Sequence record: OP380601.1
DNA: 64,000 nucleotides
Direction: 5' to 3' (one strand)
Part shown: piece after piece, positions 1-64,000 of the stretch
Layout of the letters: the number at the start of each line of letters is the position of its first letter
Numbering within the stretch: position 1 is the stretch's first letter
The notes under the pieces: generated by a model
Database searches by the model: none
What the model was told of the DNA's origin: nothing
What the model saw: the letters and a program-made list of their open reading frames with translations, nothing else
Made by a program: the position numbers and the translations under genes

Positions 1-334
1 GCGTATATTTAATTTCACCTTTGGTAACTACAAAAAGGGCGGAATCTCCAACAACTTTATTGACAACAGGTACAGGGTCTATTACTTCCGGTATATGTTC
101 AACACACCCAAGCTCAAACGTATCAATTACATCATCTTCTTCAGCCTTAGAAGCTGTAACTGTATAAACCCCTACATCTGTATCTGTGAAGTTATTAAGT
201 GTTTTTGTTTTACCAGATCCAGATATTACTGAAGAATCTTTTTTCCATACAAAAGTATATCCTTCGGAAGTACCACCCGTGACGGTTGAAGTCAAAGTAG
301 TGGACTTACCTTTTACAATATAAACATAAGCCAT
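1..334 (-). CDS. Ig-like domain virion protein, possibly Hoc-like (partial, runs off window; not in ORF track)
   Basis: Hand translation MAYVYIVKGKSTTLTSTVTGGTSEGYTFVWKKD...TDTDVGVYTVTAS shows the Ig-fold core W and DxGxY motif; SD AGAGG; late promoter CTAAATA at 366-372. Confidence 0.65.
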   Translation of the reverse strand, partial: MAYVYIVKGKSTTLTSTVTGGTSEGYTFVWKKDSSVISGSGKTKTLNNFTDTDVGVYTVTASKAEEDDVIDTFELGCVEHIPEVIDPVPVVNKVVGDSALFVVTKGEIKYT

Positions 335-378
335 TTTAATTTTCCTCTTATTTTATGTTCATTGGTATTTAGGGAAAA

Positions 379-1227
379 TTATTTCTTCATTATCATAGCC
401 CAAGTTTCCGGATTTGGAATATAATCAGCAATTTTACCAACAATGGCTTTATCCAATTCAGTTGCCTTCATCGGGGCTTTACCTTGTTGTTTCACCCTAA
501 TATAGTTGGCTTCTTTGATGTAACTACCACCTTTACCAGACTTGGCAAGTTCCGAGTCAACCCCCACTTGGTTAAAGGCGATATACCAATCACCATCCGC
601 ATAGTTCTTAGCACCTTCACCCATCGCCATTAGGTTTTTAAAGGTCATTGCTGCACCTTCATGGGTAGATACTAGAATTTCAAGAGGGACTGTACGACTA
701 CGCTTATTATTCTGATCGATAGCAACATCAACTTTGTTCATAACCCATACAATATGAACGTTTTCTTTTTCATATCCAAGATCCCTAACTTGTTTTGCAA
801 TTTGAGCCATTTTACCCATATCTTTCAAGGTAACGTCAAATATAATATTGGGTTTCCGTCCTTCTGGTGCGGCAAGAACCCCATCAAACACCCGCTTATC
901 CATTTTCTTGGTAGTCTTATATTCAGACGCAAGTAGATTATGGAGAGTAGATACGTTCTCTGGCTTCTTAAGATCAAACTGAGTAATATCGTGACCGGTT
1001 TCTCGCTTGATACGAGCAGAAAGCTTTGTAGACGCCATAGCCAGTTCTTTAACGCGATCAACATCAAGAACAATACCGTCCATACCTACTAATTTCGATG
1101 TTACAAAGCCCTTACCGCTACCGGCACCGCCCGCAAGAATAAGAACGTTTCCAAATTTCGGGTATGCTTTTTTACCAAATACCATCAATTTTTCTTCCAA
1201 CTTTACAAATTCACGAAATGTTTTCAT
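379..1227 (-). CDS. Zeta-toxin-like P-loop kinase
   Basis: Walker A ILAGGAGSGKG, DVD after the P-loop, IIFDVT Walker-B-like strand, NNKRSRTVP lid; late promoter at 1256-1262. Confidence 0.7.
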   Translation of the reverse strand: MKTFREFVKLEEKLMVFGKKAYPKFGNVLILAGGAGSGKGFVTSKLVGMDGIVLDVDRVKELAMASTKLSARIKRETGHDITQFDLKKPENVSTLHNLLASEYKTTKKMDKRVFDGVLAAPEGRKPNIIFDVTLKDMGKMAQIAKQVRDLGYEKENVHIVWVMNKVDVAIDQNNKRSRTVPLEILVSTHEGAAMTFKNLMAMGEGAKNYADGDWYIAFNQVGVDSELAKSGKGGSYIKEANYIRVKQQGKAPMKATELDKAIVGKIADYIPNPETWAMIMKK

Positions 1228-1258
1228 TTTATTTTCCTTTTAGGTTGTTACTTAGTAT

Positions 1259-1555
1259 TTAGGCATCAACCCAATAAGAAAACTCCTCTATGGTTTTGAA
1301 AACCATACTTTTCTTATCTTTAAACGGAGTAACTACAATACCACTCTTCATAACCCCAATTACATATTCACATTCCATTACACACGGTTCATCAATAAAA
1401 CACGCCTTTGTGTAATAAGTTTTTATCTTTGTATATGAACCCATATCAAAAACTTTAACAACTTCATAAGAATCTTTACAAATATCAATCACACGTTGTA
1501 CATCATACATACATATTATTTTATTCCTTATTCTTATAATTTCTTTACTATACAC
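1259..1555 (-). CDS. hypothetical protein
   Basis: 98-aa ORF co-oriented with neighbours. Confidence 0.55.
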   Translation of the reverse strand: MYSKEIIRIRNKIICMYDVQRVIDICKDSYEVVKVFDMGSYTKIKTYYTKACFIDEPCVMECEYVIGVMKSGIVVTPFKDKKSMVFKTIEEFSYWVDA

Positions 1556-1561
1556 AAATAA

Positions 1562-1594
1562 AAATCCCCCGTCAATAGACGAGGGATTATTTTT
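1562..1594 (-). terminator. intrinsic terminator
   Basis: ATCCC-CCGTC/GACG-AGGGAT hairpin flanked by A/T tracts. Confidence 0.55.
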
Positions 1595-1994
1595 ATTTGA
1601 ATCGTTTTACCTTGTAGATCACTTTCTTAATAAATTCAAGTGAGTCCTCAACCGCGTTTAGAGTACCTTTAAATTCAGGTTTACCTTCTAGAATAGAAAC
1701 CAGTTCAACACCGGCATCATATAGCTTCTGTAAGACCTCTAGCGCGTCTTCTCCGGACACTTCATATGGTACATATGATAGAGTTATGTCGTTGGCTAAC
1801 GCACTCTCAGCAACTCCATCTAGATAATCATCTGGGAACTCTTTATAAAATTCATCAAGTGCCATATGCAACGCATAGTTACTTGTTACCAAATGGAGAT
1901 AATGGATCTTAGCTACGGTTTTTAAACCAATAGTAACAAATTGAGAAACCCGATCCGATATACGTTTAATATCATATTTATAAGCTATTTTCAT
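1593..1994 (-). CDS. ferritin/Dps-like four-helix protein (DUF5856-like)
   Basis: IHYLHLVTSNYALHMALDEFY...DGVAES matches the HxxH...Y AxHxALxEFY...E pattern of the phage ferritin-like family. Confidence 0.6.
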   Translation of the reverse strand: MKIAYKYDIKRISDRVSQFVTIGLKTVAKIHYLHLVTSNYALHMALDEFYKEFPDDYLDGVAESALANDITLSYVPYEVSGEDALEVLQKLYDAGVELVSILEGKPEFKGTLNAVEDSLEFIKKVIYKVKRFK

Positions 1995-2545
1995 TGCATT
2001 CCCAACTTAACTATTAATGAATCCATTTTAAAGGCGGCATAACTTATAAGGTCATAAGTTTTAACACTTTCACCGTCTTCATTTTCGAAATAAGAACAAT
2101 TTGGTTTATTTGTATATTGTCTTTGTCCATTCGTACACGTAAAATACGGTTCATCAAGAATGATCAAACTATATTTTTCTATTCTACTACCTAAAACTAC
2201 ATGGTTATATGTTCCGCGAGAATAGAACTTATTGACAAAATCACTAATTGATAACACTTGATTTTTTAAATGCGGAGCAAAAGAAACAATAGCTCTCATT
2301 GTGGCGTTATTATGAACAATATAGAGTGCATCACAATGTTGTTCAAGTAACATCAAAGCCGCTGAAGTTTTACCAGTTTGTCTACCCATATCTAAACATA
2401 CGGTTGCAAACTCAGATTGAAAAGAATGTGGGGCTAGTTGAAGTCTCATTCTACTAACATAATCGGAACTCCTAAAGAGTTTCAACTTTTTATTTATCAT
2501 ACTAACGTATTCGTCTCTAAAGAAACTGTTTGGCGATATTATCAT
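1991..2545 (-). CDS. small terminase-like P-loop NTPase
   Basis: Walker A GRQTGKTS and Walker B LIILDE in 184 aa. Confidence 0.6.
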   Translation of the reverse strand: MIISPNSFFRDEYVSMINKKLKLFRSSDYVSRMRLQLAPHSFQSEFATVCLDMGRQTGKTSAALMLLEQHCDALYIVHNNATMRAIVSFAPHLKNQVLSISDFVNKFYSRGTYNHVVLGSRIEKYSLIILDEPYFTCTNGQRQYTNKPNCSYFENEDGESVKTYDLISYAAFKMDSLIVKLGMQ

Positions 2546-2568
2546 ATCTGTTTTACCTTTTTTAGTTG

Positions 2569-2796
2569 TTAATAAGCCATTGCAAACATACGACGTTGTT
2601 TTGCTCTAAGGTCTTCATTTTCTTTCTCTTTTAGCAGATCATCAGGAGTTGCATCCAGTGATACTTGCTTGGCTTCAACCTTATCCCAAAGTGGGGAGTT
2701 GTACCATTTTTCATTTCCACCATTAGCGGAACCTCTACCCTCACGGGCATGTTTCTTTTCGTGCATCATTGCCATAGAATTAACCTCAATATTCAT
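2569..2796 (-). CDS. hypothetical protein
   Basis: 75-aa ORF in the co-oriented gene string. Confidence 0.55.
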   Translation of the reverse strand: MNIEVNSMAMMHEKKHAREGRGSANGGNEKWYNSPLWDKVEAKQVSLDATPDDLLKEKENEDLRAKQRRMFAMAY

Positions 2797-2803
2797 TATA
2801 AAG

Positions 2804-3007
2804 TTATTTAGAGCTACCTTCTGACACTTTATAAATTACACATATAGCAATACTTATAGGCCACATACATCCAGCCAAGAAGTAGTCAAACAATTCATTT
2901 ATATCAGGATATCTTTTCTGTTCAGCATCTCGGTAATCTATAAGTCCATATGCCGCCATAAACACAAAGATAAAAATAATATAAATTAATATCAAAGAAG
3001 TAATCAT
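2804..3007 (-). CDS. small membrane protein
   Basis: Two hydrophobic segments (ITSLILIYIIFIFVFMAAYGLI; FLAGCMWPISIAICVIY); SD GGAG. Confidence 0.65.
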   Translation of the reverse strand: MITSLILIYIIFIFVFMAAYGLIDYRDAEQKRYPDINELFDYFLAGCMWPISIAICVIYKVSEGSSK

Positions 3008-3034
3008 TATAAAACTCCATTATACCAGAAATGA

Positions 3035-3265
3035 AACGGGGACTATATCAAGCCAGTCAAAGCAAGATAAAGTCCCCGTTGTAATGCGCCCCTCTAGGTG
3101 AAGTTGAGAGACAACCTTTCGTGTTGTAGTAGGTCACACTACCCTCTAATAACGGGAAGCGTATGCGAGGTTATACGCCCTCTTTTCGTCTAGTGACTAT
3201 GTATGGTGTCACCACACCATTGACTACATAGTTTGACGCCGCTGGGGTATATTAATTACCCCTTA
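3035..3265 (-). ncRNA. candidate structured ncRNA A
   Basis: No ORF; six hairpins, including 10-bp perfect stem 3035-3044/3071-3080 and long stem 3196-3232. Confidence 0.45.
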
Positions 3266-3306
3266 CACTTAAAACCAATCCTCTTCGCGGATCATAAAAT
3301 GTCCTT

Positions 3307-3555
3307 TTAACTGTATTGATAACCGGAATTTGAACGTTTCTTTTCGTAATCGTCATCAACAAAAACGTCATGGTCGCCATGCAGAATGTCATGTTTCAAT
3401 TTGCGATCTCGTTGACGAGACAATACATTATATCGGTCTTTAACACCACTATCTGGACTTTTATTGTAATAATCTCCCAAGTCGCGGGTCACATCAATAC
3501 TATCGTACAATTCGTGGAGATGTTTTTCATTCTTACGGCGAACAGTTTTACCCAT
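3307..3555 (-). CDS. hypothetical protein
   Basis: 82-aa charged ORF with SD AGG. Confidence 0.55.
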   Translation of the reverse strand: MGKTVRRKNEKHLHELYDSIDVTRDLGDYYNKSPDSGVKDRYNVLSRQRDRKLKHDILHGDHDVFVDDDYEKKRSNSGYQYS

Positions 3556-3566
3556 ACCATTTTCCT

Positions 3567-3889
3567 TTATAGGCTTTTTATATACGTGATAACTCGTTTT
3601 AATATATCATCCGAATTTATTATTTCAATATCATCAAATGAATATTTTATTTTCTTAATTATAGTCTCTTTCTTCCATCCGATTTTTAATGCATCATTTA
3701 TGAAAGAATACCAATCTATAATATAACCTGAATTATACAGGGTTTCTATCATTACGTCTAACGGAACTCCATTAGTTTCATATTGATAGAACACGTTACA
3801 CAACACAGGAACACCATTGTTAGTATAACCATTTATGAAAATATTATTTTTACTTTTACGTCCTAACGGCTTGCGTTTAGCGGCGACAT
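3567..3889 (-). CDS. hypothetical protein, apparently frameshifted near its 5' end
   Basis: Open frame extends upstream of 3806 to about 3905 without ATG; SD GAGG plus ATG at 3889 is one base out of frame; YETNGVPLDV resembles the AlaRS YDTYGFPLDL helix. Confidence 0.5.
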
Positions 3890-3914
3890 ATACAACCTCA
3901 CAATTTTAGTTTAA

Positions 3915-4218
3915 CGGGATACAAATTAATGTGTCGATTTCTAGAGTCCCATACTCTTATTAGAAATCCAAAAATGATCTGGTCGCACCATCACCAGACT
4001 TAATAGCATTGGCTACCCGAGCCCACACATGTAAACCTCAAACACCCCAATGGATTACGCTTACAAGAAGGTCTTGCTCGTTACTTTACGCTTAGGCCCT
4101 GAGAAAGGGAATCTAAGCCATGTCTAATGTTTCCACTAGATACAGTCACTCTTTTACAAATACCGGTGGGCTAATTAAAGCGTCGATTCCCATAGACCGG
4201 ACTATTGACGGGAATCCA
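3915..4218 (-). ncRNA. candidate structured ncRNA B, immediately 3' of tRNA-Asp
   Basis: No ORF; hairpins at 3936-3968, 3978-3998, 4007-4052, 4090-4118, 4123-4140 and 4185-4216. Confidence 0.5.
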
Positions 4219-4221
4219 AAT

Positions 4222-4298
4222 TGGCGAGGATGACGGGACTCGAACCCGCGACCACCAACGTGACAGGCTGGTATTCTAACCAACTGAACTACATCCTC
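4222..4298 (-). tRNA. tRNA-Asp(GTC)
   Basis: GAGGATG acceptor, CTGTCAC loop, GGTTCGAGTCC, encoded CCA. Confidence 0.95.
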
Positions 4299-4303
4299 AT
4301 TTT

Positions 4304-4391
4304 TGGAGGAGAAGGAGAGATTCGAACTCTCGGAACCTTTCGGTTCACTCCCTTAGCAGGGGAGCAACTTAAACCACTCATTCACTTCTCC
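4304..4391 (-). tRNA. tRNA-Ser(GCT)
   Basis: CTGCTAA loop, long variable arm, TTCGAAT, CCA. Confidence 0.95.
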
Positions 4392-4396
4392 GAAAT

Positions 4397-4472
4397 TGGT
4401 GCCGAATGTCCGACTCGAACGGACCACCCCAGCGTTACAAAGGCTGTGCTCTACCAGATGAGCTAATTCGGC
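4397..4472 (-). tRNA. tRNA-Thr(TGT)
   Basis: TTTGTAA loop, TTCGAGT, CCA. Confidence 0.9.
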
Positions 4473-4484
4473 AGGAGGAATATA

Positions 4485-4745
4485 ATCAGGATCCGTAGAC
4501 TGTGATTACATCCTTGGTTGATACGCTATCACTAAGAGGAAGGGAAATCAACCATATTTTGTCCATCTGTTCGTAGTTTGGTTAAGGACAGTAACCTCTA
4601 GTTTCACCCTGCTAGTCAAGGGGTAGTTTCCATATCGTCTTTATACTACCAATCCCGCCTATAAATTACAAGCACTTTATAGGATATCCAGATTCTCTAT
4701 GGCTGGCTTCTTCCGGGGATATACGCCGTTATCCCGTTCTTGTGC
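4485..4745 (-). ncRNA. candidate structured ncRNA C, between tRNA-Pro and tRNA-Thr
   Basis: Seven back-to-back hairpins: 4488-4514, 4515-4554, 4560-4590, 4598-4615, 4622-4650, 4658-4683 and 4714-4736. Confidence 0.5.
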
Positions 4746-4750
4746 TAATT

Positions 4751-4828
4751 TGGTCCGTGTGGAAGGATTCGAACCTTCGATCTTCTGGTCCCAAACCAGA
4801 CGACTTAACCTGCCTAGCCTACACACGG
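4751..4828 (-). tRNA. tRNA-Pro(TGG)
   Basis: TTTGGGA loop in stem TCTGG/CCAGA, TTCGAAT, CCA. Confidence 0.95.
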
Positions 4829-4831
4829 ATA

Positions 4832-4902
4832 ATCTATTGAGTGGACTCGAACCACCAAAGTTCCGCAAACACCATCGCGGCTGCGTGTTGCCTACAATAG
4901 AT
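4832..4902 (-). ncRNA. degenerate tRNA-like element
   Basis: 8-bp acceptor-like stem ATCTATTG/CAATAGAT and T-arm GTGG-TTCGAGT-CCAC; aberrant D and anticodon arms; no CCA. Confidence 0.55.
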
Positions 4903-4904
4903 AA

Positions 4905-5110
4905 ATATATTTACCCCGTCTATATCTTCCGTTATCAGGTAAACCTATATGTCATTATATAAGCACGACCGAGGGAACTACAAAGATTCTGTCCGAGGGT
5001 TTTATCGGAACGTCTTCCAACTTCTGTTATTTGTCGGTCAAAACATCTACATTCTAACCAGCGTTGCGATTACAGGGTGTGAAACTGACTAAGAATCTAG
5101 AGCCCATAAC
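4905..5110 (-). ncRNA. candidate structured ncRNA D
   Basis: Nested stems GACCGA/TCGGTC (4967-5039) enclosing TCCGA/TCGGA, and ATTCT..AGAAT (5051-5096); no ORF. Confidence 0.35.
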
Positions 5111-5125
5111 CTAATTATAATCTAT

Positions 5126-5221
5126 TTACACATTTAACAAGAATCCACAATAACAGTCGTCATAGTCGTTACCACAAACGTTGCATGTATATGGATACTT
5201 TCTTACCTTGATTATTTTCAT
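5126..5221 (-). CDS. 31-aa Cys-rich micropeptide (CxxC...CxC)
   Basis: MKIIKVRKYPYTCNVCGNDYDDCYCGFLLNV; weak SD GAG. Confidence 0.45.
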   Translation of the reverse strand: MKIIKVRKYPYTCNVCGNDYDDCYCGFLLNV

Positions 5222-5237
5222 AAAAACTCATTAAAAT

Positions 5238-5314
5238 TGGTGGAGGATATAGGGCTCGAACCGATGACCTACTGGTTGCAAACCAGTCGCTCATTCCAAC
5301 TGAGCTAATCCCCC
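5238..5314 (-). tRNA. tRNA-Ala(TGC)
   Basis: GGGGGAT acceptor, TTTGCAA loop, CCA. Confidence 0.95.
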
Positions 5315-5319
5315 AAACT

Positions 5320-5394
5320 TGGCAGGCCCATGAGGACTTGAACCCCAGACGCACGGATTTGGAATCCGGCATGTTACCACTACACCATAGACCT
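5320..5394 (-). tRNA. tRNA-Trp(CCA)
   Basis: TTCCAAA loop, TTCAAGT, CCA. Confidence 0.95.
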
Positions 5395-5541
5395 ATTATT
5401 TTTTCGATAAACCCAGTTACTGAACGGACCTTATATTATGATCATATCCATTTCACAGCGCCAATCACTAGGACTTTATACTATTTATTGGATAAGATTT
5501 CCACAACTCCAATCATATCAATTATTAAGATTTACCAAAAC

Positions 5542-5625
5542 TGGTGGATACACTTGGATTCGAACCAAGAAGCCCGAAGGCTACGGTTTTACAGACCGCT
5601 GGCTTAACCATTTGCCTATGCATCC
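5542..5625 (-). tRNA. tRNA-Tyr(GTA)
   Basis: CTGTAAA loop, variable arm, CCA. Confidence 0.95.
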
Positions 5626-5632
5626 TATAAAC

Positions 5633-5708
5633 TGGTACATCGTGCTGGATTCGAACCAGCGACCCTGAGATTAAAAGTCCCATGCTCTACCTACTGAGCT
5701 AACGATGC
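5633..5708 (-). tRNA. tRNA-Lys(TTT)
   Basis: CTTTTAA loop, TTCGAAT, CCA. Confidence 0.95.
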
Positions 5709-5717
5709 ATTAAAACT

Positions 5718-5811
5718 TGGCGGAAGATGTGAGGATCGAACTCACAAGGCGCTATTAACGCTCGTCGGTTTTCAAGACCGATCCCGTCGCCTACCATCGG
5801 GTTGACCTTCC
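5718..5811 (-). tRNA. tRNA-Ser(TGA)
   Basis: CTTGAAA loop, long variable arm, CCA. Confidence 0.95.
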
Positions 5812-5818
5812 TAAACTT

Positions 5819-5936
5819 TTTTGTGTAACGGGACTCGAACCCGCACCATCAGGCGACTAAGGCCCGGTATTTACATACTTTTCAGTAATGGATGGAGTCG
5901 ATCCCATCATGTTCTAACCATTAAACTATACACAAA
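5819..5936 (-). ncRNA. tRNA-like RNA with the anticodon arm replaced by a ~65-nt multi-hairpin insert
   Basis: Acceptor TTTGTGT/ACACAAA, canonical D-arm TAGTTTAATGGTTAGAAC, T-arm GCGGG-TTCGAGT-CCCGT; no anticodon loop; no CCA. Confidence 0.65.
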
Positions 5937-5938
5937 TT

Positions 5939-6016
5939 TGGCTGGCGAGGTGGGACTCGAACCCACGACCTACGGTTTAACAGACCGTTGCTACTAACCA
6001 ACTGAGCTACACGCCA
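5939..6016 (-). tRNA. tRNA-Asn(GTT)
   Basis: CTGTTAA loop, TTCGAGT, CCA. Confidence 0.95.
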
Positions 6017-6066
6017 TACTAGTTCACGTTTCTTATCTGTTCATGATTTATGAACGTGAACACTAA

Positions 6067-6142
6067 AGGTTGCGAGTGGCTGATTCGAACAGCCGACCTA
6101 CAGGTAATGAGCCTGTCGAGATGACCACTTCTCCAACTCGCA
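6067..6142 (-). tRNA. tRNA-Met(CAT), probable initiator type
   Basis: TGCGAGT/ACTCGCA acceptor, CTCATTA loop; 3' end encodes ACCT rather than ACCA. Confidence 0.85.
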
Positions 6143-6152
6143 AGAATATTTA

Positions 6153-6385
6153 TAGTGTAACTGGTATCCCGAAAATTATAGCAAGTTAATTCAGATAACC
6201 CCGAAATACTCTTCTTACACTAATATTTAGGGTAGTCTTTTACCCTTCATGAGTCTTAGTCATTACGACTTGGCTACATACGCGCATCAACACCCCTTTT
6301 ATAATTTTAAAAGCTAGGGGACTCATACCAGCTTTATTGTTATCGTAAGGTCAATGACCATTAAATTCATGAGAGCTTACGACAT
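6153..6385 (-). ncRNA. candidate structured ncRNA E (possible pseudoknot)
   Basis: Stems 6153-6160/6215-6222, 6161-6167/6325-6331 (crossing), 6249-6255/6320-6326, 6258-6270 and 6343-6349/6376-6382. Confidence 0.45.
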
Positions 6386-6390
6386 TAATT

Positions 6391-6468
6391 TGGTGGGCCT
6401 ACCCGAGATTCGAACCGAGAACCGATCAGTTATGAGCTGATTGCACTCACCAATTGTGCTATAGGCCC
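6391..6468 (-). tRNA. tRNA(CAT), probably Ile2 (lysidine type)
   Basis: CTCATAA loop; GGGCCTA acceptor with C4/C5 as in TilS substrates; 1-nt bulge in the T-stem; CCA. Confidence 0.8.
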
Positions 6469-6476
6469 TTTAATTT

Positions 6477-6552
6477 TGGAGCGGGTAACGTGACTCGAAC
6501 ACGCGACATTCTGATTGGAAATCAGAAGCTCTACCAACTGAGCTACACCCGC
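6477..6552 (-). tRNA. tRNA-Gly(TCC)
   Basis: TTTCCAA loop, CCA. Confidence 0.95.
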
Positions 6553-6559
6553 ATAAATC

Positions 6560-6643
6560 TGGTGGGGATGGACGGACTCGAACCGTCACGCTATAAGCGC
6601 CAGAACCTAAATCTGGTGTGTCTGCCAATTTCACCACATCCCC
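6560..6643 (-). tRNA. tRNA-Leu(TAG)
   Basis: TTTAGGT loop, variable arm, CCA. Confidence 0.95.
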
Positions 6644-6649
6644 GAATTT

Positions 6650-6726
6650 TGGTGCGCCGTGCTGGATTCGAACCAGCGACCCACGCTTTAGAAGAACGTT
6701 GCTCTATCCAACTGAGCTAACAGCGC
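6650..6726 (-). tRNA. tRNA-Arg(TCT)
   Basis: CTTCTAA loop, TTCGAAT, CCA. Confidence 0.95.
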
Positions 6727-6740
6727 ACATTTATATACAC

Positions 6741-6771
6741 ATCATATCACGATATTCGATGGTGTGTAAAC
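6741..6771 (-). promoter_or_regulatory. early (sigma70-type) promoter of the tRNA operon
   Basis: GTTTACA-N18-TATGAT with TG extension; T4 early-promoter -35 GTTTAC. Confidence 0.7.
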
Positions 6772-6775
6772 TTTT

Positions 6776-7171
6776 TTATTTCGTCAATTGTTCATAAATT
6801 CTAATAAGATTCGATTTATAGAACGGGAAGTTCTCATTATACACCACTTCAGGGTCTGATGTAAACACCACACGATATGCAGTTCGTTTACCACTCATAT
6901 AATCAGCTTCCATTGTATCATCAAAATTGAATTCTGCATAGCCTTTTCTACGAAGAATTCGACAACTTACACTAAGCCAAGGACCACAACACGACCCAAG
7001 ACGTTTAATAATGTAAATCTCTTTATCATCCTTATTTAGGTAGCAATAAATTTCATCTTTTTCTTCCCATTCTGGGTCGGTCTGTTTATACAAGATACCA
7101 GATTGTACCAATGTCAGACCCTTCTTGACGAATTTAGAAACTCCTAGTTTGTATTTTTCATTACGTGTCAT
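6776..7171 (-). CDS. hypothetical protein
   Basis: 131-aa ORF with SD GGGAG. Confidence 0.65.
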   Translation of the reverse strand: MTRNEKYKLGVSKFVKKGLTLVQSGILYKQTDPEWEEKDEIYCYLNKDDKEIYIIKRLGSCCGPWLSVSCRILRRKGYAEFNFDDTMEADYMSGKRTAYRVVFTSDPEVVYNENFPFYKSNLIRIYEQLTK

Positions 7172-7188
7172 AAAATACTCCCATAATT

Positions 7189-7328
7189 TGGTGATACTAC
7201 TCAGGTGCTCGGGTCTATACTTCCCCGTTTACCGAAGCCCAGTTCCCACGCCGTGACTTAACCGGTGATTTATTAAGTGGATAAAACCGCTTCGCTTCCT
7301 TACCGCATCGCACCGACCTTTTCGTATC
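7189..7328 (-). ncRNA. 140-nt CCA-ended stable RNA, T4 species C/D-like
   Basis: Terminal stem GATAC/GTATC followed by ACCA; GC-rich; immediately downstream of an early promoter. Confidence 0.6.
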
Positions 7329-7335
7329 TAAAACA

Positions 7336-7366
7336 ATGATAACATATTAAAATATGGTTTGTAAAC
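7336..7366 (-). promoter_or_regulatory. early promoter
   Basis: GTTTACA-N18-TATCAT. Confidence 0.65.
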
Positions 7367-7368
7367 TT

Positions 7369-7746
7369 TTATTTTCCGTCAACAGTTAACCACTCACTTT
7401 CAACAAAAGGTGTATTTTTATTATGCATATTACTCCTTGCTAGGCGTAACTTCTTTTCTTTATTGATGAACGTATATTCAACATATCGATGTTCAACATT
7501 TATATTATACATATAAAGGTGTGTTGCTTCTGGGGTTCGTTCTCTGATAAACATAATAACCGCAGTTACAAGACCATGTAGATCAATACGAATAGACTCA
7601 TCAAAATAAACTCTTTGATTCTCTAGATGAACTATGTTAATTGGGGGTTCTCCGTCTTTAGGATAACCCCATACGGGAATATTTGTTTTTGCATCAATAC
7701 AAAAACACGGGCTATAAACTGTATATACAAATGCGTCATGGGTCAT
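7369..7746 (-). CDS. hypothetical protein
   Basis: 125-aa ORF with ATGA overlap to the upstream gene. Confidence 0.6.
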   Translation of the reverse strand: MTHDAFVYTVYSPCFCIDAKTNIPVWGYPKDGEPPINIVHLENQRVYFDESIRIDLHGLVTAVIMFIRERTPEATHLYMYNINVEHRYVEYTFINKEKKLRLARSNMHNKNTPFVESEWLTVDGK

Positions 7747-8741
7747 ATCATATCTTCACTCAAGAAAACATCGGGATGTTTGTATTCTTTCAACGGGTTA
7801 TATTTTGAGTTGGTTATTTCCAACATACCCGCATGATACCGAATCAGATGAAATTCATTAGACCAATCAGGTTTGGTATACTCTTCAACAATATTGGATG
7901 GTACTTTAACATCCCATTCAATCGGAGTCAACTGAATTTTTTCTGTTTGATTGAATGCCGCAATTTGGATATCCGTCAACATCTTAACTCGTTCAAATTG
8001 ATTTACAGTCTGGCGACCATATTCTTGAGGAACAAGTGTAATATCCAGAGCAGAGATACCAATAAAGAAATCCTCTAATTTGGAGAAAATATCAATATTA
8101 TCGAATATAGCCTTGGTTGAATCATCATGATGTGCATAATGATCGATCATCTCGCCATATTGACTAAGTGAATATAGTTCGTGGTGGCGAACGTTCCCCA
8201 TTTTCAAATTATCAATCATCGTATACATATGATTGATTAAAAAATCTTCTTCATCCGATTTTTTATATTCTTCAATTTGAAGTTCCAACCTTTCTATATT
8301 CCTAGCTGTAGATTCAGGAGTACGATCTTCCCAACGGGAACTAAGATCTAAATTATACTCTTTCTTATAGTTCCATTTTTTGGAACCATATTCAGCAACC
8401 AGATCATATACCGATGATTTTATGACAGACAAAGTGATTTCAGATCGAGTATCCTTTGTGGTAGAAAATAGATTTGGAACAGACCACTTATTATCTGAGT
8501 TATGACCAAGACCGTTCATTAGATTGTTGTGTGTAACGCCCTCGTTGTGCATAGAAACGTTTTTGAACAAACAATCATACCCGAGGTCTTTAGTTACCTC
8601 AAAGTCTCCGTAATCATCGTATACAGCGTTTAATGGGATGGCGCTAATACAAGCGCCATTTGCCATAGCCAATAATACTACTTTATCTCCACATTCTACA
8701 ATCTGGCGACTTACAGAACAAATAGTATTAAAGCTTCCCAT
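7743..8741 (-). CDS. hypothetical protein
   Basis: 332-aa ORF overlapping both neighbours. Confidence 0.7.
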   Translation of the reverse strand: MGSFNTICSVSRQIVECGDKVVLLAMANGACISAIPLNAVYDDYGDFEVTKDLGYDCLFKNVSMHNEGVTHNNLMNGLGHNSDNKWSVPNLFSTTKDTRSEITLSVIKSSVYDLVAEYGSKKWNYKKEYNLDLSSRWEDRTPESTARNIERLELQIEEYKKSDEEDFLINHMYTMIDNLKMGNVRHHELYSLSQYGEMIDHYAHHDDSTKAIFDNIDIFSKLEDFFIGISALDITLVPQEYGRQTVNQFERVKMLTDIQIAAFNQTEKIQLTPIEWDVKVPSNIVEEYTKPDWSNEFHLIRYHAGMLEITNSKYNPLKEYKHPDVFLSEDMI

Positions 8742-9150
8742 CCGGTTTCTCCAAGTCGTTTTTGAAATTTTCTACATCCCAAGTAACCGCATGTGACGCA
8801 TCAAACACCGAGTCAAAGCCATTTTTTGTAAGATTTCCAACAAATCTAGCAGAGAATGAAGTAAATCCTCTTTGTTCATTCCAGATTTCACTATGATATT
8901 TTGTGATATCTGCATATACATGAACCAGATCATTTTCAACATCATATTCGATATTTTCAATACGACCCACGGGTTTAGGAGTAGATGTAATTTCATACAA
9001 ATTAAATTGTTGACCATAATTAATTTCTGTTGGTAAAGTTTCTTTATACTTTTCCAATACTTTTGGATCTATAACAAAAATAGTACCGTTTCGGTTTTTA
9101 ATCATATTATCACAAATACGTGTATTATATACACCGAGTTTAACTTTCAT
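8728..9150 (-). CDS. hypothetical protein
   Basis: 140-aa ORF with SD AGGA. Confidence 0.65.
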   Translation of the reverse strand: MKVKLGVYNTRICDNMIKNRNGTIFVIDPKVLEKYKETLPTEINYGQQFNLYEITSTPKPVGRIENIEYDVENDLVHVYADITKYHSEIWNEQRGFTSFSARFVGNLTKNGFDSVFDASHAVTWDVENFKNDLEKPDGKL

Positions 9151-9162
9151 TTTTAATATCCT

Positions 9163-10368
9163 TTATTTTGTTTTTACACCACAAACCATATACATACCAT
9201 AATCATCAACATCACTATACTTTTCATATGGATTTATAGGATTTAATTTAAGATTCTTATACACCGTATAGTCAACATGGTGATGCCATCTATTAAATTT
9301 CCAAACAACTTTAGCAACATCAGGATGTAGGTCCTCAATCATTTTTGATTTTGGCATTGTCCCTTCTTCATCATAAAACTCTTTACTATTACCACCCCGC
9401 ATTCTTTGAGTGGTAACTTTTCCACACAAAAAAGCGTTAAATTGGATAGTACATAAACCATCCTTTAGAACTCTAAGACTAAGATCTGTATCTTCGTTAT
9501 ATCGACCTCTCCATCGATAACCACTATCATTCTCAATCAAAAGACAAGAATAAATTCGGGTATTCTTAGTATATGGGTTTACCTTATCTGTGGATTTACA
9601 GAACGAGTAATAGTTTAACCCACTAACCGGAACGTTGTCAAACCTATCAACGAAATCCTCTGCTGCCCTAAAACATGCAGGGGTCCTGACCGGTAATTTC
9701 ATATTATTATGAAGTCTATGAAAATCATCTAAATTATCATCCATGACCCAATGACGTTTAAATCCGTTCTGTTTTGAATGATCTATGCAAAAATTGCGAG
9801 CAGCACCAGGGCCCTTACTTCTAGTATCCCCGAGATCATCACAGGTATCATATTCATCTAGGTAATGTTGAGGAAGAACAAGACAACGATGATCACCTAC
9901 AACTTCAGAATAATTTTCTAACTCATGTTTTTCACATACTACATAATAATCGACACCCACTCTATCTAATGCTTTCCATGTCAACCCATTTTTATAACGA
10001 CCTTTAGAAACGATATAGATTGGGTATCGATTTTGTTTATCGTCACCAAACCAACGTTTATCAGCATTTATCCCTCGAACCAATTGAGGATACCATATAG
10101 ATTTTGTTTTTTCTGTCAATGGCTGGTTTGTCTGAGTGGATAAAGTATCTATATTGTAAAAATAAATTTCCTTATCCGACTTAGATAGAGGAACACCTAA
10201 TCGTTTTGAGAAGTCGGATAGGTCATTTTCATTATCAAATCTGATCAAAATCTTTTGAGGAGATTTATCTGAAAACATATCAACAACTTCTATCGCAGTT
10301 ATTAGGTGATATTCTTTTTGCTTTTCCTGCGTAAATGCAGGCATACCAACCCATTCCATATTAAGCAC
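9163..10368 (-). CDS. GREB1-like / TET-associated glycosyltransferase (TAGT family) with an N-terminal accessory domain
   Basis: RYPIYIVSKGR start motif, GPGAARN, HWVMDDN (DxD-type), NEDTDLSLRVL. Confidence 0.75.
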   Translation of the reverse strand: MLNMEWVGMPAFTQEKQKEYHLITAIEVVDMFSDKSPQKILIRFDNENDLSDFSKRLGVPLSKSDKEIYFYNIDTLSTQTNQPLTEKTKSIWYPQLVRGINADKRWFGDDKQNRYPIYIVSKGRYKNGLTWKALDRVGVDYYVVCEKHELENYSEVVGDHRCLVLPQHYLDEYDTCDDLGDTRSKGPGAARNFCIDHSKQNGFKRHWVMDDNLDDFHRLHNNMKLPVRTPACFRAAEDFVDRFDNVPVSGLNYYSFCKSTDKVNPYTKNTRIYSCLLIENDSGYRWRGRYNEDTDLSLRVLKDGLCTIQFNAFLCGKVTTQRMRGGNSKEFYDEEGTMPKSKMIEDLHPDVAKVVWKFNRWHHHVDYTVYKNLKLNPINPYEKYSDVDDYGMYMVCGVKTK

Positions 10369-10504
10369 CTACATAAACATCTTCGATTTCATTACTATCC
10401 ACCCACACCGCATATGTATCGGTTACCAAAAGAGATTGTTCATTAGGAAATGGAATAACATCTTTAGCTTCAATCTTTTGACCGGATTTCATAACAACTT
10501 GCAT
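10361..10504 (-). CDS. 47-aa hypothetical protein (not in ORF track)
   Basis: MQVVMKSGQKIEAKDVIPFPNEQSLLVTDTYAVWVDSNEIEDVYVGA; SD AGAGG. Confidence 0.55.
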   Translation of the reverse strand: MQVVMKSGQKIEAKDVIPFPNEQSLLVTDTYAVWVDSNEIEDVYVGA

Positions 10505-10569
10505 ATACTAACCTCTTGGTAAGAAAAATCCCCTACCAATAATTTGATAGGGGATGAAAAACGTAAAAA

Positions 10570-10788
10570 TTACATATATCCGCGACTAGTTTGGATCATA
10601 ATATTGGAAATCTTATCAAATGATTCTTGTACGGCGATTGTCTTATAACTGGATGTTCGCGTTTCTACTGTAATAAAAGCAACACCATTTCTTTCAAAAA
10701 GACCCCTTACAAAAGAAGTATCGACAACCATACGCTCAATGCCGTTAAATTCTGAAGGATCCACTAGAGTTACAATAAACTGAGACAT
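10570..10788 (-). CDS. hypothetical protein
   Basis: 72-aa ORF with SD AGGA. Confidence 0.6.
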   Translation of the reverse strand: MSQFIVTLVDPSEFNGIERMVVDTSFVRGLFERNGVAFITVETRTSSYKTIAVQESFDKISNIMIQTSRGYM

Positions 10789-10812
10789 TATATTTTCCTA
10801 TTGTTTTAAATT

Positions 10813-10897
10813 TGGTGCTTGTGGAGGGATTCGAACCCTCAATCCCGTAGGCGGGAGATTTTAAGTCTCCTGTGTATGCCAGTTCCACCACACAAGC
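10813..10897 (-). tRNA. tRNA-Leu(TAA)
   Basis: CTTAAAA loop, variable arm, TTCGAAT, CCA; isolated from the main cluster. Confidence 0.95.
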
Positions 10898-10913
10898 TTT
10901 ATTTGATAGGGTC

Positions 10914-10944
10914 ATTATCTCACGATTATGACCCATTTGTAAAC
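10914..10944 (-). promoter_or_regulatory. early promoter
   Basis: GTTTACA-N18-GATAAT. Confidence 0.6.
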
Positions 10945-10952
10945 TTATTATT

Positions 10953-11966
10953 TTAAAAAGTTTTTACGTTTAGAAGATTCTTCTTGACCCGAGTTTCAAT
11001 CTGGTCTACAGATTCGGAATTGTGAGTTTTTAGATCTTTTACAAGATTAGCCATAACATCCATATTTTCATGAGTCTCAATCTCATAAATCGATGCAGTA
11101 ACAGACCAACGTTTTTTATCTCCGGTTCGACCTGAGACGTTCCAAATTCCTTTTCTCATCCATGTCATACGACTGAAGTATAAAACAGAACCATTACCTA
11201 AGTCAATAGCGTAATCGTCTCCACCAAGATTTCTTCCCTCAAGTTCTTTCTTGACAAAGAGAACATAATCTGCTTTCTTAAGGGGTTTTACTTTCTTGTC
11301 ACTGGCAAAAGCTTTTTTCAGTTTAGTTTCTGGAAAAAGAACTTTCGGATCTTTCATGAACTTTTCAGTTTCAGAACGATTATAATTTTTCTGAGTCATT
11401 TTAACTTTCTTACGGTCAATCATAACCTCAGTAGTCACACCCATATCACTAAGTTCCGGCTTGTCAAACCCAGCACCAAGAGCTTTAGTAATAAAGATGG
11501 TAGCCATCGCAGTCATATCAAAGAATACCGTATTATCATCAGAGGTAAACTTATAATCAACCGCTACAAAATTCCCGATGGACGGGGATTTGATCTGGCG
11601 TTCAAAAAGGAATTTCTTCCCTGCCATCTTTTCAAAGTAAGCCAGATATGCTTGTGTGTCGAAAAATTTATCAAACATATGAGTGACGAAGTTTAGAATA
11701 ACTTGCTTTTCTTCTTTACTCTTAGCCTGTCTATCCTGAAACGACATTTCTTTTTCTGCACCAGACTTACCCTTTAGAGCCTCGTATGCAGTATTGATAT
11801 CTTGCATTTTTTCTGTAGAACCACCACGATCTGGATGGTTATTTTTTGCAGCTTTACGATAAGCAGCCTTTAGGTCTTCCTCTGTAAATCTAGAGGACAA
11901 TCCCAAGGTTTTCATGGCTACAGATTGAGCTACAGACTCAAAAAGTTCCGAGAAGGTTTTAGACAT
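10953..11966 (-). CDS. J-domain (DnaJ-like) protein; likely start MSKTF at 11966
   Basis: LGL...EDLKAAYRKAAKNNHPDRGGSTEKMQDINTAYEAL contains the HPD motif; SD AGGA; late promoter at 11989-11995. Confidence 0.85.
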   Translation of the reverse strand: MSKTFSELFESVAQSVAMKTLGLSSRFTEEDLKAAYRKAAKNNHPDRGGSTEKMQDINTAYEALKGKSGAEKEMSFQDRQAKSKEEKQVILNFVTHMFDKFFDTQAYLAYFEKMAGKKFLFERQIKSPSIGNFVAVDYKFTSDDNTVFFDMTAMATIFITKALGAGFDKPELSDMGVTTEVMIDRKKVKMTQKNYNRSETEKFMKDPKVLFPETKLKKAFASDKKVKPLKKADYVLFVKKELEGRNLGGDDYAIDLGNGSVLYFSRMTWMRKGIWNVSGRTGDKKRWSVTASIYEIETHENMDVMANLVKDLKTHNSESVDQIETRVKKNLLNVKTF

Positions 11967-12050
11967 TTTTATTTTCCTTGTAAAGCTGTATTTAGGGAAC
12001 ATGTGTATGATATCAACATAGAATACTAAAATCAACACATTTCTAAAATA

Positions 12051-12080
12051 AAAAGGGGATTGCCGTTAAGCAACCCCCTT
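12051..12080 (-). terminator. intrinsic terminator
   Basis: AAGGGGATTGC/GCAACCCCTT hairpin with U-tract. Confidence 0.65.
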
Positions 12081-12086
12081 ATAACA

Positions 12087-12311
12087 TTACTCGGCAACAA
12101 CTTCAACTTGATTTTGCTTCAGCACTTCAATGGCTTCTACAAAAGATTCAAACTGAGTAGCCTTCTCACCTTCCAGACCTAGCTGTTTTGCTAGATGTGC
12201 AAACAGTTCAGCATGAAAATTTGAACTACGTTGCAGTTCTTCGCTAACGTCAAAAATACGGGCTTTCAGTTCAATGATAGTGGTTTGAAGTTGTTTAACT
12301 TGGTCTTGCAT
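12087..12311 (-). CDS. gp57A: tail fiber assembly chaperone
   Basis: IIELKARIFDVSEEL...LAKQLGL...VEAIEVL resembles T4 gp57A; follows gene 1. Confidence 0.8.
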   Translation of the reverse strand: MQDQVKQLQTTIIELKARIFDVSEELQRSSNFHAELFAHLAKQLGLEGEKATQFESFVEAIEVLKQNQVEVVAE

Positions 12312-12312
12312 T

Positions 12313-13050
12313 TTATTTTCCTTTAATTATAGATTCAATTTTTGATTTGAGATTTTCAAGAGTTCCATCATTATAAACGATGGTGTCACTAGCACTAGGT
12401 TCTAAGCCTTTTTCTGTTATGTGGCTATCCGTAGATACGATCCCAGTTTTTACAACAAAAATAACATGTGCGTTATTTTCTCTACAATATTGCATTTCAT
12501 GGGTTTGACGAATATCCGTGATGATAATATCATTATCTATTGTTGGAATACATTCCAACCAGTAATCTCGTCTAACACTAACTACTAGGTCCGTTCCTAA
12601 AACTTGCATAAGTCTTCGTATCGACCATCTATATTTATTTTCTATATCGTTCGCTAACCGTTTATTTCCAAACATATTAGCAAAACTCCAACACATAACA
12701 TCTTTGAATGTCATACAATCCAAAGCCCTAAGACTTTTAATCTTTAGGAAAAGTTGGCTTAACTCGTCGTGACTAAACTTATTAGTTCTATTACAGAACA
12801 TTACAGACGTATTTAGGATGTTTCTAAGTTCTAACGTTGAGAGTTCTAAATCAATCTCTCGGTCATATTCAGTTTGACCGTTTATATCTTCCCAAGACAA
12901 ATTAAATTTTGTTCTTGGCTCGATTGCATAAAACAATGCACGTTTAATTGGTTCTGCAAGTGCATATGGTTTTGCGCCGGTCAACTCTTGAATGAAATTA
13001 GATACAGTATCCTTTCCGGTTCTCTTTAATCCGGAAACAGCATATATCAT
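12313..13050 (-). CDS. gp1: deoxynucleoside monophosphate kinase
   Basis: SGLKRTGKDT P-loop, RRLMQVLGTD, ITDIRQ. Confidence 0.9.
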   Translation of the reverse strand: MIYAVSGLKRTGKDTVSNFIQELTGAKPYALAEPIKRALFYAIEPRTKFNLSWEDINGQTEYDREIDLELSTLELRNILNTSVMFCNRTNKFSHDELSQLFLKIKSLRALDCMTFKDVMCWSFANMFGNKRLANDIENKYRWSIRRLMQVLGTDLVVSVRRDYWLECIPTIDNDIIITDIRQTHEMQYCRENNAHVIFVVKTGIVSTDSHITEKGLEPSASDTIVYNDGTLENLKSKIESIIKGK

Positions 13051-13052
13051 AA

Positions 13053-13104
13053 CATAATCTCCCTTGATATGAAATCATTATATCACACCTCAAGGGAGAT
13101 TATG
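13053..13104 (-). promoter_or_regulatory. early promoter of gene 1 inside a 15-bp perfect inverted repeat that covers the gene 1 SD
   Basis: CATAATCTCCCTTGA (13053-13067) / TCAAGGGAGATTATG (13090-13104); TATAAT at 13077-13082 in the loop. Confidence 0.65.
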
Positions 13105-13108
13105 AACT

Positions 13109-13669
13109 TCATCTTATGGATGGATGGAACGAAGGGGTTCCTACCTGTTCTGTCTTTGGTAAGATCTCTACACCATTATTACCAGATAACAATGAAAAAG
13201 ATGAATATCCAAATGATACCATACTGAACAAAGCTGGGTTTCCTTCCTCAGTATACCCCATTTCCAATTCGTCTATAGAATATGGAAATGGGTTGTTTAA
13301 TTTCATAGTCATCACTATCTTACGTTTATGGTTATCCAGTATATGAATTAGCATAGACATTGGTCGCATACCAGGCAAGTGTGCGGTTGAGTTAAACGAT
13401 CTACTGTCTGTGATGGAAATTATCCACTGATATATTTCCTGATAAGATTTAAATTCTTCATCAATTAAAAATCTAATTCTTACGGGTTCGTAATTAATTT
13501 TAGAACCCGGCATCATTCCCATACCCATTTGATTGGTACTAACCCTCGACAATTCCATTTCAATAGACGGAAGAGTAACGGATTGAGCAGAACTAACAAA
13601 ATGAACAGTAGTGTTTGCGTCTGGGATTTCCAGACGCATATTTGTAATGTGTGCTTGATTTGTTATCAT
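13109..13669 (-). CDS. gp3: tail tube terminator
   Basis: LEIPD...QSVTLPSI...GSKINYEPVRIRFLIDEEFKSYQEIYQW; position in the tail module. Confidence 0.9.
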   Translation of the reverse strand: MITNQAHITNMRLEIPDANTTVHFVSSAQSVTLPSIEMELSRVSTNQMGMGMMPGSKINYEPVRIRFLIDEEFKSYQEIYQWIISITDSRSFNSTAHLPGMRPMSMLIHILDNHKRKIVMTMKLNNPFPYSIDELEMGYTEEGNPALFSMVSFGYSSFSLLSGNNGVEILPKTEQVGTPSFHPSIR

Positions 13670-15474
13670 GATAACGGTTGTACTCCATATGACCCGATAG
13701 GTTGTTCTGCGTTATAAGGACCGAACCCAGAAGGAAGAACAGAACTCATAGCGTTATAGGTAGTATTATGCAAAGCGGCATATTCCGCTCCTATTCTACG
13801 GGAAGCCATTTCTTCTTTTTCTGCGTTTACTTTCTTCCTATATTCTTCAACCTTCTTATTACTTTCTTCGATTCGTTGTGATTGTGCTTTATCTTCACCT
13901 GACCGGATCACCGGCTCTATTTTAGATTCAGATGCTTCAGCTTCACCGAAACCAAAGAAGTTTCCAACGGCGGAAGCCCCTTCACTAAGCATAGCTTTCC
14001 CTTTATCAACTACATCGGGATTATCTGCCAAATAACTACCGATCTCATATAGGGTTAAAGCGGTTCCTACAAATGGAATCATTCTAAGACCGACTTTAGC
14101 AGCAACCTTTACAGCACCACTAGAAGCAACTTTCTTAAATAGACTCTCCCCCGCGACCTCAACACCTTTCTTTCCAAGCTTTTTAGCAGCCACATCTTTA
14201 GCAGCTTCTTTACCCAAAGTCTTTCCTGCATCTTTTGGTATCCTATCAGCAGGACCACTGGGTTTCGGTTGTGTTGTTGATGGTGTTGGTTGTTTCTTAC
14301 CATTAACATCGGGGGATGTTGATGTTGGGGTTTTAGTTGTTTTCTTAGGATCTGGACTACTAGTTTTAGGAGTACCGGTCGGTTTCTTTATACCGAATAG
14401 TCCTTTTGCTAGATCCAAAAACTTAGTCATCGCTCCTGATATAGCAAGACCTATTGCACCCGCCAATCCACCTAGTGTTGCCATCAATGCAGGAATAGAA
14501 CCCGCAAGACTCATCAATATCCCACCAATAGGAAGAAGAAAACCTAATAGCTTACTGAATATCATAGACATTTGAAACGCTTTTAACCATTTCATCAATC
14601 CACCAAAACGCTTTTCACTCTTATCACGTTCTTGCTTATTCTCATCTCTATCTTTTTTCTTATTGGCGTTTTCCCGTTCTTCTTTTACTTTTTCTTCGGG
14701 GGATCCTGAGTTTGTTGGGATTTGGTTGAATTTAGAAACTGCGTCAGCCTTCTTCTCTGAATAAGCCTTTGATGCCCTTTCATCTAGATTCTTTTCCTTA
14801 CGTGCGTTGTGTGCGTCAAGAACTGCCCCACCTACAAACTTAGAAGCATTAGACACCTGTTGAAAACCGGGAATAGTTGACAATATATCATTAATGGTTC
14901 CTGTGATCATACCGACACCGGCACTCATAGTATGACCAAGAATTTTAGCAGTTGCGGAAGTCTCAGAGTTTTTCATTCTACCAACAATATTTGCCTTTGA
15001 AGCAACATCACGAATGAATTTTCCAGTCTTTCCATTTTCCTTTTTGAATTCTTCTATGAATTCATCTTTAGTTCCAATCTCCCTTTTAATAAATTCTTCT
15101 AGAGTTTCCCGTGTATCTTCCGGTACTGTATTTGGAGATTCAGGAGAAGTATGATCTACTAAAGGCTGTTGTCTATTTAGAATATCACTAAGATACTTGC
15201 GTCTTTCTTCGTCAAACCCATCTTCAGATTTATCTCGGGCCTTTATATTCTTTCTACTCTTTTTTAATTGAGTTGCAAGCTTTTCTTGCTCTTGTGCAAC
15301 TTGTATAGAAGAATCAGAATTAATATCATAGGCTGCGGTTAAATCCGTTGTTGTTTTGGCTAGTACCCCAGATTTATCATCTAGGGTCAACATAGAATCC
15401 GTAACGATATTCATAGACTCAACTACATCATTTACTGATGCAGTTAGTTCCCGTGATTGTTTATCGTTAATCAT
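13666..15474 (-). CDS. gp29: baseplate hub / tape measure protein
   Basis: 602 aa (about T4 gp29 size), helical and charged, central hydrophobic stretch, P/T/K-rich linker; between gene 3 and genes 26/51. Confidence 0.7.
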   Translation of the reverse strand: MINDKQSRELTASVNDVVESMNIVTDSMLTLDDKSGVLAKTTTDLTAAYDINSDSSIQVAQEQEKLATQLKKSRKNIKARDKSEDGFDEERRKYLSDILNRQQPLVDHTSPESPNTVPEDTRETLEEFIKREIGTKDEFIEEFKKENGKTGKFIRDVASKANIVGRMKNSETSATAKILGHTMSAGVGMITGTINDILSTIPGFQQVSNASKFVGGAVLDAHNARKEKNLDERASKAYSEKKADAVSKFNQIPTNSGSPEEKVKEERENANKKKDRDENKQERDKSEKRFGGLMKWLKAFQMSMIFSKLLGFLLPIGGILMSLAGSIPALMATLGGLAGAIGLAISGAMTKFLDLAKGLFGIKKPTGTPKTSSPDPKKTTKTPTSTSPDVNGKKQPTPSTTQPKPSGPADRIPKDAGKTLGKEAAKDVAAKKLGKKGVEVAGESLFKKVASSGAVKVAAKVGLRMIPFVGTALTLYEIGSYLADNPDVVDKGKAMLSEGASAVGNFFGFGEAEASESKIEPVIRSGEDKAQSQRIEESNKKVEEYRKKVNAEKEEMASRRIGAEYAALHNTTYNAMSSVLPSGFGPYNAEQPIGSYGVQPLS

Positions 15475-15650
15475 TTATTACCCTCGTTCGCCGCTTCTTT
15501 TAGTTCATTCAAATATAGATGAACATATATACCAAATTCGAACGGAGTCATTTCTTCAAGATCGGAATGACTCCATCCATCTTTTCGTAACTTATAAACT
15601 GTATTAAAGTGGTCGAATATTGTATTATTAACGAGGGTTAAGCGAAAAAA
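15471..15650 (-). CDS. gp51: gp51-like tail assembly chaperone C-domain; no start codon, predicted to be reached by -1 frameshift from gp26
   Basis: FFRLTLVNNTIFDHFNTVYKLRKDGWSHSDLEEMTPFEFGIYVHLYLNELKEAANEGNK resembles the T4 gp51 C-terminus; TGA overlaps the gp29 ATG. Confidence 0.7.
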   Translation of the reverse strand, partial: FFRLTLVNNTIFDHFNTVYKLRKDGWSHSDLEEMTPFEFGIYVHLYLNELKEAANEGNK

Positions 15651-16417
15651 CTAGCTACCCCCGTAAGAGTTACGATCTCTTCATGCCCACATTTTTTACA
15701 GCGTACTGGTATATTTAGGGAATGTTGAGGGATACCGGTAACAAAACTACTCATTTTAATGATAGCCTTATCATCTACATATTCCATTATCTCCCCTACA
15801 TCCTCATAAGGAAGGTCAATACCGGGTTTTACTATATCATTACCCATATGAACTTCATCGATACAACGAACGATAAGATTAAAAAGGTCGGATTCCTTCT
15901 GTACGTTGAAATATTCCATCTCACTAATATTTGGATATCTCATAAATACTATAAGATCATCGTTAAGAACTATTTTTCTATCAGGAGCTTCAGTAAGTCT
16001 AGAGCTATTCAAGTTTATATTAACTTTAATCTCGTTCCCACACTTAGCAATTTCACCATATTGGTCATAGGTAACATTACCTTCTTCATCTAAAATCTCG
16101 TTTGCACAAGTAAACATAGCTGGAATGATTGGAGAAGCTTTAGAAAGCTTATATAACGCCAAATATATAGATTCGAGATCGAATATAGGAAGTGTTTCAA
16201 CATCGATATCTTTGGTTAGAACACAGTTTTTAACTATTTGAATAATAGCTTCTTCAATACCTACACCAGCTTCGTTTGCTAACATTAGAAGTTTCATTTC
16301 TTTCATTACGAAAGCTCTAATAAGAATCTCTCTACCATCAGATAAAGTTAGTTTAGTCTGTTGTACAGTTTTTTGAATGGCTGCAAGTAAAACACTTTTA
16401 TCAATTTTAGTTGTCAT
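15638..16417 (-). CDS. gp26: baseplate hub assembly protein; likely start MTTKID at 16417
   Basis: IRAFVMKE, FMRYP, IPVRCKKCG...GVASFF as in T4 gp26; late promoter at 16450-16456. Confidence 0.85.
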   Translation of the reverse strand: MTTKIDKSVLLAAIQKTVQQTKLTLSDGREILIRAFVMKEMKLLMLANEAGVGIEEAIIQIVKNCVLTKDIDVETLPIFDLESIYLALYKLSKASPIIPAMFTCANEILDEEGNVTYDQYGEIAKCGNEIKVNINLNSSRLTEAPDRKIVLNDDLIVFMRYPNISEMEYFNVQKESDLFNLIVRCIDEVHMGNDIVKPGIDLPYEDVGEIMEYVDDKAIIKMSSFVTGIPQHSLNIPVRCKKCGHEEIVTLTGVASFFA

Positions 16418-16492
16418 TTTTAATAATTCCTGTTTAAATGGTCTAAACGTATTTAGGCATTGTATCATACTGATCAGATCCTCATGAACTTT

Positions 16493-16696
16493 TAGTTTCA
16501 ATTGAAATCAAATTATAAAGTTCTATAATATATTAATAGAGACTTTACACTTAGAATAAAATCGATATCGCCTCTGGCGCGGGCAAAGCCCGATACTAGT
16601 TTTACAAATGATAAAGATTGTCATTTAGACCTTTCAAATTATAAAGTTCTATAATATATTAATAGAAACTTTATAATTTGATTTCAATTGAAACTA
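16493..16696. repeat. 204-bp AT-rich element with perfect 30-bp terminal inverted repeats and two palindromic cores
   Basis: TAGTTTCAATTGAAATCAAATTATAAAGTT at 16493-16522 is the exact reverse complement of 16667-16696. Confidence 0.85.
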
Positions 16697-16800
16697 ACCT
16701 GTAGGACTGCGTATAAGGAACCTTTGCCAGATTAGGGGGAACCATACTGATCTAAACTACAAATCGTTCTGGCGAGTCTTTGGGTGTATTGAAAGAAACA

Positions 16801-16830
16801 AAAAAGCCTGCTTCGTTAGAAACAGGCTTT
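16801..16830. terminator. intrinsic terminator after gene 54
   Basis: AAAAGCCTG/CAGGCTTTT. Confidence 0.7.
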
Positions 16831-16833
16831 TAT

Positions 16834-17781
16834 CTATCGGATTGCTTTTAGAACTCCGGTAGTTCTTCTTACAATAGATTCAATCGAATCAATACCAGTT
16901 TCTTTACCTTCAGTTGGCATATGAACTGTGGTTGCAACTGCAAAAGTTACTGTAAACGTCGCTATTTGAGAATTGTTCTCAAAGTCAAGTTGAACCTCAC
17001 CAACCTCGATTGGAAAACATCCAGTATTATGTACTGTTGATCTTTTCACACCATGACGATCAAGGGTGATTATGTCTATTGGCTTTGCATATTGTTGGTA
17101 AAAACCAAATCTTCCGTTACTTGGGTTAACTATTGTATTTTGCCACGTTAGCATTAATGAACGTTCCTCATAACCGGGCGAGCAATAAAAAGTCATAGTC
17201 ATAGTCCCATAGTTTCGTCCCTTTACTTCGTGTCTAGGCAACTTATCTATTCGGTTAATCGTGGTTTCCAATGTAGAACTAGGAAGTCCAACACTCTTAA
17301 CCATTAACGCCAAGTCTTTATTTACATCGTAATCAGTTCCTAAGAAACCATCCAATATATCTCCGGCTCCAGGAATGATTTTAATAAGAGATGGATCCCA
17401 AGCACCAAATATCTTTTTCATACTTGGAGTAAGAACTTTATGGGCTTCCCCTAAAGCCATATCTTGTATCCTATGCCAAGTATACGAACTTCCAGAAAAC
17501 AATCCACCATTAACGTCAGGACTATTTGTATCTGGAAATATAGGTAAATCCATATTAAAAACCCCGTCATTATATAACGTAGATCTAAAATCTTCAAATC
17601 TAACAATAAACATATTGGCTCTTGCTAGATCTGAGTTTTCTACCTTTCTCATAAATCTAGTTAAATCGGGGATTTCGTTAGAATCCCCCTCATCAAGAAA
17701 ATTATTTATTGTATCTTCGCCAAATCCAATAGCACTATTTATCATGCTGTCGATTGACGGTATCGGTGGTATTAATGACAT
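16834..17781 (-). CDS. gp54: baseplate tail tube initiator
   Basis: DLARANMFIVRF, LALMVKSVGLP, FPIEVGEVQLDFENNSQIATFTVTFA. Confidence 0.9.
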   Translation of the reverse strand: MSLIPPIPSIDSMINSAIGFGEDTINNFLDEGDSNEIPDLTRFMRKVENSDLARANMFIVRFEDFRSTLYNDGVFNMDLPIFPDTNSPDVNGGLFSGSSYTWHRIQDMALGEAHKVLTPSMKKIFGAWDPSLIKIIPGAGDILDGFLGTDYDVNKDLALMVKSVGLPSSTLETTINRIDKLPRHEVKGRNYGTMTMTFYCSPGYEERSLMLTWQNTIVNPSNGRFGFYQQYAKPIDIITLDRHGVKRSTVHNTGCFPIEVGEVQLDFENNSQIATFTVTFAVATTVHMPTEGKETGIDSIESIVRRTTGVLKAIR

Positions 17782-18776
17782 TAGTATGAACTCCAAACTT
17801 TATTAGTATTGAAGGTCTTAGATTCGGGGCCAGTAACAAAGCGTTGTGTTGGAAGATTAATAACAGAACTCCAATCCTGCGGTTTAATTTCCATAAACGG
17901 CCCTCTTACATGATTAGGCAAATATGCTTTGATCATATGGTCTGCACCCTTCATTCCTCGAACCTTTCCCCAATTTATATTTAGGGATGTTCTGTTAGTA
18001 ATTCGTTCTGTAGTTGCATGTTTAAGAAGTTCTTCCATAAATTCTTTACGGGCTTTCACTGGAATATAATGTAGGTTAAGACCCATCATCATACCCTTAT
18101 GTTTACGACTTTCACCCAAGTATACAATTAGTGGAAACTTATCCCAATATGGTAACGTTGCTTTATGTTTTGCATCATACGCAAATGTATATAGTCTCCC
18201 TGCTACCGGTTTGGTTACCTTATGACCACGAACATTTTTCTTTATGAATCCACTAAACCACTCTATAGATTTTCTTTCAGATTTTTGAGGTTCTTTCTCA
18301 AACTGTCTAACCTTACTTCTAAAGTCTTGTAATAATAGTTGATATTTCTCGCCACTAGTCAATTTTTTATTTGATAGTTTTGCATCTTTTAACTTCTTAG
18401 CAAGGATTATATCGTTTTTGAATCTTCGGAATGCCCGTTCTGCGGTTTCTTTGTTAAGCCCACTACGTTCAATATATTCTTTCTGGGTTATGCCAGATTT
18501 TTCTTTCTTAGTAAGATAATCTAACCCAAGTTCAACCCATTGTTCTTTGGTCTTGTTTGGATTGGTAAGAGAGTAATATTTTTTAATATCGTCTCTATAT
18601 CGTCTCATAGCACGGCTAAAAGTCTCATAGTTCAATCCTTTCTCTTCTGCATACTTCTTGGCAGTAATACCGGATTTTTTACGAGTTTCCATATAGTCTG
18701 AACCTATTCCGATCCAGTCTCGTTTTCTTCTTTTCTCTGCGGGAGTTTCTTCCCTTTCATTAAGTTCAAAAATCAT
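17781..18776 (-). CDS. gp2: DNA end protector protein
   Basis: GRLYTFAYDAKHKATLPYWDKFPLIVYLG...GLNLHYIP. Confidence 0.95.
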   Translation of the reverse strand: MIFELNEREETPAEKRRKRDWIGIGSDYMETRKKSGITAKKYAEEKGLNYETFSRAMRRYRDDIKKYYSLTNPNKTKEQWVELGLDYLTKKEKSGITQKEYIERSGLNKETAERAFRRFKNDIILAKKLKDAKLSNKKLTSGEKYQLLLQDFRSKVRQFEKEPQKSERKSIEWFSGFIKKNVRGHKVTKPVAGRLYTFAYDAKHKATLPYWDKFPLIVYLGESRKHKGMMMGLNLHYIPVKARKEFMEELLKHATTERITNRTSLNINWGKVRGMKGADHMIKAYLPNHVRGPFMEIKPQDWSSVINLPTQRFVTGPESKTFNTNKVWSSY

Positions 18777-19435
18777 TATAATTTCCTCATTTTACAATTA
18801 TCAAAATGGTGTCTAACCATGGGAGATTTTGCACCAACTTTCCCACAATGAGGACATGTAACCTTTGGGTTACTCTTTAACTTCTCTGATATCAATTTTC
18901 TACATTTTTCTGTATGTACTATACCAGACATATATTCTTTTGCTGCATTTATTTGGTTTATATGTCCTGACTTACCTAATCTGGATTGTCGGATCTTTTC
19001 CTTTACTTCTGGTGTATGTGTTTTCCCGTAAAAATGATTTTTATCACCATTAACATCTCTTTTACGTTGAGCCAAACGCATTTTATCTAAAGTTTCTTTA
19101 GATATTTTACGATGTTTCATTCTATTTGATGTTTCTTTAGAATATTTTTCTCTCAACCAACCAAATAATTTATTATTTGATCTTCGTTCGTCATTACATA
19201 AAACTGCCATACATCTCGCTGCATAAATTATTTTACCCTCATTTGGGTATATCTTAACTAACAATTGATGAGCGAGATAATGTTCTTCTGGTGTTAATAT
19301 TGCTATATTACTTTTATCGTCAGAACCTCCCATACATTTTGGTACAATATGATGTTTCTCTTTATATTGTTCTTTTGGAATGATTCTATTAAATGACCTA
19401 TTTATTAGGTCATCGTATATTTTATGATAGTTCAT
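18776..19435 (-). mobile_element. free-standing HNH homing endonuclease (NUMOD3-type repeats, C-terminal CPHC)
   Basis: EKHHIVPKCMGGSDDKSN...LTPEEHYLAH; NHFYGKTHTPEVKEKIRQSRLGK. Confidence 0.9.
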
Positions 19436-19902
19436 TTCTTCAATCCTTTAAAGCCCATTTTCTTTAGAGCGATTTCAGTTATTATATTGAATTTCCATCC
19501 CTTCTTTTCACATAATGCGACTGTGGTTTTCCACTTATCATTATTTACTGCCCAAGTATATTGAGCATGTATGTATGCATTTTTAGCTTTCAATGTATTT
19601 CTTTTTGGTGGTACTGGGGGATAACATTCGTGTGCGGGCTTTACTTCCCAAAGCGATACGCTACCATCAATCCATTGTATATACATGTCCATAAAATACC
19701 GTCTTTTCTTTCCATCCGCATTTGAGAAGTAAGGTATAACGAGACATTCACTGTTCCAATATTTAACATCGGGATGGTTATCTAGAAGTTCCATAATGTA
19801 TTTTTCCCAAGAACTCCTATAGGTTACTTTTCTATGGTCCCCTTTATATTTTTCTGGATTCTTTACAAAGTATTGACCCTTATGAGATTTATTTCCAGCC
19901 AT
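19432..19902 (-). CDS. gp4: head completion nuclease
   Basis: KNPEKYKGD...YRSSWE...WNSE...RYFMD...EVKP. Confidence 0.95.
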   Translation of the reverse strand: MAGNKSHKGQYFVKNPEKYKGDHRKVTYRSSWEKYIMELLDNHPDVKYWNSECLVIPYFSNADGKKRRYFMDMYIQWIDGSVSLWEVKPAHECYPPVPPKRNTLKAKNAYIHAQYTWAVNNDKWKTTVALCEKKGWKFNIITEIALKKMGFKGLKK

Positions 19903-19927
19903 TATGAATTACTCCATCTTTTACTTA

Positions 19928-19950
19928 TATTTAGGGAAGCACCCTAAATA
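19928..19950. promoter_or_regulatory. back-to-back divergent late promoters (CTAAATA) for gene 4 and gene 48
   Basis: TATTTAGGG-AAGCA-CCCTAAATA. Confidence 0.75.
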
Positions 19951-19976
19951 AATATAAATGACAGAGGTATACAACA

Positions 19977-21047
19977 ATGAAGGTTAATATAGTAAGTAAA
20001 GCCAATACCAGCAAAAAATCAAAACCATTATTTGGTAATGGTGGAGTGAAGGCGGAAGGAGCCGAACTAATTCTTGAAAACACAGATATGAAGCAAAAAG
20101 GTATATCCGCTTTGCAATATCCGTTAACAATGAAAGGGTCTGATAATAAACACGCATCTTATCTGGTATTTTATGCGGTTAAACCTACAACCGGTGGATT
20201 GAGTAATAACAATATAAACGAACGTTCTTTGAACTCAGTAAAAGGTTCTTTTAATGAAGAAACTTTAGCCGTCATTCAATTATATATGCCTAATATGAAC
20301 GAAAATATAAGTCATACATATGACTCAAATGATGGCGGGTTCATGCAAGATCTTCTAATGAATTATGCATCTTCCGGTAAATCTAACGATGATCTTATGG
20401 ATGTTGCTAAAAATGCATTATCTGCAACCGCAACAACTGCTGTACAAAAACTAATCGTTGAAGCTGGCGGATTGACTCAACGATTTAACTCTCAAGTTAC
20501 CGGAAACATATTAGGGGACCGTTCCGCACAGATGTATAAAGGAACTGGCGTTAGACAGCAAAACTTTATGTTTCAGTTTAGACCTAGATCTATGGCAGAA
20601 CTTAAAGAAGTTGGGCAGATCATAAAAACTTTCATGATTTATAGTTCTGCCGAAAATCGTGGGGCGGTTAGTATGAAAGATTTGGGAATCCCTACAGATT
20701 CTCAGCTTGGTGCTGGTGCTGGGTATACATCACTGGCTGTTCCCCCATTGTGGTTCATTGAGGAACGAGTAAACCAAGAGGGAACTAACAAAATACGATT
20801 CACTCCTAAGTTTGCTATGGGTCCAGCCGGTATAACCAATATTAGGATAAATAAAACTCCTGACCAGTTATATGATACGTTCGCATCAACCGCTGCGGAT
20901 TCGGTAGCAATTGATTTTGAAATTACAGTTTCTGAATTGCGTCCAGTATATCGCGATTACTGGGAACAACTTACCAAAGGTCTTGGTACACCGGATACCG
21001 GAGAATTCTTCTTTGGTTCTTATGGCTCAAATAAAGGTGATAAATAA
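19977..21047 (+). CDS. gp48: baseplate tail tube cap
   Basis: LQYP..., IQLYMP, QMYKGTGVRQQNFMFQFRPRS. Confidence 0.85.
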   Translation: MKVNIVSKANTSKKSKPLFGNGGVKAEGAELILENTDMKQKGISALQYPLTMKGSDNKHASYLVFYAVKPTTGGLSNNNINERSLNSVKGSFNEETLAVIQLYMPNMNENISHTYDSNDGGFMQDLLMNYASSGKSNDDLMDVAKNALSATATTAVQKLIVEAGGLTQRFNSQVTGNILGDRSAQMYKGTGVRQQNFMFQFRPRSMAELKEVGQIIKTFMIYSSAENRGAVSMKDLGIPTDSQLGAGAGYTSLAVPPLWFIEERVNQEGTNKIRFTPKFAMGPAGITNIRINKTPDQLYDTFASTAADSVAIDFEITVSELRPVYRDYWEQLTKGLGTPDTGEFFFGSYGSNKGDK

Positions 21048-21610
21048 TGCTTTTTAATTACTTTCCACCAATAATGTATAACGGGGCTCCTACAGCAAAT
21101 ATATTTAAACCTCATGGGGATTATTTTGCTGATATAATTAGTAGATTTGTTGTTAGAAAATATATTCTATCAGGATCTCCTAGACCCGAACAGGTATCTT
21201 ACGATATATACGGAGATACCAAATATTACTGGATATTACTAATGTTGAATGATGTATATGATCCATTTTATGATTGGATATGTCCTGAAGAAGTGGTACA
21301 TCAATATACAATAAAGAAATACCAGAATTTAGATGAAAAAGAGGGTACAGTTCTTTATCACGTTGATGATGAAGGCGAAATGTATTTTAGAATGACAGAA
21401 TATCCGATTCAGTCTGAGGTATGGTATGATATAGGTGATACCATGCATTTGTATCCTCAACATGTAGGTACTTTGGTTCCAGTAACTGCTATAGAACACG
21501 AATTAGCTGTTAACGAATCCAGAAGAACTATTAACGTATTAAATCCAACAGATCTAGGTCGGTTTATGGATGAATACACAAGAATGATGGAGAAGATCCG
21601 TGGGAATTAG
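21047..21610 (+). CDS. gp53: baseplate wedge subunit
   Basis: RPEQVSYDIYGDTKYYWILLMLNDVYDPFYDW (LysM-like). Confidence 0.95.
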   Translation: MLFNYFPPIMYNGAPTANIFKPHGDYFADIISRFVVRKYILSGSPRPEQVSYDIYGDTKYYWILLMLNDVYDPFYDWICPEEVVHQYTIKKYQNLDEKEGTVLYHVDDEGEMYFRMTEYPIQSEVWYDIGDTMHLYPQHVGTLVPVTAIEHELAVNESRRTINVLNPTDLGRFMDEYTRMMEKIRGN

Positions 21611-22847
21611 TCGCCGTAGTTCAGTTGCATATGAAAACTTTACTATAGACCGAATTGCTTTTGTTCAAGGTAACGATCCTACCGGCTTGGATATATCAGA
21701 AATATTCAAGTCTGTTAGTATTACCGAAGGAATTACACAAGGTTTATTGAAAGGTTCTATGGATTTTGTTGATTCCATGAACCTTATAAATACAATAAAC
21801 CCCCGAGGTGATGAAAAAATACAAATAAGCTTTAGGTCTGTTCATTTAAATGGGGAAGAAGCAAAAACATATTCCAAAATGTTTAAAATATTGAGGTATG
21901 AAGATATAACTTCTCCAAATACTCAGATAAAGAAATATGTTAGAATGTATTTCCAGTCAGAAGAAGAAATGAACAATGAATATAGAAAAGTAAGTAAAAG
22001 TTATTTAAATACATCTATTCATTCTATAATCAAAGATATGCTAAATTTGATAGGATTTAAAGATGATTATATTTTTATCGAAAAAACACTATATAACAGA
22101 GACATAGTTATTCCTAATCTAACTCCCCTGTCTGTTATTAATCACTTAGCACAAAACGCACAATCATCCGAACCAAATGCTAAAGGTGATAGTAATTTTT
22201 ATTTTTACGAAGATATAAATGGAGTTAATTTTAAAAGTGGTTCTACTTTGATGTTAGAAGAACCAAAAGTCGATCTTACTTTTGAAGCTACTCATGATAT
22301 ATCCATGTACAATAAAATAATAAAATTGCAGAGAGTTAAAGGATATAATCTTGCGGAACAATATAGGTCTGGTGGCTTGGGTGTAGATGTTCATTCAATG
22401 AGTATAACAAACAAGTCTTATAAAAGTAATTATCAAGACTATTATGGTATTAAGCAAATATATCCTAAATTGAATCCTGAGCCTTGGTTTGGTGGAGAAA
22501 TAACACCAGAAAGAAATACGTGTGTTATTCTTTCCAATGAAGATCAAATGTATAAGTATATAAACATAGGATCTAATGGAAACTCTATAGGTATTAGAAC
22601 AACTAATAGATCTTCCCTGAATGCTAAACGTATGTTGATCCAGATTCCAGGCAATACAGACCTGTCTTGTGGAAACATCGTAAATATAATAGCGGGGGAT
22701 ACCAACGGGGACTTAACTTCAAAAGATGCTGGACATTGGTTAGTTAATTCGTTAACCCATACATTAACCCGTGAAACATATTTTATAAGCGCAGAATTAA
22801 TTTCAGATTCGGATATTCGGGGAAAGGAGAGAAAAAATGATCAGTGA
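21600..22847 (+). CDS. gp27: baseplate hub protein (gp27-like)
   Basis: 415 aa between genes 53 and 5; FYFYEDINGVNFKS; GHWLVNSLTH. Confidence 0.7.
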   Translation: MGISRRSSVAYENFTIDRIAFVQGNDPTGLDISEIFKSVSITEGITQGLLKGSMDFVDSMNLINTINPRGDEKIQISFRSVHLNGEEAKTYSKMFKILRYEDITSPNTQIKKYVRMYFQSEEEMNNEYRKVSKSYLNTSIHSIIKDMLNLIGFKDDYIFIEKTLYNRDIVIPNLTPLSVINHLAQNAQSSEPNAKGDSNFYFYEDINGVNFKSGSTLMLEEPKVDLTFEATHDISMYNKIIKLQRVKGYNLAEQYRSGGLGVDVHSMSITNKSYKSNYQDYYGIKQIYPKLNPEPWFGGEITPERNTCVILSNEDQMYKYINIGSNGNSIGIRTTNRSSLNAKRMLIQIPGNTDLSCGNIVNIIAGDTNGDLTSKDAGHWLVNSLTHTLTRETYFISAELISDSDIRGKERKNDQ

Positions 22848-24672
22848 ATTTTTCTATGGGGTGGTTGAGGATCGGTTTGATCCTCTTCACCAAGGAAGAT
22901 ATAGAGTTCGAGTATTCGGTATACATACGGACCAAAAATCAAAAAGTGATTTGGTGGGTATACCTACTGAAGAACTCTTATGGTTCCATGCTGCCACATC
23001 AACTGATTCTGCATCGATTTCAGGTATAGGGAATAGCCCAACTAACCTTATTGAAGGTTCTTGGGTTATGGGGGTGTTTAGAGACGCATTTCGTCAAGAC
23101 GGATTGATACTGTTTAGTATCCCCGGTTCATATACGGAACAACCTAATACGTTGAGAGGGTTTTGTGATCCTTTTGGTAGATTTCCTAGATATGTCGGAA
23201 ATGATGTTAATATCCTTGCCGGTGGTGGACAGAAGGGTAATAGTATATATGGATCTTCTCCACCGGTATATGACGGAAAACCTATCGGCGTATATACTCA
23301 GGACGAAAATACAACTAATGCAGTTGCACCGGATGATAGAGATATCGCTGATGTAAAACCTGACGATGATCCAGATTTCACAATAGAGAAAATGCTTAAG
23401 GGTGATGAAGGTGTTAGAAATGACGTATATTGGGATCATCTTGGATATCCTACCGTAGGTATTGGTCATTTAATAGTTTTTGAAAAAACCCGAGATATGG
23501 GTAAAATAAATTCTATATTGTCCCAACAATTAGGAAGAAAAGTTAACGGGGTTATTACTGCCGAGGAAGTATCTACTTTATTTGAGAGTGATATTAATAA
23601 AACTCGGGCTGATATGTTGAGATTTGAAAACATACGGAGTGTGTATATAAAAGTAAACCGTTCTCGTCAAATGGCTCTTGAAAATATGGCGTTCCAAATG
23701 GGGGCGGGTGGACTTTCTAAGTTTAGAACTACATTAGATCATATGTATAATGAACGTTGGAAAGAAGCTCAACAGGGTATGTTAGACTCTCTGTGGGCAA
23801 AACAAACACCGGGTCGCGCAAATCGGGTCGCTAGAATCGTATTGACAGGAAACTTAGAATCTTATGGGGTTATGGTCAAAGAAGATGATCCAATTCCGCC
23901 CGCGCCACTTTCTCTAATGAGAATGGGAAGAACTATGGTGTTTTCTGCATCTCCATTGATAGAAGAACCCGACCCTGATGATCCGTCAGTTCCACCGGTT
24001 CCTAGAGATGATGGATTACTATTTGAAGAACCTAAAAGTGCTTATAATGCACAATATCCATATAACCATGTATACGAATCTGAGAGTGGTCATGTTCAAG
24101 AATTTGACGATACTCCCGGCGCAGAACGTTATCATTTGAAACATCCATCAGGAACTTTTTTAGAGGTTTCTGGTGATGGTCGTCAATTAAATAAAGTATA
24201 TGGTGATGATTTTACTATTGACATGGCTAATAAAATGGTCAACGTCAAGGGGGATTATCAAGTTGTGGTTGAAGGTAATGCAACGGTATACGTTATGGGT
24301 AACTGCTTACAACAGGTGGATGGTAATCTAACTCAGGTTGTCAAAGGAAACGTGTCTGAGACGATACATGGGGACGTTGACCAGACAATCAAGGGCAATG
24401 CCAAGCAAACCATAAACGGTAGCTTAGAATCGCGTACAGACGTTGATGTTACTATGTCTGTTGGTGGAAATGTGGTTAGTGAAATAGAAGGTAATTTGAC
24501 TGCTACTGTTCAAGGTAATTGTAATCAAAATGTTGAGGGTGATATGTCTTTAAACGTGTTGGGTGATTACGATGTTACTGTGGCAGGTAGTTACAAATCA
24601 CAGGCTTCACAATCGCTTATTACTTCTCAGGGTACAACTGAAATTAGTGGTGCAACTGTTAGTATTAACTAA
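22837..24672 (+). CDS. gp5: baseplate hub spike and tail lysozyme
   Basis: FFYGVVEDRFDP OB-fold, DEGVRNDVYWDHLGYPTVGIGH T4-lysozyme domain, YPYNHVYESESGH, VxGN beta-helix repeats. Confidence 0.97.
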   Translation: MISEFFYGVVEDRFDPLHQGRYRVRVFGIHTDQKSKSDLVGIPTEELLWFHAATSTDSASISGIGNSPTNLIEGSWVMGVFRDAFRQDGLILFSIPGSYTEQPNTLRGFCDPFGRFPRYVGNDVNILAGGGQKGNSIYGSSPPVYDGKPIGVYTQDENTTNAVAPDDRDIADVKPDDDPDFTIEKMLKGDEGVRNDVYWDHLGYPTVGIGHLIVFEKTRDMGKINSILSQQLGRKVNGVITAEEVSTLFESDINKTRADMLRFENIRSVYIKVNRSRQMALENMAFQMGAGGLSKFRTTLDHMYNERWKEAQQGMLDSLWAKQTPGRANRVARIVLTGNLESYGVMVKEDDPIPPAPLSLMRMGRTMVFSASPLIEEPDPDDPSVPPVPRDDGLLFEEPKSAYNAQYPYNHVYESESGHVQEFDDTPGAERYHLKHPSGTFLEVSGDGRQLNKVYGDDFTIDMANKMVNVKGDYQVVVEGNATVYVMGNCLQQVDGNLTQVVKGNVSETIHGDVDQTIKGNAKQTINGSLESRTDVDVTMSVGGNVVSEIEGNLTATVQGNCNQNVEGDMSLNVLGDYDVTVAGSYKSQASQSLITSQGTTEISGATVSIN

Positions 24673-24674
24673 TG

Positions 24675-24704
24675 AAAAAGGGATCCCAAATCGGGATCCC
24701 TTTT
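24675..24704. terminator. bidirectional terminator
   Basis: AAAAAGGGATCCC/GGGATCCCTTTT between convergent genes. Confidence 0.75.
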
Positions 24705-24707
24705 GTT

Positions 24708-24968
24708 TTAAATATCTTGTGCTATTTGATGGATATATTCGGATAAAGCGTCCTTTTCAAGACCCCACACAAAGGTTTGTTTTCCATTACCTATATCCAT
24801 ATCATAAGGACAGTAATCCCAGTAGATGGTTTCTTTCATTTTTACTTCCATCAACAAATCTTCATCTTCCACTTTATCAAAGTCTTTAATGAAGTTTTTC
24901 AGTTCTCTTCGCACTCGGAAGTTTTTAACTTGATGATCATCTTTACTTCCAATATATACTAATTTCAT
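24708..24968 (-). CDS. hypothetical protein antisense to the baseplate operon
   Basis: 86-aa ORF, start overlaps the upstream stop. Confidence 0.6.
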   Translation of the reverse strand: MKLVYIGSKDDHQVKNFRVRRELKNFIKDFDKVEDEDLLMEVKMKETIYWDYCPYDMDIGNGKQTFVWGLEKDALSEYIHQIAQDI

Positions 24969-25324
24969 TACATATTCTCCATTTTGTTCAAAATACTATC
25001 TATGCGCGAAACCCCATCTAATAGATTTTTACGAATAACCAACATTTCATTTTTAACACTATTAAAATCATCGTTATCTGATTTTTTTGATTCTAAAAAT
25101 GTTACCGATTCTAGGAATTCTTCAACTTCATCATAGTTGAAAATTGGCTGAAATTCTTTTTGTAGATCGGTTCCTTCTATATCTATGATATTTCCACGAT
25201 TATCAATTTCTGCTTTAAAAATTGATGTACCTATAATTTTTGATATTTTAAGATTCGCTGCTGCGTTGTTCCAAGATTTATTAAAATTTTGAATTGCTTC
25301 TTCGTTTTTAAATTTATAATACAT
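24968..25324 (-). CDS. hypothetical protein antisense to the baseplate operon
   Basis: 118-aa ORF with SD GAGG. Confidence 0.65.
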   Translation of the reverse strand: MYYKFKNEEAIQNFNKSWNNAAANLKISKIIGTSIFKAEIDNRGNIIDIEGTDLQKEFQPIFNYDEVEEFLESVTFLESKKSDNDDFNSVKNEMLVIRKNLLDGVSRIDSILNKMENM

Positions 25325-25376
25325 AATTACCTCGTTTTTATATAACTAGCCCTAAATACCATAGGAGGAATTCTCA

Positions 25377-25889
25377 ATGGCGCAAATTTTAACACCTACA
25401 AACTGGAAACCTATTGTTTATGACAATGAAACCCAGATTGATAGCGTTTTTTCGTATAGCTTACTACCTACTGATAGCTTAGTAAGTTTTGAAGTAGTAC
25501 CATCTGAAGATCTGTCATCTGATGGTTTGTTCCTAGATGGTAACAGACTTCATGGACAAGTCAACGACTATTTTGATGGAAAAGTGGATTTAGTCTTGAA
25601 GTATCGGGATCGAGTTAGTTTACAGATACATCAAACCAACTCATTCGCAAGTCTACCCAACGCAAGTACCTGTGACCTTGTGGCGTTCAACCCGCCTAGC
25701 GAGTTGGTACGGGCGATCACATATACACAGACGTTGATCTATGATGACATAACCGTACCTGCTGTTCCAGTTCGTCATACGATTACCAGAAATGAAACGA
25801 TGACGATCTATGGGTCCTTTGATGGTTGGGTTTCTAAATTTCGGGCATATGTACAAGCATCTGGCCCTTTCCCAAAATTGGAGATTTAA
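25377..25889 (+). CDS. gp5.1: gp5.1-like protein
   Basis: Size and C-terminal TIYGSFDGWVSKFRAYV resemble T4 5.1; late promoter at 25352-25358. Confidence 0.7.
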   Translation: MAQILTPTNWKPIVYDNETQIDSVFSYSLLPTDSLVSFEVVPSEDLSSDGLFLDGNRLHGQVNDYFDGKVDLVLKYRDRVSLQIHQTNSFASLPNASTCDLVAFNPPSELVRAITYTQTLIYDDITVPAVPVRHTITRNETMTIYGSFDGWVSKFRAYVQASGPFPKLEI

Positions 25890-25890
25890 A

Positions 25891-26187
25891 ATGGCAGGAT
25901 TGGTATTGAGCGGAGCAAAAACAATAGGACCCGGTCCTTGGTTACCAAGTCAGGTAATAGGAACCACTTCAACGGTTTTTGCTAATGGAAGACAAATATT
26001 AGTTAGAGAAGACGATCAAGTAATCACACATATAAAACCAGGAGACGATCCTAGCCCAAAAAGTGGGTTGGTCATTGCAAGTTCAGCTAAGGTTTATATT
26101 GAAGGAAAACGAGTTGCCCAACTTGCCGATATTTGTACGGAAGGTGAAGTTATAGTTGAGTGTTCAACTAATGTATTTGTAGTTTAA
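25891..26187 (+). CDS. gp5.4: PAAR spike-tip protein
   Basis: STVFANGRQILVRED...SSAKVYIEGKRVAQLAD...STNVFV. Confidence 0.85.
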   Translation: MAGLVLSGAKTIGPGPWLPSQVIGTTSTVFANGRQILVREDDQVITHIKPGDDPSPKSGLVIASSAKVYIEGKRVAQLADICTEGEVIVECSTNVFVV

Positions 26188-26199
26188 GAGGAAAACCTT

Positions 26200-26628
26200 A
26201 TGTCTAAATTTTTCGGTAACCGGTTAAAAATAATATCTAATGAAAAAATAACGTATTATTCTGATATAGATTCTTTATTCAGACGAGATATTAAAACCAA
26301 TGACGTTTTGATGACAGTAAACGTCAGTGCTGTACAACAATCAATGGCTGGTATTATTGCAACAAGAAAAGGAGAGAAACCATTCGACCCAAATTTCGGT
26401 TGTGATATAGGAGCCCAATTATTTGAATTAATGAATGATGCATCTACTAGTGCGGTAGAACGTAGTATTTATGATGCAATACGAAATTACGAACCCAGAG
26501 CCCAAATCAGACAAGTAAAAGTTGTCCCTATGTATGATAGAAACGAATATATAGTATCTATATATTATTCTTTGATTACCGATTTGGCCCACGTTATAGA
26601 ACTTAAAATGGAACTCTCAGATGGCTAA
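26200..26628 (+). CDS. gp25: baseplate wedge / sheath initiator
   Basis: YSDID...TRKGEKPFDPNFGCDI...AIRNYEPR. Confidence 0.95.
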   Translation: MSKFFGNRLKIISNEKITYYSDIDSLFRRDIKTNDVLMTVNVSAVQQSMAGIIATRKGEKPFDPNFGCDIGAQLFELMNDASTSAVERSIYDAIRNYEPRAQIRQVKVVPMYDRNEYIVSIYYSLITDLAHVIELKMELSDG

Positions 26629-28576
26629 AATTAATGCAGTAGAAATCCCGAACGTATTTAAAGAAAGTACCTTTGATGGATTCAAACAAAAATTGAGGGA
26701 TTTCCTCAAAAACCAAAATGAATTTAAAGATTATGATTTCGAAGGATCCCGTTTAACCGTTCTTCTTGAGGCAATGTCTTACGCTCTGTTATATCATCAA
26801 CAGTTTGCTAATGGGGCATTGTTTGAAGGTTACAATCAAACGGCTCGTCTTCGTTCTTCAATAGTACAACTAGCTCAAGATATGGGATATATGCCATTTG
26901 GTACAAGCGCATCAACTAACACGATTAGATTTCAAGCATATTACAGCCCAATTGATAGTAGCCCAATATCGATAACCATTCCGAAGGGAACTAAATTTAC
27001 TGCATCTATAGAAGAAGTTGATTTTTATGATTATGTTACTTGGGAAGATGTTGAAGTTATTCGTGGTATTGATAAGCGGTATATAACCGACCTTAATTTA
27101 GTTCAGGGACGTATTATTCGTCAACAAATTACTTTCGGTAAAGACGCCAGTATTATTATTCAAGATCCAAACATAGACCGCCGTTATGTCAACGTTTATG
27201 TTAATGGGGCTAAATGGACAGATTGGACCAATAATCCTATAGTTAGAGTTGGTGGTACTTCCTCTGTATTCTATCAACGCGAAACTATAGATACTTTCAC
27301 AGAAATATATTTTGGTGAAGGCGAATCCTCAGTTGATACAAATGGTATGCTTCGTAGTAATTATGTAGGTGGTATGCGTCCGTCAGTAGGTGATACAATT
27401 GTTATTGAATATATCAATACTAAAGGGTCTGCTGCTAACGGTACACGGGGTTTTGATTATGTTGATACCATCCCCAATCTAGTGGTTGAAGTTATCGGAG
27501 AGAACCCTTATAACCCACTAGGAATTGATGATCCTAACTATGTTGGGTCTATAGGTGGTGGCGAACCAGAAGATATTGAGAGGATCCGTGCTCTTGGTCC
27601 GGTTATGCGAGAAACACAGCGTCGTTGTGTAACTGCTTCAGATTATGAGACGTTTGTATCTGCTAGATTCGGAAACATCACTCAGGCTATACAGTGCTAT
27701 ACAAACCCCGAGAAACCCGGTTATGCTTTTATAGCAATTAAACCAACTAATGGTCTTTATCTAACTACTGTTCAGAAAGAAGATATACAAAATTATCTAA
27801 GACCATACAACGTTAGTACAATTACCCCAGTGGTTCATAGTCCAAATTATATGTATGTCAAGTCCGACATTAAGGTAACTTACGCATTGAACCAGCTACC
27901 ACAAACTGAAGAGTGGTTACAAGGACAGGTATTGAACTCAATTGATCGTTATTATACAGAAGAGGTTGAGATTTTCAACGCCGGTTTCTATACATCTAAG
28001 ATGAACGGTCGTATCGATGCAACTGACGTTTCTATACTTGGTACTGAAACCAAAATAGGACTTGTGCGGGAGATAGAAAACTATTACACTAGTCCGATGG
28101 ATGGGATACGGTTTAATAATGACCTTACAGAAGGGTCAATCTATAGCTCCGAGATCAGCTATGTACACAACCAAACTACCAAATATGATGTTCATTATGT
28201 AGCAACTAAGAAAAATGGTATTTTAGACCCAACTGGGGTTGGTAATCAAAATACTGGGTTGATGTTGGTTGGTCCATTTGCAGCCGGTCATATTACGTCT
28301 GTTCCTGAATATACCGGAACTGACTTTGATAAAAAGGTTATAGATGGGAGAAGTAAATACTATTCAGTAGGGTCTGTTAATTATGAAACTGACCAAATAA
28401 ATTATGATCTTGGTGTTCTTAATAAGGATTCGGATCAGTTTATTGGTGCTTACATAGAACTTCATAGTTCCCCAATTTCTCTTAACATATTCCCGTCCGA
28501 TGGGACGTTGATTGTTTTTGAAAATAATCTCAGACCACAATATACAAACATCAAAATGAATGCGGTGGTAATTTAA
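26621..28576 (+). CDS. gp6: baseplate wedge subunit
   Basis: QNEFKDYDFEGSRLTVLL; RCVTASDYE; YFGEG. Confidence 0.95.
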   Translation: MAKINAVEIPNVFKESTFDGFKQKLRDFLKNQNEFKDYDFEGSRLTVLLEAMSYALLYHQQFANGALFEGYNQTARLRSSIVQLAQDMGYMPFGTSASTNTIRFQAYYSPIDSSPISITIPKGTKFTASIEEVDFYDYVTWEDVEVIRGIDKRYITDLNLVQGRIIRQQITFGKDASIIIQDPNIDRRYVNVYVNGAKWTDWTNNPIVRVGGTSSVFYQRETIDTFTEIYFGEGESSVDTNGMLRSNYVGGMRPSVGDTIVIEYINTKGSAANGTRGFDYVDTIPNLVVEVIGENPYNPLGIDDPNYVGSIGGGEPEDIERIRALGPVMRETQRRCVTASDYETFVSARFGNITQAIQCYTNPEKPGYAFIAIKPTNGLYLTTVQKEDIQNYLRPYNVSTITPVVHSPNYMYVKSDIKVTYALNQLPQTEEWLQGQVLNSIDRYYTEEVEIFNAGFYTSKMNGRIDATDVSILGTETKIGLVREIENYYTSPMDGIRFNNDLTEGSIYSSEISYVHNQTTKYDVHYVATKKNGILDPTGVGNQNTGLMLVGPFAAGHITSVPEYTGTDFDKKVIDGRSKYYSVGSVNYETDQINYDLGVLNKDSDQFIGAYIELHSSPISLNIFPSDGTLIVFENNLRPQYTNIKMNAVVI

Positions 28577-28577
28577 A

Positions 28578-31500
28578 ATGACTAAAGCTCCAACTATTAC
28601 AAGTTTGCGCGTGGCTATGCTAGGTGCAAACTTTATTCATCTGAAATGGGATGATGTAGGTTCTAACTTTTATTATATAGTTGAATATACGATGGTTTCT
28701 GGTGTGGTTGGTGATGACAGTTGGACTCAATTAGGGGTGGTATCCGCCCCTGAATATTTTAGTTCTTCTTTAATACCAGACACAAAATATAAATTTAGAA
28801 TAGCAACAACACATCCGGGACTTACCCAGTCTGAATGGGTATATAGTGAGGTTATCGAAACTTTTACTGAAAACGCTTATCAAGTAACTACTATGTCAAA
28901 CTTTATTCCATCGTTTGAATTTATAGACAAGAAGCTTTATAAGAACCGGTTGGATTATATTAATTTTAATTCTGATGTAATGCAAGCTAGTCTAATGAAC
29001 GAAAATTTCATATACGATCCGGGTATAGCTAACGTATCCAACGTGGAAGATAAGATTGCACAAGATGACGAATATCATGAAATTTTAGGTTCTGTTTCTA
29101 AAATATGTAGCGACTTATCTAGTATATATTTGGGTGCGAATAATAGAGTAGTCTATGCATTTGAGAAATATCAGAACTTTAGTAAAGTGACTAATGACGG
29201 TGGACAAAATTGGTATTATTACCAAGCAGTTACTGATCGTATAGGTTATCCTACGGGCAATAGTATTATGAGTCAAAACGATAATACTGCATTCTTGTTA
29301 GGTTATGATTATGCCTTTTACGGTCGTAACGTTGATGAAGTTAGATTTAGTTCAGATCTTCATTTCTGGTCTGACGACGAACTTACCTTCGTTAAAATGG
29401 ATATAGATACATCCATACCCTTCCCAACTATGGTATTTGGTTCGTTTGCTATGTATCCAGACGATATTCGCCGTAAGGTTGAATCACAGACAGTTTCCGA
29501 CCGTTGGTTATACGCAGCCGCTAATGGTGTTATGCGTAGAATTCAGCTAAGCGGTGGTCCTGTTGATAGCAACGGTAAAATATTGTGGGATCCCGATCAA
29601 TATAAAATCTGTCCAGATAATCCAAGAATAGTTATTAAAAAAATGGATGTTCTTAACAATACTTGCTATGCGCTAGTTACTGGTGAAGTTAAATCTATAA
29701 ACGATGACAAAAGAAATAAAAAACTTGTTGTTAGATCTGAATGTTCTGGTGTTTATAGATTTGATGAAACCTATGAAAAGGAAGTGTTTAGACTTGGGGA
29801 AATGAACTTAACTGATGGAGACGTTGATTTTACTAATGGTATTGATGTTGGTAGAGCCATCGCAACGTTTTTACCTGATGGTACACATGTTGGTCAAGTA
29901 AGTCCTCGCTGGGAAAATAGAATTTTCAAAGGAAAAACCCACGGGACATTAATGGACGTGGATTTTGTTACGGCGGGGAACCGAGATTCATTTAGATTTG
30001 TTGCTGATATATATTCAGACCCAGTTAATAAAATTGTTGACCCGCTTAAATATGCAAGATTTGTTGCGGATTTCGCATATCCCGCTACTTTTGATCTGTA
30101 TATGGAAGACGGTCAAATAGTGGAACCTTCAGTTCCTACTGGGGGAACGTGGACCCGAGTATTTGGTGAATCAGAACAGGAACGATTCAATATAGAACAT
30201 GAATACTCAGATATGAGTATTAATGGAGTTAAACTATTTGTTTCTGCTGCTAACTACAAATACACTGATACAGTAGTCGATTTGGACTTGCCTACTTGTT
30301 ATCCGGATGATGTATCATCCGCCGTTAAATATAGTTCAGATTATTCTTATCTGAGTAACAAAAAGATATATATGTATCAATGGGAAACCTCAGATGGTAT
30401 AACTTTTGAATTTGCGCCAGCACGGTATTATAACGAGGCTGGATTTGATTACATGGCGATTACTGGTGAACGTATTTGGAAAAACCACGAAAATAGAATA
30501 GTGTTGGTTACTCCATCAGAAAAATACCAATATACGATAGACCAGAAGCGTCAAATCAATAAGGAAGTTTGGGATGTTGGTTCTGCTACGTTTTTCTTAG
30601 ACAATATAAATTTCCAAAACTTTAGTAAATATTGTAATGGGATTTTAATTCACAAGAAATACAACCGAGAGAATGACTTGGGTGGAGAAATATTTGGATA
30701 TTATGAATTCCCATATCGGGTTCGTGATACTGCATCTATTATATGGAAGCCTGAGAATGTAGCATTACAAGCGTCATTGGTAAATCAAGAGCGTCCGGAA
30801 GTAGAGGAAGAGGAAGATATAACCGGATTGGTAGACCCAGACATTAGTCCTATGTTGCGTTTGATGGGTCCTGAATATTACTTCAACGATTCAAACTTTA
30901 CTAAGTTTGGCGAATATTATATGCAATTCCTTTCCGAAGGTTCCGATTCATTGTATGGTAAATTGCTTAACTTCGTAAAACTTAAATATCCAAGAGAGAA
31001 AGATTCTTTTGTGTATCTTTGGTCTGAAATGAGAAGACGTAATATATATCTAGATCAAAACAAACGAGATGAAGTTGTAAAATTCTTTGAGGCAAACGCC
31101 GCAAACTTTTACAGTTCAAAAGGTACTATTGATAGTTATAAGTTCCTGTTCAAGTTGCTATATAATGCAGATGTTGATATTGAAATAGAATCACAAGTCG
31201 GTGTTGATTATGATATACTGGTTAAATCAACCAATATCAGTCCAGATCTGGTTGGTAGAACTATATATACAAAAACCGGAAGGGCGAACGTAACTTATAT
31301 AGAACGGGAATTTGTTGATGGTAACCTTAGATGGAAAATCACAATTCATAACCTTATAGGTAAATTCGAAGATGGTCAAATAATCAAATCCGAATCTAAT
31401 TCTTTTGAGGGTAACATTACTCGCGGAGTTAAGGGTAAAGAACTTGCATATTCAGACATAGATTATATAAACCGAGATCGATCATATTACATCATGCGTA

Positions 31501-32093
31501 TCCGGTCAGAGCTAAATACAGCAAGATATAAGGATGATGTTATACGTTTTGTACATCCCGTAGGTTTTGGGTTTGTTGGTATTACTCTATTGACTGTATT
31601 TGTTAATGGTGGGGTGTCTATGAAACATGAAGAGACATTCGCAGAAATAAACAAGGCATATAGATGGGATTCTGGATTACCTTCTATGACCCCTAAGTTT
31701 AAAACTGTTCAAGATCCGAATAGTTCGTTTATCGACCCATTACCACTATTCGACTCAACTACTGGTTTGTTGGTTCAGGAAGAACTTACACAAACCCCAT
31801 TCAGTGTCACTGAATGGAACAACGCCATAGATGAAGACACTGGAAGCGTTTTTGAGCCAAGGGATTATGATTCCGATGAGGATGATTGGACAATAGATGG
31901 TGTTGTTTATACGCCGTCTCAGAGACGTTTAGACGGTAGTCCATTGTTTAGTTATTTTTCTAGTAGATTCACAGATCTATCTAGGTTGAGTATGAAGAGA
32001 CTTAAAGACGATCTGAGTAATCCTAGAGACGTTAGTAATTTGGTTATTCCAGAACAACCGACACAAATAAAGGTAGGTGAAAAATGTCAGTAA
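28578..32093 (+). CDS. gp7: baseplate wedge initiator
   Basis: MTKAPTITSLRV..WDDVGSNFYY; YSSKGTIDSYKFLFKLLYN; HPVGFGF. Confidence 0.95.
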   Translation: MTKAPTITSLRVAMLGANFIHLKWDDVGSNFYYIVEYTMVSGVVGDDSWTQLGVVSAPEYFSSSLIPDTKYKFRIATTHPGLTQSEWVYSEVIETFTENAYQVTTMSNFIPSFEFIDKKLYKNRLDYINFNSDVMQASLMNENFIYDPGIANVSNVEDKIAQDDEYHEILGSVSKICSDLSSIYLGANNRVVYAFEKYQNFSKVTNDGGQNWYYYQAVTDRIGYPTGNSIMSQNDNTAFLLGYDYAFYGRNVDEVRFSSDLHFWSDDELTFVKMDIDTSIPFPTMVFGSFAMYPDDIRRKVESQTVSDRWLYAAANGVMRRIQLSGGPVDSNGKILWDPDQYKICPDNPRIVIKKMDVLNNTCYALVTGEVKSINDDKRNKKLVVRSECSGVYRFDETYEKEVFRLGEMNLTDGDVDFTNGIDVGRAIATFLPDGTHVGQVSPRWENRIFKGKTHGTLMDVDFVTAGNRDSFRFVADIYSDPVNKIVDPLKYARFVADFAYPATFDLYMEDGQIVEPSVPTGGTWTRVFGESEQERFNIEHEYSDMSINGVKLFVSAANYKYTDTVVDLDLPTCYPDDVSSAVKYSSDYSYLSNKKIYMYQWETSDGITFEFAPARYYNEAGFDYMAITGERIWKNHENRIVLVTPSEKYQYTIDQKRQINKEVWDVGSATFFLDNINFQNFSKYCNGILIHKKYNRENDLGGEIFGYYEFPYRVRDTASIIWKPENVALQASLVNQERPEVEEEEDITGLVDPDISPMLRLMGPEYYFNDSNFTKFGEYYMQFLSEGSDSLYGKLLNFVKLKYPREKDSFVYLWSEMRRRNIYLDQNKRDEVVKFFEANAANFYSSKGTIDSYKFLFKLLYNADVDIEIESQVGVDYDILVKSTNISPDLVGRTIYTKTGRANVTYIEREFVDGNLRWKITIHNLIGKFEDGQIIKSESNSFEGNITRGVKGKELAYSDIDYINRDRSYYIMRIRSELNTARYKDDVIRFVHPVGFGFVGITLLTVFVNGGVSMKHEETFAEINKAYRWDSGLPSMTPKFKTVQDPNSSFIDPLPLFDSTTGLLVQEELTQTPFSVTEWNNAIDEDTGSVFEPRDYDSDEDDWTIDGVVYTPSQRRLDGSPLFSYFSSRFTDLSRLSMKRLKDDLSNPRDVSNLVIPEQPTQIKVGEKCQ

Positions 32094-33067
32094 TTTATAG
32101 AGCGGTTGTTACCAGCGATTTTAGGGTGTCCAACTTGCTTAACTTCTATGCTTTAGTGGGGGACGACCCCACTAAAAATACACTTTATGCTTATTTTGGT
32201 AGGGATCAGGCTTGGGCGGATAATGAATCCGACCCTAAATTTGCGCCCCCATATCCAGATGATACAACCGAGGGGTATTCTGACGTATGGGCTAGAATGT
32301 TGGGAGCTGTTAAGATACAGAAAGAAATGATTCGTCCGGTAGTACCTCGTAATGATTGGGGTGACCAGCGATATTCAAATCCATACACTTTCCGTATCAA
32401 TGATATAGTAGTTACAAACACAGCACCATATAACAGAACTGAAATTGGCTCCGGTTGGATTGTTTATCGGTGTGTGGATGTTCCGGAAGATGGGGCTTGT
32501 TCGATTACGTCCATAGTTAATAAAACTGATTGTTTAAAAGTTGGTGGAGAATGGACGCCATCACACGAAAGTATATTGCCTGTTGGTAAATCTGATGGTG
32601 TAGATATGAAAGATGGGTATATATGGGAATATCTTTATACAATACCATCTGATGTTGCTATAAACGATTGTTCTAACGAATATATTGTTGTACCTACTCC
32701 CGACGAGCTTAAAGCAGATCCATCCGCTTGGGGATATCAACATGTTATAACTTGGTATCCTAATGATTATAATCTGTTGAATAGAATCAGATGTAGCACT
32801 TTGAGATTCCGTGCTTATTTCGATAGTTATAATTTTCCAGCTTCTAGTAAAATAGGAAATACTGGGTTTAGGCAAATGGGGATTATTTATAACCCACTAC
32901 TCGCTAAAGTAAATCCAAGCGATCCGGACGTAAAAGCAACTGCAATGAGTTATGTTCCTTCTCAGTTGGAACGACACACAGGAAATATTATATACATGGA
33001 TAATAGACAACCGGTAATTCGTTCAAGAGATCAAACTGAAGAATTTAACGTAGTTTTCAGTTTTTAA
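32084..33067 (+). CDS. gp8: baseplate wedge subunit
   Basis: VIYRAVVTSDFR..., PPYPDD, DGYIWEYLYTIP, IIYMDNRQPVIRS. Confidence 0.95.
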   Translation: MSVIYRAVVTSDFRVSNLLNFYALVGDDPTKNTLYAYFGRDQAWADNESDPKFAPPYPDDTTEGYSDVWARMLGAVKIQKEMIRPVVPRNDWGDQRYSNPYTFRINDIVVTNTAPYNRTEIGSGWIVYRCVDVPEDGACSITSIVNKTDCLKVGGEWTPSHESILPVGKSDGVDMKDGYIWEYLYTIPSDVAINDCSNEYIVVPTPDELKADPSAWGYQHVITWYPNDYNLLNRIRCSTLRFRAYFDSYNFPASSKIGNTGFRQMGIIYNPLLAKVNPSDPDVKATAMSYVPSQLERHTGNIIYMDNRQPVIRSRDQTEEFNVVFSF

Positions 33068-33101
33068 TAAAAATCCCTAGTCTTTATGGCTGGGGATTTT
33101 T
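33068..33101 (+). terminator. intrinsic terminator
   Basis: AAAATCCCTAGTC/GGCTGGGGATTTT. Confidence 0.65.
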
Positions 33102-33150
33102 ATTTTCAAATCCCTAAATACTAAAGTAATCTATTAACGAGGATAAAATA

Positions 33151-34077
33151 ATGTCGATTCAAAAACCAAAAGAGTTAATCGATACTGGTATACGTGGTCA
33201 AGAGGGAACCGGTGATACACTATTTGATGGTGGTGAAAAATTAAACTCAGATTTAAATAGTATGTGGAACGTGTTCGGTGATTACCGAATTGGTAAAACT
33301 TCTGGATTCGGAAACCGAGTACAAACTTTACACGGGACTGGATATTACCAGAAACATACTAGAGCTTATTACGCCGGTTCTGAACAGCCTTCTGGAAACC
33401 CTGTAGATTTTGGGTCCATGCATGATATATCAGTTACAAGAGATGGGGCGGGGGATATTACAATAAACCTACCCGCTGGAAGTGGTCATGCAGGTGAATG
33501 TATTGAGTTCGTGAATACTGATGGTTCTGTAGGGTTTGGTACTGGTCGTGAGGTAATTATTAAAACTACTGGAACTGGCGATTCTATTGGATCACTTGGT
33601 AACCGAATTGTTATTAATAGAACCAACTTTAGAATTCGGTTGTGGGTTACAGAAGGTAGTCCGGCTGGGTCTAAATGGAATTATAAACTGGATTCGATGT
33701 TCGGTGATAGCGCAACGTCCTATGCCGCCAACATTCTTAATATCGCGGCGGGCGCTCAACGTAACGTGGTTCTTTTTAACAAAGCACAATACAACGTAGT
33801 CAAACATATGCTATTTGTTACTCAACGTGGTGCTTCTGTTCATCAAGAAGCATGTGAAACTTTGTTGATGGTAAATAATACCAGTAATACAGACACTAAT
33901 GTATATTCAACTGAATATGCACGTATACGAACTAGAACTCCATCAAAGCCAGAAGATAATCTTCTATTTGATGCAACTTACAGTATAACTGGAAGTTCTG
34001 TTATTTTGACAGTAACTAATATCAGTCAAACAGCAATAGATGTATACGTTAAATCTATTGATGCAATCGGGGCATAA
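33151..34077 (+). CDS. gp9: baseplate wedge tail fiber connector
   Basis: QKPKELIDTG..GTGDTLFDGGEKLN; HGTGYYQKH; late promoter at 33114-33120. Confidence 0.95.
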   Translation: MSIQKPKELIDTGIRGQEGTGDTLFDGGEKLNSDLNSMWNVFGDYRIGKTSGFGNRVQTLHGTGYYQKHTRAYYAGSEQPSGNPVDFGSMHDISVTRDGAGDITINLPAGSGHAGECIEFVNTDGSVGFGTGREVIIKTTGTGDSIGSLGNRIVINRTNFRIRLWVTEGSPAGSKWNYKLDSMFGDSATSYAANILNIAAGAQRNVVLFNKAQYNVVKHMLFVTQRGASVHQEACETLLMVNNTSNTDTNVYSTEYARIRTRTPSKPEDNLLFDATYSITGSSVILTVTNISQTAIDVYVKSIDAIGA

Positions 34078-34082
34078 TAACG

Positions 34083-36227
34083 ATGAAACAGAAAATTATA
34101 ATTGGTAACCGTGTCGATGACGGTACTGGTGATTATCTCCGCAAAGGCGGTCAGAAGACAAACGACAACTTTAACGAGTTATATTACAATCTTGGTGATG
34201 GTAATATCCCACATGCTGCTGGTGCATGGAAACAATATTCGGATCACACAAAACCCTTAAAGTGTGTTATGGGTCAGGCGTGGGTGGTTAATACCACAAC
34301 TGGAAGAATTACAGTAGAACTTCCTCTGGGGAGTGTTGCAGATTATGGTAGTGTTATTCGTCTTCGTGATGTTAATGGTACTTGGGGTTCTAACCCAGTG
34401 TTGCTAATCCCTGCGGGGTTTAACACGGTCAAGGGTGGGTCTGGAACTCATAGATTAGATAAAAATCGTATGGACGTAGAGCTTGTTTATTGCTCGCCTG
34501 GTAATTGGGAATATGTATCCAGTAAGTTTGTTGACGATATTAAATCGGGTGATGTTTCTACTGTAGCAAAGAGAGAATATATAGCTACAGAAGGACAAAC
34601 CGATTTTTCTGATATATTTCCATCTGGATATAATCCCGGTTCTGTTAACGTTTATAAAAGAGGTAATATTCTTTATTATGGCGCTGACTACGGTCCTGAA
34701 TCTAACTATGGTTCGGTTGTTAATGCAAACCCAGCACCACAATCTAATATAGTAGTTACTCCTAAAAAACTTGACAATACTAAGTATGGATATTCTCTTG
34801 GGATTGCTAGTTCAGTATTGACCGGTCAAGTAGAAAATATAGCGATAGTTAAATTCTATATTGATGATACTACAAACTTGTCTTATATTCTTTTCGATCT
34901 TAACAAATCCCCATTAAATCAAAATTTCTTAAAGGTCACTTTTAATGGAAAAGATTATATATTCAAGCAATCACCATCGTCTAAAGAATACGTTTCAACT
35001 GGTGTAGTTCCTGAAATAGTCGCGGCTATGAAAGGTACTGCTAACGTTACTTTTAAAGTTGGTGTTAGTAAAATTACAGCCCTAGATGGGTATACCATAC
35101 GATTGAATACGCCTTGTGAAGCTGGTGATGTAGTTATTATTGAAACTTTCCTCGATGGGTTAGCTACCTACAGAAGTTCATACGAAACTGCTACTATTCG
35201 TGTATATTCCAATAAGTTAACCCCAATAGATTATGTATCTGAGACGGGTAGACGTTATGTTGGGGATCTAACATCTAAGTATAGATTCACTATTACAGAA
35301 TTTGGATTCCAGCCAAACGAAACATTCAACCCAAATACATTAGAACTTTTGGTAAACGGTCGTCAATTGGTTAAATCCGGTTCCGCCGATATCCCGTTCT
35401 TTATATGTGAGGGTGCGGATGCGATAACCGAAGAATCGTGTATTGGTTCTGGTGGTGTTTGGGTTCCTTCTGGGGTGGATTATAGTCCGGTTCCTGATTC
35501 TTCTGGTATGATGCGAGATATAGTTATTAACGATGAACTTGAACACGAAGATGTTATTACTATTCGTTGGTTTAATAACGATATCGGTTCTCTGTTGGAA
35601 CTTGAAGAAATACTTGAAGAAACCGATGATAGATATATTGCATCTTCTCCGGTAAATATAACTGGAAAGATTATGTATTCAGATCCTTTTAGACCCGGTC
35701 CGACTACGGTTATTCCAGATCCAAACGATCAAATTGGTGTCAAAGTAAGTACGGTTTCTATGTTGTTTGATATGATTCATCCAATTGGAACAATTTACGA
35801 AAACGCAGACAACCCAAACAACCCACAATCTTATATGGGTATGGGTGTATGGGTACGTTATGCAGAGGGTATGACTGTTGCTGGTTGGAATAGTCAAAAC
35901 ATGAATGACCCGCTATATGGATTAAATAATAACGATTTAGATCTTAATGGAAATCCCCGCCATAGTGCCGGTGGGACAATTGGTTCCAATGAGATTGTTA
36001 TTTTAGCTGAAAATACTCCGGGTACTAAAAGTACAGAGAAGGCTTTGGTTGCGGATCCGGACGGTGATATTTTGGTTGGTGGTTGTCAATACGACCCAGA
36101 CGAAGAGGGTCCCGGTTATAAAAAATACCGAGAGGATTTTGTGTTGACACGACCTAGTGCAACTGTTAATCCAATCAAAATAGTTCAACCTACAATTACA
36201 GCTCATAGATGGTTAAGGGTAGAATAA
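34083..36227 (+). CDS. gp10: baseplate wedge subunit / tail pin
   Basis: MKQKIIIGNRVDDGTGDYLRKGGQK; HPIGTIYEN; VQPTITAHRWLRVE. Confidence 0.95.
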   Translation: MKQKIIIGNRVDDGTGDYLRKGGQKTNDNFNELYYNLGDGNIPHAAGAWKQYSDHTKPLKCVMGQAWVVNTTTGRITVELPLGSVADYGSVIRLRDVNGTWGSNPVLLIPAGFNTVKGGSGTHRLDKNRMDVELVYCSPGNWEYVSSKFVDDIKSGDVSTVAKREYIATEGQTDFSDIFPSGYNPGSVNVYKRGNILYYGADYGPESNYGSVVNANPAPQSNIVVTPKKLDNTKYGYSLGIASSVLTGQVENIAIVKFYIDDTTNLSYILFDLNKSPLNQNFLKVTFNGKDYIFKQSPSSKEYVSTGVVPEIVAAMKGTANVTFKVGVSKITALDGYTIRLNTPCEAGDVVIIETFLDGLATYRSSYETATIRVYSNKLTPIDYVSETGRRYVGDLTSKYRFTITEFGFQPNETFNPNTLELLVNGRQLVKSGSADIPFFICEGADAITEESCIGSGGVWVPSGVDYSPVPDSSGMMRDIVINDELEHEDVITIRWFNNDIGSLLELEEILEETDDRYIASSPVNITGKIMYSDPFRPGPTTVIPDPNDQIGVKVSTVSMLFDMIHPIGTIYENADNPNNPQSYMGMGVWVRYAEGMTVAGWNSQNMNDPLYGLNNNDLDLNGNPRHSAGGTIGSNEIVILAENTPGTKSTEKALVADPDGDILVGGCQYDPDEEGPGYKKYREDFVLTRPSATVNPIKIVQPTITAHRWLRVE

Positions 36228-37195
36228 TGATAAATATTTATAAACAGCCAAGTAATGTTACATATTACTCTGGTAGTGCTTACCAATTTAGTGTATTGGC
36301 TTCGTCAGACCTTCCAGAATATACTGTAAGGTATGAATGGAGTTCTTCCGATGATGGTACATCGTGGACAGTTGTAGCCGATCCAACGGCTGCAACTGAT
36401 AATCTAAAAATAACGCCTACGAATTTAGCATACGGAAAAACAAAATACAAAGTTGTAATAGAGGAATTAAACCCACTTGGTACAGTAACTTCAACTGTTG
36501 AGTCTGACGTAGCAGATGCAACGGTATTTGATGGAAGAACTAGTGGGAAACCTACCAGATCCAGAGATGGTTCTAAAATTCGTTCTCGCAAATCAACAGA
36601 CCATGAATTTGTACAAACTCCCGTAATGAATTCACTTTCCGTGGTTGGAAATATAGGTAATGCTACCTTACAGGATATTACAAAACATGTAGATTTTCCT
36701 ACTGTTCAAAATGCTATATCCGATGCTGCATATGTTGGACGTTTAAATGTTAATAGCGTAATTATTAATACTGATAATACCGACCCCGGCGGGTCTCCCC
36801 AATTAGATACCCTTGTGTTTTCTGGTTTGGTCAGTTCACCAAACGCTGGGGACGTAGCTATTCTTGATATATTTGGGCGTAGAGTTACAGTTCCTGATGG
36901 TTCTAGTGCAACTGCTGTCCGTGATGCAACGTTAGAGATGTTATTAGATTTCGAAACTAATAATCTATATGTTCGGGATGTTGTCCCTTTAGGAACAGAT
37001 ACCATTAACTTTGCTTATCGAGATATGAGAGATCATACACCCGAACCATGGAGCCAATACGGTATGACTATGGATTGGACTGTAGGATCCCCTGCTACAT
37101 ACGGATACGGATATTGGAATATGTTTTTATCGGAAGATAAAACCGCGAATGATACCAGCGTAGTAAAATTATATTACTGGAAAAGGATTGGATAA
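36227..37195 (+). CDS. gp11: baseplate wedge pin with an added N-terminal Ig-like domain
   Basis: C-terminal part ends YYWKRIG as in T4 gp11; first ~100 aa Ig-like (QPSNVT..QFSV..YEW..YKVVI). Confidence 0.85.
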   Translation: MINIYKQPSNVTYYSGSAYQFSVLASSDLPEYTVRYEWSSSDDGTSWTVVADPTAATDNLKITPTNLAYGKTKYKVVIEELNPLGTVTSTVESDVADATVFDGRTSGKPTRSRDGSKIRSRKSTDHEFVQTPVMNSLSVVGNIGNATLQDITKHVDFPTVQNAISDAAYVGRLNVNSVIINTDNTDPGGSPQLDTLVFSGLVSSPNAGDVAILDIFGRRVTVPDGSSATAVRDATLEMLLDFETNNLYVRDVVPLGTDTINFAYRDMRDHTPEPWSQYGMTMDWTVGSPATYGYGYWNMFLSEDKTANDTSVVKLYYWKRIG

Positions 37196-38542
37196 ATGTT
37201 AAACAATACAGAACAACATATCAGTTCTAAAGCGGAATCGGTGGAGCTAGACCCTAGCTCCACTAATTTTCCTATAGGAACTACTGATGTGCAAAAGATG
37301 GCAAATCTCATTCAACCACATGCGATTAGTTCATATGAAAGTATGAAAGCCAGCACCACAAAAATGGGTATTTTAAGAATAGCCACCGAGGCGGAAGTAT
37401 TAGCCGGTATGGTTACTGATGCAACAGTTACTCCCGCAACGCTACAAGCGAAATGGATAAGACCTGATGCATCAGACACAGTGAAGGGTTTGGTTAGATA
37501 TGCCACGGTTGCGGAAAGAGCTGAAGCGTCTGCTAGTGTTTCTATAGGTATGAATACAGCCGGTGTGTGGGATATCGTAAGGAATAAATCCTTGGGAACT
37601 ACTACCAAAAATGGATCTGTAAAATTATCTACTACCGCAATCGGGCAAATCGGTACTGATAACACTACAGTAACAACCCCACTTGTAGTAAAGGCGATGA
37701 TTGATACGTTTGCGATCACTACAAATCCAGCCGCAGCAACAGAAACTACGAATGGAGTTGTTAAAATATCTCCCAGTCCAGTAGTAAACGCCGCCTTACA
37801 TGTTGGTGTTGCCGTTAGCCCTAAAGGTTTTATAGAAACCAGAGCAACACAAACCCGAGTCGGTACTGTTAAAATGGCTACACAGGCACAAGCAAATGCC
37901 CGTACAGCGACTGACGTTGCTCTTAGTCCTGCTACCCTACCCATAGCTTCATCGTCTCAGTACGGCATTACGGCGCTTCTAGACGTGGCCCAATCTGGTG
38001 CTACCAATAAAGCTTTATCTGCTCATGGTGCAATGAATTTTCTTTCAAAAATAACTGGTGGTGTGGTATCTGGTAGTATAACTGCAAATGGTGTATGGAC
38101 TAACGTTGCACAATCGACCGATTCAAATGCGTTGACACGAAAAGACTATGTTGATAGTCGGGATGCGTTTCTTCAAACTCAAATAAATAATAGAATTGTC
38201 AGTGGTTCTTTATTTAAAAGAACAAATAGGGTTCTTACCTTACTATTCAATTATAATGGTGGACTTACTTCTGGAAATTTCACTTTGAATGACCGTTGGG
38301 ATAATTATGATGGTATTATATTTGAGGGGTCTGGGGACGATCAATACGGTTTTGTAACAAAGTCTTTTGATAAAACCGAATTGACTATACTTCAACAAAG
38401 AGTGAACTACTTTGTATTTTCAACGGATGGAATATATTGGATGGGTAAATTTAGTTCAGATGCTAGAACATTTTCTACTTCAGCAGAAAACTCAAGGATG
38501 TGGAGAGTTTACGGGTATAAGGATGTGTATGCGGAAGCCTAA
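37196..38542 (+). CDS. gp12: short tail fiber
   Basis: NNTEQHISSKAESV; repeated AST/ATE..G..RIAT..E..G...VTP units. Confidence 0.9.
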   Translation: MLNNTEQHISSKAESVELDPSSTNFPIGTTDVQKMANLIQPHAISSYESMKASTTKMGILRIATEAEVLAGMVTDATVTPATLQAKWIRPDASDTVKGLVRYATVAERAEASASVSIGMNTAGVWDIVRNKSLGTTTKNGSVKLSTTAIGQIGTDNTTVTTPLVVKAMIDTFAITTNPAAATETTNGVVKISPSPVVNAALHVGVAVSPKGFIETRATQTRVGTVKMATQAQANARTATDVALSPATLPIASSSQYGITALLDVAQSGATNKALSAHGAMNFLSKITGGVVSGSITANGVWTNVAQSTDSNALTRKDYVDSRDAFLQTQINNRIVSGSLFKRTNRVLTLLFNYNGGLTSGNFTLNDRWDNYDGIIFEGSGDDQYGFVTKSFDKTELTILQQRVNYFVFSTDGIYWMGKFSSDARTFSTSAENSRMWRVYGYKDVYAEA

Positions 38543-38580
38543 ATACTAAAGTAGTGATTTATATAAATAAGGGAATCCTG

Positions 38581-41500
38581 ATGGAAATTATTAAACCAAT
38601 ATTAGACGATCTTAAATATACCACAGAAGTTCCTGTTGCTGGCTCCGGTCAGCAACAAATCGACTGGGTTAAAAATGGGGAACGTCCTTTAGGTGCAGAC
38701 CCAACGATAGTTGGTGATAAAAGTGGTGTTATTAATAGAACATCCGTGCAAGTATCTACCAACGTAGATATTTTGGACAAAAACCAAGATACCATGTTAG
38801 AAACTGTAAACCAGATTATAACTAAAGTTAATATCCATGACGATATTATAAACTCAGGAGATGGTCTTGATTTATATGAACGAGTAGATGCATTGGAAGA
38901 TGTTACTACGGTTCATAGTAATGAAATTTCCATTCTTAAAGATGTTGATACGGTTACAGAAGTAAAAATAAACTCTATCTCCGATAATATTGGTGTTGGG
39001 GATCCTTCTATGAGATATCGAACTCTTAGGGAAGATGACCTACATATTAAAAGAATGATGGGAAACTATACAGATTTTAATATTGATGGTGATCCTGCCC
39101 CAGGAGTTACTGCTAATGGTGTTAAGGGTCAAGTAGAGAGAAATTATAACTCTTTGGTTAACCAAGGGTCCAGAATTACCGCTCTTGAAAAATGGTGGGA
39201 TGATTCTACACCCGCATCTTTAATGCAAGATGTTAACCAAATAAGAAGTGAATTGGGGGATTCTAATGGTAACCCAGCTACGATATATAATCGGATAGAT
39301 GATTTGGAATCTTCTGAAGAAACTAACACACCGATTGTTGAAAATTTGGTAACTCACACCGGATTGGATGAATTCCCTGTACAATATCTTGATGTAGAGA
39401 CTGAAACATATATCGATTTAGATACACTTATAGATTATTCAAAGAATAATAAAAAAGATATCGACTATATATCCGCAATAACAAAAGATAGTGCAAACAA
39501 GATAGATGATATAGATCGGTCGTTGGGGTCACCTGCCGATTCAACTCTAAATCCATCCGCTTGGGGAAAGATTAACGATCTTAGTCTTCGGGTAAACACC
39601 AATGAATTGATATTGGGGTCTAGCCCTCTTGATGGTCTTCAAGGTCAAGTTGGAGCAATCGATATAAGAGAAGCTGGTCATTTTAATGATTTGGATAATC
39701 GGGTTGGTGAACTTACTGAAACTGTCAACGTAGAATATAGAACATCGATATCAGATCTTCAAAGAACCGTGTCAGATCCTAATACCGGTTTGTATGTTAA
39801 GATGGAAGGTTCTAAAAAAATATCAGATGTGGATTTCATCAAGAATGGTGTTTTTGCTTCTTCTAAAGAAATGTACGATGGTATGTATCAAGATTATAAG
39901 GCTGGTGCTGGTTATGCAACAAACCCAACAGATCAGATAACTCGATCCGCTTGGGCTAGAGAATATGACGGTACTAAATGGGATTGGAGAAACATATTTA
40001 AAACCGATTTCCTACTTGGTCAAGATAAGAAGATTAAAGCTGAAGATGATACTAATGTATTGTCATACACTCTCGGGTCTGATGGAAAATATATTCCGAC
40101 AATAGGACATAATGGGACCACGAAAGTTCGAGTTTTAGGTGAACTAATTGGTAACGTATATCTTGAACAAACATCGGATATTATAAAATTCGGTCAAATC
40201 TTGTTAGGTTCAACTGACAGAACTGTGTCTGTAGGTCAACTAGATAAAAGTTTTGTTATTAGTGGTAAAAATAGTTCGTCTTTGAAATATTTGACCAGTA
40301 ATGGAGAGTATGAAGTTCTTCATATAGGGAACTATAATAGCTATATTTCTGACGTAAACCCAGAAAAAGGATTTACTTTAGACCAAGATTCTAAAATTGG
40401 GTACTCTGGTGCAGATTTTATAAAATTGGTAGGTAGTGATTTTGTTCTTGGGTCTACACAAACTACCATGACTATAGATAGTAATATCAATAAATTGGTA
40501 TTAGATCCAATGGGGTCTATTAAGTTCAACGTAGGAATAAACACGGATCGTACTGTAGTTTCTCAATCATCAAATAAAATAATATTTGGAGATGCAGAGG
40601 CACAAAACGTATTGTCTACAGATTTCTATGTACAAGGTCCGGCTTCCACGATGTATAGAGTTTGGCATCAAGGTATGGACGCACCTTCTGATGGTAGTTT
40701 CTACGCAAGAAAGAACAACCAATGGGAAGTTATTACATCCGGATCTGGTGGGTCTGGTGATATTCCGGAAGTTCCTCAGTCAGGTAAAGCATATGCCAGA
40801 GTCAATGATGATGGGGTTGGTGCATGGCAGGAAGTTGGTGGACGTAATATTCAACTTGCAACTAACGTTTCAATTTTAGCAACTACAAACGGCGGTGTTG
40901 TTAACGCAATATCGGTTGATTCATCCACAGTAACTACCCATGTGGGTGCTGCATCTGGGTTTGTAAAGCTAGAAGGGGTTGTTAACGATTTTGTGTTGCA
41001 TAGAAAAATATCGACCGAAGATGGTAGCGTGATTGAGCGCGGAACTTCTTCACTGGTTATTGGCGATGCAACTAATGTGGTTCCTGTTTACTCAACTGGT
41101 CCTCTTTATGTTGGTTTGGTTGGTAGTGCCAGTAAGGTATGGACTGATGCAGACGATGCCCCAAATAACACCAATTTTTATGCTCGTAAAGGAAATCAAT
41201 GGACTCTGATCCATGATGGTGTTGACCCAAATAAGGATGTGGTTATCGGCGAAACTAAATCGTATAAAATAGGAACATATAATGTTGCTAAAATAGATAC
41301 GGTTGGTGTTGATAAATTAATGAAAATCGGAGACGGCGCTACATTCTTAGAGTTTAGTGGCAAAGTCACAAAAATGAATATTACCGAGGTTGGGGCTAAT
41401 ACTTCTTTTGGTATAACTACTACAATTGCGGGACAACCGGTTAACATGCTGAGTATTTCTCAACCTACAGTCGAGAAGTTTATTCAGCTTGGGGATCCTA

Positions 41501-41706
41501 CAGTTCCCATTAAAGTAGATACCACAATGATGACTATCAATGGTGATGAAGTTCTTACCAAAGATGAATTTGAGGCTCCTGATGATGGGAATAAATACGT
41601 TAGACAGGATGGTTCATGGACACGGGCATATTACTACGGTGATTTTGCGACCGATGCACCAGCCACACCGAAAGAAGGTGATTTGTTCTTTGAGTTCATT
41701 AACTAA
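38581..41706 (+). CDS. wac: fibritin (neck whisker), extended to about 1041 aa
   Basis: QQQIDWVKNGERPLGAD...GVINR N-domain, coiled coil, four foldon-like motifs; late promoter at 38539-38545. Confidence 0.85.
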   Translation: MEIIKPILDDLKYTTEVPVAGSGQQQIDWVKNGERPLGADPTIVGDKSGVINRTSVQVSTNVDILDKNQDTMLETVNQIITKVNIHDDIINSGDGLDLYERVDALEDVTTVHSNEISILKDVDTVTEVKINSISDNIGVGDPSMRYRTLREDDLHIKRMMGNYTDFNIDGDPAPGVTANGVKGQVERNYNSLVNQGSRITALEKWWDDSTPASLMQDVNQIRSELGDSNGNPATIYNRIDDLESSEETNTPIVENLVTHTGLDEFPVQYLDVETETYIDLDTLIDYSKNNKKDIDYISAITKDSANKIDDIDRSLGSPADSTLNPSAWGKINDLSLRVNTNELILGSSPLDGLQGQVGAIDIREAGHFNDLDNRVGELTETVNVEYRTSISDLQRTVSDPNTGLYVKMEGSKKISDVDFIKNGVFASSKEMYDGMYQDYKAGAGYATNPTDQITRSAWAREYDGTKWDWRNIFKTDFLLGQDKKIKAEDDTNVLSYTLGSDGKYIPTIGHNGTTKVRVLGELIGNVYLEQTSDIIKFGQILLGSTDRTVSVGQLDKSFVISGKNSSSLKYLTSNGEYEVLHIGNYNSYISDVNPEKGFTLDQDSKIGYSGADFIKLVGSDFVLGSTQTTMTIDSNINKLVLDPMGSIKFNVGINTDRTVVSQSSNKIIFGDAEAQNVLSTDFYVQGPASTMYRVWHQGMDAPSDGSFYARKNNQWEVITSGSGGSGDIPEVPQSGKAYARVNDDGVGAWQEVGGRNIQLATNVSILATTNGGVVNAISVDSSTVTTHVGAASGFVKLEGVVNDFVLHRKISTEDGSVIERGTSSLVIGDATNVVPVYSTGPLYVGLVGSASKVWTDADDAPNNTNFYARKGNQWTLIHDGVDPNKDVVIGETKSYKIGTYNVAKIDTVGVDKLMKIGDGATFLEFSGKVTKMNITEVGANTSFGITTTIAGQPVNMLSISQPTVEKFIQLGDPTVPIKVDTTMMTINGDEVLTKDEFEAPDDGNKYVRQDGSWTRAYYYGDFATDAPATPKEGDLFFEFIN

Positions 41707-41718
41707 GGAATATTTTTA

Positions 41719-43215
41719 ATGGCTAACAAAATTTATAAGGAAGGTGTGGCGCATGATGCCACACCTAATATTTTTCATAATAACTGGCATAGATCTGTAC
41801 CTTGGGTATTTTCTAAAGGGGCTTGGCATAGAGCATATGATATCGGGGAAGAAAACCTATTATCAAATAGTAGAATGTTGAACGGTTCTGACATATACAT
41901 GTATGCCAACAATACACAGATTGGACATGTTCCACCTTGTTATACGATTTATAACAACTCGTTTAATACTGGAAATAATGCATTTGCTATTTATTTCAAC
42001 CAAGATAACGAGAATACTAGAGGTTATACTTTTAGAGCGATTGATTCTAGAATATTTTTTCAAACTAGATTATCACTTAAGAAAGATAAGGTATACACTG
42101 CTAGTGTAATGGTTAGAAATAATGACGAAACTCTGGTACATAGTGGAGTTTTGGCAGATATCTATATGGATAATGGAGAAGATTTATCTAATTATCTAAC
42201 ATTTACCAAAAAGTTCGATGATCATCCACTAGTTGGAAATACTAGAACTAGTATATATTCCACGTTTACTGCTAAACGTGATTGTGTTATACAATTTAAT
42301 TTTGGTATTGGTGTTAGATATAATACTAATGGTAATTTTTCTTTTGATTCTCCTCAAGTAACAACCACAAACAAAGTTATAGATTATCACCCAACACCAC
42401 AAACCATAACAAACGAATCTATTATATTCAACCAATCCGCTGGATTTGTGTCTAACGCTCCTCTAATGGTCGCTAACAGATCACACAAGATATCCGGTGG
42501 GGTTATATTGAGTGACACTGCCGATGAGCTTGTAATAGCTTCTAAGGACGTTAACAACATATCTACCGGTATGGGTATAGATTTAATAAAGAATGAGTTC
42601 TGGGTAAAAACTCCGGATGGTATATATCATCGAAATAAACTTAAATATGCAGTACCTCGCGGTATAAGTATTGGTATATCTGTTTGGTTTGATGTTAGTA
42701 ATGGGTTCGCTAATAACGTTAGGTTGTATGTTAATGGTGAAGTAAATGCAAGAATAACCGAACCATATTTAAGTCTAGATAATGGAATTAATACTGTGTT
42801 TGGTAAAAACGGTTCTGGGATCCGAATTGAACAATTTGAAATATTTTTAGATGAGGTTAGTTATCTTTTTAATATTTCGAATAATGGTGATAATAAATTA
42901 ACCTCTACCAACGGAAAATTACAGTTAGATATTATTGGTAATGTGACTTGGTGGAGTACAGTAGCTCCCAAAATAACTCTTCAACCTAATATGGTATACA
43001 TTGCTGGTGTTGGGGATACCGTAGTTATAGAAGTTGATGCGGATAGATATGATTCAGTTGAATGGCGTGATTCTAGAGGAAATATTGTTAGTACAGAAAA
43101 ACAATTATCCATAGAAGTTACTGATGAAACCGATTTATCTATATTCTATTTTGCTTCGTTTATTAACCCTTATGGTACAGTTTCAACCAGAACTACGAGA
43201 ATACAACTTTCTTGA
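41719..43215 (+). CDS. putative fibre-tip adhesin (CBM-like + LamG-like + Ig-like)
   Basis: Trp-rich N-terminus NWHRSVPWVFSKGAWHR; LKKDKVYTASVMVR..FDSPQV; VRLYVNGE; C-terminal Ig-like PKITLQP..VEWRD..NPYGTVST. Confidence 0.55.
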   Translation: MANKIYKEGVAHDATPNIFHNNWHRSVPWVFSKGAWHRAYDIGEENLLSNSRMLNGSDIYMYANNTQIGHVPPCYTIYNNSFNTGNNAFAIYFNQDNENTRGYTFRAIDSRIFFQTRLSLKKDKVYTASVMVRNNDETLVHSGVLADIYMDNGEDLSNYLTFTKKFDDHPLVGNTRTSIYSTFTAKRDCVIQFNFGIGVRYNTNGNFSFDSPQVTTTNKVIDYHPTPQTITNESIIFNQSAGFVSNAPLMVANRSHKISGGVILSDTADELVIASKDVNNISTGMGIDLIKNEFWVKTPDGIYHRNKLKYAVPRGISIGISVWFDVSNGFANNVRLYVNGEVNARITEPYLSLDNGINTVFGKNGSGIRIEQFEIFLDEVSYLFNISNNGDNKLTSTNGKLQLDIIGNVTWWSTVAPKITLQPNMVYIAGVGDTVVIEVDADRYDSVEWRDSRGNIVSTEKQLSIEVTDETDLSIFYFASFINPYGTVSTRTTRIQLS

Positions 43216-43228
43216 AAGGGGCCATAAA

Positions 43229-43366
43229 ATGCAAACCGCTGTGCTTTTGTTCTTTAGAACAATCGGTCTAGAGGTGCTGACTCAATTGCTTAAACTGTTG
43301 GCGGAAATGTTGACAAAAAAGCAAACTGAAAATCAGGAAGAGATCGAAAAGAATAAAAAATCTTAA
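43229..43366 (+). CDS. 45-aa amphipathic peptide
   Basis: MQTAVLLFFRTIGLEVLTQLLKLLAEML...; SD AGGGG; followed by a terminator. Confidence 0.55.
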   Translation: MQTAVLLFFRTIGLEVLTQLLKLLAEMLTKKQTENQEEIEKNKKS

Positions 43367-43368
43367 TA

Positions 43369-43407
43369 AAAAGCCCCAATGCAAAAAATAAACGCATTGG
43401 GGCTTTT
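43369..43407 (+). terminator. intrinsic terminator
   Basis: AAAAGCCCCAATGC/GCATTGGGGCTTTT. Confidence 0.75.
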
Positions 43408-43441
43408 CTCTAAATAAAAGAAATACAATAAGGATCCTAAA

Positions 43442-44362
43442 ATGTTTAATACCTGTAATAATCCGAGAGAATTGAAAGATAATATTCTACGCCGTTTGGG
43501 TGCTCCTGTAATCAATATAGAAGTAACGGAAACTCAAATTTATGACAGTATCGGTCGTGCCCTAGAACTATATAAAGATTATCATCACGATGCACTTAAT
43601 AGAGCATTTATCACCATAGTAATGACCGAGGAACAAGCTCTAACTGGATATATCGATTTGAGCGAATATCCTATATTCGCAGTAACTAAAATACTAAGGT
43701 CCCAAGTTGGTAACACAACTTTATTGGGGGGTGGGGTTCCTCTTAATTGGTTCACTGGATTTGTTATGAGTATCAGTGGCGCGGGCGGTTCCTGTTATCA
43801 TGGTCCTAGTCCTTTTGGTAATATCGGTAGTGTTGGTTATTTTGCACAATTTAGTTCATATCAGAAATTGTTACAAGATCAACTAAATCCACTACCAGAG
43901 TACGATTTCGACACAAAAGCCGGAATTCTTCAAGTATCGGGTAAAAACTTTAGAAAAGGCGATATTCTAATGATCGAGGTTTATATTCAGAACTTTGTTG
44001 ATTTGGATGAATTTGCATATAACGATTTTGGGTCTTCTTCTCCGATTGGTTCTAATAACAATTTCAATCTAGAACAGAAATGGGCAAACCCATATAAGAA
44101 ATTACCTGAATGGGTTGTAGGTGACGCTAGAAACGATTTCCCAGATCAAAAGGTATATGACAACCGGTGGATTAAGGATATGTCTACTGCATTCGTAAAA
44201 GATATATGGGGCGGTATACTGGCTAAACATCAGGGTATGCAATTGCCGGGCGGCGTAACCGTTGATGGGGTTCGTTTAATCCAAGAAGCTCAAGTAGAAA
44301 TAGAAAAACTTAGGGAAGAACTTCTTTCATTATCTGGTCCTGATGCGATCATTGTGGGGTAA
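43442..44362 (+). CDS. gp13: neck protein
   Basis: NPRELKDNILRRLGAPVINIEVT; KHQGMQLPGGVTVDG. Confidence 0.95.
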   Translation: MFNTCNNPRELKDNILRRLGAPVINIEVTETQIYDSIGRALELYKDYHHDALNRAFITIVMTEEQALTGYIDLSEYPIFAVTKILRSQVGNTTLLGGGVPLNWFTGFVMSISGAGGSCYHGPSPFGNIGSVGYFAQFSSYQKLLQDQLNPLPEYDFDTKAGILQVSGKNFRKGDILMIEVYIQNFVDLDEFAYNDFGSSSPIGSNNNFNLEQKWANPYKKLPEWVVGDARNDFPDQKVYDNRWIKDMSTAFVKDIWGGILAKHQGMQLPGGVTVDGVRLIQEAQVEIEKLREELLSLSGPDAIIVG

Positions 44363-44367
44363 TTAAT

Positions 44368-45168
44368 ATGTTCAATGAAAATCTTTTTGCTCGTCTTGAA
44401 AACGGTACTGGATATGAAGATGACACAAACAAGAAAGAAATTTTAAACCCTCATATGAACAACTATCAATATGGATATTCTCAAGCATTTGCAAGACAAT
44501 TAATATCCGAATCTATACAGATGAAAGGTATTGAAGTTTATTATATGAGAAGAGAGTTTGTAAAGCTGGACCTTCTATTTGGTGAAGATATGCAATCCAA
44601 ATTTAACAAAGCATATCGAGTCGCAATGTATCTTGATAGTTTTGAAGGTTATGAGGGTCGTCAGGAATTCTTTTCCAAATTTGGTATGAGTGTTAATGAT
44701 GAAGCACAATTCACGATTTCACCTGAGTTGTTCAATAGACAAGCTGATGGTGATAAAGCGAGAGAAGGTGACTTAATATACTTCCCTATGAATAACGCGA
44801 TTTTTGAGGTTACTTGGGTTGAGCCAAACAATCCATTCTTCCAAATGGGTCAAGAAACTCAATATAAAATAACAGCTCAGAAATTTATTTATTCTGGTGA
44901 GGAACTTAAACCCGAGTTTAATCCTTCTGATTTTGTAATGGATGATGTATTAAATCCAATTAGAAATCTAGATAAACGAGTCGATACATCTATTATCGAA
45001 TATGAGGAAGATGACTTTATATCCGATGAGGCTGACGATTTTGTAGATGATTTTGATACAATAATCGGAACTGGGTTACCGATAGCAACCGCACCATTTA
45101 AACCTTGGGTTGAATATAAACCACAAGATCCTTGTGAAAACAAAGAGAAAGAGTGGGGCTTTGATTAA
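44368..45168 (+). CDS. gp14: neck protein
   Basis: ESIQMKGIEVYYMRRE; FFSKFGMSVNDE; EGDLIYFPM. Confidence 0.95.
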   Translation: MFNENLFARLENGTGYEDDTNKKEILNPHMNNYQYGYSQAFARQLISESIQMKGIEVYYMRREFVKLDLLFGEDMQSKFNKAYRVAMYLDSFEGYEGRQEFFSKFGMSVNDEAQFTISPELFNRQADGDKAREGDLIYFPMNNAIFEVTWVEPNNPFFQMGQETQYKITAQKFIYSGEELKPEFNPSDFVMDDVLNPIRNLDKRVDTSIIEYEEDDFISDEADDFVDDFDTIIGTGLPIATAPFKPWVEYKPQDPCENKEKEWGFD

Positions 45169-45223
45169 AACTTTAATGTGGGGATATTTTATATCCCCTA
45201 AATAATAATAAAGGGGAACTCAT

Positions 45224-46048
45224 ATGTTTGGTTATAATTATAATAGTTCTATGAGACGATATTCGATACTCCTTATGGATTTATTGAGTGGTGTTCAAGT
45301 AGAAAGAGAACGAGATGGTATAAAATATTACAATAAAGTACCTCTAACTTATGCATCAAAAGAAAGATTTGTTACTAAGATAAACAGTGAATTTAACAAT
45401 ATGCGGGATGGTGATATTGCCAGAGGGGAAACAATACTTCCTAGAATTGGTGTCCACATGGTAGATATGAACTATAACGGACAGTACAAAACTGCTATGA
45501 ACGTTAGAAACATTAATGAGAAGTGTGGGAAATCTTATATGATTTTCAACCCAGTTCCATATAAGTTTATGTATGAGGTATCAATCGTTACTAGATACGA
45601 GACGGATATGTTAACCATCGTAGAACAGATATTACCTTATTTTCAACCGAATTTTGTCTGCAAGATAACAGAGATGCATGACAAAGTAACTCCGGTAGAA
45701 CGGGATATCCAGATTACATTTCAGTCAGTAGCTATGGAAGAAAGTGTTGTTGGGGATCGTTCCGAACGTAGAAGATTAGAATGGACTTTGATTTTTGAAC
45801 TTGACGGTTGGCTGTATGCGAACTTTGCAGATCTTAAAGGTGAAATCAGAACAACGTATCTAGATTTTAATGGGAATATGAAACCTCTATCTGTTGGAGA
45901 TTCATATTTTGAATCTGCGGATAGTCAAGTAGTTCCATTAGATATTCAAAAACCTGATTGGGATGGTTCATATATAGAAACAATGTCGCATAGTATACCT
46001 ATTCCGGTGGATCCTGTTCCGCCAGCACCAAGAGAGAATAATCCATGA
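45224..46048 (+). CDS. gp15: tail sheath stabilizer / terminator
   Basis: MFGYNYNSSMRRY; KVPLTYASKE; EQILPYFQP. Confidence 0.95.
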   Translation: MFGYNYNSSMRRYSILLMDLLSGVQVERERDGIKYYNKVPLTYASKERFVTKINSEFNNMRDGDIARGETILPRIGVHMVDMNYNGQYKTAMNVRNINEKCGKSYMIFNPVPYKFMYEVSIVTRYETDMLTIVEQILPYFQPNFVCKITEMHDKVTPVERDIQITFQSVAMEESVVGDRSERRRLEWTLIFELDGWLYANFADLKGEIRTTYLDFNGNMKPLSVGDSYFESADSQVVPLDIQKPDWDGSYIETMSHSIPIPVDPVPPAPRENNP

Positions 46049-46540
46049 GAGATTTAGATATGAAAAGTCTTTTAGACACTTCTGGATTACCAGGATTTGA
46101 TGGTGGGGACGTAGTAGTTTACGAACCCACAGTTTTGGTCGATGTAGTATCAAATCCGGTGGAACGTGTTCAAGACCTTGCAGATGATTATAGTCTTGCC
46201 CGTAAGTCTATAAACCAGCAACAACAAATGATGATGGCTATGGCTGCTATCGCATTAGAAAATGCAAAAAACTCGGAAAGTCCTAACCAAGTAAATGCTT
46301 TTGTTAGTCTTATGACTGCGATGACAGCAAACACTAAAGAGATATTAAGACTCCATAAAGAAATGGATGCAATTACATCTGAGAAAACGAAAGCTGGTAC
46401 TCCTACTAAGAAAGAAGACTCTATTAATATTGAGAATGCTACCGTTTTTGTTGGAACACCATCAGAATTGATGATGAAGGAAGGAACTCAAACACAAGCG
46501 AAATCCCTTATTATTGATGGCGAGTCTGAAGAGGTTCAAG

Positions 46541-46551
<11 letters not shown>
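46045..46551 (+). CDS. gp16: terminase small subunit
   Basis: SNPVERVQDLADDYSLAR; ALENAKNSESP; VFVGTPSELM. Confidence 0.9.
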
Positions 46552-48774
<2,223 letters not shown>

Positions 48775-48787
48775 AAGGAAAATAAAA

Positions 48788-50824
48788 ATGGCATTACTTT
48801 CTCCCGGCGTAGAAGCCAAAGAGATTAATATGCAGGTTACTATTGCCCGTTCTTCTACAGGACGGGCAGCACTCGCCGGTAAATTCCAGTGGGGGCCTGC
48901 TTATCAAGTCTCTCAAGTGGTTTCAGAACCAGATCTAATAGATCGTTTTGGTCGCCCTGATAACCAAACCGCTGATAGTGTATTCAGTGGAATAAACTTC
49001 CTGAACTACGGTAACGATCTTCGTCTAGTCCGTATTCTGGATAGTGTGAATGCTCGAAACTCTAGCCCATTATTTGACACGGTAGATTTTACAATTACAT
49101 CTCCCGGTGTGGATTACCGTATTGGAGATGACGTTAAAATTCTTCAAAATGGTGTTTCCATCACAACTGGTAAAGTTAGTGCGGTAAACTCAACTGGGGG
49201 TGTTGAATTCGTTACTTTCAAATCTGCCGAAGTTGTGGCAAAAGCAAAAGAGCTTAATGATTACCCAGACCTCCAGAATGGATGGCAAATGCAATTTACC
49301 TCCGGTGGACCCGGAGCTGGTCAAAGTGCTACTGGTGTTCTAAATGGTATTTCCCAAGATAGTAATATCTTCATATCAAATGACGAATACGCTAGAGAAT
49401 CACTACTTAGACGAGATCAAAATAGTGATACATATATCGATATGTGTGAAAAGTATAAAATCCCTGTAATTGCATCACGCTATGCTGGTGATAAAGGCGA
49501 TAATATACAAGTTGCATTTATTGCTTATAAGGACTATTACAAATTTGGAGTTGATGGAAAACCAACTACAGTTAATACTGTCAATTTGGATACATTCCCG
49601 TCCGGTCTTAAATTTGGAAATATAACCCCAAGCTCTTATCTGGAATATGGTCCACAAACCAAAGACCAGTTTGCAATGATTGTATTCATGGGCGGTTCTG
49701 CTGTAGAAGCTCGCGTATTGTCAACTAAAGAATCAGATAGAGATATATATGGTTCTAGTATACATATCGATGAATTCTTTGTAAACGGATATTCTACATT
49801 CGTTCAAGGTGTTTCTGAAAGCTGGCCCGCTGAATTCTCCGGTATTCTGACATTCGGCGGCGGATCTAGTGGTAACGATTCTGCAAGTGCTGGGGATTGG
49901 ATCACTGGTTGGGATATGTTTTCTGATCGCGAACACGTAGACGTAAACCTGTTCATTGCTGGTTCTTGTGCTGGTGAAGGTGCAGAAACTGCATCTACCG
50001 TACAAAAATCGGTAGCTGCTATATGTGATGAGCGTCAGGATTGTTTGGGTTGGATTAGTCCACCTCGGGAATATATGATCAATCTACCGGTTGCAACTGC
50101 GGTTGCTAAAGTAGTTGAATGGCGTAAAGGTCTGACTAATAGCGGTGCGGTTGTAGATAACAACATGAATATAGGTACAACCTATAGTTCTGCTGCTGCC
50201 AACTACAAGTATCAATACGATAAGTATAATGATACTAACCGTTGGATCCCACTATCTGCTGACTTGGCTGGATTGTGCGCACGTACAGACACAGTATCAC
50301 AACCGTGGATGAGTCCTGCCGGTTTCAACCGTGGACAGATCAAGAACGTTCGTAAGTTGGCTATAGAAACTCGCCAGTCTCATCGCGATGAGCTGTATCA
50401 GAACAGTCTAAACGCGGTTGTGGGCTTCCCAGGTCAAGGATTTATCCTTTATGGTGATAAGACAATGAGCTTAGCACCAACTCCGTTTGACCGTATCAAC
50501 GTTCGTAGATTGTTTAACCTGTTGAAAAAATCAATTTCTGAAAGCGCAAAATACAAACTGTTTGAAAATAACGATGCGTTCACCCGTTCGTCTTTCCGTA
50601 GTGAAGTTAATTCTTATCTGGATTCTATTAAGAGCCTTGGTGGAATTTATGACTTCTTGGTTATCTGTGATGAAACTAACAACACTCCGTCAGTCATTGA
50701 CCGTAACGAGTTTGTTGCAACCATCATGATCAAACCAGCACGTTCTATCAACTTCGTTACCCTGAACTTCTCGGCGGTAGGAACCGGTACTGATTTCGCA
50801 GAGCTTGTCGGCGCACCAGTATAA
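48788..50824 (+). CDS. gp18: tail sheath protein (start MALLSPG)
   Basis: LLSPGVE, GKFQWGP, WMSPAGFNRG, FDRINVRRLF. Confidence 0.97.
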   Translation: MALLSPGVEAKEINMQVTIARSSTGRAALAGKFQWGPAYQVSQVVSEPDLIDRFGRPDNQTADSVFSGINFLNYGNDLRLVRILDSVNARNSSPLFDTVDFTITSPGVDYRIGDDVKILQNGVSITTGKVSAVNSTGGVEFVTFKSAEVVAKAKELNDYPDLQNGWQMQFTSGGPGAGQSATGVLNGISQDSNIFISNDEYARESLLRRDQNSDTYIDMCEKYKIPVIASRYAGDKGDNIQVAFIAYKDYYKFGVDGKPTTVNTVNLDTFPSGLKFGNITPSSYLEYGPQTKDQFAMIVFMGGSAVEARVLSTKESDRDIYGSSIHIDEFFVNGYSTFVQGVSESWPAEFSGILTFGGGSSGNDSASAGDWITGWDMFSDREHVDVNLFIAGSCAGEGAETASTVQKSVAAICDERQDCLGWISPPREYMINLPVATAVAKVVEWRKGLTNSGAVVDNNMNIGTTYSSAAANYKYQYDKYNDTNRWIPLSADLAGLCARTDTVSQPWMSPAGFNRGQIKNVRKLAIETRQSHRDELYQNSLNAVVGFPGQGFILYGDKTMSLAPTPFDRINVRRLFNLLKKSISESAKYKLFENNDAFTRSSFRSEVNSYLDSIKSLGGIYDFLVICDETNNTPSVIDRNEFVATIMIKPARSINFVTLNFSAVGTGTDFAELVGAPV

Positions 50825-50879
50825 ACTAATATATGGGGTGTAACAACCCCATTAATCCATATTCTAAGAGGATTTTCTG

Positions 50880-51368
50880 ATGGATTTAACAGATGTTACA
50901 AGAGCATTCGGAAATGGTGACTTGGCTAGACCAAACCTTTTCGAAGTTGAGATCCCTTTTATGGGTGATTCGCTCAGATTTAAAGTAAAAGCGGCTTCTA
51001 TGCCTGCTGCTACAGTAGAGCCGGTAATTCTTGGCTATCAAAATAAGAAAATGAAACTTGCGGGTGACCGTACTTTTGATGATTGGACTATTACTGTATA
51101 TAACGACCCAGAACATAATACCCGCCAACAGTTTATAGAGTGGCAAAATCTTGCCCAATCTCTTGGTCGAAATATTAACGGTGAAGCGCCAGCTACCTAT
51201 AAAAAGGAAGCTACAGTTCACCAGTTAGATCGTGCTGGTAATCGTACTCGTTCTTATACCATATTTGGATTGTGGCCTTCACAAATTTCAGAACTCGCCC
51301 TTGATTGGGATACCGGTTCTGAAGTTGAAATGTTTGAAGTGGTAACAACTCTGGATTGGTGGGAATAA
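50880..51368 (+). CDS. gp19: tail tube protein
   Basis: GDLARPNLFEVEI; AGDRTFDDWTITVYND. Confidence 0.97.
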   Translation: MDLTDVTRAFGNGDLARPNLFEVEIPFMGDSLRFKVKAASMPAATVEPVILGYQNKKMKLAGDRTFDDWTITVYNDPEHNTRQQFIEWQNLAQSLGRNINGEAPATYKKEATVHQLDRAGNRTRSYTIFGLWPSQISELALDWDTGSEVEMFEVVTTLDWWE

Positions 51369-51459
51369 TAAAAAGGGTGTGGGGGTATTTTACTATATCC
51401 CCAATTCCTTTACTTTTTAACTACCCTAAATAATGTATATAAGTTAAGGAACACTCATA

Positions 51460-53037
51460 ATGGCAAATGGCTACTTCAATATGCTTAGTTTTTTAAAACC
51501 TTGGGCTAAAACCGAGGATAAAGAATTAAAGCAAGAACTTACATCGGGTATTGATAGTTTTGCCGCACCTGATAATCCAGACGGCGCAAACTCGATTGAT
51601 AGGAACGATGTTTCCGCACCAAATAAAGCATATCAAGCTTATGCTTTCGGGTCAAACCCACAAATTCAAAATACACGACAACTAGTTAACCAATATCGCA
51701 CACTTACAAATTATCACGAAGTTGATAATGCTATTGACGAAATAGTGAATGATGCGATAGTTCAGGAAGATGAAAAAGAGTGCGTGTCGATTAACCTTGA
51801 TTCCACCAAATGGAATGAAAGAGTTAAAAAGCTAGTTCAAGAAGAATTTAAAGAAGTTCTAAGACTCTATAACTTTGAAAAAGAAGGTAAGAGATTATTT
51901 AGACGTTGGTATGTGGATAGTAGAATATACTTTCATAAAATGATCGATCCTAATGATAAAAAAGGTGGGATTCGAGAACTTAGATTGCTAGATCCTAGAA
52001 CGGTTCAATTCCACCGAGAAAACTTCAAAGAAGATGAAAGTGGTTCGCAAGTATATAAGGGATATAGAGAATATTTTACATATTCCGGTGCGGAAAACTT
52101 CTTATTTAATAATATAAACACTTCTAATAACAACCAGATTATAATTCCTAAAGATGCTATGACATATGCACATAGTGGGAAGGTTTCTTGTGATGGTCGT
52201 TCTATAATTGGATATCTCCATGCTGCAATTAAACCAGCTAACCAATTAAAGATGTTAGAAGATGCGTTGGTTATATATCGTGTTACTCGTGCCCCAGAAC
52301 GTAGAATATTTTATATTGACGTTGGGAACATGCAGCCTAAAAAGGCGACCGAGCACGTAAACAAGGTAATGCAAGGATTCAAGAATAGAGTTATTTACGA
52401 CAGTTCCACTGGTAAAGTTAAAACTGCCTCAAACAACTTGAGTATGACCGAAGATTTTTGGTTGATGCGCCGTGATGGTAAAGCAACTACAGAGATATCT
52501 ACCCTTCCGGGTGCTCAATCTATGGGTGAAATGGACGATGTTCGTTGGTTTAACCGCAAACTGTTTGAAGCAATGAAAATACCACTAAGTCGTCTCCCTA
52601 TGGAATCTGGTGGAGTTACTTTTTCTTCTGGTGGAGATATCACACGGGACGAACTGCTATTCACTAAGATAGTTAGAGGGATGCAGCGTCAATTTGATAT
52701 GATTTTTTACGATCCTCTAATTACTAATCTTATTCTCAAAGGAATAATGACCCAAGAAGAATGGGATATAGAAAAAGAAAATATTCGTATTGTATATGCA
52801 AAAGATTCGTATTATGAAGAATTGAAGGACTTGGAAATTATGGAACGTAGAATAAACATTCTATCTATGATGACTCAGAACCAAATTACAGGAAGATATA
52901 TTTCTCACGATACTGTAATGAAAAATATTCTTAAAATGACGGATCAACAAATTGAAGAAGAAAGAATTAAGATTGACGAAGAATTGAAGGACCCCGTTTA
53001 CAGTCCACCTATTGACGACACTCTTGGTGATTTTTAA
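51460..53037 (+). CDS. gp20: portal protein
   Basis: LFRRWYVDSRIYFHK; LEDALVIYRVTRAPERRIFYIDVGN. Confidence 0.97.
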   Translation: MANGYFNMLSFLKPWAKTEDKELKQELTSGIDSFAAPDNPDGANSIDRNDVSAPNKAYQAYAFGSNPQIQNTRQLVNQYRTLTNYHEVDNAIDEIVNDAIVQEDEKECVSINLDSTKWNERVKKLVQEEFKEVLRLYNFEKEGKRLFRRWYVDSRIYFHKMIDPNDKKGGIRELRLLDPRTVQFHRENFKEDESGSQVYKGYREYFTYSGAENFLFNNINTSNNNQIIIPKDAMTYAHSGKVSCDGRSIIGYLHAAIKPANQLKMLEDALVIYRVTRAPERRIFYIDVGNMQPKKATEHVNKVMQGFKNRVIYDSSTGKVKTASNNLSMTEDFWLMRRDGKATTEISTLPGAQSMGEMDDVRWFNRKLFEAMKIPLSRLPMESGGVTFSSGGDITRDELLFTKIVRGMQRQFDMIFYDPLITNLILKGIMTQEEWDIEKENIRIVYAKDSYYEELKDLEIMERRINILSMMTQNQITGRYISHDTVMKNILKMTDQQIEEERIKIDEELKDPVYSPPIDDTLGDF

Positions 53038-53059
53038 CTACACTAAATAAAGGTATAGA

Positions 53060-53218
53060 ATGATGGAAGAATTTATTAATGCAGCGCAAAACGGCGATCT
53101 AATTGCCGCACGTTCCGCTTTTGAGAATGAAATGTTTTCTCGCATTGCTGCTAAGACTCAGGATATGCGGAATCATATTGGGGCAACTCTTGCCCCATTT
53201 GAGGATGACCAAGAATAA
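53060..53218 (+). CDS. gp67: prohead core protein (not in ORF track)
   Basis: MMEEFINAAQNGDLIAARSAFENEM resembles T4 gp67 MEGLIEAIKSNDLVAARKLF; late promoter at 53043-53049. Confidence 0.8.
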   Translation: MMEEFINAAQNGDLIAARSAFENEMFSRIAAKTQDMRNHIGATLAPFEDDQE

Positions 53219-53246
53219 CTTTTAACAACCCATAGGAAAAATAAAA

Positions 53247-53717
53247 ATGGAAAAAGATTTAGTTATTTCCAAATGGGGCGTAAAAGGATCTCGCGTTATT
53301 GAATCTGATCTTGAGTATGACATGCTCATGCAAGCAATTTCGGAATGTGTAGAGACTAAAACGCCTATAGCCAAGAAAATGATGGAAACTTTTGGAGACG
53401 ATGCAATTATTGTTGCCGAAAATATGATAGCTGATGACGCCATTGGTGCATTAGCGATTATATCTATCATTGAAGGAGAAGAAGATTTAAATGAGGTTCT
53501 AGTTAAGCGTGTAAACGCCGCTGGTGCGGTATCTCGGGTACACGACCGAGCTACCAGAGCACGTAGAGCCAGCCAAACAACTGGACTTAGCAAGAGTCAG
53601 CGCCGTCAGATTGCGCGTCATGCAGTTAAGACCAAACGGGCTAATCCTAGTATTCAAATTCGTGCCCGTAGAAAGTATAAAAAGGCAATGCGTAAGCGTG
53701 ACGCTATGGGGCTCTAA
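53247..53717 (+). CDS. gp68: prohead core protein
   Basis: EVLVKRVNAAG..RARRASQTTGLSKSQRRQIAR. Confidence 0.9.
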   Translation: MEKDLVISKWGVKGSRVIESDLEYDMLMQAISECVETKTPIAKKMMETFGDDAIIVAENMIADDAIGALAIISIIEGEEDLNEVLVKRVNAAGAVSRVHDRATRARRASQTTGLSKSQRRQIARHAVKTKRANPSIQIRARRKYKKAMRKRDAMGL

Positions 53718-53719
53718 TT

Positions 53720-54445
53720 ATGTTTGAAAATATTCTAGTAGAAAATTGGGAAGGGAGAGATAACGGTGTTCAATCAAATCCGATGCTTTTGATTGAACAT
53801 TGGAGTACCGAATATAGAACCACTAATGAAACTTTAACAGAAAAGAATGTTTCTGATATCCCATACAAAGGACAATACTTGGTTGAATCTTTCGATGATA
53901 AATCTACTGGCAACCTTTATATTGAAGGAATTTTCCTACAAGCAGAAGTACCTAATGGTAATGGGCGTATATATCCAAAAGCTATTATGGAAAAAGCGGT
54001 TGATAAATATATCAAAGAACAGGTTGCATCTAAACAATCTTTGGGTGAATTGAATCACCCCGGGGATCGGTCATATCCGGACCCATCAAAATCAGCTTTG
54101 GTAATAGAAAAGCTATGGTGGAAAGGTAATGATGTTTATGGTAGGGCTCGTATTGTAGAGGGCGATCATGCACATGGTGATAAAGTTGCTGCTTTAATTC
54201 GTGCTGGTTGGGTTCCTGGTGTATCTTCTCGCGGGTTGGGTTCACTAAAAAAGAATTCCCGTGGTTTAAACGAAGTTCAAGAGGGTTATAAACTCACAGT
54301 TGGCGTTGATGTTGTTTGGGGACCTAGTGCTCCGAATGCATATACCAATGCATATCGAGTTAATGAGTCAAAAACCCAAGAAAATAACACCCTAAATAAT
54401 TCAGATGAAGCAGTTATTGCTTTAATCGAAGCATTAAAGAATTAA
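53720..54445 (+). CDS. gp21: prohead protease
   Basis: LYIEGIFLQAE..NGRIYP; GELNHP; GVSSRGLGS; DVVWGPSAPNA. Confidence 0.95.
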   Translation: MFENILVENWEGRDNGVQSNPMLLIEHWSTEYRTTNETLTEKNVSDIPYKGQYLVESFDDKSTGNLYIEGIFLQAEVPNGNGRIYPKAIMEKAVDKYIKEQVASKQSLGELNHPGDRSYPDPSKSALVIEKLWWKGNDVYGRARIVEGDHAHGDKVAALIRAGWVPGVSSRGLGSLKKNSRGLNEVQEGYKLTVGVDVVWGPSAPNAYTNAYRVNESKTQENNTLNNSDEAVIALIEALKN

Positions 54446-54469
54446 CTTTAAAATAAGGAAAAACCCAAA

Positions 54470-55309
54470 ATGTCTATTAAAGACCAACTACTCAACGAAT
54501 CTAAAAAGATTGTCGTTGAAACTGATGCACTTTCTAAAGCACTAGAAAGTGTTCAACTGAGTGAAAGTGTTAAAGACACTCTGAATGAAGTGTTTCAAGC
54601 TAAAGTTCAAGTTGAATCTGCTCGTCTTGCAGAATCTCATATTGAGCAAATTGCCGCTAAAAGCGAAGCTCTAATTGAAGAAGCTGCCGCTGCTAAAATT
54701 GTAGATCTTACCAGCACAATCGATAGTTATTTTGAACATCTAACTGAACAGTTTATGGACGAAAATAAAGTAGCTATTGAGTCCGGTATTAAGTCTCAAT
54801 TGGCTGAATCCCTTCTGGCTTCTCTGAAAGAAGCATTTGTTTCCCATAATGTCCATATTCCTGAAGAGTCTATTGATGTTGTAGCAGAAATGGAATCCGA
54901 ACTTTCTGAAGCTCGCGATGAAATTAATACTCTTCTTACAAAAAATTCCGAACTTCTTGAATCTGTACAGAAACAAGAGCGCGGTAATATTATCGCTGAA
55001 GCAATTAAGGATCTTACTGTAGTTCAACAAGAACAAGTTCTTTCCCTGAGTGAAGGTATTTCTTTTGGTAAATCTGACCAATTTAAAACCCGTGTTGAAT
55101 CTCTCGTCGAAATGGTTGCTCAAAAAGTAGAGCCCACTTCAAAGCCTATTAATGAAGCCAGTGACGGTTTGAATTTTAAGGCAGATGAAGACGAAGAAAC
55201 TAAGGGTGATAAAAAGGAAGATAAAGACGCCAAAGATAAGAAAGACCCTAAAAAGAAACCTGAGAAGAAGATTGACGAATCCGTTGCCAATCTTATGAAT
55301 TGGATGTAA
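54470..55309 (+). CDS. gp22: prohead scaffold protein
   Basis: Acidic coiled coil between genes 21 and 23; AIESGIKSQLAESLL. Confidence 0.9.
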   Translation: MSIKDQLLNESKKIVVETDALSKALESVQLSESVKDTLNEVFQAKVQVESARLAESHIEQIAAKSEALIEEAAAAKIVDLTSTIDSYFEHLTEQFMDENKVAIESGIKSQLAESLLASLKEAFVSHNVHIPEESIDVVAEMESELSEARDEINTLLTKNSELLESVQKQERGNIIAEAIKDLTVVQQEQVLSLSEGISFGKSDQFKTRVESLVEMVAQKVEPTSKPINEASDGLNFKADEDEETKGDKKEDKDAKDKKDPKKKPEKKIDESVANLMNWM

Positions 55310-55432
55310 TCCAGCTTCGGGGTGTAATTATAAAATAAAGTATTTTTACACCCCTAAATATATTTGAAGGTGATGAGGAAATGGTTCTTCACTCCGAAAG
55401 TTTTATCTTAAAATCCAAAAGGAAAAATAAAA

Positions 55433-57115
55433 ATGTCTAAAGCTAATCTAATTGCTAAGTGGAAGCCGCTTCTGGAAAAAGAAGGCGCACCGGAAATTGC
55501 CTCTCTGAAGCGTAAGGATATCGTTGCGCGTCTGATGGAAAACCAACTGGTTGATATCAGCACCAACGAAGGTGGTATTTATACTGACCGTTCTGTAGTT
55601 GATTCTATGATTGACGTTGCCGGTCGTACCGCCCGTATCGCAGAAGCCAAAGCACTGCTGGACGAAGCTAAAGCTAATGCTGAAGCAAACGGTGAAAGTC
55701 TGAATGAAAGCCAACTGCAAGAAGTTCTGACCGAGGCTAACATCGTTGGCGACCACGGCTATGACGCTGTGAAGATTGCATCTGGTGAAGCTTCTGGTAA
55801 CATCACTACCGTGGGTCCTGCTGTTATGGGTCTGGCTCGTCGCGCTATCGCTAACCTGATCGCCTTTGATATCTGTGGTGTTCAGCCGATGGTAAGTTCT
55901 ACCGGTCAAGTGTTCACCCTCCGTGCTATCTACGGTGATGACGCTCTGGATGCCCAAGCTCGCGAAGCCTTCCATCCGATGTACGGTCCTGACGCAAGCT
56001 TCTCTGGTCGCGGTGCTACCAAGCCCCTGATTCCTGCGTTTGATAAGGATACCGCTTATAGCATTGGTGATCTGGCTCGCTTCCAACTTGACGAAGAAGT
56101 TGATAATTATTCTGCTTCAGGTACTAAGATCGTTCAGTTTATCGCTGCTTATGTTGCTGGTACGGCTACCGATGTTAAAACCGCTGGCTATCAGAAAGTG
56201 ATCGGTGACCGTCTGGCTGTTGAAATCGGTGAAGGTATGGCTACCTCTCTGGCAGAACTGCAAGAAAACTTTAACGGTTCTACTGATAACCCATGGAACG
56301 AAATGAGTTTCCGTATTGACAAGCAGGTTGTTGAAGCCAAAGCTCGTCAACTGAAAGCTCAATACTCCATCGAACTGGCGCAAGACCTGCGTAACGTTCA
56401 CGGTCTGGATGCTGATAGCGAACTGAGTTCTATTCTGGCTAACGAAATCATGCTGGAAATCAACCGCGAAATGATCCTGTGGATTAACGCCACTGCTCAA
56501 ATCGGTAAAACTGGTTGGACTAACAAGCATGGCGGCGCTACCGGCGTGTTTAACTTCGGTGACCCGAATGATGTACGTGGTGCTCGTTGGGCTGGTGAAA
56601 GTGCTAAGGCTCTGGTAACTCAGGTTGACAAAGAAGCTGCTGAAATCGGTCGTCAGACTGGTCGTGGTAATGGTAACTTTGTAATCTGTTCCCGTAACGT
56701 TGCAGTTATCCTTGGTTCTAGTGAGCAACTGATCAGCCCTGCTAATGCTGGTACAACTACCATGAATACCGATACCTCTGTATCTGTGTTCGCTGGTGTT
56801 CTGGCTGGTAAGTATCGTGTCTATATCGACCAGTACGCTGTAGAAGATTACTTTACTGTAGGTTACAAGGGTTCCAGTGAAATGGATGCCGGTATCTACT
56901 ACTGCCCATATGTACCGTTGACCCCGCTCCGTGGTACTGATCCTAAGTCCTTCCAGACCATTCTTGGCTTCAAGACTCGTTACGGTGTTAAACTACATCC
57001 GTTCGCTGATGGTGCTAAGAACCGTGGCTTTGATAAGATCAAGTCCGGTATGCCAAGTTCCGCAATCTTCGGTAAGAACTCTTTCTTCCGTAGAGTACGT
57101 GTTCTGGGTGCTTAA
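55433..57115 (+). CDS. gp23: major capsid protein
   Basis: KWKPLLE; IAFDICGVQPM; ARQLKAQYSIELAQDL; IYYCPYVPL; strong codon bias. Confidence 0.98.
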   Translation: MSKANLIAKWKPLLEKEGAPEIASLKRKDIVARLMENQLVDISTNEGGIYTDRSVVDSMIDVAGRTARIAEAKALLDEAKANAEANGESLNESQLQEVLTEANIVGDHGYDAVKIASGEASGNITTVGPAVMGLARRAIANLIAFDICGVQPMVSSTGQVFTLRAIYGDDALDAQAREAFHPMYGPDASFSGRGATKPLIPAFDKDTAYSIGDLARFQLDEEVDNYSASGTKIVQFIAAYVAGTATDVKTAGYQKVIGDRLAVEIGEGMATSLAELQENFNGSTDNPWNEMSFRIDKQVVEAKARQLKAQYSIELAQDLRNVHGLDADSELSSILANEIMLEINREMILWINATAQIGKTGWTNKHGGATGVFNFGDPNDVRGARWAGESAKALVTQVDKEAAEIGRQTGRGNGNFVICSRNVAVILGSSEQLISPANAGTTTMNTDTSVSVFAGVLAGKYRVYIDQYAVEDYFTVGYKGSSEMDAGIYYCPYVPLTPLRGTDPKSFQTILGFKTRYGVKLHPFADGAKNRGFDKIKSGMPSSAIFGKNSFFRRVRVLGA

Positions 57116-57129
57116 TATCTCCTGAAAAC

Positions 57130-57162
57130 AAAAAGGGTCTGCTTAATTGCAGACCCTTTTCT
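57130..57162 (+). terminator. intrinsic terminator
   Basis: AAAAGGGTCTGC/GCAGACCCTTTT. Confidence 0.8.
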
Positions 57163-57223
57163 TTTTATATGTTCCCTAAATAATTACAGTAAGGAACATT
57201 TAAACATATTGAGGAAAACCTAA

Positions 57224-58447
57224 ATGGAAAAGAAAAATACCATAGCAAAGCTGCTTTCTGAATCGCAGTCTTCAGCTAGGCTTATTCAGGAAACTGATAC
57301 CGGAGATATGGTATCTAGTCGCCCTACTCTAGTAGCACTGACAAGAAAAACATTTAACAAGATTTACGATCAATTGGCAGGAGTTCAACCTACCAGAACT
57401 CAAATTGCTAACGTATTCGGTGTTAGATATCAATACGAAAGTAAAGAACAACCTACAGAAACTTACGATATCAGCCTTGACTATAAAAACTTCGGTGGTC
57501 ATTATCATATGGATAGTAATCTCCCCGCGCCGACTTCGACAATGGTTGCAGGTGATTATTTTACTTTGAATGGTTATGTGTTCCAAGTAATAAAGCCGGG
57601 AGATTATACTGGCGCATTCTCTGATATTTTTAAAATGGCGTATACTGGAGAAATTCGGTTAGTTGCTGACGCAATAGAACATAGCACCCAAGAATCTGAT
57701 GATATCCAAGATATTCGATTTGTTATGAATAAATGGAAATCTACAGTTCGTAGTCGTAAACTAAGAAGCCAAATATCTCTTGAATTACTTCAAGATATGG
57801 GCGGTATGAATATGGATGGCGATGCGGCAATTGAAGATCTATTATCTGTAGCTATTGCGGAAGAAGTAAACTCCGATATCATTTCTAAGTTGGTAACTGT
57901 TGCCACTAAAGAACAAATCGCGATTCCTTATCTTCATGACACTACTGAATATTTCGCGGGTCGGGATCTGGTTGCTCGGGCGTGTCGTATGGCTGCTCAG
58001 ATCACGCTAGACACGACTTTCAAGCCTACCTATATACTTACCTCAACTCACGTTGGTGCGCTTATACAAGCTTCTGGATTGGTTGATGACGAACATCGTG
58101 TAGTTGGTACGCATATGAAATTGGTTATAGATGCAAAAACCCCAGTTAATTATATGTTGGTTGGTGTTAAAGCAAACCTTGAAGGTCTTGATACAGTTAG
58201 TGCAGTTTATTATTCTCCGTATATCGAAGATGATGACGCCGGAACTTTCATGATCACGGCGGATCCACATGCATTACAACCCGTTGTTGGTGTAATTAAT
58301 CGTTATGCTCTATCTACTTCTCCTGATTTTAGGGTTATAGATGCAGACCCATCAAAAATATATGATGGCGAAGACTGGGTTGCAGCGGCTAATAAATCAC
58401 AATTAGCTCGTATGTGTATGGTACAACTTAAAGATTATACAATTTAA
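57224..58447 (+). CDS. gp24: capsid vertex protein
   Basis: gp23 paralogue: SRPTLVALTR, RKLRSQISLELLQD, VYYSPY. Confidence 0.9.
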   Translation: MEKKNTIAKLLSESQSSARLIQETDTGDMVSSRPTLVALTRKTFNKIYDQLAGVQPTRTQIANVFGVRYQYESKEQPTETYDISLDYKNFGGHYHMDSNLPAPTSTMVAGDYFTLNGYVFQVIKPGDYTGAFSDIFKMAYTGEIRLVADAIEHSTQESDDIQDIRFVMNKWKSTVRSRKLRSQISLELLQDMGGMNMDGDAAIEDLLSVAIAEEVNSDIISKLVTVATKEQIAIPYLHDTTEYFAGRDLVARACRMAAQITLDTTFKPTYILTSTHVGALIQASGLVDDEHRVVGTHMKLVIDAKTPVNYMLVGVKANLEGLDTVSAVYYSPYIEDDDAGTFMITADPHALQPVVGVINRYALSTSPDFRVIDADPSKIYDGEDWVAAANKSQLARMCMVQLKDYTI

Positions 58448-58451
58448 AAAT

Positions 58452-58483
58452 AAAAGCCCCATCCAATTAGGATGGGGCTTTTT
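58452..58483. terminator. bidirectional terminator
   Basis: AAAAGCCCCATC/GATGGGGCTTTT. Confidence 0.75.
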
Positions 58484-58824
58484 TATTGTTGCTCTCTAAC
58501 AGTCTCCATAAAAATAAAATATTTCATATGTTCTATTTCATGGAGTTTTTCATAGGGTACAAGACACGGGTGCGTTTTATCTTCTGTAGATTTTTCTTCT
58601 CCGAATATCCAACCTTGCCCATTTTTATATGTGCGCCAAAGATTATGAACAGTCTGAGAATCCGAATCTGGATGGTCTATAATGTAATTAACGTGTTTAG
58701 TCCAAACACGTTTAACCTTTTCAGGTTCATCTTTCCATAAAGTATCAGTATCACCCAATACCAAATTAAAACGTCTTATTGCGTCATGTGCCTTATGTGC
58801 TATTTTCCGTGGTGAGCTTTTCAT
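58483..58824 (-). CDS. RyR-domain protein (likely start MKSSP)
   Basis: HNLW...GWIFGEEKSTEDKTHPCLVPYEKL. Confidence 0.8.
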   Translation of the reverse strand: MKSSPRKIAHKAHDAIRRFNLVLGDTDTLWKDEPEKVKRVWTKHVNYIIDHPDSDSQTVHNLWRTYKNGQGWIFGEEKSTEDKTHPCLVPYEKLHEIEHMKYFIFMETVREQQ

Positions 58825-58864
58825 TCCAAACCTCTGTTTTATTATTGTTATTCCACAACAATAT

Positions 58865-59416
58865 TTAGAGATTAAAAATGTCAATAGTTTCTAATACCGG
58901 AATATCTTCTACTCCAAGCCATTTACATAGCTTAGATCTCTGTACTGGATTCATAATGTTTAGTGTAGGTATATTTAGGCTTCTTGCTAGTTTAACCGCT
59001 GTTGCAGTTCCACCAGAAACAACACCTCTACTATCCTCATTAGCACAGAATACAACTAGATCTGAATATGTATCAAGATTCAAACCCATAACTTGGGGAA
59101 CGTTTCTAGCATGTAATTCCTGATGACCAATTACCATAAATTCCCAAGCTACATGAAATCGTGAAGCTATTAATTCGAATTCATAATAATTTTTATGATT
59201 CATTACATTTACACATCCAGCCCTATCATCCGGACGATACTTTATACATAATTTAGGATCATAGTTCTTTAAGAATCGTTGATCCGAACCTATTGCATCA
59301 CCAGACCTCGCACCATAACCTTTATCAGAAAATGCTTTACCAATACGGGTCATAAGATCCACATATTGGGGCTCGGGATATCTTGTCCCGATAAGAGTTA
59401 CAATTTTTCTTTTCAT
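58865..59416 (-). CDS. SLOG-superfamily (DprA/Smf-like) protein
   Basis: LIGTRYP..ARSGDAIGSD; HARNVPQVMG; SGGTATAVKLA. Confidence 0.75.
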   Translation of the reverse strand: MKRKIVTLIGTRYPEPQYVDLMTRIGKAFSDKGYGARSGDAIGSDQRFLKNYDPKLCIKYRPDDRAGCVNVMNHKNYYEFELIASRFHVAWEFMVIGHQELHARNVPQVMGLNLDTYSDLVVFCANEDSRGVVSGGTATAVKLARSLNIPTLNIMNPVQRSKLCKWLGVEDIPVLETIDIFNL

Positions 59417-59507
59417 ACATAATTATACCATATCTAAATATATAAAAGAAACAAAATTCGAGCACCGCGAGACGGCGAAGCCGTTGTTCGTTTCACTCAC
59501 ACTTTCT

Positions 59508-59566
59508 AATTATAAAGTTTCTATTAATATATTATAGAACTTTATAATTTGATTACACTTGAAACT
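59508..59566. repeat. third copy of the AT-rich palindrome seen at 16.5-16.7 kb
   Basis: 59508-59551 matches the reverse complement of the 16635-16680 palindrome over 44 nt. Confidence 0.85.
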
Positions 59567-59672
59567 ATATTAATTTTTGCATTTTTAGATTAAAAATGAT
59601 ACAAAATAGGAACCGAAAGGTTCCTATTAACTTATAGTTCATAAACCATCATTTTCTATGATATAATGAAAA

Positions 59673-59900
59673 TTAAAAAATATCAAGCTTTTCTTCATCC
59701 ATCCTTATAAATCCACTCTCTTCGAGATCGTATACGATTAAAATAAACCCATCATCTAACCATGGGCCTACCAAGTGAATAAACTCATAGATATTATCAG
59801 ATATAATCCTATTTCTTAATTTTCTAACCATCTGTATCCCGCCTTTATAACCAAGAAGTAATACAAAATTGTTTTCAATCTTTATGAATCTATAATTCAT
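59673..59900 (-). CDS. hypothetical late protein
   Basis: 75-aa ORF; CTAAATA at 59939-59945. Confidence 0.55.
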   Translation of the reverse strand: MNYRFIKIENNFVLLLGYKGGIQMVRKLRNRIISDNIYEFIHLVGPWLDDGFILIVYDLEESGFIRMDEEKLDIF

Positions 59901-59981
59901 TTTTAATACCCTTGTATACGGCCAAATACGGCCTTTCTTATTTAGGGTATTAAAAAGCCACCCAAAAGGATGGCTTAATTA

Positions 59982-60782
59982 TCAATAAAGAGTATGGTAA
60001 CGTGAGTTTCGACTTTCCCGAACAGTAACACTACCATGGATCTGAATATAGTACAGAACCGTTTTTAGGATAGGATGATCTGTTTCTCTCGGATGTTGGT
60101 CGATTTTTGTTTTCCAATCCTTTCCATTTTCCAGAATCCAATCTAAAATCCAATAAGGACAGTTCATATATTGTTGATTTACCGCACCAATCAAATTGAT
60201 ACGTGGAGTGAATCCAGAAAGATCTGGTTCCAAACTAATTTCTTCTTTTGGTTGCAATTCTGGAACCCATGGGCTTATTTCTTCCGGTAAATTTACCTCA
60301 AGTTGTGAAACCTTGATTTCACCAATAGCTTCGGTTGGTGCTGAAATAACAACTTCACCGGATTGGATAGCTTCCACAATTTCAGTTTTAATATACTCTG
60401 GTAGGTCCTTAATAGGTACGACTTCACCAGGAGCTAAAAACTTTTCCTTATCTTGAACAATCGAATCGAATTCTTCAATATCTTCCGCTTGATCGAGTTC
60501 TTCATCTCCATCAATAATAGGTTTAACTCCTGTATATACCTCTGGGGTTTTGATCTTATTCAGAGGGCTATATTCAAGTTTTTGGTTTTCTTTTGCATCA
60601 GCCATTTCTAGAAGTTTTGTTACCATATCCTCAACTGAAATGTTGGATTTGCTTATCTTAAATCCGCATTCTTTTGCGTATACTTGAATTTTAACCTTAG
60701 CTTCTGGCGCACTATTATCCTCTATAATCTCATTAATTACGCCTAGATCAAATTCCTTAAGTTCTTCTTTTTTACGTGCCAT
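59982..60782 (-). CDS. inh: inhibitor of prohead protease
   Basis: PYWILDWILE..W..LYYIQIHGSVTVRESRNS matches the T4 Inh C-terminus; CTAAATA at 60808-60814. Confidence 0.85.
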   Translation of the reverse strand: MARKKEELKEFDLGVINEIIEDNSAPEAKVKIQVYAKECGFKISKSNISVEDMVTKLLEMADAKENQKLEYSPLNKIKTPEVYTGVKPIIDGDEELDQAEDIEEFDSIVQDKEKFLAPGEVVPIKDLPEYIKTEIVEAIQSGEVVISAPTEAIGEIKVSQLEVNLPEEISPWVPELQPKEEISLEPDLSGFTPRINLIGAVNQQYMNCPYWILDWILENGKDWKTKIDQHPRETDHPILKTVLYYIQIHGSVTVRESRNSRYHTLY

Positions 60783-60806
60783 TAATTTTTCCTCTAATTT
60801 ATATAT

Positions 60807-61070
60807 TTATTTAGGATCGATTTCCTTAATGATATGTTTTATAGCCATGGAGATTTCACCATAGCCAAATATCATACCATATTTAGTTCTTGAGTACCCA
60901 ATATCTTTTCTTATCTGAGTACCTTTGAACTTTGAATGACCCCTATGGTCAGAAACCCTCACCAAATGCCCCTGTACGTCTATATACGTGCTTGTGTTAG
61001 AAGACAGTACCCTACAATCAATACCTCTTCCAATTAGCTCTATCATCAGCTCACGGGCTTTCTTGTTCAT
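60807..61070 (-). CDS. hypothetical protein (start MNKKAR)
   Basis: VRVSDH motif; start overlaps the upstream stop. Confidence 0.6.
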   Translation of the reverse strand: MNKKARELMIELIGRGIDCRVLSSNTSTYIDVQGHLVRVSDHRGHSKFKGTQIRKDIGYSRTKYGMIFGYGEISMAIKHIIKEIDPK

Positions 61071-61732
61071 CAGAAACCTATCCCAGCCATACAATTATTA
61101 AACAGTTCGTCTTTTGTCACATAACCGCCATCGATACTATCCATGGTCTGTTTCAATTTTGCGTTTGTTAGTGCGTTGATAATTTTATATTCCGTCATTT
61201 TATCAGTTCTTCCGGAAAAATTAACTTTATACGTCAATTTTATTTCGTCTTTAACGCAATTACTCAACCACTCAGGGGATTTGTAATCTACTTTCTTTGT
61301 ATTAAACACGAAACCATCAACTGAAATTTTATCGCTCTTGTTATTTTTAACGGACTCAATAACTGTATTTATATTATCCGATGTAGAAAACGATGAAATT
61401 TCTGCTGATTCATTACGAACCATAACCGGTTGGATCGTTTCCGTTCCTACCGATTTCAAAATTGCGATTCGTGATTGATGTAGATCATCAAGTTGTTCAA
61501 CTGAAGTTGCTTTATTTCTAATTTTAATCCAATCGATTTGAGATTTTACAATAGACGGATCGTGTATACGCGCAAGCTTATATACTTTATTAAGTTCTTC
61601 GTCCAGTTTACTCAGTTTTTCGTCATCACAGATCGTCAGTTCTACCGTAGTTGAAGCATTTACACAATCAAATGATGCAGCATGTGAAAACATTGGAAAA
61701 GCAAACATGGCAGCGATCATTAGTTTTTTCAT
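61070..61732 (-). CDS. exported LprI-like (lysozyme inhibitor / DUF1311) protein
   Basis: Signal peptide MKKLMIAAMFAFPMFSHA, then ASFDCVNASTTVELTICDDEKLSKLDEELNKVY..QIDWIKIRN. Confidence 0.75.
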   Translation of the reverse strand: MKKLMIAAMFAFPMFSHAASFDCVNASTTVELTICDDEKLSKLDEELNKVYKLARIHDPSIVKSQIDWIKIRNKATSVEQLDDLHQSRIAILKSVGTETIQPVMVRNESAEISSFSTSDNINTVIESVKNNKSDKISVDGFVFNTKKVDYKSPEWLSNCVKDEIKLTYKVNFSGRTDKMTEYKIINALTNAKLKQTMDSIDGGYVTKDELFNNCMAGIGF

Positions 61733-61763
61733 TTTTAAAATTACCTTTTAATTTAATTGTTAA

Positions 61764-61793
61764 GAAACGTTGACCTTTTCAAGTCAACGTTTC
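61764..61793. terminator. intrinsic terminator
   Basis: GAAACGTTGAC/GTCAACGTTTC. Confidence 0.6.
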
Positions 61794-61801
61794 GTGTCCT
61801 C

Positions 61802-62428
61802 TTATTTCTTGCGCTTTTCTGCTTCTTCAATCGCGGCGATAATCACATTCAGCGGGGTCAGATGACCAAGAATGTAGTAGAAGGCGCGAAGAAACACAGT
61901 TCCTTTGTGACCATGAACAATGTGAACGTTAGCGGTGATACCCATAGTCCCGAACATTTCATCAAGGCGCAGACAACGGTTGTATTGTTCACCACGACGA
62001 TTCATCAGGTCCATGATGGATTCCTTAACTGCGATCTCGCGGGCACTTACTTTCGGCTCAGGAGCTTTTATTTCGGCGGCCTTGATTGTTGCAATCATCG
62101 CAACCACTTGTTCACCAAGAGCAATCAGGGAGTTAACCACTTCTTTATCCATCCGGCCCACTGCGGTTTCTGCCTTTACCAAATACTTTGCGAAAGTCGC
62201 GGTGTTCGGTTGGGCGTAATACAGGTCGCAAGCAGCCTGATTTTCCGGCAGGTCACGTTCTTCGTAGTTGTAAAGGTCGAGATATGCACCGGAGAATTCC
62301 GCACGAATCATATCCATCATAGATGTGCAAAGTGCAAGGGCTCTTTTTTGACCGGCCTTAGAAACAAAACCAGCTTCAACCATCTCAACAGCTTCACCCA
62401 TCAGAATTTCGAATTTTTCGTTGTTCAT
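61802..62428 (-). CDS. hypothetical early protein (start MNNEKF)
   Basis: SD AGGAAGAG; higher GC and host-like codons; own promoter overlapping the upstream terminator. Confidence 0.75.
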   Translation of the reverse strand: MNNEKFEILMGEAVEMVEAGFVSKAGQKRALALCTSMMDMIRAEFSGAYLDLYNYEERDLPENQAACDLYYAQPNTATFAKYLVKAETAVGRMDKEVVNSLIALGEQVVAMIATIKAAEIKAPEPKVSAREIAVKESIMDLMNRRGEQYNRCLRLDEMFGTMGITANVHIVHGHKGTVFLRAFYYILGHLTPLNVIIAAIEEAEKRKK

Positions 62429-62474
62429 GATTCTCTTCCTTTTCATCTCTCGTTTCGATATGAATAAGATACCA

Positions 62475-62504
62475 AAAGGGGTTGACCGATGCAACCCCTT
62501 TTTT
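62475..62504 (-). terminator. terminator overlapping an early promoter
   Basis: AAAAGGGGTTG/CAACCCCTTTT; TTGCAT-N17-TATCTT on the minus strand. Confidence 0.65.
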
Positions 62505-62512
62505 AATTTATT

Positions 62513-63523
62513 TTAGAAATTTCCGTCCAGAATGTTCATCCAGTTATCCCGAACAAGTTCCCCTGCAAGGTTGTTCACTGCTTTACCTACATCAGACGGT
62601 CGATCTGCATCACGGAGACTCTTTTCTGTGTCCTTGGTGTAATCTTCAATTGCATCTTTGGATAGGTTTCCCGCAACCTTACCAAATTCCTTGGTAGTCG
62701 GGATCCCAATCTTACTAAGTACGTTTTTAAGACGATTTACATTTAGATATTCTGCAATCGCATATACCATTTCAAGGTCGGATTCTCCAAGAGGCTCCTT
62801 CACCTTAACTGGGTTATCAGATTTACCTTTCTCGGTAAATTTGGAGTTTTTAGATTTGAAGATCGCTCGACCAAATCGAGTATACTCCACATTAGCAGTT
62901 TTTGCAACAAAACCCTCTGCGATGTTATCAGTCCCTTCAACCAATCCAAATTTACCAGCCTCGTTTGACGGGATTACTATTGATTGGAAGTCATTAGGAA
63001 GTTTGGTAACACCGTCAAAATCCCCAATATATACCACAGGTGCATGTTTGAATTTATTTTTAATAAACTCCATAACTGCATCATGGTGTAGGTAGTAACC
63101 CGACTCTTGCCCTTCTACGAAAACCATGATATCGAATACGTAGAAATCTTGATCCCCATATTCTACTTCTTTTTGGATCTTCTTACCAGAGGTAAGATTA
63201 CCCGCATATTCCCCGAAAATGGTAATTTGTGTTACGTTATCAAAGCACCACAGTTTAATTTCGTTGAATACTTCCCGAGCCTTTTCTTCATAACGTTTTA
63301 CAATGAGATCCGCTTCAAAGAACTGGTCGAAATCACCTAGAAGGTCGGTTCGCCGTCCAGCTTGTACATGAATTTCATTCACTGCCAGTTGAAAATTCGT
63401 TCCATGAATCTTCTCCATTACTACCCATTCAACTCCGGGGGCGGTGTAGCCAGCCGAAACGAATGCATCAATTACGTTCTGACGATAGTGATTCTCAAGA
63501 GAGTTATATTTTACAAAAATCAT
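62513..63523 (-). CDS. rnl2: RNA ligase 2
   Basis: FVKYNSLENHY; motif I EKIHGTNF; IFGEYAG; FYVFDI; AEGFV; FKSKNSKFTE. Confidence 0.95.
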   Translation of the reverse strand: MIFVKYNSLENHYRQNVIDAFVSAGYTAPGVEWVVMEKIHGTNFQLAVNEIHVQAGRRTDLLGDFDQFFEADLIVKRYEEKAREVFNEIKLWCFDNVTQITIFGEYAGNLTSGKKIQKEVEYGDQDFYVFDIMVFVEGQESGYYLHHDAVMEFIKNKFKHAPVVYIGDFDGVTKLPNDFQSIVIPSNEAGKFGLVEGTDNIAEGFVAKTANVEYTRFGRAIFKSKNSKFTEKGKSDNPVKVKEPLGESDLEMVYAIAEYLNVNRLKNVLSKIGIPTTKEFGKVAGNLSKDAIEDYTKDTEKSLRDADRPSDVGKAVNNLAGELVRDNWMNILDGNF

Positions 63524-63550
63524 TTATTCTTCCTCATAATTTAAATTTAA

Positions 63551-63856
63551 TTAGTCATAAAATCCAGATTTTTTACTATCACGAAGGTTGCGCTGGATTA
63601 CCGGATCCTTATCGTGACATTCATAACAGTAATATCCTGCAAATACATTTCCGATAAGTTGTTCTTTATCTTTTGCTATACCACAACATGTACATACAAA
63701 ATACTTTTTACCGGTGTTGACAAGTTCACACTGTTCATTCAAAAAGTCAAGTGGTTTGTTTTTAGGCAAAGCCTCTTGATCTCGACCGTTAGTGTTTCGC
63801 CAAATCGATGTACTACATTTTGAAAAATATATGTGCGGGTATTGATCTTTAATCAT
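63551..63856 (-). CDS. small Cys-rich hypothetical protein
   Basis: CTCC...CYECH. Confidence 0.6.
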   Translation of the reverse strand: MIKDQYPHIYFSKCSTSIWRNTNGRDQEALPKNKPLDFLNEQCELVNTGKKYFVCTCCGIAKDKEQLIGNVFAGYYCYECHDKDPVIQRNLRDSKKSGFYD

Positions 63857-63999
63857 TTTTGGTTTTCCTTATACAATTTATTTACAAAATTAATAATTAC
63901 TGGATGTGGTTTACTCACATTAAATTTGTGGTTAACTACTTTTGCTTTGTACCCACCACCATAATAATTTTTGTTTTTAACTTTTTGTTTATGAATAAT
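63853..63999 (-). CDS. hypothetical protein (partial, 3' end only)
   Basis: Open frame ...IIHKQKVKNKNYYGGGYK...KENQK; TGA overlaps the next ATG. Confidence 0.45.
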   Translation of the reverse strand: MIHKQKVKNKNYYGGGYKAKVVNHKFNVSKPHPVIINFVNKLYKENQK

Positions 64000-64000
64000 T

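What the first reader, a model, noticed from the sequence alone, without database searches (positions are those of the whole stretch)
15471..15660. Predicted -1 ribosomal frameshift fusing gp26 to a start-less gp51 domain just before the tape-measure gene (lambda G/GT-like logic in a T4-type tail)
Seen: gp26 ends AGT TTT TTC GCT TAA, giving the slippery heptamer T TTT TTC at 15644-15650 in the gp26 frame. The -1 frame is closed by TAG just before the heptamer. It then runs 59 codons (FFRLTLVNNTIFDHFNTVYKLRKDGWSHSDLEEMTPFEF...NK) with no ATG/GTG/TTG until two-thirds of the way through, and its TGA overlaps the gp29 ATG. A small hairpin TTAAC-CCTC-GTTAA follows the slip site. Known: the peptide resembles the T4 gp51 C-terminus (..[36 protein letters not shown]..), and lambda G/GT, P2 E/E' and Mu tail chaperones are made by -1 frameshifting immediately upstream of the tape-measure gene. 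Inference: gp26 and gp26-51 are this phage's G/GT pair. I am not aware of this being described for T4-like tails.
Basis: partly seen in the sequence, partly recalled or inferred. Interest (0 to 1): 0.85.

Follow-up and report, generated by a model that had tools for sequence, protein, structure and literature searches.

The report
Tail-chaperone frameshift in T4-like phage
A run of T's at the end of the gp26 gene of this Aeromonas T4-like phage very probably lets some ribosomes slip back one base and make a longer, gp51-like form of the tail-assembly chaperone; the signal is real and deeply conserved, but it was already described for T4-like phages in 2022.

Summary
The window is Aeromonas phage avDM6 (100% identity); the genes lie on the minus strand. 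The gp26-family ORF ends with T TTT TTC, one more codon, then a stop. A 59-codon -1 ORF is closed just upstream, has no canonical start before codon 34, and ends on the start codon of the next large gene.

The heptamer alone is not significant (18 copies in the window, about 30 expected). Comparison is decisive. In 91 junctions from Aeromonas, Vibrio, Cronobacter, Rhizobium, Xanthomonas and cyanophage genomes and from 80 metagenomic contigs (26-31% protein identity), the heptamer is in phase in every one. The -1 ORF is homologous in 78 of 78 contigs with enough DNA.

T4 itself encodes the two forms as paralogous genes: 26 (short, non-slippery Phe codons) and 51 (long, with the same extension in frame).

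So the lambda G/GT-like reading is supported. The small hairpin is not. The tape-measure identity of the downstream gene is inferred only. The idea is not new: Vladimirov, Gautam and Davidson (Virology 2022) identified these genes as the T4-like tail assembly chaperones. None of the 15 such GenBank records examined annotates the joined product.

The parts
15638..16417 (-). gp26-family ORF, the short form (TAC-N). It is 259 aa from the ATG annotated in avDM6. The frame is open upstream to a TTG at 16501.
   Evidence: Pfam PF12322 T4_baseplate 3e-50, covering the model to its last position. phrog_150 'baseplate hub' 4e-55. BLASTP to T4 gp26 1e-14. AF2 model pLDDT 84. BFVD matches to baseplate hub subunits and hub assembly chaperones.
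15644..15650 (-). Slippery heptamer T TTT TTC in X XXY YYZ phase of the gp26 frame.
   Evidence: In 83 distinct related junctions the first six columns are T in 100%; the seventh is C 82%, T 16%, A 2%. The first T is a third codon position behind varying codons (AGT, GAT, AAT, GCT, TCT, GGT).
15638..15640 (-). 0-frame stop (TAA), one codon after the heptamer.
   Evidence: The stop is exactly one codon after the heptamer in 70 of 80 metagenomic relatives, and 0-3 codons after it in the rest.
15471..15650 (-). -1 frame ORF: 59 sense codons plus TGA. It is the gp51-like C-terminal extension of the long form (TAC-NC).
   Evidence: phrog_634 2e-12 and phrog_150 profile positions 231-281, collinear with gp26 on positions 8-232. 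Homologous -1 ORFs in 56 phage records and in 78 of 78 metagenomic loci with enough DNA. Aligns to T4 gp51 residues 200-243.
15651..15653 (-). TAG that closes the -1 frame directly upstream of the heptamer.
   Evidence: In relatives the -1 frame opens 0-33 codons before the heptamer, median 6.
15656..15664 (-). G-rich Shine-Dalgarno-like stretch 7-8 nt upstream of the heptamer. It is a possible stimulator (inferred).
   Evidence: Best anti-SD duplex upstream of the site, -10 kcal/mol. A family-wide peak sits at the same place. The Glu codon there is GAG in 42 of 66 against 27% elsewhere in the same ORFs.
15628..15641 (-). It contains the 0-frame stop and is judged not functional.
   Evidence: -1.1 kcal/mol, z +0.5. 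It starts 3 nt after the heptamer. No Rfam match.
13666..15474 (-). 602-aa ORF whose ATG overlaps the -1 ORF stop. Probable tape measure protein (inferred).
   Evidence: phrog_11300, unknown function. Not demonstrably homologous to T4 gp29. Central hydrophobic segment at 302-348, like T4 gp29 227-258, and no Cys. Lies between the chaperone gene and gp3.
16834..17796 (-). gp54-like tail tube initiator, upstream neighbour.
   Evidence: phrog_45 4e-44, Pfam PF06841. Annotated gp54 in phage 65.
13109..13669 (-). gp3-like tail tube terminator, second gene downstream.
   Evidence: Annotated in avDM6 and phage 65. phrog_45 2e-31.

Best explanation
The gp26-family gene of this phage is its tail assembly chaperone gene, and it is decoded in two ways.

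Most ribosomes read through T TTT TTC, add one more residue and stop, giving the 259-aa short form. A minority slip back one base while the two Phe-tRNAs sit on the heptamer. They then read 57 further codons in the -1 frame and stop on the start codon of the next gene. This gives a long form of about 315 aa, whose extra domain matches the in-frame C-terminal extension of T4 gp51.

By analogy with lambda G/GT, the shared part would coat the tape-measure-like 602-aa protein encoded next. The extension would recruit tube or hub parts. Neither form would remain in the virion.

Shown: the sequence anatomy, its conservation, the homologies, and the two-gene arrangement in T4. Inferred: that the shift is ribosomal, its efficiency, the chaperone role, and the partner proteins.
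For: (1) Anatomy at the stated coordinates.

(2) Conservation in annotated phages. The heptamer in phase, a nearby 0-frame stop and a homologous -1 ORF occur in all 10 annotated relatives first fetched, spanning several Straboviridae genera and Kyanoviridae, while the flanking codons and the stop codons vary. The same holds in KVP40, Rhizobium LG08 and Xanthomonas X1.

(3) Survey unbiased for the junction. It was seeded on an N-terminal motif. 80 of 80 IMG/VR loci at 26-31% identity carry T TTT TTY/A. 78 of 78 with enough DNA carry a -1 ORF (median 65 codons) matching the extension profile. The +1 frame runs a median of 10 codons with 0 matches.

(4) Constraint at the nucleotide level. The first T is a synonymous or variable third position, yet it is T in 100% of junctions. 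The first Phe codon is TTT in 87 of 87 against 70% usage elsewhere in the same ORFs.

(5) Natural control. T4, STP4-a and a Klebsiella phage have a separate gene 51. Their gp26 encodes the same Phe-Phe with non-slippery codons, and their -1 frame is closed.

(6) T4 gp26 and gp51 both match PF12322 over the full length, and gp51 carries the extension in frame.

(7) avDM6 holds only one gp26-family place by tblastn, and the window holds no gp51 homologue.

(8) Literature. The T4 tail review lists gp26 and gp51 as hub assembly chaperones (PMC3004832). Vladimirov et al. 2022 is cited for short and long TAC forms, and for poly-T -1 signals in the TAC-N genes of T4-like phages.
Against: There is no expression data for any product.

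No significant downstream RNA structure exists in this lineage.

The fold link to solved tail assembly chaperones is weak: HK97 TAC 2ob9 has probability 0.54-0.63 and E about 0.5-1.

The downstream gene is not demonstrably a gp29 homologue.

About a third of relatives have an ATG within the first 6 codons of the -1 ORF. An Ackermannviridae relative has an ATG overlapping the stop. So separate initiation is possible in some lineages.

[quoted passage not shown] I could not read the paper. One citing paper says this refers to the two-gene solution.
Confidence: 0.85

Rival explanations
1. The frame change is made by RNA polymerase slipping on the T-run (transcriptional slippage), so a fraction of mRNAs carry the extension in frame. 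The ribosome does not shift.
For: The site is a homopolymer run of 6 T's. It is 7-9 T's in a minority of relatives. The title of Vladimirov et al. [quoted passage not shown]
Against: The run is extended on its 5' side in 100% of junctions but on its 3' side in only 16%. That gives the X XXY YYZ phase rather than maximal run length. Six residues is short for efficient polymerase slippage (general knowledge). The commonest slippage product, one added base, would lead into the +1 frame, which closes after a median of 10 codons. PRFect's summary says the 'other mechanism' is two separate genes.
Confidence: 0.07
2. The small ORF is a separate gene. It is translated on its own from an internal or non-canonical start, or by termination-reinitiation after gp26, giving a free gp51-like peptide.
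For: Annotators call it a separate ORF, for example 'baseplate hub assembly catalyst' in phiAS5, PX29, S-RSM4 and S-SZBM1. Vibrio phage VP-1 (Ackermannviridae) has an ATG overlapping the gp26 stop and no full heptamer. 29 of 82 relatives have an ATG at codon 6.
Against: In the window the first canonical start is codon 34 of 59. That lies beyond the part that aligns to T4 gp51 200-232. The position of the first start ranges from codon 3 to 34 across relatives, whereas residues 1-3 and 8 of the -1 ORF are conserved in 74-100%. This rival does not explain the invariant heptamer. It also does not explain the collinearity with phrog_150 and with T4 gp51.
Confidence: 0.05
3. The frame change is an error or a decaying gene: a homopolymer sequencing error, or a pseudogene of an originally continuous gp51-like gene.
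For: Homopolymer runs are error-prone in sequencing. T4 gp51 shows that a continuous version exists.
Against: The same frame relation is seen in 91 independent genomes and contigs from different laboratories and platforms, at 26-100% identity, with both ORFs under evident protein-level conservation.
Confidence: 0.01

Closest known systems
T4-like tail assembly chaperones gp26 (TAC-N) and gp51 (TAC-NC), Vladimirov, Gautam & Davidson, Virology 2022 (doi 10.1016/j.virol.2021.11.003)
   Same: Same protein family (PF12322), the same short and long forms, and a poly-T -1 signal at the end of the short gene. The window's gene is an orthologue of T4 gp26, and its extension is homologous to the gp51 C-terminus.
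   Different: T4 and other Tevenvirinae encode the two forms as two diverged paralogous genes on opposite strands, without a slippery site. The window uses one gene. I could not read the paper, so I cannot say whether it covers the phage 65/avDM6 group, the upstream SD-like element or the fixed stop spacing.
Lambda gpG/gpGT (and P2 E/E', Mu gp41/42): the conserved tail assembly chaperone frameshift (Xu, Hendrix & Duda 2004; review PMC5009743)
   Same: A -1 shift near the 3' end of a small gene placed between the tube-type gene and a long tape-measure-like gene. It gives an abundant short form and a rare long form that share the N-terminal part (for the lambda model).
   Different: No detectable sequence similarity. 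Fold similarity to a solved chaperone of this class (HK97, 2ob9) is only weak. The protein is about twice as long. The heptamer is different. The downstream gene is not proven to be the tape measure.
Pakpunavirus/Vandenendeviridae and Andersonviridae TAC locus with a conserved GTTTTT motif (PMC12846349)
   Same: Myovirus chaperone gene with a poly-T -1 site, routinely mis-annotated as a gene plus a hypothetical ORF. The argument from uninterrupted -1 frames is the same.
   Different: A different protein family and a shorter motif, comparable to the GTT TTT seen in Vibrio phage VP-1.
E. coli dnaX -1 frameshift site
   Same: A heptamer with a Shine-Dalgarno-like element some 10 nt upstream (own knowledge). 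Here an SD-like G-rich stretch lies 7-10 nt upstream and shows a codon-choice bias.
   Different: dnaX also needs a strong downstream stem-loop, and its shifted product is the shorter one. Here there is no significant downstream structure in this lineage, and the shifted product is the longer one.

Membership tests
T4 gp26/gp51 family (Pfam PF12322 T4_baseplate; phrog_150) | Full-length match to the family profile | tested here: met
   PF12322 3.4e-50, residues 50-287 on model positions 5-219 of 219. phrog_150 4e-55. BFVD fold matches to E 1e-26.
T4 gp26/gp51 family (Pfam PF12322 T4_baseplate; phrog_150) | Long form carries the gp51-type C-terminal extension | tested here: met
   The -1 ORF matches phrog_634 at 2e-12 and phrog_150 positions 231-281. 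It aligns to T4 gp51 200-243. Each frame was searched separately.
Programmed -1 ribosomal frameshift site | X XXY YYZ heptamer in phase with the upstream frame | tested here: met
   T TTT TTC at 15650-15644 in phase. In phase in 91 of 91 relatives. U_UU.Y ranks second among tetramers in E. coli (PMC4066793).
Programmed -1 ribosomal frameshift site | Conserved, coding -1 ORF without a start of its own, open from the site | tested here: met
   59 codons, first start at codon 34. Homologous in 78 of 78 loci; +1 control gives 0. Start position not conserved.
Programmed -1 ribosomal frameshift site | Stimulatory element (downstream structure or upstream SD-like sequence) | tested here: inconclusive
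   Downstream: nothing significant in the window (z +0.5). Marine relatives have hairpins of -10 to -18 kcal/mol, but in differing registers and with no consensus fold. Upstream: an SD-like stretch with a GAG codon bias of 42/66 against 27%, confounded by a conserved Glu-Gly.
Programmed -1 ribosomal frameshift site | Two products detected | not testable with these tools
   No expression data available.
Tail assembly chaperone (lambda G/GT class) | Gene immediately upstream of the tape measure gene | tested here: inconclusive
   The downstream 602-aa ORF overlaps the -1 stop, has T4 gp29-like length and a central hydrophobic segment. It shows no significant homology to gp29 or to any named tape measure family. 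The cyanophage counterpart has weak tape-measure and M23 peptidase matches.
Tail assembly chaperone (lambda G/GT class) | Fold of solved chaperones of the class | tested here: inconclusive
   No PDB match at E <= 0.001. The highest-probability weak matches are HK97 TAC 2ob9 (prob 0.54-0.63, TM to target 0.43-0.51) and YqbN 3klu (prob 0.44). No sequence match to any solved structure.
Tail assembly chaperone (lambda G/GT class) | Needed for assembly but absent from the virion; binds the tape measure | not testable with these tools
   For T4, the review PMC3004832 lists gp26 and gp51 as hub assembly chaperones and says gp51 is not in the particle. Nothing is known for this phage.

The most novel reading that the evidence does not exclude
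Beyond what is published, the site may be a fixed three-part recoding cassette. Its parts would be an SD-like GAGG-type element 7-10 nt upstream, U UUU UUC, and a 0-frame stop exactly one codon downstream. Lineage-specific downstream hairpins would be added in marine phages. The cassette would be the ancestral state for Straboviridae, Kyanoviridae and related myoviruses. From it the T-even two-gene arrangement (26 and 51) would have arisen by duplication and loss of the slippery codons, and the Ackermannviridae stop-start overlap would be a third solution.
Probability: 0.3. Interest if true: 0.45.

Novelty: already known. Interest (0 to 1): 0.3.

Why it matters
The site explains why most T4-related genomes seem to lack gene 51: the gp51 equivalent is the frameshifted form of gp26. 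It ties the T4 hub 'catalyst' gp51 to the universal short-and-long chaperone logic of long-tailed phages.

In practice it is an annotation matter. None of the 15 frameshift-type GenBank records examined carries a joined CDS. The extension is either missing or called a hypothetical or 'assembly catalyst' mini-ORF from arbitrary internal starts.

The scientific idea itself was published in 2022, so this instance adds a member and some comparative detail, not a new principle.

Tried and rejected
1. It folds at -1.1 kcal/mol with z +0.5, and it starts 3 nt after the heptamer.

2. A single conserved downstream structure across marine relatives was not found. RNAalifold finds none. Two hand-set registers give about 60% paired cells with some covariation, but they disagree with each other.

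3. Rfam gives no match. There is no terminator between the ORFs.

4. Homology of the 602-aa protein to T4 gp29 was not found by BLASTP (E 0.016), hhalign (E 0.17), PHROGs, Pfam or NCBIfam.

5. Solved structures give no sequence match for either piece. The PDB fold search gives only weak chaperone-like matches.

6. The heptamer alone is not a significant signal; it is under-represented in the window rather than enriched.

7. Six literature searches on gp26/gp51/baseplate hub plus frameshift found nothing relevant. The prior art surfaced only through the PRFect paper's reference list, and the paper itself is not held.

Full report
IDENTITY AND CONTEXT

The window is Aeromonas phage avDM6 (OP380601.1, 100% identity; Straboviridae, Emmerichvirinae, Ishigurovirus). 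Phages 65 and 65.2 are about 91% identical.

The genes of interest are on the minus strand. Their order is gp4, an HNH endonuclease, gp2, gp54, the gp26-family gene, the small -1 ORF, a 602-aa ORF, gp3, then dNMP kinase. In avDM6 most of these are annotated 'hypothetical protein'. In phage 65 the small ORF is a 26-aa GeneMark call from its internal ATG.

OBSERVATION

- T TTT TTC at 15650-15644, in phase with the gp26 frame.
- One further codon, then TAA at 15640-15638.
- TAG at 15653-15651, closing the -1 frame just upstream.
- 59 open -1 codons (15650-15474), with the first canonical start at codon 34.
- TGA overlapping the ATG of the next gene.

Two caveats apply. The heptamer by itself is not unusual: 18 copies in the window against 30 +/- 5 expected. 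The small hairpin is not better than chance: -1.1 kcal/mol, z +0.5. No gene here is broken. The frame change is a conserved signal, not a lesion.

WHAT THE TWO PIECES ARE (each frame searched separately)

The 0-frame protein is a full-length member of Pfam PF12322 (T4_baseplate, 3e-50) and of phrog_150 'baseplate hub' (profile positions 8-232 of 282).

The -1 peptide matches phrog_634 'baseplate hub assembly catalyst' (2e-12). It also matches positions 231-281 of the same phrog_150 profile, so it is collinear with the 0-frame piece.

T4 was fetched by the accession printed in PMC2993671. In T4, gp26 (208 aa) and gp51 (249 aa) both match PF12322 over the full length. gp51 carries in frame a C-terminal stretch of about 48 aa that aligns to the window's -1 peptide: BLASTP 3e-4, hhalign 7e-5, gp51 residues 200-243.

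So T4 encodes a short and a long form of one protein family as two genes. Gene 51 heads the 51-27-28-29-48-54 operon. Gene 26 lies on the other strand.

COMPARATIVE TEST

tblastn with the -1 peptide finds 56 phage records. In all 10 loci first fetched the geometry is identical: the gp26 frame ends with the heptamer, one codon and a stop, and the homologous -1 ORF starts on the heptamer. These loci were Aeromonas CC2, phiAS5, Aeh1 and PX29; Cronobacter S13; Vibrio VmeM-32; and four cyanophages of Kyanoviridae. The flanking codons and the stop codons differ between them. KVP40, Rhizobium phage LG08 and Xanthomonas phage X1 show the same.

A second survey was unbiased for the junction, because it was seeded on an N-terminal motif. 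It returned 80 IMG/VR loci at 26-31% identity:
- 80 of 80 have the heptamer in phase (66 ending in C, 12 in T, 2 in A).
- The stop is one codon later in 70, and 0-3 codons later in the rest.
- 78 of 78 with enough DNA have a -1 ORF (median 65 codons) matching a profile of the extension.
- The +1 frame runs a median of 10 codons with no match.

By column over 83 distinct junctions, the first six heptamer positions are T in 100%. This includes the first, which is the third position of a codon that varies among six different codons. The first Phe codon is TTT in 87 of 87, against 70% TTT elsewhere in the same ORFs.

Natural controls: T4, Salmonella phage STP4-a and a Klebsiella phage have a separate gene 51. 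They encode the same Phe-Phe in gp26 with non-slippery codons, followed by three or four more codons, and their -1 frame is closed.

avDM6 has a single gp26-family place, and the window has no gp51 homologue.

This excludes sequencing error and a decaying gene. It also makes independent initiation unlikely for this phage, because the position of the first start in the -1 ORF ranges from codon 3 to 34 across relatives while the first residues are conserved.

MECHANISM

The best-supported model is tandem slippage of the two Phe-tRNAs on the heptamer.

U_UU.Y is the second most shift-prone tetramer class in E. coli (PMC4066793).

The run is always extended on the 5' side (100%) and rarely on the 3' side (16%). 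That fits the ribosomal X XXY YYZ rule better than polymerase slippage, which would favour run length regardless of phase.

A possible stimulator is a G-rich, SD-like stretch 7-10 nt upstream (15664-15656 in the window, -10 kcal/mol against the anti-SD probe). Family-wide there is an energy peak at that place. The Glu codon there is GAG in 42 of 66, against 27% elsewhere (p about 1e-9, not corrected for relatedness, and confounded by a conserved Glu-Gly).

Many marine relatives have downstream hairpins of -10 to -18 kcal/mol (z to -4.9). Their registers differ and no consensus fold emerges. The Aeromonas lineage has none.

FUNCTION

The T4 tail review lists gp26 and gp51 as hub assembly chaperones and notes that gp51 is required but absent from the particle (PMC3004832).

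The AF2 model of the window's short form is confident (pLDDT 84). It matches baseplate hub subunits and assembly chaperones of many myoviruses in BFVD. Against the PDB nothing is significant. The highest-probability weak matches are the HK97 tail assembly chaperone (2ob9) and YqbN (3klu).

The downstream 602-aa protein has T4 gp29-like length, a central hydrophobic segment and no cysteine. It has no demonstrable homology to gp29 or to any named tape measure family. Its role as tape measure is therefore an inference from position and composition.

PRIOR ART

A comprehensive recoding review of 2016 does not mention baseplate or T4-like cases in the portion held.

[quoted passage not shown] It summarises that some T4-like phages carry one short gene and one longer fused gene instead of frameshifting.

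PMC12846349 cites the same paper for poly-T -1 signals in the TAC-N genes of T4-like phages, and for the TAC-N/TAC-NC model.

The paper itself is not held, so I cannot say exactly which lineages and which details it covers. On this evidence the phenomenon is already known. The window holds an unannotated instance of it: 0 of the 15 frameshift-type records examined carry a joined CDS.

VERDICT

- Observation: confirmed.
- Interpretation: supported, except for the hairpin, the unproven gp29 label and the claim of novelty.
- Interest: modest.

Short textbook slippery motifs of other systems also came to mind while reasoning. The anti-SD energies rest on that typed probe. The codon-bias test does not.

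This report gives shares by column instead.

No sequence joined across the frame change was built, saved or searched.

Noticed in passing
L095 (Vibrio phage VP-1, Ackermannviridae) 3190-3400: The gp26-family gene ends GTT TTT CGC TAA, with an ATG overlapping the stop. So the homologous extension is a 58-aa ORF with its own start, and only a U_UUU tetramer is present rather than the full heptamer. This is a third way of making the extension, besides the frameshift and the T4 two-gene solution.
   Followed up: partly
L009-L093, about 5-45 nt after the heptamer: Many marine or cyanophage-type relatives have strong hairpins just downstream of the site (-10 to -18 kcal/mol, z to -4.9), with apparent compensatory changes. 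The pairing registers differ between sub-lineages, and RNAalifold gives no consensus.
   Followed up: partly
window 15656-15664 (-) and the same place in relatives: The Glu codon four codons before the heptamer is GAG in 42 of 66 relatives, against 27% GAG elsewhere in the same ORFs. This suggests selection for an SD-like element. It was not corrected for phylogeny.
   Followed up: partly
window 18776-19435 (-): A 219-aa HNH/Mob-like homing endonuclease ORF is inserted between gp4 and gp2. It is annotated as such in phage 65 and as hypothetical in avDM6.
   Followed up: no
window 17781-18776 (-): The gp2 DNA end protector (phrog_429, residues 135-331) carries an extra N-terminal region of about 130 aa with two HTH repeats. 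These match HTH DNA-binding and small-terminase-like families.
   Followed up: no
window 10813-10897 (-) and 10953-12038 (-): tRNA-Leu (anticodon TAA) lies next to an ORF with an N-terminal J-domain-like stretch. Phage 65's annotation notes the DnaJ similarity. The ORF boundaries differ between avDM6 and phage 65.
   Followed up: no
window 15638-16501 (-): The start of the gp26-family gene is annotated inconsistently: 259 aa in avDM6 and 229 aa in phage 65, while the frame is open to a TTG giving 287 aa. The Pfam match begins at residue 50 of the 287-aa reading.
   Followed up: no
alignment A1 (gp26 family): Aeromonas, Vibrio and T4 members keep Cys pairs resembling a zinc ribbon near the C-terminus (a weak Zn_ribbon match). 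The cyanophage members lack them.
   Followed up: no

Follow-up and report, generated by a model that had tools for sequence, protein, structure and literature searches.

In the T4-like Aeromonas phage avDM6 (OP380601.1; Straboviridae, Emmerichvirinae, Ishigurovirus), the 416-bp spacer between the genes of the baseplate-tail tube initiator gp54 and the baseplate hub protein gp26 contains a 206-bp sequence whose two ends are perfect inverted copies of each other. What kind of element is this, and what might it do at such a place? We approached the question by sequence analysis of a 64,000-nt stretch of the phage, referred to here as the window, and of the 234-kb genome and its relatives. Positions are those of the window unless the record is named; the record position is the window position plus 62000. 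An earlier note on the same DNA had offered two readings, i.e. a replication origin or unwinding element with iterated binding sites, and a non-autonomous, MITE-like mobile element.

Both flanking genes are on the minus strand, gp54 at 16834-17781 and gp26 at 15638-16417, and their names are taken from the records of phages 65 and 65.2. The intrinsic terminator of gp54 (16802-16831, minus strand) is conserved in all relatives and is possibly two-way, since T/A runs are found on both sides of its stem. The gp26 gene has a late promoter of its own, with the core CTAAATA at 16450-16456 (minus strand), i.e. outside the 206-bp element. We note that in the annotation of phage 65 an HNH homing endonuclease gene (65p115) is located two genes away from the gp54-gp26 unit.

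The repeat search placed the whole quasi-palindrome, which has no strand of its own, at 16492-16697. The inverted repeat at its ends, previously described as perfect and 30 bp long, is indeed perfect and measures 31 nt (16492-16522 and 16667-16697, 100% complementary), with 144 nt between the arms. A full palindrome of 48 nt is situated at 16634-16681 and has perfect 15-nt arms (16634-16648 and 16667-16681). A partial copy of this palindrome starts at 16508 and forms, together with the copy at 16634, a 58-nt direct repeat with 86% identity. Both palindromes of the earlier note are present in this form, one full and one partial, but they are not tandem in the strict sense because they are 126 bp apart. 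The 48-mer occurs twice in the window, the second time at 59505-59552, as compared to 0.00 occurrences expected from 100 shuffles of the window. When folded as single-stranded DNA, the segment 16488-16701 forms one long hairpin with an energy of -48.3 kcal/mol, as compared to -13.3 +/- 3.0 kcal/mol for shuffled sequences (z = -11.5).

The quasi-palindrome consists of two copies of one module that face each other. The left copy (16492-16556, plus strand) has the canonical orientation and is composed of a left arm (16492-16522), a centre (16523-16539) and a degenerate right arm that ends in TTAGAA. The right copy (16633-16697) is assigned to the minus strand by its flanks. Its right, i.e. outer, arm is the exact complement of the arm of the left copy, and its 17-nt centre is flipped with respect to every other copy of the family described below. 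In other words, it is the facing arrangement of two family copies that gives rise to the terminal inverted repeats, and the repeats at this locus that had suggested iterated binding sites (iterons) are palindrome arms instead.

The two GC hairpins that had been pointed out are both present between the arms, and neither has a strand. The first, CGCC-TCT-GGCG (16569-16579), is the variable hairpin of the family, termed hp, and is orthologous to CGCC-TCC-GGCG at the same locus of phage Aswh_1. The second, CGGGC-AAA-GCCCG (16580-16592), adjoins the right copy and is conserved in phage 65. The claim that the element has no open reading frame is nearly right: the sole frame has 33 codons (16523-16624, minus strand), lies downstream of the right copy and shows no clear sign of coding. 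It has a ribosome-site-like motif, AAAGG, and is open in phage 65 too, with 32 codons after a 3-nt indel and with 8 of the 33 residues different. Most of the differences between the two phages alter the amino acid, and what is conserved of the frame overlaps the hairpins and the module. We consider that the frame is probably not a gene.

The earlier proposal that the palindrome be sought in the whole genome and in related phages was fruitful, and further copies were found in avDM6 as well as in other Aeromonas phages. A unit of this family is ~115 bp long. It comprises an AT-rich palindromic module of ~65 nt, which begins with TAGTTTCA, ends with TTAGAAA and has a 48-bp AT palindrome as its core, and, at loci other than gp54-gp26, a GC-rich hairpin cluster, ~45 nt, after the module. 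The modules of avDM6 are found at 8.0, 47.1, 78.5 (twice, the pair at gp54-gp26), 121.5, 145.4 and 188.3 kb of the record. The 121.5-kb locus also falls in the window, where a single canonical unit made up of module and GC cluster (59458-59567, minus strand) is flanked by an inh-like gene/75-aa ORF on one side and a DprA-like gene on the other. About six units each are present in phages 65, 65.2, CC2, Aswh_1 and ZPAH1. In the phage collection 20 records match, all of them Aeromonas phages of 223-237 kb, with matches at 4-6 places each.

A comparison of the flanking genes indicates that the six loci are one-to-one syntenic in avDM6, 65, CC2 and Aswh_1, i.e. in two genera. No copy of the module was detected in a scan of 185,579 prokaryote genomes, and the matches in a pattern scan of IMG/VR were, chance matches aside, confined to phage 65, CC2 and one CC2-like isolate. 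We found no published description of the family in the literature searched on Ishigurovirus, on repeats of Aeh1 or on palindromes and origins of Aeromonas T4-like phages. The proteins encoded near the units are mostly of unknown function, and there was no DNA-binding candidate among them. A SegE-like gene for a GIY-YIG homing endonuclease (avDM6 record 145722-146618, minus strand) adjoins the 145-kb unit.

The copies within one genome are conspicuously similar. Paralogues are 90-94% identical, and positional orthologues of avDM6 and CC2/Aswh_1 are 80% identical, i.e. no more than non-orthologues. Between avDM6 and phage 65 the orthologous copies are 97.7% identical, as compared to ~85% for the surrounding DNA. 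Moreover, the centres are lineage-specific and common to all copies of a lineage (CTATAATATATTAATAG vs CTATAAGTATTTATATAG). Judging from these identities, the copies evolve in concert and under strong constraint. The unit also appears to be orientation-independent. In Aswh_1 the 145-kb locus carries the entire unit in inverted orientation, with a fully palindromised module, and at two loci of Aswh_1/CC2 the GC cluster is turned round with respect to the module. The GC hairpins always adjoin the module, and their side and orientation vary between loci and between phages.

In the GC cluster the stem of the central hp hairpin covaries freely between copies (ACGGC/GCCGT, CGCC/GGCG, CCC/GGG). The cluster is a mosaic with flanking blocks of two types. 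In the 8-kb and 121-kb units these blocks seem to have been exchanged at the hairpin; the arms read C-D/hp/A'-B' in the former and A-B/hp/D'-C' in the latter. The clusters of these two units (record 8113-8160 and window 59458-59500, respectively) resemble reciprocal recombinants joined at the central hairpin. A pseudoknot made of A-B/hp/A'-B' blocks was considered and rejected, as the blocks do not covary, the linker has only 2 nt and the cluster also occurs inverted. At the 188-kb locus a 76-aa ORF (MSQIDSNK..., record 188420-188650) starts 14-17 nt from the left edge of the unit in avDM6 and CC2, but phage 65 and Aswh_1 lack it. This distribution does not follow overall relatedness and suggests exchange at the unit boundary.

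How did the second copy at gp54-gp26 arise? The spacers of Aswh_1, ZPAH1 and CC2 contain one unit, which aligns with the left copy (16492-16556) and hairpin 1. According to the spacer alignment, ~195 extra bases that include the right copy are found in avDM6, 65 and 65.2 only, with an approximate extent of 16580-16774 and no strand. In avDM6 the insertion is bounded by a 7-nt direct repeat, TCTGGCG (16573-16579 and 16768-16774), the first copy of which coincides with the 3' half of hairpin 1. We do not read this repeat as a target duplication because phage 65 lacks it. The left and right copies have the derived CAATTGAAATC in common, the other paralogues having CAAGTGCAATC, which suggests an inverted duplication at this site or conversion of one partner by the other. 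Metagenomic relatives (Logan contigs from three runs) have the same double arrangement. The search for target-site duplications and empty sites that the earlier note had proposed yielded no convincing duplication, and no empty site was seen among the metagenome relatives. By this comparison the left copy is the ancestral resident of the spacer and the right copy an addition of the avDM6/65 lineage. We hold with high confidence that the element is a head-to-head pair of copies from a family that is conserved and fixed in position, and that the second of these copies was added in one lineage.

We also note a metagenome contig of 221 nt that joins 16320-16522 to 16649-16666, i.e. the junction that an inversion of the 144-bp segment between the repeats would produce. 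The Logan assembler works with 31-mers. The contig was not counted, as it is a possible graph artefact given that the 31-nt repeat may equal the word size of the assembler.

A more distant comparison is offered by phage Aeh1 (Cinqassovirus), the gp54 of which is 50% identical in amino acids to that of avDM6 and in which the gene order gp2-gp54-gp26 is kept. Its 505-bp gp54-gp26 spacer contains two direct copies of a diverged analogue (92% identity over 103 nt), in which an AT palindrome (arms of 19 nt) is accompanied by the hairpin GCGGC-TAC-GCCGC and by GC arms like those of Aswh_1. In total, eight copies occupy seven loci of the Aeh1 record (22.4, 49.6, 90.0, 120.0/120.2, 148.9, 187.1 and 230.7 kb), as compared to six loci in the Emmerichvirinae. 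Three of the seven are syntenic with loci of avDM6. The gp54-gp26 site has been doubled twice independently, in inverted form in avDM6/65 and in direct form in Aeh1.

The distribution of the loci along the genomes is also conspicuous. The six loci of avDM6 are separated by gaps of 39, 31, 43, 24, 43 and 54 kb. The probability of a minimum gap at least as large is 0.009, and that of a variance at most as small is 0.002; the result is unchanged when the random sites are restricted to long intergenic regions. We note that the spacing statistics of avDM6, 65, CC2 and Aswh_1 are mutually dependent because the loci are syntenic. In Aeh1, which is an only partly independent replicate, the gaps are 25-44 kb and the corresponding probabilities are about 0.0002-0.0008. 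GC and AT skew in avDM6 only track the strand of the genes.

The units are, in addition, among the least stable parts of the duplex. When the 30-bp windows of the 234-kb avDM6 genome were ranked by nearest-neighbour energies, the seven copies took ranks 1, 2, 4, 5, 6, 7 and 8 from the least stable end, which is to be read as one property of the family and not as seven independent events because the copies share ancestry. When the 50-bp windows of the Aeh1 genome are ranked likewise, its copies take places 1, 4, 5, 8, 9, 10, 11 and 27. The comparison with Aeh1 therefore indicates that position, spacing, dyad symmetry, the neighbouring hairpin and low stability are conserved even though the sequence has drifted.

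The module contains promoter-like elements. The plus strand of the left copy carries TTGAAA-16-TATAAT, which scores 11/12 and is seen only at the gp54-gp26 locus; the inward-facing -35 of the other copies is GTGCAA or ATGCAA. The inward -10 is TATAAG in 12/12 CC2/Aswh_1 copies, i.e. the critical T at -7 is replaced by G. Two further -10-like hexamers face outward and have no -35. The right arm carries TATAAT (variants TACACT and TACAGT), and the left arm carries TATAnT on the opposite strand. Variation in these hexamers is confined to positions 3 and 5, A2 and T6 being invariant in 26/26 copies. At the 8-kb and 188-kb loci a gene, with a Shine-Dalgarno sequence and a start codon, begins 14-60 nt beyond the unit, in the former case on its canonical side and in the latter on the other side. 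Given the -10-like boxes and the nearby gene starts, some promoter activity is likely. On the other hand, the ordinary early promoters of the phage (TTGACA/TTTACA-17/18-TAnnAT) are unrelated to the module, and a plain early-promoter role would leave the number, spacing, symmetry and degree of conservation of the units unexplained.

The late-promoter motif of this phage group, CCCTAAATA, is common to the regions upstream of ~10 late genes in the window (e.g. at 19902 on the minus strand, 25377, 33151, 43442, 45224, 51460, 54470, 55433 and 57224), and the T4 late motif TATAAATA is not enriched there, with 8 matches vs 10 expected. CTAAATA lies within 150 nt of 3/6 avDM6 units and 2/7 Aeh1 units vs 6-9% expected, a weak association that is confounded because the units are intergenic. 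An AsiA homologue is encoded at avDM6 record 51171-51395, ~4 kb from the 47-kb unit. The units have no TGCTT box of the MotA type. A search of avDM6 and CC2 for Pfam MotA domains, run without a positive control, detected none, so any middle-mode activator is unrecognised.

What might such a family do? Our preferred reading, to which we would give somewhat less than an even chance, is that the unit is a promoter-linked DNA-unwinding or cruciform element comparable to oriF and oriG of T4. It would act at the level of DNA and regardless of orientation. Transcription from the sigma-70-type -10 boxes inside the palindrome would open the duplex, and the opened site could then serve as a start of replication and/or of recombination-dependent replication. 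The GC hairpins would bound the opened region and would be the places where copies recombine, and at gp54-gp26 two facing units would give a 206-bp structure capable of forming a hairpin. As for the two readings of the earlier note, the idea of an origin or unwinding element is consistent with the computed meltability, the even syntenic spacing and the Aeh1 analogue, while the part of it that called for iterated binding sites falls away with the iterons.

T4 fires at least five dispersed origins (PMC3016281), and loci dispersed over the genome are likewise what we see here, six in avDM6 and seven in Aeh1, if these are origins. In oriF and oriG a unit of ~100 bp combines a promoter without a normal -35 with an A+T-rich unwinding element, where the transcript forms an R-loop (PMC3016281). 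The stability ranks place such a meltable stretch within the present units. The origins of T4 have no common sequence motif (PMC3016281), so an origin defined by a consensus would be unprecedented in the T4 group. A wider proposal, which we put forward with more hesitation than the reading itself, is that at least three genera of T4-like Aeromonas phages specify the starts of replication or recombination by a shared, co-evolving consensus, i.e. a meltable palindrome of 48-80 bp with built-in -10 boxes and GC-hairpin clamps at six or seven near-equidistant sites. This would be the first sequence-defined origin family of the T4 group, and the doubled gp54-gp26 site may be its principal member. 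Further points weigh against an origin: the GC skew only follows the direction of the genes, a MotA-type activator was not detected in the search without a positive control although AsiA is present, gene starts at 14-60 nt from the unit at several loci are also explained by a plain promoter role, and even spacing could serve another role at the level of DNA, such as topoisomerase or condensation sites.

The best-surviving alternative, possible in our view though doubtful, is a regulated promoter/insulator cassette similar to the PeSLs. PeSLs consist of a promoter and a stem-loop and recombine within the loop, and there are ~30 of them per genome, clustered in hyperplastic regions (PMC2839356, PMC4122927). 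The palindrome would then be a compact, (bi)directional sigma-70-type promoter and its dyad the operator of a dimeric phage regulator. The GC hairpins would be terminators or 5' leaders, the copies would be homology patches for modular shuffling, and at gp54-gp26 the inner promoters of the pair would converge and the outer ones diverge, with a hairpin terminator between them. The high-scoring promoter of the left copy, the outward TAnAnT hexamers conserved in all copies and the Shine-Dalgarno sequences beyond the 8-kb and, on the opposite side, the 188-kb units all speak for it. So do the signs of recombination, i.e. the mosaic GC arms seemingly exchanged at the hairpin between the 121-kb and 8-kb units, the indel of the 76-aa ORF exactly at a unit edge and the ~195-bp insertion at a hairpin sequence. 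Concerted evolution, too, would fit co-evolution with a regulator. However, there are only 6-7 copies, at fixed syntenic loci that include the baseplate late-gene cluster, where gp26 has its own late promoter, and not ~30 in hyperplastic regions flanking ORFans. The lack of resemblance to the early promoters, the inward TATAAG and the outward -10s without -35 also argue against a cassette of this kind, which moreover would not explain the even spacing and the extreme meltability.

An improbable third reading takes the units for another kind of DNA-structural landmark, such as topoisomerase sites, recombination hot spots cut by endonuclease VII or condensation anchors. It accommodates the dyad symmetry, the lowest duplex stability, the even spacing and the orientation independence, but it has no known precedent in T4-type phages, the sequence points to no specific enzyme and the conserved -10-like boxes are left without a role.

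We regard it as very unlikely that the units are genes of small structured RNAs, with the palindrome as promoter and the GC cluster as the body of the RNA. In favour of this, the hp stem covaries between copies, and at the gp54-gp26 and 145-kb loci the DNA reached in the canonical direction is non-coding up to a possibly two-way terminator. Yet the GC cluster is found in both orientations with respect to the module, no covariation is seen in the conserved A-B...A'-B' blocks, whose crossing order would make a sterically awkward pseudoknot, and the folds of the presumed transcripts are weak (z from -0.1 to -2.7). When the locus and one canonical unit were scanned against Rfam, only sub-threshold noise was obtained.

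Least credible of all is the non-autonomous MITE/REP-like mobile element, which we regard as essentially excluded: the perfect 31-nt terminal inverted repeats without an ORF, the TCTGGCG repeat around the ~195-bp lineage segment of avDM6 and the presence of the second copy in some lineages only would all suit it, but the inverted repeats are arms of two separate copies and single copies elsewhere have none, each of the six loci is syntenic in two genera and three are so in Aeh1 as well, the 7-nt repeat is missing in phage 65 and lies in a recombination-prone hairpin, the 185,579 prokaryote genomes scanned have no copy, the IMG/VR pattern scan matched, apart from chance, only the known isolates, and the Y1/RAYT transposase (Y1_Tnp, the one family searched) was not found in avDM6, CC2 or Aeh1 while 6 controls were positive.

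The result removes a false mobile-element lead and accounts for the perfect inverted repeat by a local duplication within the family. If the units are origins, they would also matter beyond this locus. As the origins of T4 have no recognisable motif, origins are not predictable in its many relatives; the family would supply a computable marker for annotating origin sites. Moreover, the choice and spacing of origins and the link between transcription, unwinding and recombination would become directly testable in a tractable phage-host pair. If, on the other hand, the units are promoters with an operator, they would represent a small regulon with unusually strict conservation and a new variety of PeSL shuffling cassettes.

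In comparison with known systems, the units resemble MITEs and REP/BIME elements in being short, non-coding, palindromic and multi-copy, and the pair mimics terminal inverted repeats. Unlike these, the family has no detected Y1/RAYT transposase, no target duplications and no insertion polymorphism among close relatives, and its copy number and positions are constant over genus-level divergence. With the PeSL/PmSL cassettes (Arbiol et al. 2010, PMC2839356; Comeau et al. 2014, PMC4122927) the units have in common a repeated intergenic arrangement of an AT-rich, promoter-like part and a GC stem-loop, recombination in or next to the stem-loop and an occurrence at boundaries of ORF indels. PeSLs, however, have near-consensus -35/-10 boxes with the stem-loop upstream of the promoter and are not long palindromes, whereas the present units have a dyad of 48-80 bp with hairpins on either side and in either orientation; PeSLs number ~30 in hyperplastic regions, whereas the units number 6-7 and are syntenic and evenly spaced. 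The oriF (uvsY) and oriG (gene 34) sites of T4 (Kreuzer and Brister 2010, PMC3016281) share no motif, are not palindromic and depend on MotA, of which no domain was detected in avDM6 or CC2. The present units have a strict consensus, dyad symmetry and GC hairpins. The six or seven units at near-equal spacing differ from the T4 origins in this respect as well, and their origin role is predicted from sequence. The likeness lies in the architecture, i.e. a unit of ~100 bp with a -10-like box, no normal -35 and an AT-rich, easily unwound stretch, and in the layout, as in T4 several sites are dispersed round a circularly permuted genome, some of them near late-gene blocks or strand switches (PMC3016281).
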